Of a stretch of DNA of 64,000 nucleotides, positions 1 through 64,000 are shown piece after piece; position 1 is the stretch's first letter, and the number at the start of each line of letters is the position of its first letter. This stretch comes from a virus: the IMG/VR virus record IMGVR_UViG_3300036768_001490, positions 1 through 64,000 of that record. The stretch is one strand, 5' to 3'. Both the position numbers and the translations under genes were made by a program. The notes under the pieces were generated by a model, which made no database searches, was not told the origin of the DNA, and saw nothing but the letters and a program-made list of their open reading frames with translations.

Positions 1-122
1 TCGTCGTAGTCGTAGTCGTCGTAATCTTCGTCCTCGTCGTAGTCGTCGTAGTCGTCGTAATCGTCGTCCTCGTCGTAATCTTCGTCCTCGTTCTCGTCGT
101 AGTCCTCTTCCTTCTCGTCGTC
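1..122 (-). repeat. Coding low-complexity trinucleotide repeat (GAC/TAC/GAG/GAA)
   Basis: Plus strand reads (tcg/tag/gtc)n; encodes a D/Y/E tract. Confidence 0.85.
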
Positions 123-212
123 ACGGCGCACGTTGGCGAAGAGGCATGTCTCCATCCTGTCCGTCTGCTCCGGCAGGCGGTAGGTGACGTTGCGGTTCCT
201 GGTCATGAGCAT
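1..212 (-). CDS. Hypothetical protein with Asp/Glu/Tyr-rich acidic tract (3' end outside window)
   Basis: Hand translation from ATG at 212 (RBS AAAGGA): MLMTRNRNVTYRLPEQTDRMETCLFANVRRDDEKEEDYDENEDEDYDEDDDYDDYDDYDEDEDYDDYDYD... open to position 1. Confidence 0.7.
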   Translation of the reverse strand, partial: MLMTRNRNVTYRLPEQTDRMETCLFANVRRDDEKEEDYDENEDEDYDEDDDYDDYDDYDEDEDYDDYDYD

Positions 213-231
213 GTTATCCTTTGTCACAGGG

Positions 232-1008
232 TCATTCTGGTCCTTTGTCCTTTTTTTCTTCCTTCGCTTCCGGCGCCGGCTGCGTGCCGTCCTGCTGGCG
301 CAGCACGTTACCGAGCCGTTTTTCCACGTCGGTGGTGTTGCCGTGCTGGAGCGGCAGGGCCTTGAGCTGACCCATGAGTTCCACCAGGTTGTCCCGGATG
401 ACTTCTTCGACCTCTCTGGCCTTGTCCTGCTGGACCTTGCGGACCGTGTGGAACAGTTCCTGGTCGCTGGACCAGTCATGGTTGACTTGGTGGCTGAAGT
501 CCGCGTCCAGGGCCAGTCGCAGGATGTCGGGCGGGCGCACGAACCCTTCTTCCTTCAGGACGATGCCAAGGTAACGGCGCACGTCGTCCGTGAACGGCTC
601 CTGGTCGTCCTCGTCCGGTGGGTGGAGCAGGAGGGCCTCGGTGATGCCCCAGGCGCATTCCAGGCTGTCAGCCGGGTCGAACTCCTCCGGGTCGCACTCG
701 GAGCCGGACAGGACGTTGCACAGCTGCACGAAGCGCGTCACTTCCTTGAAGAACAGATCGGTCGTTACGATGGTGACGGCGGCGCACAGCTTGTCAAGGT
801 TGACCGGAGGCATCTGGGTATTCCAGGTGTCTTCCACCTCCAGCCGCAGAGTGGTCGGTGTCCAGTTCAGGCACTCGGTCCCCAGCTGGTCCAGGACTAG
901 TACCAGAAGGGTCGTGGCGTAGCTGCTGTCGTCGGTCAGTATCCTCCTGGCTATGCTCCGCGACGGGTAGGGCAGGTTCCTGCCCCTGCTGGTCTCTTTT
1001 TCTTGCAT
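232..1008 (-). CDS. Hypothetical phage protein (258 aa, predicted helical)
   Basis: ATG with AAGGAGG RBS; globular composition; same strand as the operon. Confidence 0.8.
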   Translation of the reverse strand: MQEKETSRGRNLPYPSRSIARRILTDDSSYATTLLVLVLDQLGTECLNWTPTTLRLEVEDTWNTQMPPVNLDKLCAAVTIVTTDLFFKEVTRFVQLCNVLSGSECDPEEFDPADSLECAWGITEALLLHPPDEDDQEPFTDDVRRYLGIVLKEEGFVRPPDILRLALDADFSHQVNHDWSSDQELFHTVRKVQQDKAREVEEVIRDNLVELMGQLKALPLQHGNTTDVEKRLGNVLRQQDGTQPAPEAKEEKKDKGPE

Positions 1009-1510
1009 CCCTGCCTCCTTGTTGCTGGGGGAAGCGGCGTTCCAGCCACTCCTGTTTCTGGGCGAACAGGGCGAACACGTCCAAGGCGATATGGGTCACG
1101 GCGGGACGTGGCAGCTGGTCCACGTCCTCGTCCTGCACCAGGTCGTACCACTTCCTGGCTCCAGGCCAGACGGCGAAGCGGCGGTCGCTGATGTTGACCG
1201 TGAAGATGGGCACATGGTCGTGGCTCCTGGAGCCTCGGAAGTTCTGTTCCAGCCAGCTGGAGAACGTGCCCAGGTCGCTGTCGATCCTGGCCAGCAGCCT
1301 CTCCCGCTTCGCCTCGGTTACGAATCTGAGGTGAACGAGCCACTCATAGAGGTACAGGCGCAGCTGCTGGTGGACCGTCAGCTTGCCTGCACGCTGCTCC
1401 GCCGTGCGCAGGCCCAGCACGGTGCGTATCAGGTACGCGAACTGGGCAGGTGTCAGGATCGGCATGACCGCGCGTGCCTGCACCAGCGTCGGCTCGATCA
1501 CCTGTTCCAT
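794..1510 (-). CDS. Hypothetical protein; its 3' end overlaps the next gene by 215 nt
   Basis: First ~165 aa look like real protein (start may be MPILTP at 1465); the last ~70 aa look like out-of-frame read-through over 232..1008. Confidence 0.6.
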   Translation of the reverse strand: MEQVIEPTLVQARAVMPILTPAQFAYLIRTVLGLRTAEQRAGKLTVHQQLRLYLYEWLVHLRFVTEAKRERLLARIDSDLGTFSSWLEQNFRGSRSHDHVPIFTVNISDRRFAVWPGARKWYDLVQDEDVDQLPRPAVTHIALDVFALFAQKQEWLERRFPQQQGGRDARKRDQQGQEPALPVAEHSQEDTDRRQQLRHDPSGTSPGPAGDRVPELDTDHSAAGGGRHLEYPDASGQP

Positions 1511-1544
1511 CCCGGTGTCCTGTGCGGCTGCAACCCTCGGGGTG

Positions 1545-1775
1545 TCATTCCTGGCTCTTCTCCTCTGCGGCAGAGGGCTGCTGAGCCAGAACCCTCAATC
1601 GCTCCTCTTCCTTGGCTTGGCGGAACGCTTCACGGGCTTCAGCCCGGGTCCAGTGTCCGCTTGTTCCGCTGGCGGAGACACACAGCCATTTGTGCTGATA
1701 CCCTACCGGCGAGCGGTAGACTCCAGGCTTCCATCCGAACCTACGTAAATCCGGATAGCCATAGCCACCACCCAT
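1545..1775 (-). CDS. Small hypothetical protein (76 aa)
   Basis: Strong RBS AAAGGAGG before ATG 1775; fills the gap between two genes. Confidence 0.55.
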   Translation of the reverse strand: MGGGYGYPDLRRFGWKPGVYRSPVGYQHKWLCVSASGTSGHWTRAEAREAFRQAKEEERLRVLAQQPSAAEEKSQE

Positions 1776-1809
1776 TTGGTCCCCTCCTTTCGATCATACA
1801 TTTGTGTGG

Positions 1810-1850
1810 TTAGCGACAGAAGATGTAGGAGCTTCTGCCGCTAATTTTTT
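1810..1850 (+). terminator. Hairpin plus T6 tract, oriented as a plus-strand (antisense) intrinsic terminator
   Basis: TTAGCGACAGAAG (1810-1822) / CTTCTGCCGCTAA (1832-1844), 13-bp stem with one mismatch, followed by TTTTTT (1845-1850). Confidence 0.5.
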
Positions 1851-1897
1851 CTGCTGTCTTCCAGAAGAGCACGGGCATGCCTTCTGTCTTGTGGCGG

Positions 1898-2965
1898 CTA
1901 ATAACTGCCGATCTTCTTCATGGCCTCGACGGCGGCCTGTCGTACTCTTTCGTTTTGGTCCAGCCGATACCTGTTCAAGGCGGGCACCGCGTCCTTGCCG
2001 TCCGGGCCGAACTTGCCGATGGCCTTGCACACCTGCTCTCGGATCATCTGGTTTTCGAGTGCCTTGATGAGAACGGGCAACAGGGCCTTACGCTTAGAGG
2101 GAAACTCCTCTGCGATCTCTCCAAGGACCTCGGTTGCTGCAGCCATCCTGGCCACGGAGAGGTAATCTAAACTCTGATTCGGGTCAGACGCGAGCAACTT
2201 GACCATCATGGCAACCGTTTCGTCGTCGTCTGGTGAAATGGCACCAAGGGCCTTGACAAAGACCACCACGCTGACGGTCGTCTCGCCAACCAGGCAGCGT
2301 TGCAGCACCACTCGCAGAAGCGGGGCGAGTGATCGAGCACTTCTCCTCATCTTTCCGACTTTGTCAACCAACTCAAACAATTCACTTGGATGGTCGATTG
2401 CCAGGCTGATCGCGTACTTGTACAGGTCTGGGCGAACCTGCTCCAATGCCTCGGCGGCCGCCTGCAAGACCTCCTTGTTATTACTCGTCATCGCCTCGCA
2501 CAGGGCATAGGCAGACTCCTCTTCCTTGAACTTTGCCAATTCCTTGGCGGCGGCGATCTTCTCGGCGTCCGTACCTTCGCGCAGCTTTTTGCGCGCAAGT
2601 TCCGAGGCGGGAACTAGCTTGGCCGGCTCCTTGGGCTCGGGAGATGGGTCCGCTCCATTCCTCGACCCCGAATCGGTGTTCGTGAGAGGTTTCTTTGTCG
2701 TCGAGGGCCACTTTGCTGATTGCCCACCGAGCTTAATAAAAACGGCTGCTGTACCTACTCCAACGCACAGCCCGAGCACTACGCCGAGCAGCAGGGCGGG
2801 AATGCGGCTCTTGCTACGGGCAGTTGCCGGCGGCACCGTTGACTTCGACGGCCTCGGCACCACGATGGTCCTTTTGCAGTACGGGCATTTGCCTTGCCTG
2901 CCGGCGGCGGCAGCGTTGATACTCAGACGAGCTTTGCACGTCGGACAGCTGAAGGTGATGGTCAT
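1898..2965 (-). CDS. Zn-ribbon + single TM helix + HEAT/PBS-lyase-repeat protein (host-like, planctomycete-type architecture)
   Basis: MTITFSCPTCK...GKCPYCK (two CxxC), hydrophobic helix IPALLLGVVLGLCVGVGTAAVFI, HEAT-like helices (AAAEALEQV, AVPALNRYRLDQNERVRQAAVEAMKKI); lower GC than the flanks (sampled lines 42-60%). Confidence 0.8.
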   Translation of the reverse strand: MTITFSCPTCKARLSINAAAAGRQGKCPYCKRTIVVPRPSKSTVPPATARSKSRIPALLLGVVLGLCVGVGTAAVFIKLGGQSAKWPSTTKKPLTNTDSGSRNGADPSPEPKEPAKLVPASELARKKLREGTDAEKIAAAKELAKFKEEESAYALCEAMTSNNKEVLQAAAEALEQVRPDLYKYAISLAIDHPSELFELVDKVGKMRRSARSLAPLLRVVLQRCLVGETTVSVVVFVKALGAISPDDDETVAMMVKLLASDPNQSLDYLSVARMAAATEVLGEIAEEFPSKRKALLPVLIKALENQMIREQVCKAIGKFGPDGKDAVPALNRYRLDQNERVRQAAVEAMKKIGSY

Positions 2966-2991
2966 GGTGTGAACTCCGTAAATGGGTGACG

Positions 2992-3477
2992 TCAACCTGA
3001 CGCACGCGCGTCAATCAGGTTTCCAGAGCGGCCGTCAGTCAGTTGCTCTCGACTTTGGCGCACAAGGACAAAGAATCTGGCTGCCCAGAAGGGGATGGGG
3101 TTGCGGTCCAGTTCTTCGGCCAGCTGGAGGTCGTGCTGCTCCCACCACTTCATGGCAGCGTCGGCCTCAGCGAAGAACGGTCGGCCGAATGGGGTCAGCT
3201 CCAGCTCTCTTCGTACTTGCTCGAACAGGACGGGATCCTGCAGGCAGCGCCACAGGTTGGTGAGCTGAAGGTCAATGTCATTGACTACTTCGCTCACCCC
3301 CTGGTAATTCCAGCTCCACAGTTCGCTGAGGGCACCGCCGTAGGGGATGCCTCGAAAGGTGTGTTGAGGAGCAAGTCGGTGGATATGGGGTGCCAGATAG
3401 GTCTTGCCACCAAACCACTTCAACGGAGGTTTCGGGAAGACCTCTCGGTTTGACGATGTCAGGGCGGGTTCAGACAT
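2992..3477 (-). pseudogene. dam: Truncated D12-class N6-adenine DNA methyltransferase (N-terminal half only)
   Basis: PLKWFGGKTYLA, motif-I-like PYGG, EVVNDID...NLWRCLQD, FFVLVRQS; then about 19 unrelated codons and a stop; no DPPY catalytic motif. Confidence 0.75.
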
Positions 3478-3538
3478 CGAAGACTAGCTCTGCTCAATCC
3501 GATGGTCCTTTTGCTGGTGTCTCGGCTCCCATGCGCCC

Positions 3539-3877
3539 CTACATCAGGCTGGCGCAGACTGGGACGTCGATCCGGTAGCGCTTGGGCTGCATGCGGGGGT
3601 GTCCCGCTGGCAGGGGCTGCCCCTGTTCGTCGTGGATATTCTCGAACGACATCCCCTCGGAGTTGACCGGGTAAGGTCCGATGACGTTGCCGTTGATCCG
3701 TGGCGGCACCACGCCCGCGGACTGGGCGTAAACGATGGCCAGGCGGCGGGCTTCGGCGGAATCCAGCTCCGTGAAGGCGGCGGTGAACGGCGGACCGGAG
3801 CAATCTGACTCGATGACGACCACGCCTTTGGAACGGTCGGGTGCAAACTGGCAGGCACTTTCCACGACGAGCAGCAT
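3539..3877 (-). CDS. Hypothetical protein (112 aa)
   Basis: GAGGAGG RBS, ATG, normal composition. Confidence 0.75.
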   Translation of the reverse strand: MLLVVESACQFAPDRSKGVVVIESDCSGPPFTAAFTELDSAEARRLAIVYAQSAGVVPPRINGNVIGPYPVNSEGMSFENIHDEQGQPLPAGHPRMQPKRYRIDVPVCASLM

Positions 3878-3902
3878 GATGGGATTCCTCCTCGATAGGT
3901 AA

Positions 3903-4030
3903 GGAAAAGCGAATATCTAAGTTTTCCGCCCTGGTAGTTTACCAGGGATATAGCCGCGGGACCACATGTGTTAATTCTATCCCCTTCGCTTCTGCGAAGA
4001 GGATGAACAACACATGCGGTCCCGCGGCTA
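3903..4030 (-). ncRNA. Structured RNA element: 80-nt rod-like hairpin plus two short hairpins in the leader of 3539..3877
   Basis: 3951-4030: about 37 bp with three G-U wobbles on the minus strand (A-C mismatches on plus), two 1-nt bulges and an AGAA loop; 3929-3947 CCCTGGTA/TACCAGGG; 3903-3927 GGAAAA/TTTTCC. Confidence 0.6.
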
Positions 4031-4074
4031 GCGGGCCACACGTTCCTGGCCAACGGCTATGTGCCGTGGGCAAA

Positions 4075-4091
4075 TTATTTGACGCAAATAA
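4075..4091. promoter_or_regulatory. AT-rich dyad TTATTTG-N3-CAAATAA, operator-like
   Basis: Perfect 7-bp inverted repeat in an AT-rich intergenic gap, upstream (minus sense) of the long hairpin. Confidence 0.4.
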
Positions 4092-4155
4092 GGCAGAAAT
4101 TTAGGTACCCGTCCTGGGGGTGACGTCTGGGATGGGGTGCTGGGTGCGTGGCCTG

Positions 4156-4479
4156 TCAGAAGGTGAGCTGGACGATCTTGCCGCTGTTGTTGCGGAACGT
4201 GACCCGTGCCTGCTCCGCGTGCAGCAGCTCCTTCAACCGGCGTTTGCGGTCGCTGGCCATGCCGGCGATGGTCTGCTTGGCGGAAGCGAAGATGTTGGCC
4301 TTTTCCTGGGCTGCGCGGCCGCAGGAACCGCAGCCTCCCTGTCGGCTGCCTCCGCCGCGCACCACTCGTCCGAGGGGGGCCAGGAAGGGGAACTCCTTCA
4401 CGATTGCGTCGTTCAGAGCCATGCTGGCCAGGGTGCTGTCCTCCAGTACGACCAGCTTGCGTCGTGCGTTCTCTGCCAT
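4156..4479 (-). CDS. Hypothetical protein (107 aa) with GCGSCG motif
   Basis: Start MAENARR at 4479 avoids overlap with the upstream gene; contains CxxC. Confidence 0.7.
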   Translation of the reverse strand: MAENARRKLVVLEDSTLASMALNDAIVKEFPFLAPLGRVVRGGGSRQGGCGSCGRAAQEKANIFASAKQTIAGMASDRKRRLKELLHAEQARVTFRNNSGKIVQLTF

Positions 4480-4490
4480 CTCGGTGCTCC

Positions 4491-4949
4491 CTATGTGCTG
4501 AGGCTTCCGGATGAGCCGCCTTCCGGCTCCGCTGGCGGCGGCGCTCCGACCCATACCTCCTCGGTTGGGACCAGCTGTTCCATGCGGTCCAGGGCCAGCA
4601 ACAGGTGGTTGACCTCCTCTTGGATCAGGAGCCAGACCTTGCGTGCCTGCTCGACCTGGCGCAGGTCGATCTCAAAGGCTGCGGACCGGAAGATGGGGAA
4701 GGCCGTGCTGTGGTCCGGCGCGTGGGCCGGGTACTCGCTCATGTCCGCGGGGCTGGCCACGCCCAGAAACTCGTCCACGACTTCGTGCGTGTGTGGGTTG
4801 AGAGGATGGCGCAAAAAGAGGAAGACGTTCGGGTCGGTGCCCGTGTGCAAGGGGTCACTGGCCTCCACGCGCAGGCGGTAGGCTCCTAGCCAGAGGTAGT
4901 TGACGTTGGTGATCTCGAACTTTTTGAGCAGGAGCCGGCGTCGTGCCAT
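4491..4949 (-). CDS. Hypothetical protein (152 aa), possibly tail-associated
   Basis: Packed in the operon; beta-rich N-terminal half. Confidence 0.75.
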   Translation of the reverse strand: MARRRLLLKKFEITNVNYLWLGAYRLRVEASDPLHTGTDPNVFLFLRHPLNPHTHEVVDEFLGVASPADMSEYPAHAPDHSTAFPIFRSAAFEIDLRQVEQARKVWLLIQEEVNHLLLALDRMEQLVPTEEVWVGAPPPAEPEGGSSGSLST

Positions 4950-4963
4950 CCCTGGTCTCCGGC

Positions 4964-5332
4964 CTACAGACTGAGTGAAAGGATCTTGCCGTCCTCGGAC
5001 CTATAGTACAGCACGAGCGGGCGCGGGCGGTAGCCACGTTTGGCAGCGACCAGGTTGGCCAGGGGCTCCAGGTTGCCGCCGCTGGCCTGGAAGGAGGCTA
5101 GACGGCGGCCCAGCTCGCTCAGGACGGGCGACATGGTATGGCTGACGGAGCCGCAGCGGTAGCAGGCGCTGGCAGGGGCGCGCACGGTTTGGTTGACCAC
5201 AGCCATGTAGGCGTCCCGGCACGACTGCTCCCAATCGGAGAAGCCGGCGGGCAGGGTGGAGAAGAATGCTGGGTCTGCGGCCAGCTGGAACAGAGCAATG
5301 GCGTCAAGGACCAGGGGAGGTCCGTCCTTCAT
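4964..5332 (-). CDS. Hypothetical protein (122 aa) with CYRC motif
   Basis: ATGA coupling to the glycosyltransferase stop at 5329-5332. Confidence 0.72.
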   Translation of the reverse strand: MKDGPPLVLDAIALFQLAADPAFFSTLPAGFSDWEQSCRDAYMAVVNQTVRAPASACYRCGSVSHTMSPVLSELGRRLASFQASGGNLEPLANLVAAKRGYRPRPLVLYYRSEDGKILSLSL

Positions 5333-7365
5333 GGTATCTCCCCCCAGGGGAACTTCTTGCCGGGGCCCACCTGGGAAGTGCCGCGCGGCGGCGCGTCGGA
5401 CCAGGCGACCGGCCACTTCTTGCTGCTGAAGTCCGCCAGCTTGAAGCCAGCCTGGTGGACCTGGGCGCCGATGCAGATGTCGCCTCCGTTGTGGACCAGG
5501 CGCTGGTCGGGGATGTGAGCGGCGCGGATGGCCTCGGTGGCCAGGGCCCAGAAGCTGCCCGTGGCGAACACGATCTGGCTGCCGTTGGGCGCCAGGCGCG
5601 TCCCCCGCTCCATGTGGAGCCAGCGTTGTCGCCACCAGGGAGCCTGCTGGAACCACTTCTCGGGATGGTAGCCGCGTTTCCGGAAGTACATCAGGTCGTG
5701 GACGTAGCGTGGCCCGTACAGCCGGCAGCCGTGTGGGTGGCCCTGGACGATGCGCTCGGCCAGCAGGTCGAGCCAGTCGCTGGACACGACATGGCTGTCG
5801 TCGTCGAACCAGATGACGTAGGAGGTGGTGATGGGACAGGTATCGTCCCAGAACATTTCGCGCATGGCCGGGTACTTCTTGCGCGCCTGGGGGTCATTGG
5901 GGTCGGACCAGTCCGGGTAGATCCTGGTGATGGTGGCCGGGGTGAAGCCGTTCAGGTAGTCCCAGGTGCGCCGGCTGACCTGGTTGGCTGCCACGCGAAT
6001 GTCCAGTCTGCCTGGCGGCGTGTGGTCCAGGATGGAACCGAGGCAGCGCTGGGCCAGCGCCGGGTAGTCGCCGTACAGCAGGATGCAGACGGTGAACTTG
6101 CCGCCGATGAATGGGTGGTCTAGCAGGGAAGTCTTGCCCGGAGGACGGGGCGGCGGCTGCTGGAACTCCTTCGGCAGGGGCGGCGACCAGGCGGCGGGTG
6201 CTGGCTGACGTGGCGTCTCTTCCGCCGAACGGTCGGTCGCTGGTGCCGGCGCGGCGGCGCTGCCGTCTCCCTCCCCCTGGCGTGCGGTCGGCGACGGGTC
6301 CGGCGTCGGTGGCGCATCGGTGACGCGGCGGTAGGTGCCCCGCGGCGGCGCGATGGGGGGCAGGATGCCTTTTTCGTAGTAGTTCATGACGGCCTCGACC
6401 ACATGGTCCACGGTAATCATGGCCAGGCATTCCGGCACGGACTGGGGCAGGTCGCGCACGGGCCTGCGGCACAGGGAGTTCATCTTGCGGGCGTTGCTGT
6501 AGTCGGCCTGCTCGATGGGCACGACCCGGTCTTTCCAGCACCCCCGGGTCAAGTTGCCGACGCCGCAGTCGAGCAGGCCGAGCGTGTGCAGGAAGGTGTG
6601 CTCTACCTTGACGGGGGCGCACTGGTCGCCGAAGGCGGTGGGGTAGTAGCAGTTGGTGTAGGCTTCCCACCAGGGTTCTTCCCGCCCTCCCGCCACGACC
6701 ACGCACGGCTTGTCGAACACGGCTGCGATATGCATGGCGGCGGTGACGCCGCAGAGGACGCCGTCCGCGTGGTAGATGAGGCGGAAGAAGTCGCGCTCGT
6801 TGTTGGTCTTGCCGACCATGCTGGTACAGTTGTGCAGCCGCGGGTGGAAGTGCCGGTGGAAGTCGCCGCCGGCCTGGACGCAGCGGATGCCCTGGTCCGC
6901 CAGCGTGTCGATGACTTCCTGCCAGCGCTGGGCATACCAGACCTTGGCCGTCATGTCCATCTTGCCGCCGGCGACCACGACCCAGTAGCGGTGGTCAAGG
7001 ATGGGTTCCTTTTCTGCCGGACTGAGGTGGATGTCCCCTTTGGGCTCCGTGACGGGCACCTTGATGCCGACTTTGCGCTCGAAGTCCCGGTGGAACCAGC
7101 TGAGGAAGTGGACCTTGAGGCCGCTGCCGGCGGCGCGGATCCCGTCCAGGTACTCCAGGTTGACCAGCTGGCCGCTGGCGCCGTCCGGCAGGGGCTGGCA
7201 GTATGGATTGTTGCGCCAGAAGACGTTCCGGTAATGCCCCGAGCAGTAGACCTGGTACTTCCCCGGATAGGCCCGGGCGATGTCGCGTACCAGGGCAGAC
7301 AGGCAGACCGTGTCCCCCAGTGCCCAGCGGTTGTGCAGGATCAGGGTCGGCTTGCTCGGCGGCAT
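5329..7365 (-). CDS. Fused glycosyltransferase: GT9 (heptosyltransferase-like, GT-B) + Pro/Ala linker + GT2-like (GT-A)
   Basis: ALGDTVCLSALVRDIARAYP, AGGK...KVWYAQRWQEVI, VGKT..RDFFRLIYHADGVLCGVTAAMHIAAVFDKPCVVVAG (GT9); FTVCILLYG...RCLGSI...YVIWFDDD (GT-A DxD). Confidence 0.85.
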   Translation of the reverse strand: MPPSKPTLILHNRWALGDTVCLSALVRDIARAYPGKYQVYCSGHYRNVFWRNNPYCQPLPDGASGQLVNLEYLDGIRAAGSGLKVHFLSWFHRDFERKVGIKVPVTEPKGDIHLSPAEKEPILDHRYWVVVAGGKMDMTAKVWYAQRWQEVIDTLADQGIRCVQAGGDFHRHFHPRLHNCTSMVGKTNNERDFFRLIYHADGVLCGVTAAMHIAAVFDKPCVVVAGGREEPWWEAYTNCYYPTAFGDQCAPVKVEHTFLHTLGLLDCGVGNLTRGCWKDRVVPIEQADYSNARKMNSLCRRPVRDLPQSVPECLAMITVDHVVEAVMNYYEKGILPPIAPPRGTYRRVTDAPPTPDPSPTARQGEGDGSAAAPAPATDRSAEETPRQPAPAAWSPPLPKEFQQPPPRPPGKTSLLDHPFIGGKFTVCILLYGDYPALAQRCLGSILDHTPPGRLDIRVAANQVSRRTWDYLNGFTPATITRIYPDWSDPNDPQARKKYPAMREMFWDDTCPITTSYVIWFDDDSHVVSSDWLDLLAERIVQGHPHGCRLYGPRYVHDLMYFRKRGYHPEKWFQQAPWWRQRWLHMERGTRLAPNGSQIVFATGSFWALATEAIRAAHIPDQRLVHNGGDICIGAQVHQAGFKLADFSSKKWPVAWSDAPPRGTSQVGPGKKFPWGEIP

Positions 7366-7408
7366 CCGTGGTCCATCTCCCCGTCGGTGCTGCTGCCTGC
7401 CTGGCCGG

Positions 7409-8719
7409 TCAGATGAACTTGGGGCCTGGCCAGTAAGAGTTCTCCTCCTTGAGGGCGCACAGGTCGGCGTCCACGTAGGGGATCAGGTGCATGTGGTGCC
7501 AGGCGGAGGGGTAGCCGTTGGACAGACGCACGGCCTGGAAGCGGCAGCGGATCTCCGGCACGTACTTGGCGAAGTTGCGGTCGGTCACGTACCAGAAGTT
7601 GTTGCTGGACCAGAAGCTCACGTGCGTTGGGTCCTGGTAGGCTCCGCGGCCGCAGCGGCCGCTGTCGTCGCAGACGGCTGGCGTGTGCGTGAGCAGGAAG
7701 CCTCCAGGCACCAGCAGGTCGTACAGGTGGTTCATGAGCCAGGGCACCCGGTTGGCGGGGATGTGCTCCAGGAAATCGAAGGCGCGGAAGCAGCCTACGG
7801 AGTTGGGCTTCAGGTAAGGGAAGAGTCCTTCGGGCTGGAGGACGTCGCACTGGATGCCCAGGGGGTGCTTCTTGACCGCGGGGTCGATGTCGATGGGGAT
7901 GTAGCCGTCCGGGCAGTTGTGCGCGCCGCCCAGGTCGTACATGGGCAGCTTCTCCCGCCGGCACCACTCCCGAACAAGGTCGTGCAACCAGCGGTCGCGG
8001 TGCTCGCGCGACCGGCGCTGGATCTCTTCCACGCGGACCTGGCACGTGGTCTGGCCATTCTGCCGGTGGAAGTAAAGCGGACGGTGGATATGCTCGAAGT
8101 GGATACCCTTGAGGTAGGTGCGGATGAGCAGTTCGTGGTCGTCCGCCACCGGCAGGTCCGGGTTATGCCCGCCGACCAGGCGGTACGCCTCCCGGCTCCA
8201 GACACGCACATGGTCTGGCGCGTACAGGATCTCACACAGGGAGCGTGGACCGATGGGATGGTGCTCGTTGACCTTGTAGTCGCGTCCCTTGTAGCTCCAG
8301 TCAAACTGGCGCCAGCCCCAGGCAGGCGAGTAGCACTGGCTCTCGTGCTTCATGTTGCAGCTGACATCGTCCGACCAGATGAAGCACAACCTGGGGCAGC
8401 GCTGGGCCGCCGCCACGACCTCCTCCAGGCAGTCATGTGTTATCAGGTCGTCGTGGTCGTACTCTAGCAGCAGGTCGCCGACTGCGTGGTCGCAGGCGAA
8501 ACGCTTGAGCGCACCGATGTTGGTCGCGTTGGAGCGCAGCAGGCGGACCCTGCCGTCTCCCTGAGTGATGTGTTCTACCGTCGTGGCGACCAGGTCGCTC
8601 TGGTCGCCGTTGGCGACGACGACCCATTCCCAGTCCTGGTATGTCTGTTCCTGCAAGCAGGCCCACACGTCTGGCAGCCATGCGGGATTGTGGCTGGGAG
8701 TGAATACACTGACTAACAT
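7409..8719 (-). CDS. GT2 glycosyltransferase fused to a class I SAM-methyltransferase-like domain
   Basis: LVSVFTPSHN...QTYQDWEWVVVANG...LLEYDHDD (GT2); DLGGAHN, FRAFDFLEHIP, LYDLLVPGG, AYQDPTH (MTase-like). TGATG-coupled to the fibre gene. Confidence 0.85.
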   Translation of the reverse strand: MLVSVFTPSHNPAWLPDVWACLQEQTYQDWEWVVVANGDQSDLVATTVEHITQGDGRVRLLRSNATNIGALKRFACDHAVGDLLLEYDHDDLITHDCLEEVVAAAQRCPRLCFIWSDDVSCNMKHESQCYSPAWGWRQFDWSYKGRDYKVNEHHPIGPRSLCEILYAPDHVRVWSREAYRLVGGHNPDLPVADDHELLIRTYLKGIHFEHIHRPLYFHRQNGQTTCQVRVEEIQRRSREHRDRWLHDLVREWCRREKLPMYDLGGAHNCPDGYIPIDIDPAVKKHPLGIQCDVLQPEGLFPYLKPNSVGCFRAFDFLEHIPANRVPWLMNHLYDLLVPGGFLLTHTPAVCDDSGRCGRGAYQDPTHVSFWSSNNFWYVTDRNFAKYVPEIRCRFQAVRLSNGYPSAWHHMHLIPYVDADLCALKEENSYWPGPKFI

Positions 8720-11508
8720 CAGCTGCTCTCTCTCCAGGAGTTCCAGAAACGCTGGTTCCGTTCCATGTCTGCGCGGGTGTGGCGGCGGAAGCGCCAGGTG
8801 TGGCCCTTGCGGACACCCGACAGCCGGACGGTCACGCAGTCCACTTCTCTGTCTGTCTGGACAACTAGTTCGTTGCCCTCTACGCGCGCTGCCACCAGGG
8901 CCAGGTGGCTGGGCACGGCGCCGACGGCCACGATGCTACCTTCTTCGCAAACGTCAAGGAAGATCGGGTCGATGCGTTGTCTCCACTGGAACGTTCTGCC
9001 AGAGGTGCTGCCTGGACGTGCCGTTACTACATGGACGACGTCCTCGAAGCGGACTTCCGGCATTTCCACACAGGCGAGAGCGACGAACTCTGGCTCGTCC
9101 CAGCCGTTCCTTCTACTGTACGGGACGATGGCTGTCTTTTCTCCAGCTGGGCCCTGGTACCCCTGGTGCCCCTGGTACCCCTGGTACCCCTGTTCCCCCT
9201 GATACCCCTGTTCCCCCTGGTACCCCTGGTACCCCTGGTACCCCTGTTCCCCCTGGTACCCCTGGTACCCCTGTGGACCTCCAGGGTCTCCCTGGTCTCC
9301 CTGATGACCTTGACTGCCCTGGTATCCCTGGTATCCCTGGTCTCCCTGGTCTCCCTGGTCTCCCTGATGACCTTGACTGCCCTGGTATCCCTGATGACCT
9401 TGACTGCCCTGGTATCCCTGATGACCTTGACTGCCCTGGTCTCCCTGGTATCCCTGGTTCCCCTGTTCCCCCTGTTCCCCCTGTTCCCCCTGGTACCCCT
9501 GGTGCCCCTGTTCCCCCTGTTCCCCCTGGTGCCCCTGGTACCCCTGGTGCCCCTGGTACCCCTGGTGCCCCTGGTACCCCTGGTCTCCCTGTGGACCCTG
9601 GTCTCCATCTGGCCCAGGGTCTCCCTGTGGACCCTGGTCTCCATCTGGCCCAGGGTCTCCCTGTGGACCCTGGTCTCCATCTGGCCCAGGGTCTCCCTGT
9701 GGACCCTGGTCTCCCTGTGGACCCTGGTCTCCATCTGGCCCAGGGTCTCCCTGTGGACCCTGGTATCCCTGTGGACCAGGGTCTCCCTGTGGACCCTGGT
9801 ATCCCTGTGGACCAGGGTCTCCCTGTGGACCCTGGTATCCCTGATAACCCTGGCTGCCCTGTCCGCCGCAGCGCGGCACTTGCAGGTCAATCGACAGTTC
9901 CCAGTCGCAGTCGGTTGCGTCCCGTACCTGACTGAAGCCGTAGACAAGGAAGCCGACGTCGCCGCAAGTGACTTCGCGGATGTCCAGGAACGGGTTCAGC
10001 TTGATGCAGGGGGCAACGGCGCCGATGTCCAGGCGCCAGATGCACTGGTCTGCCGGCCCGATCCGCTCGAACAGCCAGCTGATCGTCCCTGGGCCTGGTC
10101 TGGGACGTGGCCAGACGAAGCGGGGGTTGGCCGCGGCACGGAGTTCCGGACACGGTGCCCGGCTGTTGATCTCCAGGAACCAGTTGAAGCCGACGCGGTA
10201 GAAGTACCAGTGCGTGTAGCCACCCGCTCGGCCGAACCGGATCGGCGTGTAGCGTCCTGGCCTGCGCGGCAGGACTTCCGGGCAGTTGACCCGCAGCTGC
10301 GTGATGTCCACGTGGTACTGGCAGCCGGCGAGCCTGGCCACGCGCCAGCGGATGAAGCTGCCCGTGCCAGGGTCCACCCGTGTCTGCTCCAACCTGGGGC
10401 TGATCCGCGGGCAGGGCACGTCCAGGTAGATGTCCAGCTCGAAGTTGCACGACGGCTTCTTGGCGACGACGAAGGTTAGCTGGCCGGCGCCGAACGGGAC
10501 CGGCTTCGTCTTGAACGAGCTGGGCGCGATGCGCGGGCAGTGGTACTCGCCGCTGATGTCCAGCTCGAAGGTGCAGCCGATCTTTTTGAAGCGGAAGGAC
10601 AGCCGCGGCTCCCGGTTGGTGATCTCACGCAGCTTGGTTGTCCGCGTGGTCAGAGGCTGGATGGCAGGACACGGCGACGTGACGTCGATGTCCAGCTCGA
10701 ACTCGCACTCACCTGGCTTCTTTCTCTTGAACTCGTAGTTCAGCCGGCCGGTGGCTCTGTCGAAGCGGACGATCTTGGTTTCCCGGCGGCGTGGCTCCAC
10801 CTTGGGGCAGGGAGCCAGGACATGGATGTCCAGGTCGAAGGAGCACCCTACCTTGAAGAAGTAGAACCAGAGCCTGCCCACCGGCTTGTCGCTCAGGAAC
10901 CGGACGTACCGGCTACGGCCGGGCGGCAGAGGACGCACCTCCGGGCACGGCACGGAGACCTGGATGTCCAGGTCGTAGTCGCAGTTCGGCAGCTTCACGA
11001 AGCCGAAGCGGAGCGTACCGAGGCGGTTCCGGGAGAACGGCACTTCCCGGAAGCGAGAGGTCGGCTTGATCTTGGGGCAGTGTACCTGGGCGTCGATTTC
11101 CAGGAGCCAGTCGCAGTCCGGCAGCGGCACGAAGCCGAAGCGCAGCAGGGACGGCCCGTCCGTGAACGGGACGGAGCGCGTCTGCTGCCAGGACGGCTGC
11201 ATCTCCGGGCAGCGCACGTCGGCCTCGACCTCCAGCGCGAAGGAGCAGCAGGCTTCCTTGTGGACGGTCACATCGAGGCGTGGTGTCAGGTGGCGTCCTT
11301 GCTGGATGCTCGTCCGGGAGACAGACAGGTTGGGGCAGGGTGGCTCCGGTGGCAGTTCCGTGATGGGGGGACTGTCGCAGGCGGGTATGTCGGCCGGCGC
11401 CTCCGGGACGCTCGGGTCGCGGATCAGGTCTTCGCACGGAATGCGCGGCACGGGCTCGACCTGGCACTTTTCCGGGTCGAAGGCAAAATCATGCTGGTCG
11501 CCGGCCAT
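8719..11508 (-). CDS. Tail fibre-like protein: 11 Cys-bracketed ~45-aa repeats + Gly-X-Gln collagen + C-terminal globular domain
   Basis: Repeats C-x-[FYW]-x-L-[DE]-I-x4/5-C-P; about 80 Gly-X-Y triplets ([15 protein letters not shown]); C-terminal KTAIVP...[14 protein letters not shown] domain. Confidence 0.8.
9140..9868 (-). repeat. Collagen-like 9-bp-unit coding repeat with 18/36-bp higher-order duplications
   Basis: e.g. ccctgtggaccctggtctccatctggcccagggtct recurs between about 9590 and 9750. Confidence 0.92.
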
Positions 11509-11521
11509 CCGTTACCTCCGC

Positions 11522-12511
11522 TCAACAGCTTTCCGAGACGTCTGAAACGGTGTCGAAGCACGTCACCAGCCCGGCCATGTTGACGTCGATCACGACCTTG
11601 TGTTCTTCCGGCACGGAGACGATGGTGACGCCGGGACCAGCCGTCAGCTCGAACTGCCGCCCTCCGCTGCCGTTGATGGAACGGAGGACGTCGTTGCAGC
11701 GCGGGCCGCCCTCTAGCAGCTGACTGCCCGCAGGCGGCACCTCGCCCGCGAACAGCGGCGCCGGCTCGCACGGCTCGCCGTCTCCTGCTCCCACGGCGGC
11801 GCCGAAGATAATGGACCCTTCTTCCTGCCGGATGACGGCGTTGTAGCCTGGGACAAAGATAATGTCTCCGACCAGACAGGGCTCGTACACATGCACGGTC
11901 CCCGTCGGATAGGGGAAGATGACCTCCGGGCAGCCGTCGGGAGCCGACACGCGCGTCCGGTCGTCGTTGGCCAGCCCCACCCGGGCGACGTAGGTGCCAG
12001 CCAGGTTCTGGACCAGAGCCGGCTCCACCACGGCGCCGCCGGCGCCGCGCTCGATGACGCCGTCCACGGGCAGCAGCAGCTCCAGCTCCGCCATCTTGCC
12101 TGTAACCAGGAAGCCGGACCAGGCCGTTTCCTCGCATGTGGCAGGAAGAGAGGACGACTGGCTGCTGGCGGAGAAACCTTCGTTGTCGCTGTCGCCAGAG
12201 TCGGCGAACTCCAGGCAGTAGTCCTGCCCTCCCAGCCGGCGGAGGAAGACCAGCGGCGTGCGGAACAGGCCCGGCGCGTCGGACGCGAACTCGAAGTAGA
12301 ACGTGTCGCCCTGTCGGCGCAGGCGGTCCAGGTAGACGGTGTGGACCCCGTCCACGAACCCGGCCGGTCCGTACAGCACGAAGCCGCAGTCCACGACGAT
12401 GGCGTGCGGCAGGCGGCGCAGTGTCAGGGGGCCGTGGGGCTGGGCCACCGTCCCTGTCCGGAACGGGTAGGAGCGGTTGGCGTTCTGGTTGTAAAACCCT
12501 GGTTCAGCCAT
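11522..12511 (-). CDS. Tail fibre/baseplate-peripheral protein, paralogue 5 of 5
   Basis: GFYNQNANRSYPF N-motif; GDIIFVPGYNAVI; LRSINGSG. Confidence 0.7.
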   Translation of the reverse strand: MAEPGFYNQNANRSYPFRTGTVAQPHGPLTLRRLPHAIVVDCGFVLYGPAGFVDGVHTVYLDRLRRQGDTFYFEFASDAPGLFRTPLVFLRRLGGQDYCLEFADSGDSDNEGFSASSQSSSLPATCEETAWSGFLVTGKMAELELLLPVDGVIERGAGGAVVEPALVQNLAGTYVARVGLANDDRTRVSAPDGCPEVIFPYPTGTVHVYEPCLVGDIIFVPGYNAVIRQEEGSIIFGAAVGAGDGEPCEPAPLFAGEVPPAGSQLLEGGPRCNDVLRSINGSGGRQFELTAGPGVTIVSVPEEHKVVIDVNMAGLVTCFDTVSDVSESC

Positions 12512-12515
12512 GCCT

Positions 12516-12530
12516 AAAATCCGTTTTTTA
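12516..12530 (-). promoter_or_regulatory. TAAAAAACGGATTTT motif, copy 1
   Basis: Identical to 54972..54986; 4 nt upstream of the ATG at 12511; lies within the dyad CCTAAAA-N6-TTTTAGG. Confidence 0.5.
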
Positions 12531-12542
12531 GGACTTTCCCGA

Positions 12543-13382
12543 TTAGCCGACCACACCGGTCGCGTTCGCCGGTTCTCCCACGGCCTCGATACGGGCCCCG
12601 CCCGCCGTGGGAATGATGCGCAACACCGTGTCGGCGGCCAGCTGGTGGTTGCTGGTCAGGACCAGGCCGCCGGTCGCGTCCGGCTGGCACTCGAACGTCT
12701 GGTTGGGCCCGACCACGCGCACGCGGCGGATGAACCTCGGCGTGTCATACAGGTCGTTGGGGGCGCACAGCCGGCGGCGAAAGAGCGGGTCGCCGACCAC
12801 GTCCACGCGGACGGCGGGCACGGTGCGTTGCGGCCGGCCGCAGCGGTCCAGCACCGTCACCTCCGCGGTGCGGAAGACCACGCCGTCGTCTCCCACCAGC
12901 CAGACCTCGCCGGTGAACAGGGTGCCGTCCTCCAGGCGGAAGCCGCGCACGCCGACCTCGGGGGTCGGGAAATGGACCGTGGACGCGAACTCGCTGCCGT
13001 CCGGGTCGAACTCGTGCGTGCCGACGCCCCAGGACTGGAAGACGGCCAGGCGCTCCGGCGCGCTGACCAGCAGGCCGGCGGGACGGCCGAAGGCGTCCTG
13101 GAACACGACGGTGCCGCTGCTGCCCACCAGGGGAAAGGTGCCCGTGGCCAGGTCCGGCGTGGTGCTGTCGCCCAGTACCAGGGACACGCGCTGGTGGTCG
13201 ATGCGCACCTTTGCCAGGTACAGGCCGGCGGCGGCACCGACCGGGTACAGGGCGGCATCCAGGAACGTCCCTTCCACCAGGACGCGCCCGTCCCTGCTTG
13301 TCATGCTAGCCCGCTCGCTGAACGGGTACTTGGTCGCCTCGTGCTGCCGGCGCCATTCCGGGAACAGGGTCCGCTCGGCCAT
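12543..13382 (-). CDS. Tail fibre/baseplate-peripheral protein, paralogue 4 of 5
   Basis: EWRRQHEATKYPF N-motif; GEVWLVGDDGVVF; QPDATGGLVL. Confidence 0.7.
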   Translation of the reverse strand: MAERTLFPEWRRQHEATKYPFSERASMTSRDGRVLVEGTFLDAALYPVGAAAGLYLAKVRIDHQRVSLVLGDSTTPDLATGTFPLVGSSGTVVFQDAFGRPAGLLVSAPERLAVFQSWGVGTHEFDPDGSEFASTVHFPTPEVGVRGFRLEDGTLFTGEVWLVGDDGVVFRTAEVTVLDRCGRPQRTVPAVRVDVVGDPLFRRRLCAPNDLYDTPRFIRRVRVVGPNQTFECQPDATGGLVLTSNHQLAADTVLRIIPTAGGARIEAVGEPANATGVVG

Positions 13383-15055
13383 TACGGGTACTCCTGGACG
13401 AGGAAGTTAGAGAAGCGCGCCAGTGCCCGGTTGGCGCCGAAGCCGTTTCTGCCGTTGCTCGGGCCGTAGTCGTTTACCTCCACCGTCAGGGAGACGTCGG
13501 TGCTGCCGGGGCTTGTCACCGAGGTCAGCTGGGCCGTGATGGTGTGGCGGCCGGGCCCGGGTCCAGGGACGACAGTGGCCGCGAGGCGATACCAGTGGTC
13601 CAGGACCAGGCCGGGGACGATGACCGGCGCCACGCGGACGAAGCTGGTGCCGTTGAAGCGACTGACGAGGAACTGCTGGTCATCGTAGTCGATCTCGACC
13701 TGGTAGTAGAAGTCCCGTCCGTTGTCCAGCGGGTGCGGTCGATGGTTGAGTACCAGGGCGGCATTGTGCCGCGCTCCGGTCGGTCCGGGCACCATCTTGA
13801 CGTCGGCCTGCAAGCGGCGGCCCGCCGTGCTGTCGTCGAAGCCGTTCCAGACGATGACGTTGCGCATGGCCGCCGTGGCACTGCCGAGACTGTGCCCGGA
13901 CAGTGGCAGCGAGGACGAGGACGAGGACGAGAATGACTGGGACGCAGCCAGCTCGGGACAGACAGGGTCGGGGCTGGCGTCGGCGACCATCTGCCACAGG
14001 CCGCTGCGCGTCTCGAAGTCCCGGGCGTTGCCGTCCAGGAAGCAGTCCCGGTAGGGCAACGCCCCCAGGTGCCGCAGCGACTCGGACTCGGCCGGCGGTG
14101 GCGGCAATGGCGGCGGGCTGGCAGGAGGGTGCAGGGGGATCGGATCGTACTCGCTGGGCAGTCTTCCCGTATCGTCGGGCAAATGGGGTGGCAGGCAGGC
14201 ATCTGCCAGGCCCAGGCCGCAGTCGATGACGATGCCGCACGGCCCGTCGATCTTGCCCACGACGGCACAGCCGCGGAACTCTAGGGTGATGGTCCCGTCG
14301 CAGTCAGGTGTCACGGCGTTGATGAACTCGACCGGCTCCGGCTGCCCGCAGGTGCCGGACTCCGGCCGGCCGGCGCAGGGGCCGGCAAATTCCCGAAAGG
14401 TGTTCTTCTCCCGGAGGTGGCCGGGGATGTTGGCTGCTTCGGGTGGCACGGGGAGGCCGTCTGCGCCGGCCGTGTCCGCCAGGCGCAGGACGATGCAGTC
14501 GCGCAGCACGCCGGCGATCTCTCGTTCTTCCTTGCGCAGCAGGAGCGGGGCCAGCGCGCGCAGCGTGACCACGCCCGTCAGGCGGTCCGCGGCGTGGGCC
14601 ACCTGGGCGCTGGTCACGGGGAGGGGGCGGTAGGGCCTGGCGGCGCGCGCCGCCAGGCGGGACTGGCGTGGCGTGGCGAAGCGGCCCTGATAGGGGACGT
14701 CGCGGGTACCGGCGCCGAAGACGACCCAGCCAGCCGTGCCTGCCACCTGGGGCCAGAGGGCATGCACGCGCCCGTCCTCCACTGGCTGGGGGACGGACAC
14801 GACGGCCAGCGGCACATGGCCAGGGATGTCCAGGTCGTCTGCTGCCTGGATGGTCAGCGTGACCAGGGACGGCGTGACGCTCAGCGCGGACAGGAAGGCG
14901 TACCGTCCCAGGGTCAGCGGCCAGCGCAGCTGCATGTCGGCCAGGACGTGGGACGGCAGGCGCCGGCCGTTGTCGTCCACGGCCGTGGCCGCCTCATCGA
15001 CTGGGTAGGCGATGCCCTCGTTCTGCGTGTACCAGTGCAGGTTGCGTATGGCCAT
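13382..15055 (-). CDS. Tail fibre/baseplate-peripheral protein, paralogue 3 of 5, with a C-terminal beta-sandwich (lectin-like) domain
   Basis: HWYTQNEGIAYPV; GVVTLRA; EFINAVTPDCDGTITL; C-terminal LQADVKM...FYYQVEIDY...DHWYRLAATV resembles a jelly-roll. Confidence 0.7.
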   Translation of the reverse strand: MAIRNLHWYTQNEGIAYPVDEAATAVDDNGRRLPSHVLADMQLRWPLTLGRYAFLSALSVTPSLVTLTIQAADDLDIPGHVPLAVVSVPQPVEDGRVHALWPQVAGTAGWVVFGAGTRDVPYQGRFATPRQSRLAARAARPYRPLPVTSAQVAHAADRLTGVVTLRALAPLLLRKEEREIAGVLRDCIVLRLADTAGADGLPVPPEAANIPGHLREKNTFREFAGPCAGRPESGTCGQPEPVEFINAVTPDCDGTITLEFRGCAVVGKIDGPCGIVIDCGLGLADACLPPHLPDDTGRLPSEYDPIPLHPPASPPPLPPPPAESESLRHLGALPYRDCFLDGNARDFETRSGLWQMVADASPDPVCPELAASQSFSSSSSSSLPLSGHSLGSATAAMRNVIVWNGFDDSTAGRRLQADVKMVPGPTGARHNAALVLNHRPHPLDNGRDFYYQVEIDYDDQQFLVSRFNGTSFVRVAPVIVPGLVLDHWYRLAATVVPGPGPGRHTITAQLTSVTSPGSTDVSLTVEVNDYGPSNGRNGFGANRALARFSNFLVQEYP

Positions 15056-15056
15056 G

Positions 15057-16637
15057 CTACGACTCTCCGGCCGGCTGGACAATGGGCGCGGCGCACTGCT
15101 CGCATGCCGTCAGCTTCCGCCGCGGGTCGAGCGGCGCCGTCCGCTGGACCACGGCGCGCACGGCCTCTCCCTCGGGGATGGCGGCCTCGTCCCAGCGCGC
15201 CGAGACCTCCTCGGGCACGTCCACCTCGGGCTGGTCCGGCCCGACCGGTTCCGGAACATGGACGCTGAACGCCACCTCCACGGTGTCGCCGGTCTGGCAG
15301 CCGGGAAAGCAGGCCCGGAACTTGGCCGTGGTCGTGGCGCGGGGCCCGGCGTGGTCCACGAAGAAGCTCACGGTCGGCAGGCGCACCAGCGGGACGTGTC
15401 CCTGCTCCCCGTCCGTGGTTGTCCCCTCCAGGACCGGGTCGGCCACCTGCAGGCGCGCTGGCACCTCGACGGGAGCGCTGCGGGCTGGATGGCGCGTGAA
15501 GTGTCGGAACGTGAAGCGCAGCTCCAGCGGCCCGATGCACAGGTCAGAGAAGTTGCAGTAGGCGGCGCCGACAAACAGCTTGCAGTCGCTGTCGCTGGAC
15601 ACTACCAGGCGGGCGGGGCACTCCAGGCGGCGCTGGCGCTCGGCTTCCCAGCGGCCGATGTTGTTCCGGTGCGTGTCCCGTGCGGACTCGGCCAGCAGGC
15701 CGGCCTGCCGCCAGCGCTCCCAGGTGCGGGCCAGCCCGCGGTAGGTGCGCACGAAATAGGAGCAGGCACAGCAGGGGGTGCAGTCGTTGAACAGGCGCAC
15801 CGTGCTGGCGGCGTCCGCTGGTGGAAAGTCGTGGTAGGCGTAGACGGCCTCTCTTCCCTCTGGACCGTCGGTGACATGCAGCGCCCGCTGGGCCCGCAGG
15901 CAGCCGTCTAGCTGGAGGAAGAAGTTGCCGGCGGCATCGGGGGCGGTGTGGTTGATGCGGCGCACCAGGACTTCCGTGTCGAGGCAGGACGGCTGGCGCC
16001 CCAGGCCGGCGCCAGGCACGGCGTCCATGTCCACGCGGTCGATGGCGGGTCCGCCGTCCGTGCGCGCCGTGCCGCGGCCTGCCAGCTGGATGTTGTAGCC
16101 TGCCTCCAGGAGGACCGGGCCGCGGAAGGTCTGGAGGCCGACCCGGATGGCGCGCAGCCGCCTCGGCAGACGGTTCAGCGTGCGCGGGTCCAGTTCGCCG
16201 TTGGCCGGAGTGATATGCTGGCTGTAGGTACGGACCTCGGCCCCTGGTTCCCAGTCCGTGTGCAGGGTAAGGCGGCAGACCTCCTCCTCGGTCTCCCACT
16301 GCACGATGAGCAGGCGTCCTCCCCAGGGGACTTCCCGGTAGGACGTCGCGCTGGTGGAGTCGAAAACGACCCGGTCGTGCGCGTCCAGCACGACGAGGTC
16401 TTTGGCGTGCGTCGGCGCCGGCATGCCGGCCGGCAAGGGGGCCGGCTCCGTGCCGCAGCCGTACAGCCAGGCGAGGCGGAAGGGGTAGACGAGGGCGCAG
16501 GCGTCATCGAGGTAGGACAGGTAGAAGTCGCCGAGCAGATCCTGGATGTCGGCGCTGGGCTCCACCAGGGGGTAGAGGCTGCCGCCGCCGGGCGGCTGGT
16601 TGACGCCGATGGCCTGGCGCCCGAACTGGTGTGTCAT
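15057..16637 (-). CDS. Tail fibre/baseplate-peripheral protein, paralogue 2 of 5
   Basis: SLYPL; GPVLLEAGYNIQL; RRINHTAPDAAGNFFL; CTPCCAC followed by a helical segment. Confidence 0.7.
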   Translation of the reverse strand: MTHQFGRQAIGVNQPPGGGSLYPLVEPSADIQDLLGDFYLSYLDDACALVYPFRLAWLYGCGTEPAPLPAGMPAPTHAKDLVVLDAHDRVVFDSTSATSYREVPWGGRLLIVQWETEEEVCRLTLHTDWEPGAEVRTYSQHITPANGELDPRTLNRLPRRLRAIRVGLQTFRGPVLLEAGYNIQLAGRGTARTDGGPAIDRVDMDAVPGAGLGRQPSCLDTEVLVRRINHTAPDAAGNFFLQLDGCLRAQRALHVTDGPEGREAVYAYHDFPPADAASTVRLFNDCTPCCACSYFVRTYRGLARTWERWRQAGLLAESARDTHRNNIGRWEAERQRRLECPARLVVSSDSDCKLFVGAAYCNFSDLCIGPLELRFTFRHFTRHPARSAPVEVPARLQVADPVLEGTTTDGEQGHVPLVRLPTVSFFVDHAGPRATTTAKFRACFPGCQTGDTVEVAFSVHVPEPVGPDQPEVDVPEEVSARWDEAAIPEGEAVRAVVQRTAPLDPRRKLTACEQCAAPIVQPAGES

Positions 16638-16652
16638 GGCGCCTCCCGTGCC

Positions 16653-17615
16653 TTACTCGCACTGGATGCAGCCCCGGTCATGGAGCCGGCTGCCAAGGAC
16701 AATGAGGTCGAACGTATTGACCGACTCGCGCAGGCGATCAACGAAGTCCTCCACGGTCGCTGCCTGCCGGTGGAGTCTTTCCAGGTCGCGCGTGATGCGC
16801 TCCAGGTCGTGGCAGTCGCAGCACGGCTGCGCGCACTTGTCCACCAGGCGGATGCCGTTGGCAATCGGCTCGACCTGGAGGCAGTCGGTGCCGACAATGT
16901 GAAAGTCGCCGGTGGGGGTCGGGCCGACTCCGTTGATGGTGCGGATGGGGTCGGTCACGGCGGCATCCCCCTCGCAGACGCATTCCTCGACCGTGCCCTC
17001 GCCGGAGATGGCATTGAAGCGGATGATTGGATCCTGTCCGGCGATGAGGACGGGGACGATCTGCATGTTCTGCCCGGCCTGAAGCTCCACGACCCCTTGC
17101 AGGGGCGGTGAGCGCTGGTCGCCGTTGACACAGACCAGCGCGGACACGCCGCGGATGATCGGCCGCACCGCGTCCGGCTCCAGCCGCGCGTTCTCCAGGG
17201 AGAAGGTCCAGAAGCCGGGCGGCTGCCCGTCGATGTTTTCCAGGCGGCCGATGACGACCTTGCCCACCGTGTCTGCGAACGGTTCGATGCCGCCCAGGAC
17301 ATAGGCCGTGTTGCGCCGGTGGGCCTGCCGGGCGATGAGGGCCGTGGCCACGGGGACTGGCTCGGAGCCCGTCGCCGCCGGCTGGTAGCCGACGACCACG
17401 GAGTAGCCAGTGGCGTAGGCTCCCACGTGGCGGATGAAGAAGCGTCCGGGATCGACGTCCATGCCGGCATGCACGGGCAGGTCGAGTTCGACGATGAAGT
17501 CGTCCGGGATGGTGAAGCTGCCGGAATCGTCTATGCCGCTGGAGTCGTCCGTGAGCGGGTACTTGCGCTGCGCGTTGTGGTTGAGGAACTCCAGGTTCCA
17601 GAGGCCCAGTGACAC
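16653..17615 (-). CDS. Tail fibre/baseplate-peripheral protein, paralogue 1 of 5
   Basis: EFLNHNAQRKYPL; GVVELQAGQNMQI; IRTINGVGPTPTGDFHI; CAQPCCDC followed by coiled coil. GTG start. Confidence 0.7.
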   Translation of the reverse strand: MSLGLWNLEFLNHNAQRKYPLTDDSSGIDDSGSFTIPDDFIVELDLPVHAGMDVDPGRFFIRHVGAYATGYSVVVGYQPAATGSEPVPVATALIARQAHRRNTAYVLGGIEPFADTVGKVVIGRLENIDGQPPGFWTFSLENARLEPDAVRPIIRGVSALVCVNGDQRSPPLQGVVELQAGQNMQIVPVLIAGQDPIIRFNAISGEGTVEECVCEGDAAVTDPIRTINGVGPTPTGDFHIVGTDCLQVEPIANGIRLVDKCAQPCCDCHDLERITRDLERLHRQAATVEDFVDRLRESVNTFDLIVLGSRLHDRGCIQCE

Positions 17616-17670
17616 GGTGGTCCCTCCCTGGCGCTGGCCATTCTGTTTCCTTGCTTCCTGGTCGCAGCGG

Positions 17671-19494
17671 TCAGCTGCCTGCCGTCACGATGCCGACCTG
17701 GCGGAGGATGCCGACCTCAGCCGGGAACCCGTCCGTGGCCAGGCGGCGCACCGTGAAGTAGACCGTTTCTCCCGGCGCCACGGGGAACGGCTCGCTTTCT
17801 GCTTCCACGTACTGGTTGGCAGTGGCCAGGACGCCCTGCGTGTTGCAGGTGACGGCAAACTCCTCGCTCCCTGTCGGTAGCGGCAGGGGGGCCGTCAGCC
17901 CGGCGGGCGGCCGGGGCACGCGGCGCGCGCTGAAGACGAGCTGGGGCAGCGTGCCGGCGGCCCGTGCCAGGACGCTGAAGCGCAGCCTCATCCGGGGCGC
18001 CGGCAGGGACAGGTCGCTGGGCACCTGGACCTTGGCCCGGTACTCCTCCTGCACACCCGGCCGGAAGCTGATGAACATGAGATCGTGGAAGTGTTCCTCC
18101 TCGGCGCCGGCCAGGCGGACCAGCTGGACCTCCAGCTCCTTCGTCTCCGCCGGCGTGACGGCGATGCCGACCAGCCCCTGGTAGACCTGCCGCTCGACGC
18201 CCTGGATGGTCCGCGGCACGGGCGGAACATTGGCAGCCAGCGTGACGTTGCCGGACAGGCCGTAGACTCCTTCCACCAGGGGTCCGCGCCGGAACTCGGC
18301 CGTTTCCGGGTCGAACTCCTTGAGGGCGTGGTGCCCGGCCGCGTTTTCGGCCACGGCCAGGTGGAGGTCCAGGAACAGTTCCAGGTGGCCCGTGCTGGCC
18401 GCGCGCTCCTCGCCGTAGCAGCGCACCTTGATCCGCTGGTCGCCCGAGTGTAGCGACAGCACGGACGTCGCGTCGGTGACGAAATTGGACCGCGTGAACC
18501 ACAGCGTCATGGCCATGTGCAGGCGCCGTGGGCATTCCGGCGTGACCGAGTCCGACAGGCTGTGGGAAACTCCGGTCTGGTAGTCGGTCGGCCAGGGCAC
18601 GTCGCCGTGGCAGTCGGACAGCCACCAGATGCCGTGCCGGTCGAGCAGGCACAGGCCGTGCGGTCCGAGCGGCACGCCCGTGGCCCCCACCGTTGCGTCG
18701 AGGCCGCGGTCCCACTCCAGGTATGCCTGGTCGATAGGCTGCGGCGGCCAGGCGTGCTGCAACGCCGGCTCGGCAGCCAGGTTGTAGCCGAACACGGCGC
18801 CGGGAGGCGCCTTGCCGAGGAAGCTGGCATGGTCCGCGGGCAGCCAGCCGCGCAGGCTGGGGTCCGGGTCCGTGATGACGTGCCGTCCCCCTGGCGGGGG
18901 TGGGCTGGTGCTGCCGGCGGGGGCGCACACGAGGCGGAAGCAGTAGTGCGTGTGACGGTCCAGCGCGTCCACGAACCGTGGGGTCACGAACACCTTCCCG
19001 TCCGGCGTGGCGCGCAGGACAGGCACGGCGACGGGAGGCTGGTCCCGCGTCAGGGCGCCGGCCGCCCGGGCAGACAGGTAGTAGTCTCCCGGCTCCGCCG
19101 GCAGGGCTCCCTCGATGGCGGCGCTGATGTCCACGTCGTCCAGGCCAAAGAGCAGGATGTCGGCCAGGGTCGCGTTGATCTTGTCGGCAACGATGCCCCA
19201 GACCCGGGCGGTGTCCGCGGCCCGCAGCCTGCCGGTGGCCGGGTCGGTTTCCGCCTGGGCCAGGCCGCGCTCGAAGCGGAACGTCTGGTGGTTGTACCAG
19301 ACGGCCATGCCCTGCTGGACCTCGGGCTCGACGCTCTGCCGCCGCGCGTAGACGGTCGATCCGGTGCCGGCCGCCTGGAGGACGTCCCAGAGGTAGCGGA
19401 CGTTCTGGTCGATCTGGCGGAGCGGCCGGTTGATCCGGCCGGCCTGTACCGGGTCGCCTTCCCGGATGAGGCGTAGGAAGCTCTCGAAGGACAT
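17671..19494 (-). CDS. Tail fibre/baseplate structural protein (607 aa)
   Basis: Start MSFESF (RBS GGAGGA); AGRINRPLRQIDQNVRYL resembles a fibre N-terminal anchor; PGDYYLSARAAGALT. Confidence 0.65.
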   Translation of the reverse strand: MSFESFLRLIREGDPVQAGRINRPLRQIDQNVRYLWDVLQAAGTGSTVYARRQSVEPEVQQGMAVWYNHQTFRFERGLAQAETDPATGRLRAADTARVWGIVADKINATLADILLFGLDDVDISAAIEGALPAEPGDYYLSARAAGALTRDQPPVAVPVLRATPDGKVFVTPRFVDALDRHTHYCFRLVCAPAGSTSPPPPGGRHVITDPDPSLRGWLPADHASFLGKAPPGAVFGYNLAAEPALQHAWPPQPIDQAYLEWDRGLDATVGATGVPLGPHGLCLLDRHGIWWLSDCHGDVPWPTDYQTGVSHSLSDSVTPECPRRLHMAMTLWFTRSNFVTDATSVLSLHSGDQRIKVRCYGEERAASTGHLELFLDLHLAVAENAAGHHALKEFDPETAEFRRGPLVEGVYGLSGNVTLAANVPPVPRTIQGVERQVYQGLVGIAVTPAETKELEVQLVRLAGAEEEHFHDLMFISFRPGVQEEYRAKVQVPSDLSLPAPRMRLRFSVLARAAGTLPQLVFSARRVPRPPAGLTAPLPLPTGSEEFAVTCNTQGVLATANQYVEAESEPFPVAPGETVYFTVRRLATDGFPAEVGILRQVGIVTAGS

Positions 19495-19544
19495 CCTGTC
19501 CTCCTCCCTGGTTGGTCCAGCCCTCCGCTGCTCCCCTGGCCGCG

Positions 19545-20204
19545 TCAGGTGAGTTTCAGCCGCCATTCCACGCCGACCTGGGACGTCGGCAGCTTGGCCT
19601 GCTGGTCGCCAGCGCCGGCGTACCAGCGGCTCAGGACCAGGTCGCGGGTGGCGTCGTCCTTGTCCACGAAGGCGACCAGGGCGGCACCGAACACCTTGCT
19701 GTTGTTCACGTCGGAAAACGGCTTGCCGTGGGTGCCGACGAGGCCGGACGTCTGGGCAAAGAAGACCGGCATGTTCCCCTTGGGGAACTTGTCCGCGTCG
19801 GACACCTCCAGGGTGCCGGCGATCAGGGGCACGCGGAGGTAATCGCGGTTGGGGCTGGTGCCCAGGTCGTTGTAGTAGTCGATGCCTTCTCCTGGCCCGC
19901 GCGTCACGACGGGTGGCGTCACGGGGTCGTCCGGGTCGGCCACGTTCTCGAACTCGATGTACATGCCGCCGATGCCGTACTGGTTGCCGCGGCGCAGCAG
20001 CAGGTTGCCGACGATGGCCCCCCACTCGTAGAGGACGTCGTTGTGCGTCCAGTCCGTGACGGGCAGCCATCCGGGCAGGACCAGGGAGGTAGGGCGCTGG
20101 ATGGTCCGGCCGTCGTCTTCCTGGTGCCAGACGCAGACCGGCCGGCCCGCGACGCGGTGCAGGCGGACCTCTCCCCGCGGACATGGCGCAGCTTCGACGG
20201 GCAT
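19545..20204 (-). CDS. Baseplate/fibre attachment protein (219 aa)
   Basis: AAGGAGG RBS; position after the gpI-like wedge; beta-rich. Confidence 0.55.
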   Translation of the reverse strand: MPVEAAPCPRGEVRLHRVAGRPVCVWHQEDDGRTIQRPTSLVLPGWLPVTDWTHNDVLYEWGAIVGNLLLRRGNQYGIGGMYIEFENVADPDDPVTPPVVTRGPGEGIDYYNDLGTSPNRDYLRVPLIAGTLEVSDADKFPKGNMPVFFAQTSGLVGTHGKPFSDVNNSKVFGAALVAFVDKDDATRDLVLSRWYAGAGDQQAKLPTSQVGVEWRLKLT

Positions 20205-20220
20205 GGTGCCCTCCTTTTCT

Positions 20221-21768
20221 TCAGATGCAATGGCCGCCGACACGGACCAGACGGACCTCCTCTTCCAGGAACGTGTCTGCCGCGACCTCTTCCTCGCAGG
20301 TGCGTCCTAGAAAGTAGCGTACTTCCTCGCTGTAGCCCGGGGCTTCCTCGCTGCCCGGGCCTTCCATGATAATCTCGTCCGTGTCCGTTTCCAACTGCAT
20401 CAGGAGGATGTAGGCCATGTGCGGCGGCAGCAGTTTGCGCAGGACGCGGACATGTCCCAGGCCCAGGTGGTGCGGCCCCTGCCGGCGCGGCCGCAGCTGG
20501 ATTACCAGCAGGTTGTTGCGGAACACGTTCTGGAGCAGGAAACCGAGGGCATTGACCTTCCTGGGAAGGGCCAGCGGTCCCGGGCGCATGTCCCGGGCCT
20601 CGGGCGGCCGCGTGTCCAGCAGCATGGCCAGGGTCTGTCCACGGGCGACCCCCGCCGCGTGTGTCATGCTCCAGAACCTTTCCACATCGGCCGGGTAGCC
20701 GCCAAGCTCAAAATACACGCGCGTTGGCGTCTCCGGCCCGTCGTCCTCCACGACCAGGTCCACCTCCTTGTTGGCGAAGACCACGTCCTGGTAATACCCC
20801 TCATCCAGGAAGCCGCGCCCGACGGCCAGGGCCTTGATTTCAGGCGGCACCTGGCCGCGGTGGAACGTGAAGAAGCGCAGCGTGTCGGTCAGCGGCTGCC
20901 CGGGCGCCAACCAGTCGCCCACGCGCACCAGCACGGTGCTGTCCCGGTGGAAGGAGTAGGCGCGCCGGCTGGTCACGACCCACTGGTGCCGGCCGTCGCG
21001 GAAGATCAGCTCGACTACCTCGTCTCCCTCAGCCAGGGGCACGTCGCAGATGGCGCTGAGGGCTGCCTCCAGGCTGCGCTCCGTGGCCCCTTCCACCAGG
21101 CAGTCGAAGACGGCGTTGACCAGCGCCAGGGCCTGCGGCGTGGACGGCAGTTGCAAGCCGACGGCGTAGCCGTACTGCGTATGCACCGCGTCTCGGTCCC
21201 AGCCGCTGCGGTACAGCCAGAGGGTTGCCTCGCGGTCCTGGACGCGGCCGTCCACGTAGATTTCCCGCTGTCCCACGCGCTCGTCCGCGAAGGGGTCTTG
21301 CCGGAACCAGATGGCCCCGTTGTCCAGGAAGAAGTCCACGCCCCTGGACCAGGTGAGGCTGGGGGAGGTGATGCGGTTGCTGATGACCAGGACATCGGCC
21401 AGTCCGGCCGGCAGCGGCCAGACATGGTAGCGCGTGTCCAGGGGCTGGTCGTACACCAGCCCGTCCGCATACGTGAACTGGCCGTCGTGGCGGGCCAGGT
21501 TGGCCACGGTCCGGTTCTTCTCAGAGGCGCGCAGGCGCAGGCAGTACCAGTTGTCCGTGTGCAACAGGGGCAGCCGGGACCGGCTCAGGCTGGCCGCCAG
21601 GTGCAGGATGTCGTCGTGGGACTGCTGGGCGAGCTGGCCCCGCGCGTACAACATGCTTTCGACCAGGAAGTTTCCCGCGTAGATGCCGGACCAGAAGCCG
21701 CCTACCTGACGCAAAAGTACCTGGGCGTTGTCGAGGTCAGACGCGGGGAAGCGGAAACTGTCGCCCAT
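20221..21768 (-). CDS. Baseplate wedge protein (gpI/gp7-like)
   Basis: GFWSGIY...YGYAVGLQL...LVNAVFDCLVEGATERSLEAALSAI; position after gpJ once the inserted cassette is removed. Confidence 0.6.
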   Translation of the reverse strand: MGDSFRFPASDLDNAQVLLRQVGGFWSGIYAGNFLVESMLYARGQLAQQSHDDILHLAASLSRSRLPLLHTDNWYCLRLRASEKNRTVANLARHDGQFTYADGLVYDQPLDTRYHVWPLPAGLADVLVISNRITSPSLTWSRGVDFFLDNGAIWFRQDPFADERVGQREIYVDGRVQDREATLWLYRSGWDRDAVHTQYGYAVGLQLPSTPQALALVNAVFDCLVEGATERSLEAALSAICDVPLAEGDEVVELIFRDGRHQWVVTSRRAYSFHRDSTVLVRVGDWLAPGQPLTDTLRFFTFHRGQVPPEIKALAVGRGFLDEGYYQDVVFANKEVDLVVEDDGPETPTRVYFELGGYPADVERFWSMTHAAGVARGQTLAMLLDTRPPEARDMRPGPLALPRKVNALGFLLQNVFRNNLLVIQLRPRRQGPHHLGLGHVRVLRKLLPPHMAYILLMQLETDTDEIIMEGPGSEEAPGYSEEVRYFLGRTCEEEVAADTFLEEEVRLVRVGGHCI

Positions 21769-21816
21769 CGGTGAGGACCGTGTTACCTGGAGCCGGCCGT
21801 GACCGGCAGGGGACGG

Positions 21817-21853
21817 AAAGAAAAAGGGCGGACGGTCCGTGGACCGCCCGCCC
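21817..21853 (-). terminator. Rho-independent terminator closing the matrixin/cytochrome cassette
   Basis: Minus strand GGGCGGGCGGTC-CACG-GACCGTCCGCCC (12 bp, one G-U) followed by TTTTTCTTT. Confidence 0.85.
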
Positions 21854-21894
21854 GGTGCCCGTGGACAACGACGACGTCTGCTTCTGTCCGGTGG

Positions 21895-22587
21895 TCAATG
21901 ACAGCTCGGGCAGTCGGCTTGGCCCAGGCCCCGGCAGCCACGGTCGGAACGGTAGTTGACCTGCCGCTGCTGGCGAATGACCGCTTGCGGACGCTCCTGG
22001 ACGGTCACTCGCTCGATCACGCTGCGGAACTCCTGGTAGTTGGAGCCTTTCTCGCGCACCTGGTCCGAGCAGCAGCCGTCCGGGCAGGAAGCGGACCTGT
22101 CTTCCTGCTGTGTCACGTCAGCGGCCGGCGCCACGTAGCGGCGCTCGATCACCTCGGTGCGCACGGTCGCCGGGGCCGCGTAATAGTAGACCACGTTGTC
22201 TGGCACAAAGCGCACGTTGGCAGCGCTGTGGTTCGCAAAGCTGAACGTGTTCAGCTGGTTCAGCAGGCCGCGGGAGCGCCGGTCCACCAGCAGCTGCTCG
22301 CTGACGACGTGGCCAGGCACCACGTTGTTATGGACGACCAGTCTGCGCTGCCCGCTGCTGCTCACTGCGGCGGTCGCCGCGGCACCGCCTGTCGTGGTCA
22401 CGCGGGTCGTGCTGCGCCGGCCAAACAGGGCGCCGAGCAGGCCGCCGCTCCGCTCCGTCTGGGTCACTGTCTGCTGCGTGTTGCCGCTGCGGACAGCTAA
22501 AGAATTGCCCCGTGCGGCCTGCGGGCCGCCGGTGCCTACCAGCAGGGCGGCTGCCGTGCCGACAAGGGCAACCAGGGACTTGGGCAT
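21895..22587 (-). CDS. Secreted protein with Cys-rich C-terminus ending in CPSCH
   Basis: AAGGAGG RBS; signal-like MPKSLVALVGTAAALLVG; V/R/Q-rich body; SCPDGCC and terminal CxxCH (21898-21912). Confidence 0.7.
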   Translation of the reverse strand: MPKSLVALVGTAAALLVGTGGPQAARGNSLAVRSGNTQQTVTQTERSGGLLGALFGRRSTTRVTTTGGAAATAAVSSSGQRRLVVHNNVVPGHVVSEQLLVDRRSRGLLNQLNTFSFANHSAANVRFVPDNVVYYYAAPATVRTEVIERRYVAPAADVTQQEDRSASCPDGCCSDQVREKGSNYQEFRSVIERVTVQERPQAVIRQQRQVNYRSDRGCRGLGQADCPSCH

Positions 22588-22634
22588 CGTTTGCCTCCTT
22601 CTGTCTGTGCGCTGGTTGGGGGATGGGTGAAGTG

Positions 22635-23324
22635 TCATTCTCCCTTGGACAGGGCATACTGGAGGAGCGTGGCCAGGTGTTTGGGCTCCATTGCCTTGGA
22701 AGCGTCGTTGGCAGCGGTCGGCGGCATCGTACCGCTGGATGCCATGCCGTAAATCTTCCAGCGCTTGTCACTGCTGTGCCGGGCCAGGACCAGGCCGCCG
22801 CTGCCGTCGTCCAGGACCAGGCGGAACTCCGTGCCGTTGGGACCGCTGGCGCGCCCGGACGCACCGTGGCAGCCAAGGCAGTTGGCACGTCCCTGGTATG
22901 CCGCGATGACCTGCTGCTGGAGTTCCAGAGGAGTCGCCGTGTCCGGCGCCAGGGACTGGGGCTTGTTGGGCTGCTGGGGCTGGTTGGTGGACTGTGGACG
23001 TGGCGCTGTCGGCTGCGGCACGTTACCGGACACCAGGGCGCGCAGCTCCTCTCGGATGACGTCGCGGATGTAGGCTTTCTCGCGGTACGCCTCTCCGATG
23101 GAGTAGTAGTACGGCTGGCCGTAGGCGTACACGGGCACGGCCCGCGAGTCCACGGGCACGGTTACGACATAGGGAGCGACGGCGATCTCCTGGGCAATGA
23201 TCTTCTGCACGGGGTAGACCTGGGGTGCCGGCGCCGTGTAGGTGTGGGAGTAGTTGGAGCAAGGTACGCTCCGTTGGGGTTGCCCTGGCAGCAGTGCCAG
23301 GGCAAGGAACATGGCCGAGTGCAT
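22635..23324 (-). CDS. Secreted monoheme c-type cytochrome-like protein (planctomycete-type)
   Basis: Signal MHSAMFLALALLPG; Y/V/P-rich region; NCLGCHG (22866-22880); distal GTMPP (candidate Met ligand). Confidence 0.75.
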   Translation of the reverse strand: MHSAMFLALALLPGQPQRSVPCSNYSHTYTAPAPQVYPVQKIIAQEIAVAPYVVTVPVDSRAVPVYAYGQPYYYSIGEAYREKAYIRDVIREELRALVSGNVPQPTAPRPQSTNQPQQPNKPQSLAPDTATPLELQQQVIAAYQGRANCLGCHGASGRASGPNGTEFRLVLDDGSGGLVLARHSSDKRWKIYGMASSGTMPPTAANDASKAMEPKHLATLLQYALSKGE

Positions 23325-23337
23325 CCTTGCTCTCCTT

Positions 23338-25014
23338 TCACTTGTCAGGGCGCATTTTCCCGCTTTTGCGGCGTTCGAGCAAGAGCAACCCGGACTCCTG
23401 GAAGCCGCCGCGCTCCCAGGTATGGCGCGGTACGGGCACGCCGGAGAGGGCCAGGCGTCCCAGGCGTCCTTTGGTGGACCCTTCCGGGTAGTCGGGCGTG
23501 CCAGGACCGTAGGCGAGGGCGTCGGACAGCTCCTGGGCGTCCGTGCCCAGCTCGCGCGCCGCCTGGTCCAGCGTGACGGGCTTGTTGTACCAGGCCCGGA
23601 TTCGCTGGAAGCTCTGCACGCTCTCCTGCGGCGTCAGGCCCGTGCATTCACGGACGAACTCGGCATAGTTCTCCTGGTCCTGCTGGATCAGCTTCCGCAT
23701 CTTCTGCTCTTGCAGGTGGAACTGGTTGATCCGCTCCATGCGGCCGGCGTCGTAGGCATAGAGCTTGAGCCCCTCGCGCAAAAGCAGGGGCATCTCGTTG
23801 CGGTAGCCCAGGATGCCGACGTCGTGGCAGTGGATGCAGGAGCGTGGCGTGAGCAGAACCGTGTTGTGCGGACCGGACGGGTCTCCCTTGACCAGGAACG
23901 GGTTGGCGAAGTCCACCCCTTTGCCCTGGCCGTCGCTGAGGAAGTAATACTGGGCGCCGCGCTCGTCCTGGAAGATGTGTTCTCCGGCGTCGAACTTCAG
24001 CGGGAAGGGGTTCTGCACGAAGTCCTGGTCCCCGGCCGTGCGGAAGACATCGAAAGTGCGCCAGTAAATTCCGATCTTGCTACGCACGCGCCAGACGATG
24101 CGGTTGTTGTAAGCCACGCCGGACATGCCCTGGTCGATCAGCCCTCCCTTGTCGGTCGGGAACTCCTTGAGGTGGTCGAACTCCACCAGCCAGGCCGACT
24201 CGAACTCGGCCGCCGTGCGCGGCGCCTCGCCCTTGACCTTCGTTTTGACCTTCTTGACGACCTCGACCTCCTCCTCGTGCGGCCGCACGCTACCGTCCGT
24301 GTAGCGGTAGTTCACGACCTTCTTTTCCTTCACCTTCTTCTCGACCACGCGGTCAAAGGTGGCATTGGCGTACAGCAGCTGGTAGTAGAACGCCTTGGGG
24401 TTGAAGATCTCTGCTCCCTTGGCGTTGATGAACTCGCCGTTGTCGAAGACGTACCACAGCCACCAGTCACCGCGCACGACGGGGTTGGCCCGCGTCTCGT
24501 GCCGCAGGTAGTTCAGCCCCTTGGCGGCGCTGGGGATGATCGGCTCGCGGTAGTACGGGTCTTCCGCGGAGATATTCTCCCAGACCTGTGGCGACCAGTT
24601 GAACCAGCACAGGTCGATCCAGTAGATGCGGTTGTCCGTGTTGGGCACGGGCCGTGGCAGGTAAGTGATCGGCGTGCGCGCCGCGTCGTTGCACCCCTTG
24701 AACAGGGCGCTGGTAGCCGCGGGCAAGAGCTGCCGTGGCACCTCGGCCAGGCTGAAGAAGCGGATGCGGCAACGGTCCTTGTCGTTGACCGTGGCCAGGA
24801 ACTCGGCGCAGCGCTCGAAGATCTGCTCTGGGCTCCAGGCCGGAAACTCGGGCGTCAGCCGGTTGCGCAGGCGCTCCAGGTGCGGGTCGGGCGGCTTCTC
24901 GGCCTGCTTTGCCGCGTTCGTTCCCTGGGCAGGGGCCGGTGGCGCTGCTCCTTCTTGCGCCAGTAAGGCAACGGCTACCGTCGCCAGGCCAAGGACAGCG
25001 ACCAGCTGGCGCAT
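23338..25014 (-). CDS. Secreted 558-aa protein with a single CxxCH (c-type cytochrome domain, planctomycete-like)
   Basis: Signal MRQLVAVLGLATVAVALLAQE; DAGEHIF...GAQYYFLSDGQG...RSCIHCHDVG (23824-23838). Confidence 0.72.
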   Translation of the reverse strand: MRQLVAVLGLATVAVALLAQEGAAPPAPAQGTNAAKQAEKPPDPHLERLRNRLTPEFPAWSPEQIFERCAEFLATVNDKDRCRIRFFSLAEVPRQLLPAATSALFKGCNDAARTPITYLPRPVPNTDNRIYWIDLCWFNWSPQVWENISAEDPYYREPIIPSAAKGLNYLRHETRANPVVRGDWWLWYVFDNGEFINAKGAEIFNPKAFYYQLLYANATFDRVVEKKVKEKKVVNYRYTDGSVRPHEEEVEVVKKVKTKVKGEAPRTAAEFESAWLVEFDHLKEFPTDKGGLIDQGMSGVAYNNRIVWRVRSKIGIYWRTFDVFRTAGDQDFVQNPFPLKFDAGEHIFQDERGAQYYFLSDGQGKGVDFANPFLVKGDPSGPHNTVLLTPRSCIHCHDVGILGYRNEMPLLLREGLKLYAYDAGRMERINQFHLQEQKMRKLIQQDQENYAEFVRECTGLTPQESVQSFQRIRAWYNKPVTLDQAARELGTDAQELSDALAYGPGTPDYPEGSTKGRLGRLALSGVPVPRHTWERGGFQESGLLLLERRKSGKMRPDK

Positions 25015-25037
25015 GCGTGGTCCTCCCTGCTGCCTTC

Positions 25038-26000
25038 TCAGGCAACTTTCTTGCCGTTCAGCCACACGGCATGGAACCGTCCCCGAACCACCAGCTCCGC
25101 TTCGCCTCCGGCCGCAGCGCCATCGGGCGGCGCCGGCGCGTCCTGGCGCGCGCCGTACCGCGCCTGGAAGCGGGGAATGTCGTCGTTCTCCTGGGGCACC
25201 TGGACCGCGGCGTTGTAGTAGGGGGCCATGAGGGCAGACGGCACCCTGCTGTGGTCCAGGCCGAACAGGTGGCCGAACTCGTGACAGGCCACGTTGAGCA
25301 GCAGGATACCGCGCCGCTTCGGGTCCAAGGTCCAGGTTTCGTCCGCGTCGAAGCGCATCAGGAGCTGGTTGTCTCTGCCGGTGGGCAGCTGGGCCCAGGC
25401 CAACGTGCCGCCGGGGCCATCGAAGTGGGACTGGGGTCCCTGGCCGGTGGCGATCAAGATGTCGGCCTTGCCCTGCTGCCGGACCGGCTCCACATTGATG
25501 TTGCCGTGGCGCGTCCATGCCTGGAAGGCTTCATGGACCGTGCTCTCGAAGTCGGTCCGGGAGATCCCCGGGACGTATTCCAGGATAAAGTACGTGAGGC
25601 GGTCCTTTTGCCAGCGCGGCAGGTTGGCACGGATGAACTGCCGCACGGTGTCGGACGGGTGGCCAGCACGGGCGTGCTCCGGGAAGCCGCAGCGCGGCGC
25701 CGTCATCGCGCGCACGGTCTGGACGCAGACCTTGCCGGTGCGCGGCAGACCGAACCAGGACTGGAAGTCCTTGATAGCGGCGACGATGTCGTCGGCCTGG
25801 ATGTCGCGCCAGCTGGCCAGTTCCTGCGGCAGGTAGCCGAAGGTGTCGAGGTAGGACAGGACGAAGCGGGCGACCTGTGCGTCCGGCGCGTGCCCCCGGT
25901 GGCAGCGGCGCCGTGGCCGGCCGGTGCAGTGGCTGTCCTTCGCCCCTGCCTCCATGTGTTGCAAGAGAAGGTTGACTGCCTTCTGGTTGACGGCTGCCAT
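25038..26000 (-). CDS. Matrixin (M10A, MMP-like) zinc metallopeptidase with PG-binding-like prodomain and cysteine switch
   Basis: YLDTFGYL...AAIKDFQSWFGLPRTG prodomain; PRCGFPE switch; WQKDRLTY; FDGPGGTLA; FDADETWT; HEFGHLFGLDH; ALMAPYY Met-turn. Confidence 0.92.
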   Translation of the reverse strand: MAAVNQKAVNLLLQHMEAGAKDSHCTGRPRRRCHRGHAPDAQVARFVLSYLDTFGYLPQELASWRDIQADDIVAAIKDFQSWFGLPRTGKVCVQTVRAMTAPRCGFPEHARAGHPSDTVRQFIRANLPRWQKDRLTYFILEYVPGISRTDFESTVHEAFQAWTRHGNINVEPVRQQGKADILIATGQGPQSHFDGPGGTLAWAQLPTGRDNQLLMRFDADETWTLDPKRRGILLLNVACHEFGHLFGLDHSRVPSALMAPYYNAAVQVPQENDDIPRFQARYGARQDAPAPPDGAAAGGEAELVVRGRFHAVWLNGKKVA

Positions 26001-26031
26001 GCGCGCCTCCTTACGTCGCCTGGGTCGCCAC

Positions 26032-27684
26032 CTACATGTCGGACGGGACCGTCGCAGCCACCGAGATGCCGATGTCTTCGGGAGAGATGAAGAACTGCAC
26101 AGTCCGCGCACTGACCATGCTCGCTGGCTCATCGGGCACGTCCAGCCTCTCGCTACTGCGCAGGTAGCGGACCGAACTGTCGGGATACCGGATGCGTCCC
26201 AGCATGTCAATAGCAGACACGGTCTGGTCGTTGCGCAGGTAGGCGTGGACCACGTCTTGCAGGCGCGACGCATCGAGCCGTCCGATGAAGCCGATGCGGT
26301 TGATCTCGGTGGCCAAGGCGTCCCGGATGCGGTCCAGGTCCGGGTCGGGCTCGCCGGAGCGCTTGTGGATGGTGAAATGCAGCTGGACGAAGCAGGGCAC
26401 GGGGGCCTTGACCAGCAGGTCGTGCGTCGCCGGCCGTTGCTCGCGCGTGCTGAAGTAGTCCTGGATGTCGGCCAGCAGCGGCATGAGGCGGGCCTCCAGC
26501 TCGTACTCCTTCCGGGCGCCGAGGTCGAGGGAGCTGGTGTCCGTTTCCGTGTCATGGAACTGGACCGTGCCGGCCTGGTAGCGGCTGTAGACCCACTCGA
26601 CGGAGTCCGGCAGCACGTCTGGAATGAAGCCTGGGCCGGTCAGGTCTGCCACGCGCGTGTCGCGGACGAGAGGGAATCCTCCCGCTGCCGGCGCGGACCG
26701 CCGGGGGCGGATGTTGCCGACCTCGTAGTAGCCGGGTGCCTCGTCCCGGCCGATGGAGAATTGCCAGATGCCGCTACCGTCCGGGCGCTTCTCCACCAGC
26801 ACGGCCTCCTTGACCAGGAGCTGGCGGTGGACCTGCTCCTGGCTACGGACATACCAATCGACGCGGCCGCCTCCGGCCACGGGGAAGATCCAGTGCCGGT
26901 CCCGGCGCATCTCCGGGTCGCCGTAGCCGACCACGGACAGGTGGACGATGTGTGCGAACGCCTCCACGTCGCGCAGCGTGGCGGACATGTGGACGCGTCC
27001 GGCCAGCCCCTTGGCGGCGATGCCTTCTTGCAGGCGCAGCAGGAGTTCCTGGTTGGTTTCTGCCCGGCGGCCGCCCTGGAAGTCCTGGGAGGCGAACGAA
27101 GTGACGTAGGCGGTGGGCGGGGACAGGGGCACGACCAGGGTGTCCTTCTTGATCTCGTACTCTTCCCCCTCTTCTTCCGCTTCCACCTCGATGGTGAAGG
27201 CGAAATGGCCGTCGCCCGTGGGCGACAGCAGACGGTCGCCTGGCTCGTTGATGCTGGACTCTTCCACCTTGGCCGAGAACACGCGCGTGGCAAGGAAGCG
27301 CTTGCCCTGGGCCTCGAACACGCTTCCGGCCGCAATGGTGACGGTGACGTCGTCGCGCAGGATGATGGTCACATGGCCCCTGGCCCGGCTGCCTGGCTTG
27401 CGCCGCAGCCGGTAGTTGGACAGCACGTCATCGACCAAATCGGGGTCCGCCAGGAGGGGGTCGGCCTCCAGGGCGCGCAGGCTGCGCGCCAGCCAGTAGT
27501 CCTGGATGCTGGCCTGCCGTTGCGTCTCCAGAACCGCGTGGTAATAGGCCAGCAGTTCGGCAAAGACGCCGCGGCGGACGTCCAAGTGGGGATTGTCTTC
27601 CTGGATGCGCTGGAGGATCTCGGTCAGGTTCTGTTCCACCTGGTCCGGGTCCAGCTGTGCCAGGGGCCGAAGTCGGATCGTCAT
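26032..27684 (-). CDS. Baseplate J-like wedge protein (gpJ/gp6)
   Basis: LSNYRLRRKPGSRARGHVTI, TIAAGSVF, FQGGRRAETNQELLLRL; follows the gp25-like gene. Confidence 0.85.
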   Translation of the reverse strand: MTIRLRPLAQLDPDQVEQNLTEILQRIQEDNPHLDVRRGVFAELLAYYHAVLETQRQASIQDYWLARSLRALEADPLLADPDLVDDVLSNYRLRRKPGSRARGHVTIILRDDVTVTIAAGSVFEAQGKRFLATRVFSAKVEESSINEPGDRLLSPTGDGHFAFTIEVEAEEEGEEYEIKKDTLVVPLSPPTAYVTSFASQDFQGGRRAETNQELLLRLQEGIAAKGLAGRVHMSATLRDVEAFAHIVHLSVVGYGDPEMRRDRHWIFPVAGGGRVDWYVRSQEQVHRQLLVKEAVLVEKRPDGSGIWQFSIGRDEAPGYYEVGNIRPRRSAPAAGGFPLVRDTRVADLTGPGFIPDVLPDSVEWVYSRYQAGTVQFHDTETDTSSLDLGARKEYELEARLMPLLADIQDYFSTREQRPATHDLLVKAPVPCFVQLHFTIHKRSGEPDPDLDRIRDALATEINRIGFIGRLDASRLQDVVHAYLRNDQTVSAIDMLGRIRYPDSSVRYLRSSERLDVPDEPASMVSARTVQFFISPEDIGISVAATVPSDM

Positions 27685-28100
27685 GGCGACGCCCTCGCTG
27701 TCCGGTCTGGCCGCAGAGCGGCGAAGAACGTGACGCGCTGCACCGGTCCGTCCAGCCAGCCGCCTGCCGGGTGTGGGTCATGCGCGAACTCGAAGCCATC
27801 GTCCCAGCGCGTGAGTCCCACGACGGCGTGGGGCCAGTCTCCTCGCGGGCTCTTACCGCTCAGGATGACGGGCACGCCGGGCGTCATGGCCGTCACGGAC
27901 CGGCCTTCCGGAGGCAGGCGTACCTCCACGGCCAGCAGGTTACGGCGGGACAGCCATTCCTGGAGACGGCGCCACCAGCCGGGACCGGCGGCCTGGAAAT
28001 TAGGCACGTCGTCCAGGTCGAGGATCATGGCCACGCAGGTGGCAAAGCAGTCGCTGCGTTCCGGGTCATTTGTGATGCGCTGGTAGCGTTGTCGGATCAT
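27681..28100 (-). CDS. Small papain-fold (C39-like) cysteine peptidase
   Basis: SDCFATCVAMIL (Cys), PHAVV (His), HDPHP (Asp); ATGA-coupled at both ends. Confidence 0.6.
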   Translation of the reverse strand: MIRQRYQRITNDPERSDCFATCVAMILDLDDVPNFQAAGPGWWRRLQEWLSRRNLLAVEVRLPPEGRSVTAMTPGVPVILSGKSPRGDWPHAVVGLTRWDDGFEFAHDPHPAGGWLDGPVQRVTFFAALRPDRTARASP

Positions 28101-28582
28101 CGCACCGGCACCTGGATCGGGGTGATGAGGGAGTAACTTGTTCCTGCTTTGCTTTCCACCAGCAGGCGGATGGACACCTTGTCGCCTGCCAGGGTCACGC
28201 CGGTCAAGGTCAGGTTGCCGTAGCGCTCGTCGTCGGGGTCGCTGTCCGACTCGATGGCACGCAGCTGGCGGGCCACGTCCAGTCGGGCGGACGAGAACGA
28301 CTGCTGCACGTCGGCCACGGTGCGCCACAGCCCCATCTGGGCATCCGTCATGAACAGGGTGCCCTCACGCGGCCGGTACTGGCGCGAGCCGAGCGGTGTC
28401 AGCAGCACGAGCAGGACGCGCTGGGCCAACTTCTGGATGCCCGTGACCAGGGAGCCGCCGTCGTTGGCACGGACCAGTTCCTGGGCCAGCAGCTGGGGCC
28501 GGCCGCGGTACACCGGGCCTATGGCCTGGAAGGCTAGCAGGTCGCTGGTGCGGCCGACGTGGTCCAGGACCGTGCCTGCCAT
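28097..28582 (-). CDS. Baseplate wedge/sheath-initiator protein (gp25/gpW-like)
   Basis: GIQKLAQRVLLVLLTPLGSRQYRPREGT...DDERY...VTLAGDKVSIRLLV. Confidence 0.8.
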   Translation of the reverse strand: MAGTVLDHVGRTSDLLAFQAIGPVYRGRPQLLAQELVRANDGGSLVTGIQKLAQRVLLVLLTPLGSRQYRPREGTLFMTDAQMGLWRTVADVQQSFSSARLDVARQLRAIESDSDPDDERYGNLTLTGVTLAGDKVSIRLLVESKAGTSYSLITPIQVPVR

Positions 28583-28587
28583 CGCTT

Positions 28588-29040
28588 TTACCCTTTCGTC
28601 TGCTTGAGGACTTGCCGGATGTACTCGACGTAGTTGCGGATGAACGGCCCCCGGTCGTTCCCTTGGCCCATGTGCCTGCCGGCGGCGTGGGCCGTCGCGC
28701 GCGGCCGCCGCAGGGTGTTGCGCTGGCGGAAGGCGCGTTCCATGACCGCCAGCGTTTCCAGCATGGTTGTGGTCAGGACGATGTCACCCGTGGTGCCGGG
28801 CGCCTGGTGGTCCTTCATGGCGTTGACCGCGTCGTTGTTGGCCCGGGTGCGCTGGAAGGGCGCTCCCATGCTTTCGCTGTCCAGCGTTCCGCCTGACCAG
28901 CCGCGGGGGCGATACCATTTCACCTGGTCTCCTGTCCGTCGTCGGTCGGCTGCCAGTTTCGCCCAGTCTTTCATCTCGCGCAGGCGCTTCTCGAAGTTGG
29001 GGTCCATGTCCGCCTTGGACGTGGCCTTGACCTTGGCCAT
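28588..29040 (-). CDS. Hypothetical basic protein (150 aa)
   Basis: AAGGAGG RBS; packed in the operon. Confidence 0.7.
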   Translation of the reverse strand: MAKVKATSKADMDPNFEKRLREMKDWAKLAADRRRTGDQVKWYRPRGWSGGTLDSESMGAPFQRTRANNDAVNAMKDHQAPGTTGDIVLTTTMLETLAVMERAFRQRNTLRRPRATAHAAGRHMGQGNDRGPFIRNYVEYIRQVLKQTKG

Positions 29041-29058
29041 GATTTGCCTCCTTCCGGC

Positions 29059-29805
29059 TTACAGCAAGGGCCGCATTTCCATCACCTCGTCCAGCTTCTT
29101 CTGGATGCGCAACTTGGCCTGGCTGATGGCCCCAGGGCTGCGCCGGAGCTTGGCAGCGATGTCCTGGTTGGGCAGGGGCCGGCGGCCGTGCAGGCCGAGG
29201 CTGTATTCCATCACCTTCTTGTGGTACGGGTCGAGTTCGTCGTAGACGATCTCCAGCAGGGTATCGTCCCGTTGCCGGACCAGGTCGTTGACGCCCCCAA
29301 TGACGCCTTCCTGGTTCGTGGCCCTGGTCACGGCGCTTTCGGACACGGCGGGATGGTACTTCCGCACCAGGGCCAGCCGGCGGGCCGAGATCCCGGTCCG
29401 GTCGGAGATCTCCTCGTCCGTTGGCTCTCGCCCCAGCTCGTTCTCCAGTTCCCGCGTGGCCGCTTCCAGGTGGTGGCGGTCCAGGGAGACGCGCTCGGGC
29501 ACCTTGACCGTCTGGAGTTGCTGGCGGGCGAAGCGCCGGAGTCCGAGCAGTTGGTTGTAGATGTGGGTGCGCAGCCGGCCGCGCAGCGGGTCGTAGCTGC
29601 GCAGCCCCTGCAAGGCCATGATCCTGGCCCGACCGAGCAGGTTCGGGTTGGACGCGCCGATGTGCGTCTGGATGGCCCCCTCGATGGTCGGCTGCAGCGC
29701 CTTGAGGATGGCCGCGTTGGTGTCGGGGCTCGGGTTTGCCTTCCAGGAGCGGTAAATCTCCCGGAACTCGTCTTCGATCAGGCCATCCGAACGTTCCCTG
29801 CTCAT
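29059..29805 (-). CDS. RNA polymerase sigma-70-family factor (group 3-like, regions 2-3-4), probable late sigma
   Basis: ALQGLRSYDPLRGRLRTHIY (region 2), VKVPER...LENELGREPTDEEISDRTG (region 3), NQDIAAKLRRSPGAISQ (region 4 HTH). Confidence 0.88.
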   Translation of the reverse strand: MSRERSDGLIEDEFREIYRSWKANPSPDTNAAILKALQPTIEGAIQTHIGASNPNLLGRARIMALQGLRSYDPLRGRLRTHIYNQLLGLRRFARQQLQTVKVPERVSLDRHHLEAATRELENELGREPTDEEISDRTGISARRLALVRKYHPAVSESAVTRATNQEGVIGGVNDLVRQRDDTLLEIVYDELDPYHKKVMEYSLGLHGRRPLPNQDIAAKLRRSPGAISQAKLRIQKKLDEVMEMRPLL

Positions 29806-29856
29806 TTGCTTCTGTCTCCTGGTTGGCTTCTCAGGCTCCCCGGGCGCTGCCGCGCG

Positions 29857-31518
29857 TCACTTGCCGTAAGCGTACGCATCCACCAGCGGCGCCCCCACCA
29901 CGACGGCCTGGCCGAACAGAGGGTGTTCGTCCACGCTGGTGCGCGGCCGCTTGTTCTCCTCCTCGGAACGGACATAGGCCAGCGACAGGCTCGTTCCGGC
30001 CAGGGACGCCTCGGCGTTGATGGTGATGGTGACGCGCTGGACGGAACCGAAGACCACTATGGCCAGCTGGTCCTCGCCGCCAATGAACTTCTCCGGCGTC
30101 GATTCGATGCGCACCACGGAGCCGGGCGCCACGTCAAAGCGTAGCTTACCCGAAACGGTGCCGACTCGGCCACGCAGCATTTCCTTGACGTAGACGGACT
30201 TGGCGTACTTGTCATACATGTTGTCGCTGGCGCTGGCAATTTGCGCCGGCGTTTGCAGCTTCGGGGCCGGAGCCGTGGCATCCGGCGTCGTGGAGGTAGG
30301 AGTCGGCGCGTTGGTCCGCGTGCCGCTGGAGGAGCCGCCGTACTCGGTCAGATTCCGCAGGGAGAGTAGCCAGGAAGGAGCACGGATGTACATTCTGACG
30401 CCGTCGCCGGCCTGGACGGAGTCCTCCACGTAGCAGCCGCCGATGCGAATGGCTGGCCCTGGCAAGTCTTCCTCGACGCCTCCCATCGTCTGGGAGTCCC
30501 AGCCTGCCACCACGGAAACTCCTTGCAGCGGCCGGACAAGCTCCGCTGACATGTCGAAAAAGTCGTACTCGGTCGGCTTCAGCGTGCGCCAGTGGCCCTT
30601 GTTGTAGCCGGGCGTGTCGGCCACGACCAGGGCCGTGTCGTGGCGGGGAAGGACGGCCATGCCGTACGTGGGGCAGAACTGGCCGACCAGCTTGTCCCAG
30701 AAGGAGAAGGTCGAGTAGGACTCGATGGTTTCGTTGCCGATGGCCATTGCGATGGCACTCTCGATGACGCCGGCGAGGCTGCCGCTTTGGATGGCCAGGG
30801 CCTTGTGGTACTTGGATTCGCCCTTGTAGCAAAGCGAGCCTTCGATCCGGCTCAGGGCGCTGAGCGCCTCCGTGTTGGCCTTGGCCTGGCCGCTGCCCAG
30901 GCAGGCGTCCGTGCTGTTGACCGGCAGTTGCTCCTCCTGGGCCAGGCGGCAGAACACGGCCGAGATCGCCTTCCACAGGTCGCTTCCGGCCCCGACCAGG
31001 TTGTCTGCTATGTCCGCCATCACGATGGAACTGATATTGCCTCCCAGCGACGTGCCGCCTGCCAGGTTTAGCACGGCAGCGGCGTTCAGCTCGGTCGGGT
31101 TGGCCACATGCCCGGTCGCTGTCAGGCAGGAGGAGAAGGTCATGGCAGCGAGCCAGTGGATCAGGCTGGCGGTGGCATAGACCTTGTCGCTGATCTTGCG
31201 GTAGGAGAAGCCGACGAAGAAGCCGTCGAAGATGGTCTTCGGCCCGGTCCATTCCTCTTTCAGGTCGTATTCCTTGCGCGGCTGGAAGATGACCTTGGCC
31301 TTCGTCATCTGGGCTTGCCGCCCCTCGGTGTGGATGGTGGCTAGCTCCTTGGCACCGTCTTGCGCCTTGCGTCCTATGGCCAGCAGGCACACGGCGGTCG
31401 GGATCTCATTGACGGCCCAGTTGGAGGAAAACTGGGCCACCTCGTAGCGCTTGCCGTCCACTTCCAGGACCAGGGCGTCCTTGGCCGCCAGGTCGGTGTA
31501 CACGTAGGTCTTAGGCAC
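29857..31518 (-). CDS. Baseplate hub protein (gp27/gpD/gp44-like)
   Basis: GTG start with GGAGG RBS; LEVDGKRYEVAQFSSNWAVNEIP N-terminus; GTVSGKLRFDVAPGSVVRI...VQRVTITI C-terminus typical of hub proteins. Confidence 0.7.
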   Translation of the reverse strand: MPKTYVYTDLAAKDALVLEVDGKRYEVAQFSSNWAVNEIPTAVCLLAIGRKAQDGAKELATIHTEGRQAQMTKAKVIFQPRKEYDLKEEWTGPKTIFDGFFVGFSYRKISDKVYATASLIHWLAAMTFSSCLTATGHVANPTELNAAAVLNLAGGTSLGGNISSIVMADIADNLVGAGSDLWKAISAVFCRLAQEEQLPVNSTDACLGSGQAKANTEALSALSRIEGSLCYKGESKYHKALAIQSGSLAGVIESAIAMAIGNETIESYSTFSFWDKLVGQFCPTYGMAVLPRHDTALVVADTPGYNKGHWRTLKPTEYDFFDMSAELVRPLQGVSVVAGWDSQTMGGVEEDLPGPAIRIGGCYVEDSVQAGDGVRMYIRAPSWLLSLRNLTEYGGSSSGTRTNAPTPTSTTPDATAPAPKLQTPAQIASASDNMYDKYAKSVYVKEMLRGRVGTVSGKLRFDVAPGSVVRIESTPEKFIGGEDQLAIVVFGSVQRVTITINAEASLAGTSLSLAYVRSEEENKRPRTSVDEHPLFGQAVVVGAPLVDAYAYGK

Positions 31519-32302
31519 GCCCCCGCCTCCTCTCCTCCGTGCGGTAGACCAGGGCGCAAAGCAGGCCGCCGAGCTTGAGCGGCAGCTCCTTTTTCTGCTG
31601 CCAGAGGTTGCGGAACGTGGTCCACGGCTCGTCCCGCTCCAAACCAAACAGCTGGAGCAGCACCGTCTCGCCGACCTGTTCCAGATTGGCAACGATCTGG
31701 CCCAGGTCCAGCTGGGGGCGGTTAATGACCTCCACCAGCCATTTCAGGCCAGCTTGGTCACTGTCGATGCGGAAGCTGTAGCCGGTGCCGAGCAGGTCCA
31801 TGCGGTTGGACAGGCCGTGGCTCATGGTCAGGCCAAAGTCCGCGCCTTGTCGGGGCGGCGTCTGACGCTGGACGCGCACCCGGTCGGGCGCCACGACCTC
31901 CACGGTCAGGTCGTGGCGGCAGCGGCCGCTGGCGTCCGGGGCGGCCGGAGCGCCGATCACGGTTAGGTGGGCTGGCGGACCGTCCAGCTGCGTGACCCTG
32001 GGGAGGAAGGTAGCGTCGGAGATGAAGGCATCGTCGCGCACGTCGTAGGTGATGCGCGGGTCGAGCCGGGTCAGGAAGACTTCGAGCGGAGAGGAGTGCA
32101 GAACGGCCAGGAGCTGACGGACCCGGTAGTTCAGCATGACCCGGTCGGGGTCCGCGCCGAACAGGACGGTACGGACCGTGTCGAGGTAGCTGGGCAGCTC
32201 CAGGGCCGTGAACTCGGGCGGCACCATCTCCTCGCCGGGGTAGTCGGCCAGGCGGTCCGAGCCGGTCACGTTCAGCAGCAGCGTCCGCGCGTGGTTGAGC
32301 AT
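31511..32302 (-). CDS. Probable baseplate protein (263 aa)
   Basis: Between the tube initiator and hub genes; tightly coupled. Confidence 0.55.
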   Translation of the reverse strand: MLNHARTLLLNVTGSDRLADYPGEEMVPPEFTALELPSYLDTVRTVLFGADPDRVMLNYRVRQLLAVLHSSPLEVFLTRLDPRITYDVRDDAFISDATFLPRVTQLDGPPAHLTVIGAPAAPDASGRCRHDLTVEVVAPDRVRVQRQTPPRQGADFGLTMSHGLSNRMDLLGTGYSFRIDSDQAGLKWLVEVINRPQLDLGQIVANLEQVGETVLLQLFGLERDEPWTTFRNLWQQKKELPLKLGGLLCALVYRTEERRRGRA

Positions 32303-32767
32303 TCAAGCCTCCGGCAACGAGGCCATGTTCACGTCCCATTGGACCAGCTTGAGCGCTACATCGACGACGTGTTCGTCGAAGCTGGTGACGAACCCCTCGA
32401 TGGTAGTGTCGCCGATGGTCACGCGCACCGGGTCTTTGTTCTTGGACGTCCGGTTGCTCTTGTACCACTCCATCATCTTGCTGGCGCCGGAGTCGTTGCT
32501 GTCGGGGCACTGGCAGGCGAAGGCCAGGCCGGACAGACTGACCTGGCCCATGCGGTCGCCAAACACGTAGATGTAGATGAGCGAGCCCAGCGTGTGCAGG
32601 AACTGGACGTTGACCTGCTGGTGGACGGTCAGCTGCGTCACGATGGAGCGCTGCGTCTGGAACGTGATCTCTGCCGGCTGCTGGATAGAGAAACGGATGT
32701 CGCACTGCGCTGCCGGGTCGTCCAGCTGGGCCACGGTCCCCGGCTTGGTTGCAAACAGGGTTGGCAT
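32303..32767 (-). CDS. Tail tube initiator-like protein (tube-fold paralogue)
   Basis: NVQFLHTLGSLIYIYVFGDRMGQVSLSG resembles the tube motif NVTRVYELG...YYYVSGRAQGTCTI; directly after the tape measure. Confidence 0.65.
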   Translation of the reverse strand: MPTLFATKPGTVAQLDDPAAQCDIRFSIQQPAEITFQTQRSIVTQLTVHQQVNVQFLHTLGSLIYIYVFGDRMGQVSLSGLAFACQCPDSNDSGASKMMEWYKSNRTSKNKDPVRVTIGDTTIEGFVTSFDEHVVDVALKLVQWDVNMASLPEA

Positions 32768-32769
32768 GC

Positions 32770-35700
32770 CTAGCGCCCTCCTGGTCGATACCCTGGGCTG
32801 CCACCCCAGAAGGCAGCCAGGTCGCCGCGGTAGCCCCCGTCGCTGAAGTAGATGTTCAGGCTGCCCTCGATCCGGGACGGCCGCTGCCAGACGTCGGCCT
32901 GCTGCTGCCGCTGGTCCTGCTGCCGCATCTCCGCCTGGACGCCGTGGAAAGCCTGGCTGTAGAGCGACAGCAGGTCGCTTTCCGAGCTGTGCTTGCGCCG
33001 GCTGCCGAACTGGAGGAACCTTGTCTTTTCCTGCAACTGGATGGCGCGCTCGAAATCCTGCCATGCGGCCTGGCCTGCCGGGGTCAGGACGTTGTCCTTC
33101 ATCTCGAAGCCGTATTTCCGCTGGAAATTCTCCAGTGCTTCCTGCCGTTTCTTTTCGTCCGTGATCTTCAAGACGTCGAAGTAGGCTTTGGCCATTTCAT
33201 CGACGGCTTCGGTCCCTTGCTTTTTGCTCGCCCCCTCTGCCCGCTTGCGCAGGCTGCGGTGCGTTTCCACCAGGGCGCGGCCCAGTTCCTTGCCGCGCGG
33301 GACGTGCATCATGGCCGCGACGTCCTCGGCGTGCTTGCTCAGGACCCTATCATCTCCTGGCGGGTGGAAGCCGTATTCTTGCAGGATGCCTCGCACGATG
33401 GCCTTGGGGTCTTCGTCCTCGCGTCGGGCAGCCTCCTGCTGCATGCGTTCCAGGCGCTTGCGGATGGACTCTATCCCGGGCAGGTCTTCGCGCCGCAGAC
33501 CTTGTTCCTTGAGGATCTGGTCCAGTTCCTTGGCCGCCCGGTCGCGCTCGTTGAGCACGTCGCGGACCTCTCCCAGGCCGCTCTCGGTGATGAAGCCCTT
33601 GCGCTGGATGTACTTGTCCGGGGACACGCCGAACCGTTGCGCATCCTGGGCAATGGACTGCTTGGCCTTCTGCTGCGCTTCCCTGGCCTCGTCGATCTTC
33701 CTCCGGACGTCGGCCAGCTTCTGGTCGATGCTGGCCCGTCGCTTGTTCTTCTCCTCGTCGTTGATGTCGCTCCCCAGCTGGGCCCGGCCGCGCTCCAGCA
33801 GCGCGGCCTGGGAGCGCAGGGCAGCCTCGGACTGCACCGCCTTGTTGTAATCCGACCTCGCCTGGTCCAGGCGCTTCTTCTCCTCCGGCGTGATGACCAG
33901 GTTCTTGTCCTGGCCCGTGGCGGACTTCTCCAGCGCCTCCAGGCTCACTCCGGTCGTTTCGGCCATGCGCTGGAGCCGGGCCGTGCTGGCCTGGTAACGG
34001 GAGATGGCGTCTTCCTGGTCCGGCGACAGCTGCCGCAGGACGCCGACGCCTCGTGCCAGTCTCTCCACCTGGTACTGTTCCTCGTCCGTCATGACCTGGT
34101 TGCGGTCAATGCGCAGGAAGTCCATTGCCCTGGCCAGGCTGGACATGATCTCTTTCTGCTTGTCCGCAATCTGCTTCTTTTCCTCCGTGCTCAGCCTGTT
34201 CTCCTGGAGCTTGCTCAGGATGCCAAGCTCATGGGCAGCGTACTCCTTGCTGGCCAGGCCCTGCTGGACGGCCCATACCCGATTCTTGTCCTCGCTGGAC
34301 AGCTTGGACGGGTCTCCCTTCAGGCCGAGAATCGCCATCGCCTTGGCCGTGTCGGGTCCGACGCCGGAGATGGCCGCGATGATGTTTTCCATCTCCTTCT
34401 TGCTCAGCTCGCGCTTGTGGCTCAGGTTGAGCAGGTACTTGGCCTCCTCCCTGTCGCCCATCCGTTCGCGCCGTTGCTGCACGCGCCGCTGCAAGTCCTC
34501 GCTCATTCGGTCCAGCGGCAACCGCATCTGCCAGCGCGCGTAGTTCAGGCTGGCCATGCCATACTTTACCGCCAGGTAGCGCGCCTGCTCGTCCTCGCTC
34601 AGGTCCGCCTTGTCCGGGTCGATACGTGCCAGGTAGCGGATGCGCTGGTCCTGGACGAGGCCGAGCTGCACCGTCTTGATGCGCATTTCCTGTTCTTCCC
34701 GGTTCGGGTCTTTGTTCAGCATCTCCTCGGTCAGGCCGAGCAGCTGCATGGCCTCATTCCGGTCCGCGACGCCCTCGCGCATGCGCTTGAGTACATTTTG
34801 CTTCTCGTCCGGGCTCAGCCGGTCCCAGCGCTCACGGCCGTAGATGCCGATGGCTTCATCCAGTGTGCCGACGCCGAAGCGCAGGCCCGTGACCAGGGCC
34901 TCCTGGAACTCGGACAGGTTGCGTGCCTCTGGGTCGATGCCCAGGGCGCGACGGGCGTTTTCTTCCCGACCTAGTTCCATCGCCCGTTCGCGCACGCGGG
35001 CCAGCTGGTCTGGCGACAGGTCCTGGTTCTTGAGCTGTTGCAGCTGCTGGATCTTGTCCTTATCAACGGGTTTGCCTTCGCGCTGGGCCCTGGCAGTGAT
35101 GTCCTGGATCTCCTCGTCGATGACGGCGCTGCGCGCCTCGTGCTCGTCTCCCAGGCGGAACTGCCGCCCCGGCTTGCCGTACTGCTCGCGCAGGGCCTGG
35201 CCAATGGCCAGGTGGCGCTGCTGGATGGCAGCGACTTCCGAGCGCACGCGCGCGATGGTCTGGCGTCCTTCTGGCGTGGTTGGACTGATGTTGTAGTTCT
35301 GGGCCAGGAGGCGGGCCATGTCGTTGGACGTGTGGAGCATCGCCAGCTCCCGCAGGCGTTGCAGGTCGCGCCGCAGGATGTCGCTGTACTCGATGGCCCG
35401 GCCGCCGAGCCGCTGCACTATCTGCGGCGTCTGTACGAGGCGCGAGGCCATGTTTTCCATGTCTTGCACGAAGCGGTCTGTCCGCTCCCGGAAGGCAGCG
35501 CCTTCCTCCGAGGACCAGAACTTGGCAAACCTTTCCTGCTGATCCATCTCGCGCTTCTTCAGGATCATGCGGTCGATCATGGTCTGGTGGACATCTTCTA
35601 TGCTCTTTCCCCGCATGCTCGGGTTGGCTTCCACGAAGCGCTGGACCTCGTCCTCGGTTGGCAGCCGGAATTCCGGCATGGCCTTGAACTGCTTGCGGTC

Positions 35701-38700
35701 TTCTTCCGTGACGGTGTGCATACGATCCATGCGCTCGGCGAACAAGGCGCCGATGGCCTGGGACACGACGTGGGGCGTGCGCAGCCTGTCGTACAGCGGT
35801 TGGACTTCATTCTGGTGCCGTTCGTACTCTTCCTTGGTGTAGGAAGTGCCGTCGGTGTCCTTCCACTTCTCACGGTCGGGCCTGCCGGCCTCTACCCAGC
35901 GCCGGTGCTTTTCCGCCAGTGGAACCAGGCCGCTCCGCTTGGCGTCGCCGGCGAGTTGCTTCTTGACGATTTCCCAGTTCATCCGGTCGGCTGCCTGCTC
36001 GATCTCGTCGGTCCGGACGCCCAGGCGGGCGGCGCGAAGGGTAGCGCTCAGGATCTCGCTGGCCTCACGCTCGGTAAGCATGTTCTGGTTCTGTTCGACC
36101 AGGGCCTTCACGTCTTCCTGGCTGGGGCGCAGCGGCACGAGGCGCCGCTGCATGAGGATGAAGGACCGGACCTCGTCGTCGCTCAGGAACTCGGCCTTCG
36201 CGCTCATCGCTTTGACCTGGTCCGGGTCGATTTCGCCGGCCTCGGCCTGCATGGCCCGCAGCGCCTCCGCTTTGACCTGGGACTCGGGCGCGTTGGCCCC
36301 TAGCATCTGCCGCGCCTTGGCCGTCTCGAAATTGAACATTTTACTGAGCCGGTCGTCCAGCTTGAGTTCATCGAGCCTCTTCTGCGCTTCCTTCAGCTTG
36401 TCCTTGTCCGCTTTATCGCCGAGCGACTTCAGGATGGCGACCTGTTGCTCCGCCTCGATGTACTGGGAGATGCGCTCGATGTCCTTTTGCTTGCGCGTCA
36501 GGAGGACAGCGGACGCCTCCGCCACGCCGATAGGCTTGCCCTGGAAATGCTCCCTGACGTAACGGATGTCACGGGGATCGACCTCCTGGCCGAAACCGCC
36601 GCGCAGGCCGACAATGTCGTTCTGCATGGTGATAAGGTTGCGCGCCTCGCCCTGGAAGCGCTCGATGTCTTCCTGGGACATTCCTTCGGCCGTGAACAGG
36701 CCGAAGGGCTCTCCTGCCTTCACCAGCTCGACGGCCTGGGCATGGAGTTCGCGTTGGGCGACGCGGATACGGTCCAGCAGGCTGGCGCGTATCTCCGGGT
36801 CTGACTCGCGCTGGACCTGATCCTGCATGTCTTCCAGTTCCCGGCGCTTCTCCTGGATCTGGCGGAAGCGCGGCATGAGCGCCCGGTTGATGTCCTGCTT
36901 GCGGATGCCGCCCAGGGCCTGGGCAATGACCGCTTGCAGGCCGTTCGGGTCGTCGGGTCGGACGTTTTGCAGGGCTTCCACGGCACGGGACAGGATGGTG
37001 CCCCTGCCCAGCGGCGCCAGCGCCTTCTGGTTTTCGGCATGGAAGCGCGCTTGCATCTGCTGCCGGTCGGCCTCGTCCAGCGTCAGCCGGTTGTGCAGGC
37101 GGTGTACGTTCTGCACATTGCCGTGGCCGCGAAAGACGCTGGAACGCAGGGCCACGTTGGCGCTGCCGATGAAGCGGTCCGCGGTCTGGCGCAGGAATTG
37201 CCGCTGCTGGCCCTCGTCCATGTCGCCGAACACGTCTTCGTGGCCGGCTGCCCGCAGCTCCTCCCGCAGGATGTTCGCAATGGCGTCGTTGCGCATCTGC
37301 GTGTCAGAGAACTCCTCGGTGCTGAGGTCGAAGATGCGCCGGTTGGCCCGCTGGTACACGTCATCGGCTGCCCGGTTGGCCCGTTGTCTTGCTTCTTCGG
37401 CAGGGAGCCCTTGCCGCTCCAGCTGCTCCCGCAAGCGGCCCTGCAAGGTGCCGCGCAGGGACATGCCGATGAAGTCGCGCACCTCGTCTCCCTGCAACCG
37501 TCGGACGAGCGCGTCCAGGCCGAGGTTGGAGATCTGCTCCCGGTTGGTTTCGCGCTGTTGCAGCATGCTGGCAATGTCGCTGCTGCTGATGTTCGCTGGC
37601 CGCCCCTGGCGGTCCTGGGCTGACTGCATCAGGCGGTAGAACTCGCTGTCGCTGATGTTGACGCTGCGCAGTTGACCTGTCTCGTCCCGGAAAGTGCTGG
37701 CGCCGGTGCGGACGGCCTGGACGTAGCGGGCCGCGGCGGAGTCCTCCTGGAAGCCGCCGACCTGTTCCGCCAGGCGCACGGCTGCGGCCATGCGGTTTGC
37801 CAGGTTCGAGGCGGCCGCCTGCACGCGCAGGTTCGCGTCCATCTGCTGCATCTGGTCCGCGTTGAACACGCCCCAGGCAACGTGGGCGGCGTGTCCCTGG
37901 GCGCGGTAGGCGCCGCCGAAGCCGAGTGCTCCCTGGGTCGCCTGCACGCCGAAGATGGGCTCCAGCCCGAGTCCGGACGCCCGGGCCTGAGCGTGCTGCT
38001 GCAACATGAGGGCGTTGTCGAGCGGCACCCCTGTCTGCCTGGCCAGGTTGTACGTCTGCCGGGCCATCATACCCAGCCTTCCCGGGTCGATCTGCCCGAG
38101 GGAGCCTCCGGTCAGGGCCTCCAGCCCAGAGATCAGTTCCTGCATGGGGGCGTTGGGCCGCCCCATGTCGCCGAAGATGTCGCGCATGGCCGCCACGGCG
38201 GCCGTGTAGGAGCGCAGCGACCGCTTGACCCGGTCCGTATCGAAGGAGCGGATCCTGTCCGCTACCGTAGAGTCGAGCGCGAGCTTGTCGATGTCCTCGG
38301 GCGTCAGCCGGTCCAGCCCCTGACTGACGTTTACTTTTTGCGCCCGCGCGGCCCGCGCCAGGTCGTCGGGCTGGTGCCGCTCCATCTCGATGATGGCGCG
38401 CATGGCCTGGGAGCGCGGGTCGTCCGGCCGCCATTCGCCCCAGCGCCGTTCCGTGGCGGCGGTGCCGAGCATGCCGCGCGCTTGCAGTTCCTGGATGAGC
38501 GCTCCGGCCTGGCCGGCGGATATGCCCAGCATCCGCGGCAGGTTCTCGTCCGAGTACAGGTCGGCGAAGATGTTCCGTGCCATGCGGCCTGCCGACTCGC
38601 TAGACATGCCCATGCGCCCCGTGACCGGGTCTATGCGGTAGCGCCCCGCTTCCATGATGCGCCGGGCCAGGATCACGGACGATCCCTTGATCCCGCCGAG

Positions 38701-39147
38701 CTGTTCGATGAACCCTGGCATGAACTCGGCAAGGAACGGTGTGACCGTGACGGCCATGTCGGCCAAAGAGTGGGCAGCGGCGCGCTGCTGGACGCCAAAG
38801 GGGGTGCCAGTGATAGCGGCCAGGCCGCGGAAGGAGCGGAAGAACTGTTCCCGGTCGGAGCGGGCTGCCTCGCGCACGGCTTCCTGGATCATACCCTGGA
38901 AGCGCTGGTACATGATGCGGTCGTACAGGTTCTGGTCGTGTCCGACCCCCATCGGTACCATGCCGACCTGGCCCATCATATGGCTCAGCATCGGCTGGAG
39001 GAACATGCTGGCCAGCTGCCCGAGTCCGCCCTGGATGAAGGGTATACCTTGCAGCGACGAGGCATACGGGGCCGGCTGGCTCGGGTCCGCCAGCGGGATG
39101 TATCCGGCGGACATCTGCGTGAGCATGGCCGTGGCTGACTGCTGCAT
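32770..39147 (-). CDS. Tail tape measure protein (2125 aa)
   Basis: Longest ORF, helical A/Q/R/E-rich, after the chaperone genes and before the baseplate genes. Confidence 0.88.
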   Translation of the reverse strand: MQQSATAMLTQMSAGYIPLADPSQPAPYASSLQGIPFIQGGLGQLASMFLQPMLSHMMGQVGMVPMGVGHDQNLYDRIMYQRFQGMIQEAVREAARSDREQFFRSFRGLAAITGTPFGVQQRAAAHSLADMAVTVTPFLAEFMPGFIEQLGGIKGSSVILARRIMEAGRYRIDPVTGRMGMSSESAGRMARNIFADLYSDENLPRMLGISAGQAGALIQELQARGMLGTAATERRWGEWRPDDPRSQAMRAIIEMERHQPDDLARAARAQKVNVSQGLDRLTPEDIDKLALDSTVADRIRSFDTDRVKRSLRSYTAAVAAMRDIFGDMGRPNAPMQELISGLEALTGGSLGQIDPGRLGMMARQTYNLARQTGVPLDNALMLQQHAQARASGLGLEPIFGVQATQGALGFGGAYRAQGHAAHVAWGVFNADQMQQMDANLRVQAAASNLANRMAAAVRLAEQVGGFQEDSAAARYVQAVRTGASTFRDETGQLRSVNISDSEFYRLMQSAQDRQGRPANISSSDIASMLQQRETNREQISNLGLDALVRRLQGDEVRDFIGMSLRGTLQGRLREQLERQGLPAEEARQRANRAADDVYQRANRRIFDLSTEEFSDTQMRNDAIANILREELRAAGHEDVFGDMDEGQQRQFLRQTADRFIGSANVALRSSVFRGHGNVQNVHRLHNRLTLDEADRQQMQARFHAENQKALAPLGRGTILSRAVEALQNVRPDDPNGLQAVIAQALGGIRKQDINRALMPRFRQIQEKRRELEDMQDQVQRESDPEIRASLLDRIRVAQRELHAQAVELVKAGEPFGLFTAEGMSQEDIERFQGEARNLITMQNDIVGLRGGFGQEVDPRDIRYVREHFQGKPIGVAEASAVLLTRKQKDIERISQYIEAEQQVAILKSLGDKADKDKLKEAQKRLDELKLDDRLSKMFNFETAKARQMLGANAPESQVKAEALRAMQAEAGEIDPDQVKAMSAKAEFLSDDEVRSFILMQRRLVPLRPSQEDVKALVEQNQNMLTEREASEILSATLRAARLGVRTDEIEQAADRMNWEIVKKQLAGDAKRSGLVPLAEKHRRWVEAGRPDREKWKDTDGTSYTKEEYERHQNEVQPLYDRLRTPHVVSQAIGALFAERMDRMHTVTEEDRKQFKAMPEFRLPTEDEVQRFVEANPSMRGKSIEDVHQTMIDRMILKKREMDQQERFAKFWSSEEGAAFRERTDRFVQDMENMASRLVQTPQIVQRLGGRAIEYSDILRRDLQRLRELAMLHTSNDMARLLAQNYNISPTTPEGRQTIARVRSEVAAIQQRHLAIGQALREQYGKPGRQFRLGDEHEARSAVIDEEIQDITARAQREGKPVDKDKIQQLQQLKNQDLSPDQLARVRERAMELGREENARRALGIDPEARNLSEFQEALVTGLRFGVGTLDEAIGIYGRERWDRLSPDEKQNVLKRMREGVADRNEAMQLLGLTEEMLNKDPNREEQEMRIKTVQLGLVQDQRIRYLARIDPDKADLSEDEQARYLAVKYGMASLNYARWQMRLPLDRMSEDLQRRVQQRRERMGDREEAKYLLNLSHKRELSKKEMENIIAAISGVGPDTAKAMAILGLKGDPSKLSSEDKNRVWAVQQGLASKEYAAHELGILSKLQENRLSTEEKKQIADKQKEIMSSLARAMDFLRIDRNQVMTDEEQYQVERLARGVGVLRQLSPDQEDAISRYQASTARLQRMAETTGVSLEALEKSATGQDKNLVITPEEKKRLDQARSDYNKAVQSEAALRSQAALLERGRAQLGSDINDEEKNKRRASIDQKLADVRRKIDEAREAQQKAKQSIAQDAQRFGVSPDKYIQRKGFITESGLGEVRDVLNERDRAAKELDQILKEQGLRREDLPGIESIRKRLERMQQEAARREDEDPKAIVRGILQEYGFHPPGDDRVLSKHAEDVAAMMHVPRGKELGRALVETHRSLRKRAEGASKKQGTEAVDEMAKAYFDVLKITDEKKRQEALENFQRKYGFEMKDNVLTPAGQAAWQDFERAIQLQEKTRFLQFGSRRKHSSESDLLSLYSQAFHGVQAEMRQQDQRQQQADVWQRPSRIEGSLNIYFSDGGYRGDLAAFWGGSPGYRPGGR

Positions 39148-39149
39148 CC

Positions 39150-39703
39150 CTATCTCCTGGCTGCCTTTGCCGCCTGCTCTAGTGCCTCGGCCCTGCGGCG
39201 GTCACGCTCTGCGATGGCTTTTTCGATCCGGTTGCTACTTTCCTTATCCCTGTTCCGTTCAGAACGCTTGCGCTCCGTCTCGCGTTTGAACTCTTCAGCC
39301 ATCTTGTCGAGGCGGGCACGGACCTCCGGGTCGCTCGGGTCGCCAAAGACCGACTTGTACAGCTCAGTGAGTCTGTCTATTTCGGACTGGACGGTGTTGT
39401 CCCCTTTCTTCTGCGCGGCCCACGGCTGGAGAAGGTGAATGATGTCGCGGAGGATCGCCTGCGCGCGCTTTTGCGCCTCGGCAAAGTCCTCGTCCCGGAT
39501 GCCGCTGTTGCCGACCAGGGCCAGCTGGTAGTGCAGGGCCTGCATCAGTCCTTGGACCTCGTCGTCGTCAGCCAAGGCGCGGATGAGCAGGTTGGCCCGG
39601 CGCCACCAACGTACGTCGCGGACGTCAGCCTGGCGGAAGTCGATGATCCCGCGCGCCGCCGCCCGGATCGTCAGGACTGCACCCTGGTCGGTCGCCAAAA
39701 ATC
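39150..39703 (-). CDS. Frameshift-accessed C-terminal extension of the tail assembly chaperone (GT-like)
   Basis: Open -1 frame LGFLATDQGAVLTIRAAARGIIDF... with no RBS-linked start codon; ends 3 nt before the tape measure ATG. Confidence 0.7.
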
Positions 39704-40984
39704 CGAGTGGTACGCCATTGCCTCCATCTTGGCCACCAGCCGGTTGAACTGGTGGCACGTGTTGTTGACCACGCGGAAGACCGCCTCGGTCTTGAGCACC
39801 TCGCGGATGATGTACTCCTCGATGCGGGGCAGCGGCGTGGCATCCTGCTGCAACAGGTAGCTGCCGTCGTCGTCCTTCCACCAGAAGCCGGTTCCGGACT
39901 CGTTGGTGCTCTTGGACAGAGCGTCGGGCAGGTCGTGGAAGAAGCCTCCCTGGTCCGGCAGGCCGTTGCTGCGGAGCTGCTGGAGCTGGAGGAACAGCCG
40001 GTAGCGGTTAATCTTTTCCCAGAAGTCTACCTCGGTAGGCAGCTTGCCCAGGGCTCGGTCGCTGAACGCCTGCTTGTAGACCGTGTCAATCTCCCTGGGC
40101 GTCAGGGTGCGGAAGACGACGGTGACGGCGCCGCCAAACAGTTCGTACTCTTTCGACCAGCAGCGGGCCCCCAGCAGGGCGTGCAGGAACGACATCTTGT
40201 CGGCGTAGGGAGGCTCGGGGACGTCCGGCTGGCTCAAGTCCCACAGGCAGTGAGGGCAAAAGGAAGGCTGGACTTCGGCCCCCGTTTCCGTCCTGTACTT
40301 CTCCTTCTCCTTTTCCTTTTCTGCTTTGGCGGCAGGCGCCGCGCTGGGGGCTTGCCTTGGCCCTTCGGTCGGAGCGTCCTGGGTAGGGGTAGCAGCAGGT
40401 GGTTGCCGTTGCGGCCGGTCGTCCTCGATCTCCAGGACGGCCGCCTGTTCCGGCTGCCTTGACGCTGCTGCCTTCGGGACCGCGATAAGGGCCTGGTGCA
40501 TCATCGGAGCGGCGCCCTTGTCGTTCTTCTCCTGGCTGATCGCCTGCTGGAACTTGGCCAGGCTGTGCATGGCTGACAGGATGCTGGCGCGTTCCTCCGG
40601 GTTCAGTTCGTGCAGTTCCTTGGTCACGGGTGGCTGGAAGGCCGTCACCTTTGCTTCCGCTGGCAAGATGACTGCTTCTCCGGCCTCTGCTTTCTTTTCC
40701 TTGGCTGCCTGGACCAGCAGGCCGGTCACTCCGGATGGCGGGATCGGCATGTCCTCGGTCCAGCCGACAGCTTCCAGCGCCGCTCGCTCTTGCTCGGTCA
40801 GGTTGGACGGCACCACGCCGGCCGCCTTGCCGGCTGGAGTGGCAGACCGTCCTCCTGCCGTGGCCGTGGCAGGAGGAGGTGTAGGTGCGGACGCGGGTGG
40901 CGGCACCGGTGCCAGCCCCTGACCGGTGGCCCGCGCTAGCAGGTCGTCCCGTGCTTTTCTGGCCAGGTCAATGTCTCTCGGCAT
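39671..40984 (-). CDS. Tail assembly chaperone (G-like) with long low-complexity N-terminal half
   Basis: CPHC, SKEYELFGGAVTVVFRTLTPREID; position upstream of the tape measure. Confidence 0.72.
   Translation of the reverse strand: MPRDIDLARKARDDLLARATGQGLAPVPPPASAPTPPPATATAGGRSATPAGKAAGVVPSNLTEQERAALEAVGWTEDMPIPPSGVTGLLVQAAKEKKAEAGEAVILPAEAKVTAFQPPVTKELHELNPEERASILSAMHSLAKFQQAISQEKNDKGAAPMMHQALIAVPKAAASRQPEQAAVLEIEDDRPQRQPPAATPTQDAPTEGPRQAPSAAPAAKAEKEKEKEKYRTETGAEVQPSFCPHCLWDLSQPDVPEPPYADKMSFLHALLGARCWSKEYELFGGAVTVVFRTLTPREIDTVYKQAFSDRALGKLPTEVDFWEKINRYRLFLQLQQLRSNGLPDQGGFFHDLPDALSKSTNESGTGFWWKDDDGSYLLQQDATPLPRIEEYIIREVLKTEAVFRVVNNTCHQFNRLVAKMEAMAYHSDFWRPTRVQS
39695..39704 (-). other. Candidate -1 slippery site GGATTTTTGG
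   Basis: Frame 0 GAT TTT TGG, -1 frame GGA TTT TTG; seven codons before the frame-0 stop at 39671. Confidence 0.62.
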
Positions 40985-40993
40985 GACTGTCCC

Positions 40994-43732
40994 TTAACGG
41001 ATGAGTTTGTAGTTAGCTGCCATCGTGGCGCCGGCTTCCCAGTCTTCCAGCTTCGGGTCTTCGTATGGTCCCGGCCTGGCCATGTCGTGGCCGGCGCCTG
41101 TGTCGAACATGTTCAGCTTCTTCAACTTGAGAAAGACGCCTGGCTCCTCCAGCCACTTGCGCCTTCCCGGCCAGGGGTAGGTCTGTTCTCCCTGGTAAAT
41201 GACCGGCTTCTCGTCCCAGGGTCTTCCGCCCGAGCCGAGCCCGGTACGGCTCATGGCCATCCAGCGCGCTTCCAGCCATTTGAGCTGCTCGGTCCTGTAC
41301 TGCTTGCCTGGGTTGGTCGGAGGGTCGCGGAAGCTGAAGTGGACGTCCTGGATTGTGTCGTCGCTGCCGAGCTGGGTGGGCTGGTAGTAGCGCTGCGCGA
41401 CCTGGAAGCGGTGCTTGGCGGTGCCGGCCGTGCGCAGGGCCTGGGCCGCAGCCACCACGGCGGCACAGGTACTCTCCAGGGACGTGGCGAAGCCGTCGGG
41501 CACCTTGCCGAGGAACATGCCCTTCTTGTCTGCCATGACGCCGGCCGTGGCAAACGACTTGGTGCCGTAGACGCCGCCGCGGACGACGATGCCGCCGTCC
41601 TTGTAGGAGATCAGCTTGCCGCCGAGCAGCAGCTTGACCTCGTCAAAGATGGCATTGCTCTTGCCGAAGGAGTAGACCTTGCGGACGGTGCTGTTGCTGT
41701 CGGACGGGCCGTAGTAGAAGTTGACCTCCCCCGGCGTGAACACGTTGATGTTGTCTCCGGCCAGGTTGAGCCGGGCGCGTCCCTTGTCCGCGTCAATGAA
41801 GACCCCGTCGCTGGCCGAGCGTAAGTAGACCTCCTTGCTCAGGATGGCGCCGACCGACTGGTCGCACTTGATGATGACGCCAGAGGCAATGACGTCCTCG
41901 CCGTACCTTTGCCGGTACATCTGGGTGCGCCCCTTGGCCTTGTTCTCGATCAGGGTGCCTCCTCTGCCGCCGTTGCCGGACAGCAGCTGCATGTTGCGCT
42001 CCGCCTTGAGGCGGACGTCCTTCTCACTGGAGGAGGCATCGAAGGAGCCCCTGGCCCGCAGGCAGATCTGGTCGGCGAAGCCGAGCAGGTCGGTGCCGGG
42101 GAGCAATTTGACCTTTCCCGGCGCCTCGATGACCACGTCGCCGCCGCCCAGCAGGATATGTTCTCCGCAACCGGCGCCCAGCTGCACAGTGCCATCGTCG
42201 TGGAAGACCAGGAACGACTCGCGCTCGAAGTAGTCCACCTGGCCGTAGCGCTGGTCGATGTGCAGCTTGCGCGGCTGCGCGTCCGGCACGAACGGCCGGT
42301 CGGCCAGGTCTGCGAAGGGGACGTTCTCCTGGATACGGCTGAAGCTGGTCAGCTCGTTCTCCTGCTTGAGCGTGTAGTCCCCCCGGTGGTAATGGAACGG
42401 GTGCAGGGCCTGCCAGTTGACCAGGTAGGCGATGACGTCGTTGACCCCGGCAGCCAGGCGCATGTGCCGGTGCGGCCCCGTGAGCTGGATGTCCTTGATC
42501 CGGTGCTGCTCTCCGCCGCTGCCGACCACGCCGGAGAAGCGGTAGTTGTTCCGGTCCGCGTCGTCGCCGTTCTGGTCCTCGGGCAGGCGCTTCTGGAAGG
42601 GCACGACCAGCTTGCAGCGCTTGCCGATGTACAGCCGCTTGGCGGACACCAGGCTGTAGGAGCCGTCCAGGCCGATGTGTTCGCGGAACAGGCCGTCGTC
42701 GGGCGGGTCGCCGTTGTCCCGGTAAAGGCGCCTGCCGCCGCTGCGGCCCGGGCGCATGACCGTGCGGAAGTGCCCCTGTCCCTTGTAGCCGCCGTACTCC
42801 TGGTAGCGGTAGCATGGCTGCACGTCCTCGGCGCCGTCCATCAGGTCTATCTTGCCGCGGGGACGGTCGTACTGGACCTCGCGGTCGCTGAATTCCTGGG
42901 TGAACGGTGTGCCGCGGTCGTACAGTCCCAGTGCCTCCCAGGGGTAGGCGGCGATGCCGCGGAAGTAGTGGGCCTCCCCTTCGTCGTCCACGCCCTCCTC
43001 CTCATGCACGGAGGACTCGACCCGGAGGTACTGGCCGGCAAGCCGACACCAGGAGTCGTACCAGGACAGGAACAGGCCGCACATCTCGTTGGCCCGCACC
43101 TGGACGAGCCAGTCGTCGATGGTGATGGCCAGGCCAGTCGGAGTGATCCAGCCGTGCTCGAAGGCGGTAGCGTCCTGGGGGCGGTGGGCCGAGAAGTCCA
43201 TTGTCCCGCCTTCCCGGGACAGGCCCTTGATGGGGAACTTGTGCGCTTCCTCGCGCTTCATGCCGGAGTTGCCGCCCTGGACGATCCAGTCCGGGCAGAC
43301 CACCTCGCCCCTGGCCACGAGCGGTGGCAGGACGCCTAGGATGACCCCCCAGTGCAGACCGTTGGGGATGAAGACCAGGACCGAGCTGCCCGGTGGCAAC
43401 GGGCCGGTGCGGCGGGGGCCGCAGGGCACCAGGCCGGTGTCTTCCGCCTTGCAGGCGGCGATGAAGCCATTGCCGTCGCCGCACTGGACCTTGTACCAGT
43501 TGAGATAGGGGATGGCATGGACAACCAGGCCGCGGGTGAGACGGCCGGTGGAGCCCAGCGACTGCGTGCGCTGCTGGGACACGCGGAGGGAGTCGCCGAG
43601 GGTGCCGCCGCTGGTGCCGACCAGGGCAGACAGGGAACGCACCCAGTCGTCTAGCTCGTTGATGCGTCGGTCGGCAGGAGGCGTGAGGGGGCTGAAGCCG
43701 CCTGGGTCGGCGCGCGCTCGCTCGTGCAGCAT
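40994..43732 (-). CDS. Baseplate central spike (gp5/gpV/VgrG-like OB-fold + beta-helix), 912 aa
   Basis: GLVVHAIPYLNWYKV...PGSSVLVFIPNG..WGVILG (OB-fold); LVFHDDGTVQLGAGCGEHILLGGGDVVIEAPGKVKL...DVRLKAERNMQL (beta-helix). Confidence 0.72.
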   Translation of the reverse strand: MLHERARADPGGFSPLTPPADRRINELDDWVRSLSALVGTSGGTLGDSLRVSQQRTQSLGSTGRLTRGLVVHAIPYLNWYKVQCGDGNGFIAACKAEDTGLVPCGPRRTGPLPPGSSVLVFIPNGLHWGVILGVLPPLVARGEVVCPDWIVQGGNSGMKREEAHKFPIKGLSREGGTMDFSAHRPQDATAFEHGWITPTGLAITIDDWLVQVRANEMCGLFLSWYDSWCRLAGQYLRVESSVHEEEGVDDEGEAHYFRGIAAYPWEALGLYDRGTPFTQEFSDREVQYDRPRGKIDLMDGAEDVQPCYRYQEYGGYKGQGHFRTVMRPGRSGGRRLYRDNGDPPDDGLFREHIGLDGSYSLVSAKRLYIGKRCKLVVPFQKRLPEDQNGDDADRNNYRFSGVVGSGGEQHRIKDIQLTGPHRHMRLAAGVNDVIAYLVNWQALHPFHYHRGDYTLKQENELTSFSRIQENVPFADLADRPFVPDAQPRKLHIDQRYGQVDYFERESFLVFHDDGTVQLGAGCGEHILLGGGDVVIEAPGKVKLLPGTDLLGFADQICLRARGSFDASSSEKDVRLKAERNMQLLSGNGGRGGTLIENKAKGRTQMYRQRYGEDVIASGVIIKCDQSVGAILSKEVYLRSASDGVFIDADKGRARLNLAGDNINVFTPGEVNFYYGPSDSNSTVRKVYSFGKSNAIFDEVKLLLGGKLISYKDGGIVVRGGVYGTKSFATAGVMADKKGMFLGKVPDGFATSLESTCAAVVAAAQALRTAGTAKHRFQVAQRYYQPTQLGSDDTIQDVHFSFRDPPTNPGKQYRTEQLKWLEARWMAMSRTGLGSGGRPWDEKPVIYQGEQTYPWPGRRKWLEEPGVFLKLKKLNMFDTGAGHDMARPGPYEDPKLEDWEAGATMAANYKLIR

Positions 43733-43778
43733 GGCTTCTTCTCACCTTGCGGTGCGTCTGTGGGCCTGCATGGCCCTG

Positions 43779-43811
43779 GGAAGGAGGAAGGTGTCCTATC
43801 CTCCTCCTTCC
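43779..43811 (-). other. Intergenic 10-bp hairpin after the tube gene (no U-tract)
   Basis: GGAAGGAGGA (43779-43788) / TCCTCCTTCC (43802-43811). Confidence 0.5.
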
Positions 43812-43871
43812 AGTGTTCATCCGGCCGCTGGACGTCCCTGGCCAGCGCTTGCTACCGGTCTGGAGGTCGGT

Positions 43872-44339
43872 CTATCTCACTTCCAGACCGGAGAAGATGA
43901 CGGTTGCATTGGTATTGACAACCATGTCGTTGGCATTGACGGACAGTCCCACATTGGTCAGCACGGCTCCCTTCATGTCCCATGTGTCAGGATCGGCGGT
44001 GAGACTCATGCCTCCGAAACAGAAGTTAGATGTGTGGATGGTCAATCTGTTGTCATCACACACGTCTCCGTAGCGGTCGTAGAAAGTGAGAACCTGGTTT
44101 CCCGGACCAAGGATGTGTCCAATGGTACAGGTGCCCTGTGCTCGTCCACTGACGTAGTAGTAGTGTGTTGGAGCACCCCAGTTGCCTAGCTCATAGACGC
44201 GCGTAACGTTTAGTGAGTATTGCAGGTTCAGGTTCTGCATCAGGATCCCGAGTCCCGTCACCGAGCCACCGATGACGCCTTCCTGCGCGTGCATGGCGCC
44301 GCCGTAATTGACTTCTGCCCGCTTGAATACGTCTGGCAT
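43872..44339 (-). CDS. Tail tube protein
   Basis: 155 aa directly after the sheath; MQNLNLQYSLNVTRVYELG...SGRAQGTCTIGHILG; VLTNVGLSVNANDMVVNTNATVIF. Confidence 0.85.
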   Translation of the reverse strand: MPDVFKRAEVNYGGAMHAQEGVIGGSVTGLGILMQNLNLQYSLNVTRVYELGNWGAPTHYYYVSGRAQGTCTIGHILGPGNQVLTFYDRYGDVCDDNRLTIHTSNFCFGGMSLTADPDTWDMKGAVLTNVGLSVNANDMVVNTNATVIFSGLEVR

Positions 44340-44356
44340 GGTTTCCTCCCTGTCCA

Positions 44357-44435
44357 GAAGCCCCGGTCCTGACGACCGGGGCGGCTTCCTTGTGCATTAA
44401 GGTTTGGCGGCCGGCTGCTTACTCTCCGGCCGCCA
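44357..44435 (-). other. Two intergenic stem-loops between the sheath and tube genes
   Basis: GCCCCGGTC/GACCGGGGC (44360-44382) and TGGCGGCCGG/CCGGCCGCCA (44405-44435); no U-tracts, so probably mRNA stability or processing elements. Confidence 0.5.
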
Positions 44436-44443
44436 GTGGACGG

Positions 44444-47290
44444 TCAGATGACAAGGTGGATCTCGACGTTGTTGAACGGATAGGGAACTTTCAGGTTCAG
44501 CTTCACAACGATGCGGTCCTTGAGCGTCAGGTGCTGCCGCGGGCCATCCACGATCTCGGCGTCGATTAGCTGGCCGCCCAGGTTGGGTGTCGCGGACTCG
44601 GTCTTGAGCAGGTCGATCAGTATGTTCGTTTCCGCGCGCAGCCGCGACTCGATGGCTGGCGTGACGTTGGTGACGCCGATGAAGGGACGGAACTGGTCCT
44701 TGAAGCGGTAGCTGATCGAGTCCACGTTGGACGTCAGCATTTCCTCGCGCTGGTTGATGTCGCTGTAGCCTCCCGTGGTCAGGGCGTGCCGCGTGAAGAT
44801 CTGGCCGACGTCCGTTTCCATGCCGCGCAGGTCTTGCGTGACGATCCAGGTGCCGCCCGTAGCCATGATGTCCAGCTGCGACCGGTTGAACTTGGCGGTC
44901 GTCCGCGGGACATCGGAGAAGCCGACGATCTCCAGGTGGGTCATGCCCTGGTGCGGCAGGATGCCGGAGCGCAGGCCAGCCAGGGCAGCGTTCAGGAAGT
45001 AGCCTTCCTGGACCGTGCCGGCGGACTCGATCCGGTCGGGCCAGGTGGAGCGGATGCGGCGGTCGCCCCAGGCGCCGGAATTGCGCGCGATCTCCTCGGC
45101 TTCCTCCGTAGCACTCAGGTTCCGCCAGATTTCAAACCGGGCCGGAACCGTGATCGGCGCGCCGACACTGGACAGCAGGCGCAGCTGGTCCTCCGACTGG
45201 ACCTCGTCCACGAGGAACTCGCTGTACTCCTCGTTGCCGAAGCCGTCCGTGGTGTACAGCAGACGGACCACGTCGCCGGCGCGGACCTTGTTGCGCAGGA
45301 AGTCGGCGTTGCCCGACGTGCAGCGCAGGATAGTGTACTGGCTGCCAGGGCTCAGGGGATCGTCCTCGACGACGCCTAGGGCGACCTTGCCGTCCGACGT
45401 GGTCGGCTCGGTGTGGCCCTGGACCTTGGAGGTGGTGGACACAATCGGGATCTCGGGGATCCCTTCCTGGTTGACCCAGAGGACGCGCCAGAGTCCCTGT
45501 TCCGGGCTGGACATTGCCTTGACGTGGGCAGCGTACAGGTCAAGGACCGTCCGGCGGCGCGTCAGCGGCACCAGGCCATAGACGTCGTCCCGGCCAAGCA
45601 GCAGTTCCAGGACGCCGGCCCATGCCTCGTCGTCGTCCGGGTCGCAGACGGCGGTGAACTTCACCTCGGAGCCGTTGCTGTTTTCCAGGGCCTTGAAGAC
45701 GCCCCACTTGAGCGGGTTGTCCGGGTGCAGGGCGCCGGAGATGACATTGTTGATGTCACCGACGTCCCGGATGGTGCCGACCTCGTGGCAGAGGTCTTGG
45801 AGCCAGTACCGCACCTCGACGAACATCTCGCCGTAACCCTTGCTGGGCTCCGAGTGGACAGCGAGGGGCTGCTGCACGCCGTTCAGGGTCCACGTCTCGT
45901 CAAAGGCTATGATGCCGGACTTGACCGTGATGTCCGTCTCGCTGGTCTCCCAGTTGGTCAGCGGGGCGAAGCCCACGCGGTTTTTCTCGACCTGGAGCAG
46001 CGGCTTGAGGATGAACAGCGTGAGGTCCACCTCCGAGCCGTCCGGGATGCCCGGGTGGAGGCTGTGCCCCAGCTCCAGGGTGCGCCGCGGCCCATCGGCG
46101 ATGCCCGTGACGGGGATGTAATAGCGGTCCCCCTTGCGCAGGCCGAGGCCGCTGAACGACACGGTGACGCCGAGCGTGCCGACCGGGACGGCCACTCCGG
46201 CATTGGGCACCACGGTCGGCCCGCTCAGGTCGATGCCGTTGGTAGTGCTGACCTTGATCTGCGGTTTGACCGAGCTGGTGTACAGCCCGCCGCGCGACAC
46301 GGTGATGATGTAGGTGGTGTCCTTGCGGCCGTCGTAGGAACCGCCCGAGGTCGGCAGGGGCTGCACGAAGTTGTCCTGCACGGTCACGCGCCAGCGCTGT
46401 CCAGCGATCAGGTCGTCCGGGCTGACGTTGTTCATCCCGGCCGACAGTGAGCAGGCCGCCGAGCTGTCTGTGTCGAAAATGACGCGGAGCCCGCGCGTGC
46501 CGATCACGGTCGGATGCCCCGCCGCTGACGGCACGACGCTGGCGACGTCGTCCTCGCCGGAGCCCGAGATGACACGCAGGCGGGCCAGGGTGAAGTCGCC
46601 GTTTACCGAGCCCTCTGTGACCAGGATGTCATAGGTTTCCTCGATGTGGCCACTGGGCAGGCCGTCATACAGCGTGTGGTCGGACGTGACCGTGACGCAG
46701 TTGTCTGGGCCGTCCGTCTTGACCACGAACGAGGTGGCTGACTGCGTGCCCGGATTGTTGCTGTCTACCTCGGCGGGGCTGATCACGCTGGGCAGCTCGT
46801 CGCTGATGATCCCCTTCACGTAAGTCCACAGCGTCACGGGCGTGCTGCCGGCGATGCCACGCACCTTGACCACGTCGCCGACCTGGACGTCGCGGTCGAG
46901 CAGGCTGGAGTGGCGGGGGTAGGCATCGCCGTTGCTGGCAAAGTTGACCGTGGCAGAACGAATACGGTTGCGGTAGCCAGCGGTCTTGGTGATGACGGAT
47001 CCCTGGCCGATGGTGTCGTGGAAATACTGGAGCAAGGCGTCCTTCAGCCAGAGCTTGACGTAGCTGAAGTCTGCCTTGCCGCCGGCGGGACGTTCCGGCC
47101 ACGGGTAGGCAGTGTCTACCAGCCGGTCATAGAAGCCGAGACGCCCCTGGTCCCTCTCGTCACTGTCCGCGTAGCGGATCAGCTTGGCATGCGGTCCGCT
47201 GATGTGCGCGCGCAGCGGGTTGGCCACTGCGCTGGGGACAATGCGGAACTCCTGGAACACCAGAACCTGGGGGAGAACATAGGTAGGCAT
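44444..47290 (-). CDS. Contractile tail sheath protein (948 aa)
   Basis: PQVLVFQEF N-terminus; C-terminal FNRSQLDIMATGGTWIV...HALTT...NVDSISYRFKDQFRPFIG...VPYPFNNVEIHLVI. Confidence 0.9.
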   Translation of the reverse strand: MPTYVLPQVLVFQEFRIVPSAVANPLRAHISGPHAKLIRYADSDERDQGRLGFYDRLVDTAYPWPERPAGGKADFSYVKLWLKDALLQYFHDTIGQGSVITKTAGYRNRIRSATVNFASNGDAYPRHSSLLDRDVQVGDVVKVRGIAGSTPVTLWTYVKGIISDELPSVISPAEVDSNNPGTQSATSFVVKTDGPDNCVTVTSDHTLYDGLPSGHIEETYDILVTEGSVNGDFTLARLRVISGSGEDDVASVVPSAAGHPTVIGTRGLRVIFDTDSSAACSLSAGMNNVSPDDLIAGQRWRVTVQDNFVQPLPTSGGSYDGRKDTTYIITVSRGGLYTSSVKPQIKVSTTNGIDLSGPTVVPNAGVAVPVGTLGVTVSFSGLGLRKGDRYYIPVTGIADGPRRTLELGHSLHPGIPDGSEVDLTLFILKPLLQVEKNRVGFAPLTNWETSETDITVKSGIIAFDETWTLNGVQQPLAVHSEPSKGYGEMFVEVRYWLQDLCHEVGTIRDVGDINNVISGALHPDNPLKWGVFKALENSNGSEVKFTAVCDPDDDEAWAGVLELLLGRDDVYGLVPLTRRRTVLDLYAAHVKAMSSPEQGLWRVLWVNQEGIPEIPIVSTTSKVQGHTEPTTSDGKVALGVVEDDPLSPGSQYTILRCTSGNADFLRNKVRAGDVVRLLYTTDGFGNEEYSEFLVDEVQSEDQLRLLSSVGAPITVPARFEIWRNLSATEEAEEIARNSGAWGDRRIRSTWPDRIESAGTVQEGYFLNAALAGLRSGILPHQGMTHLEIVGFSDVPRTTAKFNRSQLDIMATGGTWIVTQDLRGMETDVGQIFTRHALTTGGYSDINQREEMLTSNVDSISYRFKDQFRPFIGVTNVTPAIESRLRAETNILIDLLKTESATPNLGGQLIDAEIVDGPRQHLTLKDRIVVKLNLKVPYPFNNVEIHLVI

Positions 47291-47323
47291 CTTGTCCTCG
47301 CCTCCATGCGAGAAAGAGCGTGG

Positions 47324-48022
47324 TCATTTGGTTTCTTGCAACAGCACCCCGTCCAGCAGGACGCTCAACGGCACCTTGCGCAGCTTCAGGGACTCCTGCT
47401 GGAGTATCCAGCCCTCGCCGTAGGCCCAGCCCACGGTCACGGGGATGACAAAGCTCTCCCTGGACTCCTCAACTTCCGCGGCGGCACCGACTTCTGTGAC
47501 TTGCCAGTTGTACAGTCCCAGGTACTGACGGATGACCGGCGAGAACTGGGTCAGCTCCCGCTGCACTTCCGTTGCCAGGATCTCCGCGCTCGCGCCCGAC
47601 TCGTGGATGCAGAACACGGTATGCGACCCGACCCAGAAGGTCTGGTACTGCACGAAACCCTGTTCGGTCGTGCCGACCACGTCCCCCAGCATCATGCGGA
47701 GGTTCTGCCGGCCGTTTGCCTTGATGATGCAGGCGGGTCGCTTTTCCACCAGCTCGCCGCGCCAGCGGTGGATGCTTTCCACCAGGATACCAGTTCGCTC
47801 GTCCTCACGCCAGACCAGCCCACGCAGGTCCGGCTCCTCGATGTTCAGGGGGGTGCTGAAGTGCCGGACCAGCAGGTCACGGATCAGACCCGTTATCATG
47901 ATGGGCCGCCAGCCGAGCGAGCACAGGGCGCTGGGCGTGATCGGCTGGAGCTTGTCACGGCCGGACGGCGGTTGCGGCGGCTGCGGAGGCTGGGGAGAGC
48001 ACCAGCTGGCCGGTGTGCTCAT
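47324..48022 (-). CDS. Tail terminator/completion protein
   Basis: Position between neck and sheath; alpha/beta pattern GSHTVFCIHESGASAEILATEVQREL...VIPVTVGWAY. Confidence 0.6.
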   Translation of the reverse strand: MSTPASWCSPQPPQPPQPPSGRDKLQPITPSALCSLGWRPIMITGLIRDLLVRHFSTPLNIEEPDLRGLVWREDERTGILVESIHRWRGELVEKRPACIIKANGRQNLRMMLGDVVGTTEQGFVQYQTFWVGSHTVFCIHESGASAEILATEVQRELTQFSPVIRQYLGLYNWQVTEVGAAAEVEESRESFVIPVTVGWAYGEGWILQQESLKLRKVPLSVLLDGVLLQETK

Positions 48023-48233
48023 GGATCACTGGCTCCTTCCCAAACATGACCCGGATGACGGACCGGATGTCCGGCTCGTAGGAGCGCAGGTCCAGACGCT
48101 CCAGGCCGAGGCGCTGCCGCTGTCTCCCTGGACTGGCCGGGGCCGGCTGCTGGCCGTGTTCTCCCCTGGGAGGGCGACGGAACTCCGCCAGGGGTCCAAT
48201 GGTCGCGGCGGCGCGGCGGGGATAGTAGGGCAT
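47955..48233 (-). CDS. Possible small protein (92 aa)
   Basis: ATG overlaps the upstream TGA (ATGA) and fills the gap, but overlaps the next gene by 68 nt. Confidence 0.35.
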   Translation of the reverse strand: MPYYPRRAAATIGPLAEFRRPPRGEHGQQPAPASPGRQRQRLGLERLDLRSYEPDIRSVIRVMFGKEPVIHEHTGQLVLSPASAAAATAVRP

Positions 48234-49123
48234 CAGTTCTCCTCGTCCGTGGACAGCAAGCCAATCCTGGCCAGCTGGTCCGGTATCTGGATCGTGTACA
48301 CGACCGAGGTGAACGGCACCGGCCGCAACTGCACCTGGGCCACCAGGGGCACGCCGCGCATCTCGGCCGTGTGCTGGACATTGTGGACGTAGTAACGGTC
48401 GTCCGTCTGCCGGGACACCCAGATGTCGCCTTCGGACAGCAGGTGGGAGCCCAGCATCTCCGCGGTGAGGACTACGTCCTGGATCGTGCCGCGCGCCTGG
48501 CCTCCGTCCAGCTCCGTGCGCCGGTACTTGGGCTGGACCTCGGCCCAGACGCACGCCATTGGGTAGTAGTAGCCGCAGCGCTTGCCCGTGCCGTAGCAGT
48601 CCGGGCAATTGGGGTCGCGGACCTCCCGGGTCATGGGGTCCAGGCAGGTCGGACAGTCCGCGCCGGTCCAGCGCCGCTTGAGCAGGTAGCCATCCTGTCC
48701 GCCGGGTCCGAAGCGGTAGCCCAGCAGGCGCTGCCGGACGATCTCCCGGGCCAGCCTCCAGCTGCGCCGGTCCAGCACGCCCATGCCGCCGGTAGGGAGG
48801 CTATAGTAGGTGCCCTGCGACGTGGTCAGCTTCACCCGGTAGTGGGTCCAGTTGGTCTTGCCCCAGACACGCTGCTCCGGGTCGTGGGCAAAGTAAACGT
48901 TCTCCACCGGCAGGCCCACGTCGGTCCAGTCGTCCGCGTCCGGGTTGCTGGTCGTGCCGACCTGGAGCTGGAACACGAGCGGGGCAGGGTCCGTGAACGT
49001 GTCCAGCAACTCCCACATGATCCGGGTCATGCCGCGGACCAGGTGGCTGACCACGACCCGGTCGAAAACGGTGTCGCAGGACGACGGCAGGCACGGCTGG
49101 CAGGTGCTGCGCTGCTCGGTCAT
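48233..49123 (-). CDS. Head closure/neck protein with DnaJ-like Zn finger
   Basis: LLKRRWTGADCPTCLDP...CPDCYGTG; EGDIWVSRQTDDRYYVHNV (stopper-like beta barrel). Confidence 0.65.
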   Translation of the reverse strand: MTEQRSTCQPCLPSSCDTVFDRVVVSHLVRGMTRIMWELLDTFTDPAPLVFQLQVGTTSNPDADDWTDVGLPVENVYFAHDPEQRVWGKTNWTHYRVKLTTSQGTYYSLPTGGMGVLDRRSWRLAREIVRQRLLGYRFGPGGQDGYLLKRRWTGADCPTCLDPMTREVRDPNCPDCYGTGKRCGYYYPMACVWAEVQPKYRRTELDGGQARGTIQDVVLTAEMLGSHLLSEGDIWVSRQTDDRYYVHNVQHTAEMRGVPLVAQVQLRPVPFTSVVYTIQIPDQLARIGLLSTDEEN

Positions 49124-49303
49124 GGCCACGCTGTCCTTCTCCCCCGGTACGCGAAGGCGACTGCCCCATTGAAGTAGGAGAGGCAAGGCAAGGTCAACTT
49201 CAACTTCCGTCCTGGCTGATAGCTAAAGAAAGCATTTCCGTCCGAAGGGCGGCCTCGCTCCGTCATGTCCCGTAGGGATGGGGCCTGGGGTTTCCTGTCC
49301 GAC

Positions 49304-50287
49304 CTAACGGACCCGGTAGCTGTAGGCAGACCGGACCTCGCCCAGGAAGCCCTTGAGGTTTATTTCGACCTTCTTGTTGTAGAGCCAGGTCATGTATTCA
49401 TTCCACAGTTGCTGGCCGTAGGCCAGGTATTCACTCTCCTTGTTCTTGTCCGCGATGGCGACGCCGCCTGCCTGGTGCTGGAGCGCATTGCGCCGGTAGT
49501 GGTGCGCCGCGTAAATGTGCAAACGGGCGATGATCCCCTGCTTCCAGTGGAAGCGGAAAGGGAAGTCCCTGGGCGTGAACGTGCGGACCGGCGGCGGTAT
49601 CTCGTTCCAGGCTTGCACCGGTTCCAGGATCGCCTGGAGCAGCTGGTCGTCGGCAAACTCCACGTTGTCGAGCAGGTACTGGTTCTCCGCCGGGTCTGAG
49701 TCCATCATGGCCATGCGGATCTCGTTGATGGTCGGCGGCCCGAGGTCGTCAGCCAGGGTCTCCCGTTTCAACGGGTAGAGGGAACGCTCCACAGACAGCA
49801 GGCCGTCGTTGACCAGGACGACCTTGCCGGCGCCGTTCCGGATGGCCCAGGACAGCTGGTAGATGCCCGCCCGCTCAACAATGTCCTCGCGCAGGGTGGC
49901 CTGCAAGACCCCGGCCAGGGGGTCGTGGGACGTGACTGGCAGCTCCCAGACAGGGTTGAGGTCGCTCACAGGTCCGTGCGCCAGCGCGTCCTTGACGCGC
50001 AGCACGGCGGTGCCGCCTCCGCCTGGCTCCGGGACGGTGGACAGGCTGCTGGAGCTGTCCGACAGCGCGCCCTCGACGTCCAGGTAGCCGGACAGGTCAA
50101 CCGCGCGCCCCCTGCGGTCCCGGAAGACGTGCTCCAGGGTGGCTGCCACGCCCTGGTCCACGATGAATGCCTTGACGCGGCGCAGGACCGGGCAGTCGTC
50201 CATCTCGTGGATGCCGGCCCGGACCACTTCCAGGGCAGGCGCTCCAGCGGGACCGCTGACATGCAACGGCTCGACAATGATGGCCAT
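49304..50287 (-). CDS. Head-tail adaptor/neck protein with N-terminal beta-sandwich
   Basis: EIRMAMMD...EFADDQLLQAI...WNEIPP...YRRNALQHQAGGVAIADKNKESEY. Confidence 0.65.
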   Translation of the reverse strand: MAIIVEPLHVSGPAGAPALEVVRAGIHEMDDCPVLRRVKAFIVDQGVAATLEHVFRDRRGRAVDLSGYLDVEGALSDSSSSLSTVPEPGGGGTAVLRVKDALAHGPVSDLNPVWELPVTSHDPLAGVLQATLREDIVERAGIYQLSWAIRNGAGKVVLVNDGLLSVERSLYPLKRETLADDLGPPTINEIRMAMMDSDPAENQYLLDNVEFADDQLLQAILEPVQAWNEIPPPVRTFTPRDFPFRFHWKQGIIARLHIYAAHHYRRNALQHQAGGVAIADKNKESEYLAYGQQLWNEYMTWLYNKKVEINLKGFLGEVRSAYSYRVR

Positions 50288-50315
50288 GACCTTGCTCCCC
50301 TTTCCGCCGTCCGGG

Positions 50316-50966
50316 TCAGGTCACGACAAGGTGGACGACCCTTGGACGGATCACGCCCTGCTTGAAGACCAGCAAACTGTAATCGCCCACGTCCAGCATC
50401 ATGGGGGACGTCCAGCGACCGTTGACGTCGGTACTGACTGTGGCGACCACGAACTCCTGGCTGCGCCGGCCAGAGGCGTAGTCCGCGTAGCGGAAGCAGC
50501 GGATGGACGCATTGTCCACGCGCACCCCCGTACTCGTTTCAACCGCCAGGTTGTCCGGGCCGCCGTAGTCATGGTCCACCTGGATAGGTCCGCTGCCCTG
50601 CAAATCAGCCATTTTGGCCGGTGTCACGTCGCGCAGGGAAGCGACCGTGTCCACCGCGGTGTCGGCGGCCAGGCCGATGACGCGAATGGACACCACGTCG
50701 CCGCCCTCCAGCGGCACGGGACGGCTGACAATGATGGTCTCGTGGCAGGACGGCGGCACAGCCACGTCGCTGTCAGGAGAGAGCGGCACGCTGTTGAGGC
50801 GGATGCGGGCCCGGTACAGGCCGCCGCCGGCCAGTGGCCTGGCAGGGCTGCCCAGTGCCACCCGGGCCATGACCTCGATGGGGGCCGTCCCGGTGTAGAC
50901 GTAATGCAAGACCTCGACCTCGTCCGCGATGCTGATGTTCTGCTTGACCACGCGCGCGAGTTCCAT
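50316..50966 (-). CDS. Probable virion protein with C-terminal carboxypeptidase-regulatory-like beta domain
   Basis: RVDNASIR...TVSTDVNGRW...LDVGDYSLLVFKQG. Confidence 0.55.
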   Translation of the reverse strand: MELARVVKQNISIADEVEVLHYVYTGTAPIEVMARVALGSPARPLAGGGLYRARIRLNSVPLSPDSDVAVPPSCHETIIVSRPVPLEGGDVVSIRVIGLAADTAVDTVASLRDVTPAKMADLQGSGPIQVDHDYGGPDNLAVETSTGVRVDNASIRCFRYADYASGRRSQEFVVATVSTDVNGRWTSPMMLDVGDYSLLVFKQGVIRPRVVHLVVT

Positions 50967-51056
50967 TCTCCACCCCTTTGCCTCTGCCTCCTCCGTTTCC
51001 TGGCATGCGCGCTGGTCCCTGGCCAGCGACCAGTGTGGGCTTTCCGCTGCCGTCTG

Positions 51057-54000
51057 CTAGAACATCTGGCCCCCTAGTATGGTAACGAAGATCGGGCAGG
51101 AAAAATTGCCGGTGTGATGGCCGGCGCCATGCACAAACAGGTTGTGGCCGAACCATTCCCCGGACGCGATGCCGTCAGGGTACACGGTCACGGCGCCGCG
51201 ACGGACTTCCGGCATGCCTAGGGCAAGGGCGGAAGAGGTTCCTGCCGGGGCAAGTACCAGTGCCAGCCGCACTGCACCGGACCCTTCCTCGGACGGTATG
51301 CCTGTCGGCGAAACCGTCAGCCCCATGTACGGTACACTGCATGCCTCTTCCGATGGAATCCCGACAGCATGGATGGTGTAGGTAGTCAGCTGGGTGACAG
51401 GGGTGCCGAATAATTCTCCGGATGGAATGCCACTCGGGGATACCGTCAGCTGGACATGTGACGTGCCAAACGATTCTCCGGATGGAATGCCACTCGGAGA
51501 TACCGTCAGACGGATGACAGTGGTGCCGAATACTTCCCCGGATGGAATGCCACTCGGGGATACCGTCAGCCGGATGACAGAGGTGCCGAATAATTCCCCG
51601 GATGGAATGCCACCAGGAGATACTGTCAGCTGGATGACAGGGGTGCCGAATAATTCCCCGGATGGAATGCCACTCGGGGATACCGTCAGCTGGATGACAG
51701 GGGTTCCGAATACTTCCCCAGATGGAATGCCACTCGGGGATACCGTCAGCTGGATGACAGTGGTGCCAAACTCTTCCCCGGATGGAATGCCACTCGGAGA
51801 TACCGTCAGGCGGATGACAGAGGTGCCAAATGCCTCTCCGGACGGAATGCTGTCCGGTGCAATGATTAGTGTGTCCAGCTGGACATGTGGCGTGCCAAAT
51901 ACTTCCCCGGATGGAATGCCACTCGGAGATACCGTCAGCCGGATGACAGAGGTGCCAAACGCTTCCCCGGACGGAATGCCACCAGGAGATACTGTCAGAC
52001 GGATGACAGAGGTGCCGAATACTTCCCCGGACGGAATACCACCAGGGGATACCGTCAGCTGGACACGTGGCGTGCCAAATACTTCCCCTGGTGGAATGCC
52101 ACCAGGAGATACCGTCAGACGGATGACAGAGGTGCCAAATGCTTCTCCGGATGGAATACCACTCGGAGATACTGTCAGCTGGATGACAGGGGTGCCAAAC
52201 GATTCTCCGGATGGAATGCCACCAGGAGATACTGTCAGCTTGATGACAGGGGTGCCGAACGATTCTCCGGACGGAATGCTGTCCGGTGCAATGATTAGTG
52301 TGCCTAGCTGGACATGTGGCGTTCCAAACGCTTCTCCAGACGAAATACCACTCGGAGATACCGTCAGCCGGATGACGGAGGTGCCAAACGCTTCCCCGGG
52401 CGGAATGCCACTCGGAGATACCGTCAGCTGGATGACAGTGGTGCCGAATACTTCCCCGGACGGAATGCCACCAGGAGATACCGCCAGACGGATGACAGGG
52501 GTGCCAAACGCTTCCCCGGGTGGAATGCCACCAGGAGATACTGTCAGCTGGATGACAGTGGTGCCAAACGCTTCCCCGGGTGGAATGCCACCAGGAGATA
52601 CTGTCAGCTGGATGACAGTGGTGCCGAATACTTCCCCGGATGGAATGCCACCAGGAGATACCGTCAGCTGGATGACGGGGGCGCCAAACGCTTCCCCGGA
52701 TGGAATGCTGTCCGGTGTAACGATTAGTGTGCCCAGCTGGACATGTGGCGTGCCAAACGATTCTCCGGATGGAATGCCACTCGGAGATACCGTCAGACGG
52801 ATGACAGGGGTGCCAAACGCTTCCCCGGGTGGAATGCCACCAGGAGATACCGTCAGACGGATGACAGTGGTGCCAAACGCTTCCCCGGACGGAATGCCAC
52901 CAGGAGATACTGTCAGACGGATGACAGGGGTGCCGAATACTTCCCCGGATGGAATGCCACTCGGAGATACCGTCAGACGGATGACAGGGGTGCCAAATGC
53001 TTCTCCGGACGGAATGCTGTCCGGTGCAATGATTAGTGTGCCCAGCTGGACATGTGGCGTGCCAAACGATTCTCCGGATGGAATGCCGCCAGGAGATACC
53101 GTCAGGCGGATGACATAGGTGCCGAATACTTCCCCAGATGGAATGCCACCAGGAGATACCGTCAGCTGGATGACAGGGGTGCCGAATACTTCCCCGGATG
53201 GAATGCCACCAGGAGATACTGTCAGACGGATGACAGAGGTGCCAAACGCTTCCCCGGATGGAATGCTGTCCGGTGTAATGATTAGTGTGCCCAGCTGGAC
53301 ATTTGGCGTGCCAAATACTTCTCCGGATGAAATGCCACTCGGAGATATTGTCAGACGGATGACAGAGGTGCCAAATGCTTCGTCAGACGGGATGCCGGTG
53401 CAGCGGACGGTGAGGCGAAGTCTGGCCGTGCCGAATGATTCCCCAGATGGGATGCCGGTCGGCTCCAGCGGCGCAGGCTCCAGGGCAATCAGCACCGAGG
53501 CCCAAGCAGCTGACCCACTTGCGGTATCGACAACGGTGCCGGTCGGCGACGTGCTGAAATACTCCCGGTCATGTAGGGCTACGGAGCCGCGTTTCCCGCC
53601 TGCGTTTGTCAGGTAACACTGCTGCGTGCCGGAAGTGGCGTCCTCGAAGCGGTAGGTGTACCCTGTGGGGGCCGTGCGCGTCCGGTCATACCCCATGCCG
53701 TTGCAGGCCAGGATGAAGCAACCGGCTCTGGTCGGCGTGATGCTATTGTGTTCGATGGTCGAGTCGCTGCCGGTGTTGAGGGTGCCTACCACGTTGGCAG
53801 GACTGCCGGTGCGCTTGACGCCGCGGTAAGCGGCAATGCCTCCAATCGGCGCGGTCCCGCTGGAGTGCGTCACCGTCAGGTTGGGCGTGGTGCCTGCGTA
53901 GCGGAAGTACCAGACAGACAATCGGCTGGTAGTGCCGCCGCCGTTGCCCTGGACAAGCTGCGTCCAGCCCGAGAAGGAATGCGCCACGTTGTCCGAGGAG

Positions 54001-54113
54001 TGGACAACGGCGATCCAGACGTCATCCACCTGGGGCGAGGGCGGTGCCCCCAGCGTGATGTTGCCGCTGGCGGCGGAGCCTTCGTCGCCGACGCCAACAA
54101 ACGTGATCGGCAC
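51057..54113 (-). CDS. Repeat-rich virion fibre protein (N-terminal beta domain + about 34 copies of a 20/23-aa repeat)
   Basis: Unit [RQ]LTVSP[SG]GIP[SP]GE[AVSL]FGT[PST]VI; follows the MANALFD gene, a pairing familiar from actinophage minor tail modules. Confidence 0.8.
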   Translation of the reverse strand: MPITFVGVGDEGSAASGNITLGAPPSPQVDDVWIAVVHSSDNVAHSFSGWTQLVQGNGGGTTSRLSVWYFRYAGTTPNLTVTHSSGTAPIGGIAAYRGVKRTGSPANVVGTLNTGSDSTIEHNSITPTRAGCFILACNGMGYDRTRTAPTGYTYRFEDATSGTQQCYLTNAGGKRGSVALHDREYFSTSPTGTVVDTASGSAAWASVLIALEPAPLEPTGIPSGESFGTARLRLTVRCTGIPSDEAFGTSVIRLTISPSGISSGEVFGTPNVQLGTLIITPDSIPSGEAFGTSVIRLTVSPGGIPSGEVFGTPVIQLTVSPGGIPSGEVFGTYVIRLTVSPGGIPSGESFGTPHVQLGTLIIAPDSIPSGEAFGTPVIRLTVSPSGIPSGEVFGTPVIRLTVSPGGIPSGEAFGTTVIRLTVSPGGIPPGEAFGTPVIRLTVSPSGIPSGESFGTPHVQLGTLIVTPDSIPSGEAFGAPVIQLTVSPGGIPSGEVFGTTVIQLTVSPGGIPPGEAFGTTVIQLTVSPGGIPPGEAFGTPVIRLAVSPGGIPSGEVFGTTVIQLTVSPSGIPPGEAFGTSVIRLTVSPSGISSGEAFGTPHVQLGTLIIAPDSIPSGESFGTPVIKLTVSPGGIPSGESFGTPVIQLTVSPSGIPSGEAFGTSVIRLTVSPGGIPPGEVFGTPRVQLTVSPGGIPSGEVFGTSVIRLTVSPGGIPSGEAFGTSVIRLTVSPSGIPSGEVFGTPHVQLDTLIIAPDSIPSGEAFGTSVIRLTVSPSGIPSGEEFGTTVIQLTVSPSGIPSGEVFGTPVIQLTVSPSGIPSGELFGTPVIQLTVSPGGIPSGELFGTSVIRLTVSPSGIPSGEVFGTTVIRLTVSPSGIPSGESFGTSHVQLTVSPSGIPSGELFGTPVTQLTTYTIHAVGIPSEEACSVPYMGLTVSPTGIPSEEGSGAVRLALVLAPAGTSSALALGMPEVRRGAVTVYPDGIASGEWFGHNLFVHGAGHHTGNFSCPIFVTILGGQMF
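51385..53462 (-). repeat. Coding tandem repeat of 60-bp units with five 69-bp variants
   Basis: Seven consecutive 60-nt lines from 51421 begin gatggaatgc; 34 FG[TA] units; PDSIP variants at units 4, 8, 13, 20 and 27. Confidence 0.95.
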
Positions 54114-54163
54114 GGGTGCGCCTCACCACACCATGCAGAGACAGGTCCAGGAGGGGACTCTTC

Positions 54164-54433
54164 TTACCCCCCGGTGCTCTGGCTGCCACCGGGCTCGCCG
54201 ACCGCAGCCGTCGAGGCGATGCTTTCTGCCGCTACGACGCGCCGGAGTGCTTCCTTCTGGTCATCGAGCAGTCCGGTCCACATGTTCTCGGCCTCTGCTT
54301 GGGCCAGCAGCTTGTCCCGCTGGGATACCAGCTCCAGGATCTGCGCCCGGCGGGACTCACGCTCTGCCGCCAGGGCGGCGCTGAGATCCGCGATCATCTC
54401 CTCCAGCTCTGCGATCCGTTGCGCTGTGTTCAT
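54164..54433 (-). CDS. Small coiled-coil protein (89 aa)
   Basis: ATGA coupling; MNTAQRIAELEEMIADLSAALAAE heptad pattern. Confidence 0.65.
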   Translation of the reverse strand: MNTAQRIAELEEMIADLSAALAAERESRRAQILELVSQRDKLLAQAEAENMWTGLLDDQKEALRRVVAAESIASTAAVGEPGGSQSTGG

Positions 54434-54960
54434 TCCTGACACCTCCTGGCTGGCGGCCGCACCGCCACGGTGGGCCTGCCAACGGAACCCCGGGGACGGA
54501 TGCCGCCGCACGCGGCGGCACTCTGGCCTGCCTCGTACAGCTTGCGTTGGTCGGAAGTCAGTTGCAGCGGTATGCCCAGGCACCAGAGGAGGGCCTGGTC
54601 CGCAATCTGCCGTTCCGCCACAGCCGCCGTGTCGGCCTCGACCTCCTTGGCCTGGGTGTAGGCGGCCTTGCCGACCTCGTAGGCTGACTCGTGCGGCGCC
54701 TCCAGCCACAGCCTCCCGTCCAGCTCGACCAGGACCATCAGACCGAACCGGCGCACGACGAGCCGTCCGTCTCCCACCCGTTCCGGTCCGAGGTCTGCTG
54801 GCTCCGTGCCCGTGGCCGCGTAGCGGCGCGCCTCCTCAAAACGGCGCTTGAGCGCCAGATAGAAGTCCACGGCGGCCGGCCAGCTCAGGCCGATGCCTCG
54901 GCCGTTGCTCGTGATTACTACCCAGTTGCCGCGACGACCGACCCTGCATTCCTGCCGCAC
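54430..54960 (-). CDS. Hypothetical protein (176 aa)
   Basis: GTG start just downstream of the repeated AT motif; ATGA coupling at its 3' end. Confidence 0.6.
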   Translation of the reverse strand: MRQECRVGRRGNWVVITSNGRGIGLSWPAAVDFYLALKRRFEEARRYAATGTEPADLGPERVGDGRLVVRRFGLMVLVELDGRLWLEAPHESAYEVGKAAYTQAKEVEADTAAVAERQIADQALLWCLGIPLQLTSDQRKLYEAGQSAAACGGIRPRGSVGRPTVAVRPPARRCQE

Positions 54961-54971
54961 GGGAAAGTTCC

Positions 54972-54986
54972 AAAATCCGTTTTTTA
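54972..54986 (-). promoter_or_regulatory. TAAAAAACGGATTTT motif, copy 2
   Basis: Identical to 12516..12530; begins at the TAA stop of 54984..55394 and lies 11 nt before the GTG at 54960. Confidence 0.5.
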
Positions 54987-55394
54987 CAACTTGAAGATGC
55001 GGTTCGGCCCGTTGTCCCACTGGATGATAATGTCGCCGCCGTTCGGTGTCACTGGCAGGCCCGTGGCCGTGTCGATGAATGCGATCAGGTACTTGGCCGA
55101 CTCGGAAGCTGGCGTGTCATCGTAAATGACAATCGACTCGACAGAGGCCCCGGACACGGTCGAGAGCGTGACGTCGGCCGCGTCGGCCACGCCCGCCGTC
55201 GAGGTCTTGGAAGTGAAGTTGCCGCTGGTGGCGACCCGCGCCCCGGCAGCGATGTCGTCGAGGAAGTCGTCGCTGGACACGGACGGCGTATCGACGCCGT
55301 GGTCCACCAGGACCAAGCGGATGTTGTCCGCTGTCCAGTCGATATTTGCATCCAGGAAGTGCCCGCGGGCAGAGTCAAACAATGCATTGGCCAT
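54984..55394 (-). CDS. Conserved small virion protein (MANALFD... family, seen in actinophage minor tail modules)
   Basis: MANALFDSARGHFLDANIDW...GVADAADVTL...IAFIDTATGLPVTPNGGDIIIQWDNG. Confidence 0.7.
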   Translation of the reverse strand: MANALFDSARGHFLDANIDWTADNIRLVLVDHGVDTPSVSSDDFLDDIAAGARVATSGNFTSKTSTAGVADAADVTLSTVSGASVESIVIYDDTPASESAKYLIAFIDTATGLPVTPNGGDIIIQWDNGPNRIFKL

Positions 55395-55421
55395 CAGTGG
55401 CAGTCCCCTTTCTCCCTAGAC

Positions 55422-57065
55422 CTAGATGAGGGGCGATTCCGCAATGACCGTCTCGCTGCCGTCTCCCCACAGGGCGACCAGCTGCGAGCGCGTCCCCATG
55501 CCGCTGCTCAGGCTCAGGCTGCCCGTGTCGTTGCGCAGGTAAAGACGGACCCGGTTGGGCAATGGTATCTGGGGCGCCGGGATCTCTTCCAGCTCGATGT
55601 AGTCGCCGATTCCCACTCCCTGGGCTCCCTGGGCTCCCTGGGCTCCCTGGGCGCCACCGCTGCTGCTGTGCGTGAAGCTGAGGACCACCTGGTCGTTCGC
55701 GGCAAAGGAGCCGTTGCCGGTGATGTAGGACACCGTGAACTTGCGGTAGCCGTTGCCGTTTATCACGTTGCCGCTGACAACGTAGACGGCGAACCGGCTG
55801 CTGTCATCTTCCTTGAAGATGCGCAGGATGCCTCGGTGGGAGACCGGGCCCGTGTCGTCGAAGCTGTCCAGCCAAGAGGTCCGGTCCGCCAGCAGGCGGT
55901 CCAGGTTGTCGGCGTAGATGGTCGTGACCGAGGACGGGACGGCGTGGTCGTAGCGCAGGTAGCCGGGCCCCGGGTCCGAGTCCAGCAGAGACGAGGAGAA
56001 CGTGTATGGCGCGCTGTTGCCGCCGGCGTCTCCCCGGCTGCCCTGTGCCCCTGGCACGCCCTGGGCGCCTTGCGCCCCAGGTGGTCCCTGCGCCCCCTGG
56101 TCGCCCTGGAAGCCGGCGTCTCCGGGGCTGCCCTGCGCCCCCTGGGAACCTGTGGCTCCAGGCTGTCCCTGCTCGCCGGCGGGGCCCTGGGGGCCCTGGA
56201 GTCCGGTGCTGCCGGCAGGCCCCTGTTCCCCCGGCACGCCCTGGGCTCCCTGCGGACCAGGGTCGCCCTGTGCCCCCTGGTTCCCCTGGTAGCCCTGGTC
56301 GCCCGGGATGCCTGGCTCCCCCTGGAACCCCTGGGCTCCCACGGCGCCCTGGGCGCCTGTCTCACCCTGCGGTCCCATCGGACCCTGGGCCCCCACGGCG
56401 CCCTGGGCACCTACCGGACCTTGCATGCCCATTGGACCCTGGGCCCCTGTTGGCCCCTGGGGACCAGCATCTCCCTGTTTCCCCTGGGCACCGCTCAGGC
56501 CGGCCATGCCTTGCCTGCCCTGTGCCCCCTGGCTGCCCTGGGCGCCCACGGCACCCTGGGGACCGGCCGGCCCCACCGCGCCTTGGGCGCCGGCCACCCC
56601 CTGCGGCCCCTGGGGACCGGCACTTCCCTGCTTGCCCTGTGCTCCTTGGCTGCCCTGTACGCCGGCTGGACCCTGCGCCCCCACCACTCCCTGGGCGCCG
56701 ACCGGACCCTGAGCCCCCGTCTGGCCCTGGGGGCCTGCTGGGCCCTGCGCCCCCACTGTGCCCTGGGCGCCGACCGGACCCTGAGCCCCCGTCGGACCCT
56801 GGGGGCCTGCTGGTCCCGTGGCGCCGGGCGGACCCTGCTGGCCCGTGGCACCCTGGGCGCCCTGTGGACCTGGACTGCCCTGGCTGCCCTGGAAGCCGTG
56901 CGCTGGCCCCTGGAATCCCTGGGCGCCGACTGGACCGGGCTGGCCCTGGTATCCCTGGTGGCCACGGATGCCTTGGTAGCCGCGTAGTCCCCGCGGGCCC
57001 TGGCTCCCCTGAAAGCCGCGCACGCCGCTGGGACCGGGCGGGCCTTCCCGAGCGGTGGTTGTCAT
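55422..57065 (-). CDS. Collagen-like head fibre (about 110 Gly-X-Y triplets + globular domain + short second collagen)
   Basis: GPQ/GAQ-dominated; [19 protein letters not shown] domain; located among head genes. Confidence 0.85.
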
Positions 57066-57078
57066 CTCGCCTCCTCGA

Positions 57079-57113
57079 CAAAAACGGCGGGCCCGGTAAG
57101 GGTGCCCGCCGTT
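57079..57113 (-). terminator. Rho-independent terminator after the head gene cluster
   Basis: Minus strand AACGGCGGGC-ACCCTTACCGG-GCCCGCCG-TTTTTG, immediately before the collagen gene RBS. Confidence 0.72.
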
Positions 57114-57156
57114 GCGGGTCCGCGCGACCGACGCGCCGGCGGTGACTGGAAGAGCC

Positions 57157-57504
57157 TCACGGCCCGGACAGGGAAACGTTCCAGCAGGGATCGGCCACGC
57201 CGAGCACGCCGTTGGTCAACTTGAGTGTGCGGACGGAGCCTGGATGGTTCGTGTCCTCCAGGACGGGGCTGGGGGTCTGGATGATCTCCAGGTCGCCACG
57301 TTGCAGGGCGCGCTCGAAGGCGAGGATGGAGCGGCGCGCCTCTCCCCGCTCGAAGCGGACCAGGGACTCCTTGATGTCGCCGAAGACGGTGAACTCTTCT
57401 CCGGCATCCAGCTCGCGTCCGTGCGGCGGCAGGAAGCCGAACTTCTTCCGTCCGCCCGACGTGTTCTTGACGGTGGAGTACAAGCACTGCATATCGTAAG
57501 GCAT
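57157..57504 (-). CDS. Small head-associated protein (115 aa)
   Basis: GAGGAGG RBS; within the head module. Confidence 0.75.
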
Positions 57505-57557
57505 GGGTGCCCTCCTCGGTCATCCGGGGAACAGCGCCGCCGGCGCTGGCCAGCTAC

Positions 57558-57995
57558 CTACCGCGACGCTTCCAGCTGTGCCTGGATTTCGGCTGCCTCG
57601 GCTGCCTTCAGGGCCAGGACCGAGTTGTACAGGATGGGGTTGCGGCACAGGTCCACGGCTGCCTGCCACTTGGCCATTTCCTCGTTGGCGGCCTGGGCCT
57701 GCTTGATGCTTCCGTCCAGACCGTGCGAGCTTACGACGTGGTCCAGCATCCGGTTGGCCACGAAGTAGGGGTTAACCGCTGTCGAGCCGGCGTCCTGCGC
57801 CTGCTTGACCACGGCGTCGTGCTCGACCAGGCGCAGCTTGCCGGCCGTTTCCAGCATCCACTGCGCCTCTTCCGGGCTACGGGGGCAGTAGCCGGCTGCA
57901 GCGCACTTGTTGAAGAACACCTGCTGGTGGACGGCGGTGAACAGGTTGTTGTAGGCCGTCTGGACGTCTGGCAGGACGGACTGGTTCTCGTTCAC
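57558..57995 (-). CDS. Head-associated helical protein with K-x-A motifs
   Basis: GTG start with GGGAG RBS (alternative TTG at 58016); 4 of 6 Lys are in K-x-A. Confidence 0.7.
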   Translation of the reverse strand: MNENQSVLPDVQTAYNNLFTAVHQQVFFNKCAAAGYCPRSPEEAQWMLETAGKLRLVEHDAVVKQAQDAGSTAVNPYFVANRMLDHVVSSHGLDGSIKQAQAANEEMAKWQAAVDLCRNPILYNSVLALKAAEAAEIQAQLEASR

Positions 57996-58043
57996 GGGTA
58001 TGTACTCCCAGGACAATTATGGGTCGGCCGGAGCCGCCACGGG

Positions 58044-58400
58044 TCACATGCCGCCAAGCAACTGCCGCAGGCGCGCCAGCTCCTCCGCGCTGAGCGCCTC
58101 CTGCTTCTGGAGCGCCTGTTCGCCGCCGGCCTCACGCAAGAGCTTGCGCAGCAACAGCTCCCGGAGCAGCTGGTCCGTGGCCGTGTCCGGACGAGAAGGC
58201 TGCTGCACGACAACGGGACTGAACACCGGCGCCGGATAGTAGTAATAGCTGAAGTAAGTGACGTAGGCCGGCGATGGAGAATACACCGACCGGCTGGCAG
58301 AGGAGTAGCACGAGGAGCCATGTGCCGCCGCCGGCGCCGCCAGTCCCAGCAGGCTGGCAAGGAACATGGCCGCCGGCACCAGGAACAAGGATGGCCTCAT
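58044..58400 (-). CDS. Secreted Tyr/Ser/Pro-rich small protein (planctomycete-like)
   Basis: Signal MRPSLFLVPAAMFLASLLGLAAPAAA-HG; YVTYFSYYYYPAPV; helical tail LLRELLLRKLL. Confidence 0.72.
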   Translation of the reverse strand: MRPSLFLVPAAMFLASLLGLAAPAAAHGSSCYSSASRSVYSPSPAYVTYFSYYYYPAPVFSPVVVQQPSRPDTATDQLLRELLLRKLLREAGGEQALQKQEALSAEELARLRQLLGGM

Positions 58401-58430
58401 GGATGGTCCCCTTTCTGTCCAGCGGAAGGA

Positions 58431-58829
58431 CTAGCCCTGGTTCTTGAAGAAGTCCTGTCCGATCATGCCGTTGTTGCGGTAGTAGTCGCGCGAGCGCGGG
58501 ATGCCGAGACTGTCCAGCTCGATCTTCCAGGAGTTCGGGCTGTGCGGGATAGGCGGCGCCGACGGGTTGGTCTCATGGTTTGCGATCTCGTCCTTCCTGT
58601 CCGCCGCATAGAACCGGCGCGTGCTCCCCTGGTTGTTGCGGATTGAGGTCCGGACCAGCTCCGGCACGCCAGGCGTGTACCCCTGGCCGGCGACCGTGCC
58701 AGGCGGCTGGACAACGTTGACCCGGGTAATGGCCTGGTCCACGTAGACGCCACGAGGGGCCTGGCTGTTGGCAGCCAGCGTCGTGCGCACGGGCTGGGCC
58801 TGGGGCCTTGGGTCGTTAGGGCTGCTCAT
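58431..58829 (-). CDS. Hypothetical protein downstream of the capsid gene (132 aa)
   Basis: GGAGGG RBS before MSSPND; packed in the operon. Confidence 0.7.
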   Translation of the reverse strand: MSSPNDPRPQAQPVRTTLAANSQAPRGVYVDQAITRVNVVQPPGTVAGQGYTPGVPELVRTSIRNNQGSTRRFYAADRKDEIANHETNPSAPPIPHSPNSWKIELDSLGIPRSRDYYRNNGMIGQDFFKNQG

Positions 58830-58908
58830 GGTCTGTCCCTCCTCCGTCACCGGAGGCGGCCGGCACGGCCGCTCCTCCCTTCCCTGTCCTGTCCGTCGTC
58901 TCCGCTCC

Positions 58909-59850
58909 TTACTGGAAGTCGGCGCGGGCCAGACCGCCCGTATGGCCGATGGCGCCGCCCAGCGTCTCGTAAGCGAAGAACTCCAGCATGTATGCTTCGC
59001 GCCGGATGTACATGGTCGTGTCTTCCAGCAGGTAGCTCTTGCCGATGAACTTCGGATCCGCGAACTGGTAGATAGTGTTGGTCGGCACCAGGCCCTTCTT
59101 GATCGTGATAATCCAGTTGACGCCGAGGAACTGCTGGAGCGACCAGCCGTTCTTCATGATGTCCTCGGCCAGCGTGCCGCCCATCTCGTTGTGGGTGAAC
59201 TTGCCCACTTCCTTGATGGTGATGTTGTTCAGCAGGCAGACGTGGACCTCCAGGTTCGACGGCGTGTTGGGCATGATCTTGAGGCTGTCCCAGAGCGTGT
59301 CCCGGGTAATGCCTCCAGCGATGACCTCGTACTGCACCGTGCCAGAGGTCGGCACGACCAGGCCAGGTCCGACCAGGGCCGCGTTGACAGCGCGGAGGAA
59401 CTTGCCGTCCTCCTCTGCCAGCATGTCCTTGATGGCGTTGTCGGACAGCACCTGGCGGATGTCCATGACCCAGGTACGCAGCTCGTCCACGTCCTTGGTG
59501 AAGCGCTGCGTGACGATGCGGTCGAACATGACCCGGTAGCGCGGGCCGCGGATGTACAGGTTCGTCGGCAGCGTGGCGAAGGGGATGGAGATGGCCGCGG
59601 GGGAGTCCGGTTCCTTGTCCACCACCTTGACCGGCTTGTCCGTGTCCACCTGCCGGTCCAGCTCGTCGTTGGTGATCTGGAGCGGCGGTATGAGGCGCCG
59701 GTAGAAGCCGTCTTCACGCATCTTGGTGCGCGTGAAGTCATTGATCCCGTCGATGGCCTGCTTCTCCATGACCGGGTCATTGCTGGAGAGATACTCGAAG
59801 GCGGCCTCGGACATCATCTTCGATTCTTCTCGCGTGAGTACCTGGGGCAT
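58909..59850 (-). CDS. Major capsid protein (HK97-like fold)
   Basis: 313 aa after protease/scaffold/decoration genes; E-loop-like PVKVVDKEPDSPAAISIPF; spine-helix-like DIRQVLSDNAIKDMLAEEDGKFL; P/A-domain-like IYQFADPKFIGK...EFFAYETLGGAIG. Confidence 0.82.
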   Translation of the reverse strand: MPQVLTREESKMMSEAAFEYLSSNDPVMEKQAIDGINDFTRTKMREDGFYRRLIPPLQITNDELDRQVDTDKPVKVVDKEPDSPAAISIPFATLPTNLYIRGPRYRVMFDRIVTQRFTKDVDELRTWVMDIRQVLSDNAIKDMLAEEDGKFLRAVNAALVGPGLVVPTSGTVQYEVIAGGITRDTLWDSLKIMPNTPSNLEVHVCLLNNITIKEVGKFTHNEMGGTLAEDIMKNGWSLQQFLGVNWIITIKKGLVPTNTIYQFADPKFIGKSYLLEDTTMYIRREAYMLEFFAYETLGGAIGHTGGLARADFQ

Positions 59851-60042
59851 GATCGGTAGACCTCCGTGCAGAAGGTATGTTCATCCTTGGAAACGGGGCG
59901 GCCACGGCCGCCCTCACCTTCCGGACCGTCCGCCTTTCTAGTGGCGGCACGCCACGGCCGGCATGTGTGAAGACGGTGCGCCCCAGGCATACGACCATGC
60001 GCTGCGCCGCCGGGGCGGCCCCGGCGCGGCGCTGCCGGGCCA

Positions 60043-60573
60043 TTACGACGGGAATACGGGGAACGGCCAGAAGGCGACCGCGTCGTGCCCGTAGCCGTTG
60101 TCCACAATGCCGCGGCTGACGAAGCCGACGATCATGTCGGTGTACAGCGTACCCGGCCGTAGCTTACCCGCGTGGACGCCGGACAGCGGCGAGGTCAGCG
60201 GCGTGTTGATGTTGAAGGTGTCCGTCTTGACGAAGGCAGTGCTCACCAGCTCGTAGGCGCCCACGGCCACCAAGGCCATCGCCTGCCCGGTCGGGTTGAT
60301 GGCAACCCACACCCCTTTCTCAGTGGCCGGGTCGCCGCCATCGTTCTTGACGTCGGGATCGTTGGAGCCGTTGAACATGAACAGGGGCATCACCCGGAGC
60401 GTGCCCACGCCCAGTTCGTACTTGCCGTCCGCGTTCAAATGGACCACGGCACCCGGCGGCACGTCCTGGGTGACGGTCTCGTCGAACTCGGTATGGAAAT
60501 CGACGGCGGCGGGGGCTGGCCAGCCCTTCAAAGCGTTCAGCGTGTTCGCCGTCATCTGGCGAGGAGCGGACAT
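60043..60573 (-). CDS. Head decoration/cement-like protein (176 aa)
   Basis: Beta-rich gene directly upstream of the capsid gene; INTPLTSPLSGVHAGKL...IVGFVSRG resembles decoration proteins. Confidence 0.55.
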   Translation of the reverse strand: MSAPRQMTANTLNALKGWPAPAAVDFHTEFDETVTQDVPPGAVVHLNADGKYELGVGTLRVMPLFMFNGSNDPDVKNDGGDPATEKGVWVAINPTGQAMALVAVGAYELVSTAFVKTDTFNINTPLTSPLSGVHAGKLRPGTLYTDMIVGFVSRGIVDNGYGHDAVAFWPFPVFPS

Positions 60574-60642
60574 AACGGTATCCTCCGTGAAACCCTTGCT
60601 TCGTGCAGTCCATGCACTTCCGTCGCGCCGGTCCGGCTTGTC

Positions 60643-61128
60643 TTACTTGCCGATCAGGGCCAGCAGCGGCCTGTCCGAAGCCTTGACGAACGAGGTCTTG
60701 CGCCCGACCACCGGGTCGTTCAGCGAGTCGTACTCGCCCTCCTTGGTCAACGGCCCGTTCCCAGGGACGTAACCCCCGTTCAGGCCCAGCGATCCCGGGT
60801 CTACAGCCTCGCCGTTGTCGCCGGCCGACTTCGCCCTGCCCGACTTGAAGGCAACCAGCTTGTCCACAGCGGACTTGAGCAGCTGCATGGTCTCAGCGTG
60901 GCTGTTGAGCATGGCGGCGGCCGCCTCCTTCTGGTGCTTGGCCACCACGCCCACGTCAATCATGTAGTTCAAAAGCGCGCCCCGCAGGTCGCTGGCCCGC
61001 TTCTGCGCGCGGCGGTGGACCTCGATCTCGTCCAGCGCTCGCTTGCCCAGGAAGCTGGAGACCTCGACGTACCGGATCATGTTGTCCAGCAGCGACGAGG
61101 GCACGGTGATGTAGGTGTTGGTGTTCAA
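60643..61128 (-). CDS. Head-associated protein (161 aa) with K-x-A motifs
   Basis: TTG start with GGAGGAG RBS; KRA x2, KEA, KSA x2. Confidence 0.72.
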   Translation of the reverse strand: MNTNTYITVPSSLLDNMIRYVEVSSFLGKRALDEIEVHRRAQKRASDLRGALLNYMIDVGVVAKHQKEAAAAMLNSHAETMQLLKSAVDKLVAFKSGRAKSAGDNGEAVDPGSLGLNGGYVPGNGPLTKEGEYDSLNDPVVGRKTSFVKASDRPLLALIGK

Positions 61129-61211
61129 TTTTCACTCCTCCGTGAGCACGGGTGTCCTGGCCGGACATCCGCGTGGACGGTCCCGTCCGGCGCCGGTCGG
61201 CATGTTCCGCG

Positions 61212-62558
61212 TCATGCGGCGGCGGCCCGGCGCGCCCGCGAGCGCTGCACGATCTCCTTGATGTAGTTGCGCATCTCAGCGACCTTCGTACCTGCCCGCT
61301 TCTGTGCCTGCGCCGACTTGTCGGCCGCCGGCTTCTCGGTAGCAGCCGCCGCGGCGGCCGGCGCCGCGCCGCCGTCGGGCGCGGCCATGTCGTTCGCCAC
61401 CTCTTCGGCAATCGCGGTTTCGAGTTCCTCCGGGGTCACGCCGAGCTGCTCCAGGACATCGACCAGCTGGTCGGCCTCCGCGTCATCCGCGTCGCCGCCT
61501 TCTTCCCCGCTGTCACCGGTGCTCAGCGCATCCAGCAAGGCGTCCTCGGCTGCGGCATCATTCGCGGACGAGGATTCGTCCGTAGACGGCTTGTTGTCAT
61601 CAGCGGCGGCAGCAATAGCAGCTGCGACCTCGGGCGGTATCTCGTTGCCGGCGCCCGCCTGCTGGGCCGGGTCTTCGCCCGTCGCGGTCTTCTCCGCACC
61701 GCCGACCAGGAAGTTGTCCATGAAGCAGATGAAGCGGTCGGCATCGTCCGACGCCGTCTTGATGATCTCGTACATCGTGTTGACGACCAGACTGTCTGCC
61801 GCCTGCTTGTCGAAGTTGCCGCTCAGCAGGCTTGCCATTTCCCAGCCGGCCTGCTGGGCCAGCCAGGGGTCGATCTGGGCCTGCTTCTGCTGCTGGCCGG
61901 CGTACGATGCATACGGTGCGCTCTGGACCTGGCTCAAGTAGGCGATCTGGGCGCAGACGGTGTCGCCGGCCTCTTTCATCAGCCGGGCCAGCTGCTCCAG
62001 CGGCGTGTTAGAGTCCAGGGCATACTTGTGCCCGTCCAGCTCGTCGTTCTCGGTGGAGGCAGGATGGTCCGTGCCGCCGAGGCCGCCCTCTCTTTTGTCC
62101 TCCTTGCCGGCCTTGGCGGACTCCGTTTCGTTCTTAGGGTCTTCGCCCGTGGGCTGGACGTTGGTGCCGATCTGCATTTGGTCGTCTGCAGCCGAGCCGC
62201 CGACGCTGACCGCTTCTCCCTCTGCTGTCTTCTGCCGGCCGCCGGGACGGCGAGCGAAACGCGCGGCCAGGTCGAAGATGTTGAAGGCGCCGTTGGCGCT
62301 GCCTACCTTGGCCTCGGATGCATTCTGCACGCTGGGAGGACCTTGGTCCTCGTTGACGTCCTCCGTGTTCTCGTCGAAACGTTCTCCCGTGGTGACGTCC
62401 TGCAAGCGGTCATCCACCTCACCGCTTGGATGATCGGTCTCGCCGCCCTGGGAACCAGGTTCGCTGAGAGGCTGATCGTCCTCAGCAGTCTTGATCTGGC
62501 CGACTTGCCGAAGGAACTGCTCGATGGTACGGATCGAATTCTGCGCGGAGGTAGGCAT
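61212..62558 (-). CDS. Acidic scaffolding/core-like protein (448 aa)
   Basis: Between protease and capsid genes; D/E/A-rich with a basic C-terminus; 12 of 19 Lys are in K-x-A. Confidence 0.65.
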   Translation of the reverse strand: MPTSAQNSIRTIEQFLRQVGQIKTAEDDQPLSEPGSQGGETDHPSGEVDDRLQDVTTGERFDENTEDVNEDQGPPSVQNASEAKVGSANGAFNIFDLAARFARRPGGRQKTAEGEAVSVGGSAADDQMQIGTNVQPTGEDPKNETESAKAGKEDKREGGLGGTDHPASTENDELDGHKYALDSNTPLEQLARLMKEAGDTVCAQIAYLSQVQSAPYASYAGQQQKQAQIDPWLAQQAGWEMASLLSGNFDKQAADSLVVNTMYEIIKTASDDADRFICFMDNFLVGGAEKTATGEDPAQQAGAGNEIPPEVAAAIAAAADDNKPSTDESSSANDAAAEDALLDALSTGDSGEEGGDADDAEADQLVDVLEQLGVTPEELETAIAEEVANDMAAPDGGAAPAAAAAATEKPAADKSAQAQKRAGTKVAEMRNYIKEIVQRSRARRAAAA

Positions 62559-62639
62559 GTGACTGCACTCCTTTGCAAGTTTCCGGCCGCGTGTGTTCCG
62601 TCACGGCGGCGAGTGGCCTTCGTGGACTGGGCCCGTTGG

Positions 62640-64000
62640 TTAGCGTGCCTGATTTTGGCAGCACGACAACCTTGCGGTCAAGAGGAAGTCATCATCGGAC
62701 CCGGCGATCCGCTGCAGGGCGGCCACCTTGTAGACCGCGTAGTCGCGGGCCAGCTCCTCTGCTGCCTGGTCGTCGTGGTCCGCTGCTGCTGTCCTGGCCG
62801 GCGCGGCCGCAGCACCTTGCCGCAGCGCGGCCCGCTGCGCGCGCTGGAAAACGGCATTTTTCTCCAGGGAGTAAAGACAGCGCACCCGCTCGGCGTAGCG
62901 GCGCTGGCTGGCAGACGCCAGCTTCTCTCCGGGCGCGTAACGGTTCCGCGACAGCCTTCTTTCCAGGCTGCCGTCCGCGATCATGCGACGGTAGACACCA
63001 GGCAGTCGGACGGCGGCGGCAGAGGCCAGCGCTGCGCGCTTGGTCAGGCGGGCAAAATCGCGCAACGGCAGGATGATTTTCTGGTCCGCCAGGGCGCCCA
63101 GGGCAGCGGCCATCTTGACGTTGTCATTGTCGCCCAGGCCAATGGCATCCAGGTCGAAGTCGGGTTGCACGCTGGTGGTGAAGGCGTACCGGGCCGCCGC
63201 ATCTGCCGGGTCGCTGGCTGCGCCGACCTGGTCCTCCAGGTCGGCCAGGCCGTGGGCCAGCTTCACCTGTCCGGCCAGGAAGAGCGCCCGGCGGTCTGCC
63301 CAGGGACCGTCCTGGGCCAGAACCACGTCCAGCGGCGCCAGAACGCCAAGGTCGTCCGCCAGCTGGGCCCCGCCGCGATACCCGGGCAGGAGGTCGGCAG
63401 CTGACTTGGTGAGATAGTCGGCCTTACCGCCGTAGGCGATGCGGTCCGCTGGCCGGAAAACGGCGCTGATGTCGAACCAGTGCGGCTCGTCGTTGTCCAC
63501 GTAGAGGATGCGCGCGTCGTTGCCGTGCTTGACTAGACGGGTGAGGTTCTCGGCGCAACCTCCCCCCTTGCAGGAAGCAGACGTGCAATACTCCTCGCGC
63601 GAGCGCGCCCGGTTGCCGCACTCGCTGCACACGTCGTAGGGCACGCGGCACGCCATGCTGACCGGGATGTCGTCACCCCGGGCGAGCTTCTCCAGCTCCC
63701 GGTCGGCCACCCGGCCGCCGTTCCGCTCGGCCGCGGACTTCTCCCTGTTGAGGGCCACCAGAAGCTCGACGCGGCGCATGTCCGGGTTGTAGGCGGACAG
63801 CCGGACCTGGCCGTAGCTGATGTTTGGATCCTTGTTCTTGTGATTGCGGTAAAAACGGGCGAACTTGACGAAGGTGTCGTGGTACTTCTTGCAGACCGCT
63901 TCCCGGAAGGCGTCGCCGTTCCGGTTGGGGCCGTATGCCTCCGACGCCCCCAGAGCGATCAGGTGGACCGGTTCCTCGTCCGCGGCAATCTTGACTGTGT
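62640..64000 (-). CDS. Prohead maturation serine protease (clan SH-like) with Zn finger; 5' end outside window
   Basis: Hand-extended frame: HLIALGASEAYGPNRNGDAF...FYRNHKNKD (His)...PVSMAC (Ser)-RVPYDVCSECGN...YC; first gene of the head module. Confidence 0.78.
   Translation of the reverse strand, partial: TVKIAADEEPVHLIALGASEAYGPNRNGDAFREAVCKKYHDTFVKFARFYRNHKNKDPNISYGQVRLSAYNPDMRRVELLVALNREKSAAERNGGRVADRELEKLARGDDIPVSMACRVPYDVCSECGNRARSREEYCTSASCKGGGCAENLTRLVKHGNDARILYVDNDEPHWFDISAVFRPADRIAYGGKADYLTKSAADLLPGYRGGAQLADDLGVLAPLDVVLAQDGPWADRRALFLAGQVKLAHGLADLEDQVGAASDPADAAARYAFTTSVQPDFDLDAIGLGDNDNVKMAAALGALADQKIILPLRDFARLTKRAALASAAAVRLPGVYRRMIADGSLERRLSRNRYAPGEKLASASQRRYAERVRCLYSLEKNAVFQRAQRAALRQGAAAAPARTAAADHDDQAAEELARDYAVYKVAALQRIAGSDDDFLLTARLSCCQNQAR

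What the first reader, a model, noticed from the sequence alone, without database searches (positions are those of the whole stretch)
25038..26000. Phage-encoded matrix-metalloproteinase zymogen with cysteine switch but an apparently lost structural-zinc site
Seen: PG-binding-like prodomain, PRCGFPE (MMP consensus PRCGxPD), HEFGHLFGLDH and ALMAPYY. Positions that carry His ligands of the structural Zn in MMPs read AWA (consensus AHA) and RFD (consensus HFD). There is no obvious signal peptide, unlike its three neighbours. Inference: a latent protease activated later, either a virion or lysis enzyme for a protein-rich cell envelope or a maturase for the two collagen-like fibres encoded by this phage.
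Basis: partly seen in the sequence, partly recalled or inferred. Interest (0 to 1): 0.72.

Follow-up and report, generated by a model that had tools for sequence, protein, structure and literature searches.

The report
Phage pro-matrixin lacking structural zinc
An uncultured ~200-kb phage encodes a full matrix-metalloproteinase-type zymogen (prodomain, cysteine switch, intact active site) from a large, undescribed phage clade in which the second, structural zinc site is replaced by Trp/Arg; it travels with exported haem-motif proteins in phages that show no ordinary endolysin, so it may be a latent lysis or entry protease.

Summary
Window 25038-26000 (-) encodes a 320-aa protein with a full-length Peptidase_M10 domain (E 1e-33), a PG_binding_1-type prodomain, PRCGFPE, HEFGHLFGLDHS and ALMAPYY. 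Its AlphaFold model (pLDDT 90) matches proMMP-9/-10/-1/-3 zymogens best.

The lost structural-zinc site is a family trait, not decay. Among 265 homologues, Trp replaces the LAHA His in 208, Arg/Lys replaces the HFD His in 199, and the cysteine switch is kept in 231. Cellular bacterial and animal MMPs keep all four ligands. The family is essentially viral and absent from 50,697 deposited phage genomes.

In at least 12 related jumbo-phage loci the gene sits directly behind Baseplate_J. It also occurs in small phages without Baseplate_J. There, as here, it is followed by exported proteins with an invariant CxxCH (window 23338-25014, 22635-23324, 21895-22638), and the window's four genes end at a strong terminator.

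None of 17 cassette-bearing viral records matched Phage_lysozyme, SLT or Amidase_2, and in the seven jumbo-phage records tested the matrixin is the only PG_binding_1 protein.

Best reading (about 0.45): a cytoplasmically latent, late-expressed envelope protease that acts at lysis. Rivals are a baseplate-borne entry enzyme and an accessory cassette. The collagen-fibre maturase idea is not supported. Another first-stage note on this same window had already flagged the cassette.

The parts
25038..26000 (-). Pro-matrixin gene, 320 aa (P0002), no signal peptide
   Evidence: ORF and translation. Peptidase_M10 E 1.1e-33 plus PG_binding_1. AF2 pLDDT 89.9; best folds are proMMP-9/-10/-1/-3.
25869..26000 (-). 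N-terminal extension (aa 1-44) in place of a signal peptide. The helix at aa 6-22 is conserved within the jumbo-phage clade.
   Evidence: Alignment A1; DSSP and pLDDT of the model.
25704..25853 (-). PG_binding_1-like three-helix prodomain (aa 50-99)
   Evidence: Pfam 28.1 bits. It is the only PG_binding_1 match in the 182.7-kb record.
25677..25697 (-). Cysteine switch PRCGFPE (aa 102-108). R103 and C104 are invariant.
   Evidence: RCG is present in 231 of 263 family domains. It aligns with PRCGV(P/K)D of human and arthropod MMPs.
25152..25616 (-). Matrixin catalytic domain (aa 129-283)
   Evidence: Pfam profile 1-159/159. Foldseek TM 0.78-0.85 to MMP catalytic domains.
25353..25397 (-). Former structural-zinc site. 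W202 replaces the LAHA His and R216 replaces the HFD His. The first two ligands (H, D of HGD) are removed by a 3-residue deletion. The calcium-site residues D194, G195, G198, D218 and E221 are kept.
25251..25283 (-). Catalytic zinc motif HEFGHLFGLDH (H240, E241, H244, H250), followed by S251
   Evidence: Invariant in A1. Ser follows the third His in 237 of 249 cases.
25215..25235 (-). Met-turn ALMAPYY (M258 invariant)
25041..25151 (-). Pro/Ala-rich linker and a ~20-aa C-terminal beta-hairpin tail (function unknown, possibly a docking element)
   Evidence: Alignment A1 columns 340-428; model strands at aa 313-318, pLDDT 65-79.
26001..26031 (-). 31-nt gap after the Baseplate_J stop, containing AAGGAGG. 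No terminator lies in it, so the gene is probably co-transcribed with the late baseplate genes.
26032..27684 (-). Baseplate_J-like wedge protein, the fixed upstream neighbour in the jumbo-phage clade
   Evidence: Pfam and PHROG; synteny in 12 loci.
23338..25014 (-). Cassette gene 2: exported 558-aa protein with an invariant CxxCH (C393, C396, H397). No Pfam family.
   Evidence: AF2 pLDDT 90.6. Weak resemblance to cytochrome c'-beta/P460 around the motif. Structural neighbours in the Atlas are PSCyt1-bearing proteins.
22635..23324 (-). Cassette gene 3: exported 229-aa protein with CLGCH and sub-threshold Cytochrom_C/PSCyt1 similarity
   Evidence: A gene of the same position, size and motif is present in six other loci.
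21895..22638 (-). Cassette gene 4: exported 247-aa protein ending in CPSCH. Its start overlaps the stop of gene 3.
21826..21853 (-). Strong intrinsic terminator (12-bp stem, 10 G-C pairs, T-run) that closes the cassette

Best explanation
Shown: the gene encodes a genuine matrixin-type (M10A-like) zymogen. It has a PG_binding_1-like three-helix prodomain, an invariant PRCG cysteine switch, an intact HExxHxxGxxHS zinc site and a Met-turn. It belongs to a large, essentially viral clade. In this clade the four structural-zinc ligands of all characterised MMPs are gone: a 3-residue deletion removes two, an invariant Trp replaces the third and Arg/Lys replaces the fourth. The neighbouring calcium-site residues are kept.

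Inferred: it is a one-zinc enzyme whose S-loop is held by a Trp-Arg/Lys contact instead of a metal. It is made late, from the baseplate operon, in the cytoplasm, and has no export signal. While the Cys104 thiolate caps the catalytic zinc it stays latent, which would protect phage and host proteins during assembly.

Most likely (the least certain step): it reaches the envelope only when the inner membrane is breached at the end of infection. There the switch is opened by thiol oxidation or modification in the oxidising periplasm, or by cleavage near the conserved Q-F upstream of the catalytic domain. The enzyme then cuts envelope substrates, either peptidoglycan peptides, wall-anchored proteins or a proteinaceous wall layer. 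It would act alongside the co-encoded exported CxxCH (probably haem c) proteins and stand in for the conventional endolysin that these phages appear to lack.
For: Identity and latency: Pfam M10 plus PG_binding_1. proMMP-1 is the top PDB sequence hit, aligned through the prodomain. The AF2 model has pLDDT 89.9, and the best Foldseek hits are pro-forms of MMP-9/-10/-1/-3 with TMt 0.80-0.85. R103, C104, H240, E241, H244, H250, S251 and M258 are invariant.

Zinc-site loss across the family: (W+R in 96, W+K in 84). H-bearing sequences cluster apart on a tree.

Viral origin: 80 viral loci. Only one close relative was found in 185,579 species genomes.

Late operon: 31-nt gap with an RBS and no terminator before the gene, and a strong terminator after gene 4.

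Envelope link: no signal peptide in 222 of 224 family members, while the downstream partners are always exported or membrane proteins. These are CxxCH proteins in 16 loci, and TM, signal-anchor or lipoprotein genes in the second jumbo subclade.

Lysis reading: it is the only PG_binding_1 protein in the own record and in 6 relatives. No endolysin family appeared among 136 ORFs of the genome. Phage_lysozyme, SLT and Amidase_2 scored 0 of 17, M15_4 0 of 16 by direct family search, plus none in the own record's ORF scan. In two small phages the cassette lies a few kb upstream of the large terminase subunit, after a replication gene (L054) or a tail-fibre gene (L064), which is where lambdoid lysis genes lie. 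An N-terminal PG_binding_1 followed by a C-terminal catalytic domain is the layout of KZ144-type jumbo-phage endolysins (established knowledge).
Against: No holin or spanin was identified. In 33 other viral loci the commonest neighbour families are glycosyltransferases, SSB and DUF1501, not lysis genes.

The absence of endolysins has no positive control among viral records. The only two extra records that could be searched also carry matrixins. Controls for GH19 and GH108 were silent. Many records are 28-84% complete. Sub-threshold M23 hits exist in >1000-aa proteins of two relatives.

No M10 peptidase is known to cut peptidoglycan. The fixed position behind Baseplate_J in the jumbo clade fits a virion enzyme equally well.

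Enzyme activity is untested.
Confidence: 0.45

Rival explanations
1. Virion-borne entry enzyme. The zymogen is built into or onto the baseplate, perhaps docked through its C-terminal hairpin. It is kept inert toward the virion's own proteins by the cysteine switch, and is activated when the tail tip reaches the oxidising periplasm. It then cuts a wall or surface-layer barrier, playing the role of the T4 gp5 lysozyme.
For: The gene lies directly after Baseplate_J, in the order gp25-like, Baseplate_J, matrixin, in at least 12 jumbo-phage loci at 45-57% identity. The gap is 31 nt with no terminator. There is no export signal. The Pro-rich linker and short C-terminal hairpin are conserved. No tail-associated lysin family was found either.
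Against: The same gene, with the same partners, occurs in 10 viral records that have no Baseplate_J. In two of these it sits upstream of terminase rather than in a tail module. Its cassette partners carry signal peptides, so they cannot be virion parts. The protein is free-standing, whereas known tail lysins are usually domains of structural proteins.
Confidence: 0.25
2. Accessory (moron-type) cassette unrelated to lysis or entry. The protease and the exported haem-motif proteins together remodel the infected cell's surface or surroundings. Possible effects are receptor removal or superinfection exclusion, release from a protein-rich matrix or biofilm, or scavenging. The protease would be freed only when the cell bursts.
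For: The cassette moves as a unit between unrelated phages with GC 0.37-0.68. It has its own strong terminator. In the second jumbo subclade its downstream part is swapped for other envelope-directed genes. Relatives of gene 2 are PSCyt1-type proteins of Planctomycetota and Myxococcota, that is, host-like genes. DUF1501 genes, which I recall as partners of such proteins in planctomycetes, lie near matrixins in 4 viral loci.
Against: The matrixin itself is retained in every jumbo relative examined, which is unusual for an optional moron. This reading does not explain why the phages lack recognisable endolysins.
Confidence: 0.2
3. Maturase or trimming enzyme for the phage's own collagen-like fibres.
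For: Two collagen-like ORFs lie in the window. Four of five jumbo relatives also have collagen-like genes. Some MMPs cut collagen (established knowledge).
Against: A 93%-complete relative (G012) with the matrixin in the same place has no collagen-like gene. Five smaller matrixin-bearing records have none above cut-off. The protein has no hemopexin or fibronectin-II exosite domain, which true collagenases use. The partner genes are exported, not virion proteins.
Confidence: 0.04
4. A catalytically inert matrixin fold retained as a binding or structural module.
For: Loss of a canonical metal site could point to degeneration. No activity data exist.
Against: Every catalytic residue, the Met-turn and the autoinhibitory cysteine are invariant at 42-62% overall identity, and across 191 clusters at E <= 1e-30. 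Such conservation of an inhibitor of the active site makes sense only if the site is active.
Confidence: 0.03

Closest known systems
Animal pro-MMPs (human proMMP-1 1su3, proMMP-3 1slm, proMMP-9 8k5v, proMMP-10 9csx; arthropod MMP-14-like proteins P0311-P0321)
   Same: Three-helix PG_binding_1-type prodomain, PRCGxPD cysteine switch, Q-F before the catalytic domain, HExxHxxGxxHS, Met-turn (ALMAP, as in the arthropod enzymes) and S-loop calcium ligands. Identity is 36-38% over pro- plus catalytic domains. These are the best fold matches.
   Different: No signal peptide, no hemopexin domain and no furin site. All four structural-zinc ligands are absent (deletion, Trp, Arg/Lys). There is a 44-aa N-terminal extension, a 4-residue insert before the former HFD, and a Pro-rich C-terminal tail. 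The gene is encoded by a phage.
Karilysin of Tannerella forsythia (PDB 2xs3, 4in9, 8b2q), the characterised bacterial MMP
   Same: A prokaryote-associated matrixin catalytic domain, matched at E about 1e-21.
   Different: From my own knowledge, not tested here: karilysin is secreted, has a short propeptide that blocks the zinc with an Asp rather than a Cys-switch prodomain, and keeps the structural zinc.
Canonical bacterial matrixins in cellular genomes (e.g. loci L085-L087, L089; Cyclobacteriaceae, Pseudomonadota and Poriferihabitaceae MAGs)
   Same: PRCG switch, HExxHxxGxxHS and Met-turn.
   Different: They keep HGD...LAHA...HFD and are only 30-32% identical to the phage protein, which is less than animal MMPs are.
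MMPs of insect viruses (iridovirus, nudivirus, ascovirus, granulovirus, entomopoxvirus) and a few phage proteins annotated as matrixin or M10 (Maribacter phage Colly_1, Synechococcus phage P60 L0CNS5, uncultured Caudovirales)
   Same: Virus-encoded matrixin folds; these are the best BFVD matches, with E down to 6e-17.
   Different: The insect-virus enzymes act on animal tissue. The named phage proteins are distant (12-18% identity, E 3e-5 to 0.08). Neither tblastn of 50,697 phage genomes nor PHROGs finds this family.
Modular endolysins of jumbo phages of Gram-negative hosts (phiKZ gp144 type: N-terminal PG_binding_1, C-terminal catalytic domain)
   Same: Domain order, lack of a signal peptide, late expression, and being the only PG_binding_1 protein of the genome.
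   Different: The catalytic domain is a metzincin protease rather than a glycosidase, amidase or M15/M23 peptidase. The PG_binding_1 module carries an autoinhibitory cysteine. Muralytic activity is untested.
Phage P1 Lyz and other SAR endolysins (works-like analogue)
   Same: A lysis enzyme held inactive through a cysteine and switched on by thiol chemistry once it is free in the periplasm (established knowledge). This is the logic proposed here.
   Different: Unrelated fold, with a disulfide-caged catalytic Cys and a membrane-tethered SAR domain. The case here would be thiolate-zinc capping with no membrane anchor.

Membership tests
Matrixins (MEROPS M10A / Pfam PF00413) | Full-length match to the family profile above the curated threshold | tested here: met
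   116.8 bits against a cut-off of 24, profile 1-159/159; 119 bits in the six-frame search.
Matrixins (MEROPS M10A / Pfam PF00413) | HExxHxxGxxH zinc motif with Ser after the third His | tested here: met
   HEFGHLFGLDHS, invariant in A1. Ser is present in 237 of 249 family domains.
Matrixins (MEROPS M10A / Pfam PF00413) | Met-turn (ALMxP) beneath the catalytic zinc | tested here: met
   ALMAPYY with M258 invariant; M-A-P in 216 homologues.
Matrixins (MEROPS M10A / Pfam PF00413) | Prodomain with PRCGxPD cysteine switch | tested here: met
   PRCGFPE aligned to PRCGVPD of proMMP-1/-3/-10. R103 and C104 are invariant. The best fold matches are zymogens and include the prodomain.
Matrixins (MEROPS M10A / Pfam PF00413) | Structural zinc site (His, Asp, His, His in the S-loop and strands IV-V) | tested here: not met
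   All four positions lack a ligand: a 3-residue deletion, then W202 and R216. This holds across the family. I therefore file it as a distinct one-zinc variant of the family, not as a canonical MMP.
Matrixins (MEROPS M10A / Pfam PF00413) | S-loop calcium ligands (FDGPGG ... FDxDE) | tested here: met
   D194, G195, G198, D218 and E221 are invariant and align with the MMP residues. This is by sequence only.
Matrixins (MEROPS M10A / Pfam PF00413) | Secretion signal (MMPs are extracellular enzymes) | tested here: not met
   No N-terminal hydrophobic run here or in 222 of 224 relatives.
Matrixins (MEROPS M10A / Pfam PF00413) | Zinc-dependent endopeptidase activity that is latent until the switch opens | not testable with these tools
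   Needs the recombinant enzyme.
Serralysins (M10B) | HExxHxxGxxHP, a Tyr zinc ligand after the Met-turn, and a C-terminal RTX domain | tested here: not met
   Ser rather than Pro follows the third His, and there is no Peptidase_M10_C or RTX match. NCBIfam serralysin scored 15 bits against a cut-off of 500.
Modular phage endolysins (PG_binding_1 plus catalytic domain) | N-terminal PG_binding_1 cell-wall-binding module | tested here: met
   28.1-30.5 bits against a cut-off of 23. MMP prodomains match the same Pfam model, so this does not show peptidoglycan binding.
Modular phage endolysins (PG_binding_1 plus catalytic domain) | Catalytic domain from a family with known peptidoglycan-hydrolase activity | tested here: not met
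   The only catalytic domain is Peptidase_M10. I know of no M10 member that cleaves peptidoglycan.
Modular phage endolysins (PG_binding_1 plus catalytic domain) | Sits in a lysis cassette with a holin and spanins | tested here: inconclusive
   No holin or spanin family was matched. The second jumbo subclade has TM, signal-anchor and lipoprotein genes after the matrixin, with a faint Rz-like hit at E 0.07. In L054 the cassette lies between replication genes and terminase, and in L064 it lies upstream of terminase.
Modular phage endolysins (PG_binding_1 plus catalytic domain) | Muralytic activity | not testable with these tools
   Needs an assay on sacculi.
Virion/tail-associated lysins | Encoded in the tail or baseplate module | tested here: inconclusive
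   Met in 12 or more jumbo loci. Not met in 10 smaller records that lack Baseplate_J.
Virion/tail-associated lysins | Present in the virion | not testable with these tools
   Needs virion proteomics. No cultured relative is known.

The most novel reading that the evidence does not exclude
A whole group of uncultured phages, probably of Planctomycetota-like or other hosts with protein-rich envelopes, has no glycosidase or amidase endolysin. These phages instead lyse, or enter, their hosts with a one-zinc matrix-metalloproteinase zymogen. Its cysteine switch would act as a compartment sensor, opened in the periplasm with the help of co-encoded exported haem c proteins. That would be a new kind of lysis system and the first redox-gated MMP outside animals.
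Probability: 0.22. Interest if true: 0.85.

Novelty: new variant of a known kind. Interest (0 to 1): 0.66.

Why it matters
A recent survey of MMP evolution states that all MMPs carry a catalytic zinc, a structural zinc and a structural calcium, and it does not mention viruses (PMC12587646). This clade counts 191 clusters at E <= 1e-30 in a 50%-identity library, nearly all with Trp plus Arg/Lys at the structural-zinc positions. It therefore shows that the matrixin fold and its cysteine-switch latency can do without the second zinc. That is a natural experiment for MMP folding and stability.

The clade is also closer to animal MMPs (36-38% identity) than to canonical bacterial ones (30-32%). This bears on the debated history of transfers between animals and microbes, and on counts of "microbial" MMPs in metagenomes, many of which may be viral.

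For phage biology, the gene marks a set of phages with no recognisable endolysin and a conserved protease-plus-haem-protein cassette. That offers a concrete, testable candidate for how phages breach unusual envelopes.

Tried and rejected
- **Synteny look-up.** Synteny was obtained from viral-contig loci instead.
- **Deposited phage genomes.** tblastn of the protein found nothing at E 1e-5 or at E 1, and a short-form relative found nothing at E 1e-3. PHROGs and NCBIfam gave no usable family.
- **Literature.** Searches on phage plus matrixin or cysteine switch found no description of such a phage enzyme. The review by Marino-Puertas et al. is not held.
- **Gene 2 (558 aa).** It has no Pfam, PHROG or NCBIfam family and no Foldseek PDB match. 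There are only weak VIA-align matches to cytochrome c'-beta/P460 (Z 3.9-5.7), which I treat as a lead.
- **Head-maturation protease role.** My PF03420 search was silent, but so was its control, so this is inconclusive. The Cys-switch zymogen and its baseplate or terminase-side context do not suggest a prohead protease.
- **Collagen-fibre maturase role.** Rejected.
- **Redox-partner theme in the second jumbo subclade.** A thioredoxin-like CPPC lipoprotein occurs in only one locus, L005, so it is not a pattern.
- **Subclade-2 island genes.** They have no homologue anywhere in this genome.
- **Positive control for endolysin absence.** It failed. Only two further viral records were held, and both carry matrixins.
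- **Model geometry.** Coordinates are not exposed, so Cys-zinc-site and Trp-Arg distances could not be measured.
Full report
**1. What is there**

The window is the first 64 kb of a 182,719-bp IMG/VR virus record, estimated 84% complete. On the minus strand, 25038-26000 encodes a 320-aa protein. Its ATG lies 31 nt after the stop of a Baseplate_J gene (26032-27684) and 5 nt after AAGGAGG.

- Pfam gives a full-length Peptidase_M10 (matrixin) match, 116.8 bits, profile 1-159/159 at aa 129-283. It also gives PG_binding_1 at aa 50-99.
- phmmer against PDB sequences ranks proMMP-1, proMMP-10 and proMMP-3 first (E 3.5e-34 to 1.6e-30). The alignments start in the prodomain and include PRCG.
- An AlphaFold2 model built on 40 homologues has pLDDT 89.9 and pTM 0.85.
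- Its best Foldseek matches in the PDB are the zymogen forms of MMP-9, -10, -1 and -3 (E about 1e-16, target TM 0.80-0.85, about 250 aligned columns). Catalytic-domain-only entries follow.

**2. The missing structural zinc is a family character**

In the HMMER alignment to proMMP-1, the chain index plus 19 gives standard MMP-1 numbering. H168-R169-D170 fall in a 3-residue gap of the phage protein, H183 aligns with W202, and H196 aligns with R216. A MAFFT alignment gives the same answer. It included arthropod MMP-14-like proteins returned by the 'longer' search and canonical bacterial homologues from fetched loci:
- animal GEHGDGDPFDGPGGTLAHA...AHFD
- phage GQGPQ---SHFDGPGGTLAWA...MRFD

.

In a 40-sequence alignment of phage relatives (42-62% identity), the following are invariant: W202; R103 and C104; H240, E241, H244, H250 and S251; M258; and the calcium-site residues D194, G195, G198, D218 and E221.

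Over 265 homologues, the LAHA position is W in 208 and H in 12. The HFD position is R or K in 199. RCG is present in 231. W pairs with R in 96 and with K in 84.

On a FastTree of 278 catalytic domains, the 11 H-bearing sequences need only 2 changes of state. The rare Y/F variants are scattered within the W clade. The clade therefore made the replacement once and has kept it.

I infer that Trp plus Arg/Lys (hydrophobic or cation-pi packing) takes the place of the metal. I could not measure this because model coordinates are not exposed. The S-loop is the least confident part of the catalytic domain (pLDDT 77-78).

**3. Who has it**

- The word-indexed search found 335 relatives of similar length, on contigs up to 239 kb.
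- The exhaustive search of 1.84 billion cluster representatives found 191 at E <= 1e-30.
- A scan of IMG/VR returned 80 loci.
- A scan of one genome for each of 185,579 prokaryote species returned a single close relative. It is 49% identical, sits on a 25.6-kb contig of a MAG, and has the same cassette partner. Otherwise only canonical matrixins at 29-32% identity appeared.
- Those cellular homologues keep HGD...LAHA...HFD.
- The phage protein is more similar to arthropod MMPs (35.6-38.1% identity, 119-151 bits) than to these bacterial ones (30-32%, 79-87 bits).
- tblastn against 50,697 deposited phage genomes finds nothing, even at E <= 1, and PHROGs has no family for it.
- Shorter relatives of about 200-230 aa are common on other, mostly smaller viral contigs. 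They carry the same LAWA/KFD signature and either a mini-propeptide with RCG or none.
- BFVD fold matches are the MMPs of insect viruses and a few distant phage proteins.

**4. Context**

In at least 12 jumbo-phage loci the gene order is conserved: 611-aa protein, sigma factor, 150-aa protein, gp25-like, Baseplate_J, matrixin, and later a 515-aa protein.

Between the matrixin and the 515-aa gene, this phage and its nearest relatives (L002, L003) carry three exported proteins, each with one CxxCH:
- 23338-25014, CIHCH
- 22635-23324, CLGCH
- 21895-22638, C-terminal CPSCH

The spacings are 23, 13 and -4 nt. A strong terminator (12-bp stem, 10 G-C pairs) lies at 21826-21853.

The 558-aa protein has no Pfam family. 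Its homologues sit beside a matrixin in 16 loci, which include small phages, proviruses and two MAG contigs, with GC from 0.37 to 0.68. C393, C396 and H397 are invariant down to 23% identity. A second, smaller exported CxxCH protein follows in six of these loci. Ten such records have no Baseplate_J, so the cassette moves independently of the baseplate module.

The model of the 558-aa protein is confident (pLDDT 90.6) but has no Foldseek match in the PDB. VIA-align gives weak but repeated matches of residues about 264-440, which include the CxxCH, to cytochrome c'-beta and P460 (Z 5.7, 5.0, 4.1, 3.9, 3.9). The ESM Atlas lists structural neighbours (TM about 0.70) among PSCyt1-bearing proteins of Planctomycetota and Myxococcota. 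These are leads. The haem-c reading rests mainly on the invariant CxxCH plus the signal peptide.

The second jumbo subclade (L005-L015) keeps the matrixin in the same place but follows it with different genes. These are a small TM protein, a signal-anchored protein, a 273-374-aa protein with papain-like Cys and His motifs, and a lipoprotein or membrane-anchored protein. None has a database family, and none has a homologue in this genome.

The constant is therefore a signal-less, switch-bearing protease followed by envelope-directed proteins.

**5. What it probably does**

The strict conservation of the autoinhibitory cysteine together with every catalytic residue argues for an active enzyme that must be kept silent where it is made, in the cytoplasm. 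It has no export signal (222 of 224 relatives). It can therefore reach a substrate outside the cytoplasm in only two ways: when the membrane is breached at lysis, or as cargo of the virion.

Several observations favour lysis.
- It is the only PG_binding_1 protein in this record and in six relatives, five of them 93-100% complete.
- A Pfam scan of 136 ORFs covering the genome shows no lysozyme, transglycosylase, amidase, M15, M23, NlpC/P60 or CHAP domain.
- Direct family searches and, for Amidase_2 in the own record, that ORF scan give 0 of 17 cassette-bearing records for Phage_lysozyme, SLT and Amidase_2. M15_4 gives 0 of 16 by direct search.
- In L054 the cassette lies between a DnaC-like loader and the large terminase subunit. 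In L064 it lies between a tail-fibre gene and terminase, which is where lambdoid lysis genes sit.
- An N-terminal PG_binding_1 followed by a C-terminal catalytic domain is the layout of jumbo-phage endolysins such as phiKZ gp144 (established knowledge).
- A thiol capping zinc would stay closed in the reducing cytoplasm and could open in the oxidising periplasm. This is analogous in logic to the cysteine-gated SAR endolysins (established knowledge; the analogy is my inference).

The caveats are serious.
- The absence of endolysins lacks a viral positive control.
- Two Pfam controls were silent.
- Many records are incomplete.
- No holin or spanin was recognised.
- In 33 other loci the commonest neighbour families are glycosyltransferases, SSB and DUF1501 rather than lysis genes.
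- No M10 enzyme is known to cut peptidoglycan.

The baseplate position in the jumbo clade keeps a virion-enzyme reading alive at about 0.25. A non-lytic accessory role with the haem proteins stands at about 0.2. The collagen-fibre maturase idea fails on distribution and on the lack of collagen-binding exosites.

**6. Known or new**

By homology this is a matrixin. It fails two canonical features, the structural zinc and secretion, so I class it as a new variant of a known kind rather than an ordinary member.

I found no paper that describes a phage matrixin zymogen or a matrixin without the structural zinc. A 2025 survey of MMP evolution states that all MMPs have the structural zinc, and it does not mention viruses.

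Another first-stage note on this same window had already flagged the four-gene cassette (e1-5815471), and I confirmed it independently. A further note guessed a Planctomycetota host (e1-5815475). That fits the Atlas neighbours and the DUF1501 association but is not shown.

**7. Verdict**

The function is unresolved between lysis, entry and accessory roles, with lysis ahead. Interest is 0.66. This is a clean, testable case of a one-zinc, cysteine-switched MMP clade in phages that seem to lack ordinary lysins.

Noticed in passing
window 21895-25014 (-): Three consecutive exported proteins each carry one CxxCH (CIHCH, CLGCH, C-terminal CPSCH). The 558-aa one defines a Pfam-less, mostly viral family with an invariant CxxCH and a confident fold that has no Foldseek PDB match. 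Its Atlas neighbours are PSCyt1 proteins of Planctomycetota and Myxococcota.
   Followed up: partly
window 22636-22638 and 22587 region (-): The start of the 247-aa gene overlaps the stop of the 229-aa gene (ATGA). Its N-terminus reads TDRRRQTMPKSLVALVG..., which could be a twin-arginine-type signal. That would be odd for a haem c protein.
   Followed up: no
L005-L015, about 800-4000 nt after the matrixin (e.g. L009:11590-12492, L005:11720-12841): The second jumbo subclade replaces the CxxCH genes with a TM protein, a signal-anchored protein, a 273-374-aa protein with papain-like motifs (...GSCQGNS... / ...GGHAMC...) and a lipoprotein. None has a Pfam or PHROG family. This may be a lysis-type island.
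   Followed up: partly
whole record G000 and 18 other matrixin-bearing viral records: No Phage_lysozyme or Amidase_2 match in any of 19 records. No SLT match in any of the 17 tested. No M15_4 match in the 16 tested. Only sub-threshold M23 hits appear, in >1000-aa proteins of G011 and G012.
   Followed up: partly
window 8719-11508 (-) and 55422-57065 (-): Two collagen-like proteins with 64+16 and 97+16 uninterrupted G-X-Y triplets. Relative G013 has a 3030-aa collagen-like ORF.
   Followed up: partly
G000 beyond the window (L105-L111): The Pfam scan shows tubulin/FtsZ-like, Ro60/TROVE plus vWA, caspase (Peptidase_C14), CAP/SCP, class II RNR with ATP-cone, ThyX, SbcCD-like, Hint modules, RNAP beta-prime domains, and many glycosyl- and sulfotransferases.
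   Followed up: no
viral loci near W-variant matrixins (A6 set): DUF1501 proteins (4 members, best E 3.7e-72) and Cytochrome_CBB3-type proteins (2) lie within about 2.3 kb of matrixins in non-jumbo viral contigs. SSB (6) and GT1/GT4 (8) also recur there.
   Followed up: no
P0122 (1214 aa), P0182, P0219, P0254: Long metagenomic proteins carry two to four matrixin stretches of this clade (P0122: 4 stretches, E 2e-83). Their architecture was not examined.
   Followed up: no
window 27681-28328 (-) versus 28097-28582 (-): A 215-aa ORF overlaps the gp25-like gene by about 230 nt in another frame, and both give tblastn matches in L002. The overlap may only reflect DNA conservation and a later true start.
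   Followed up: no
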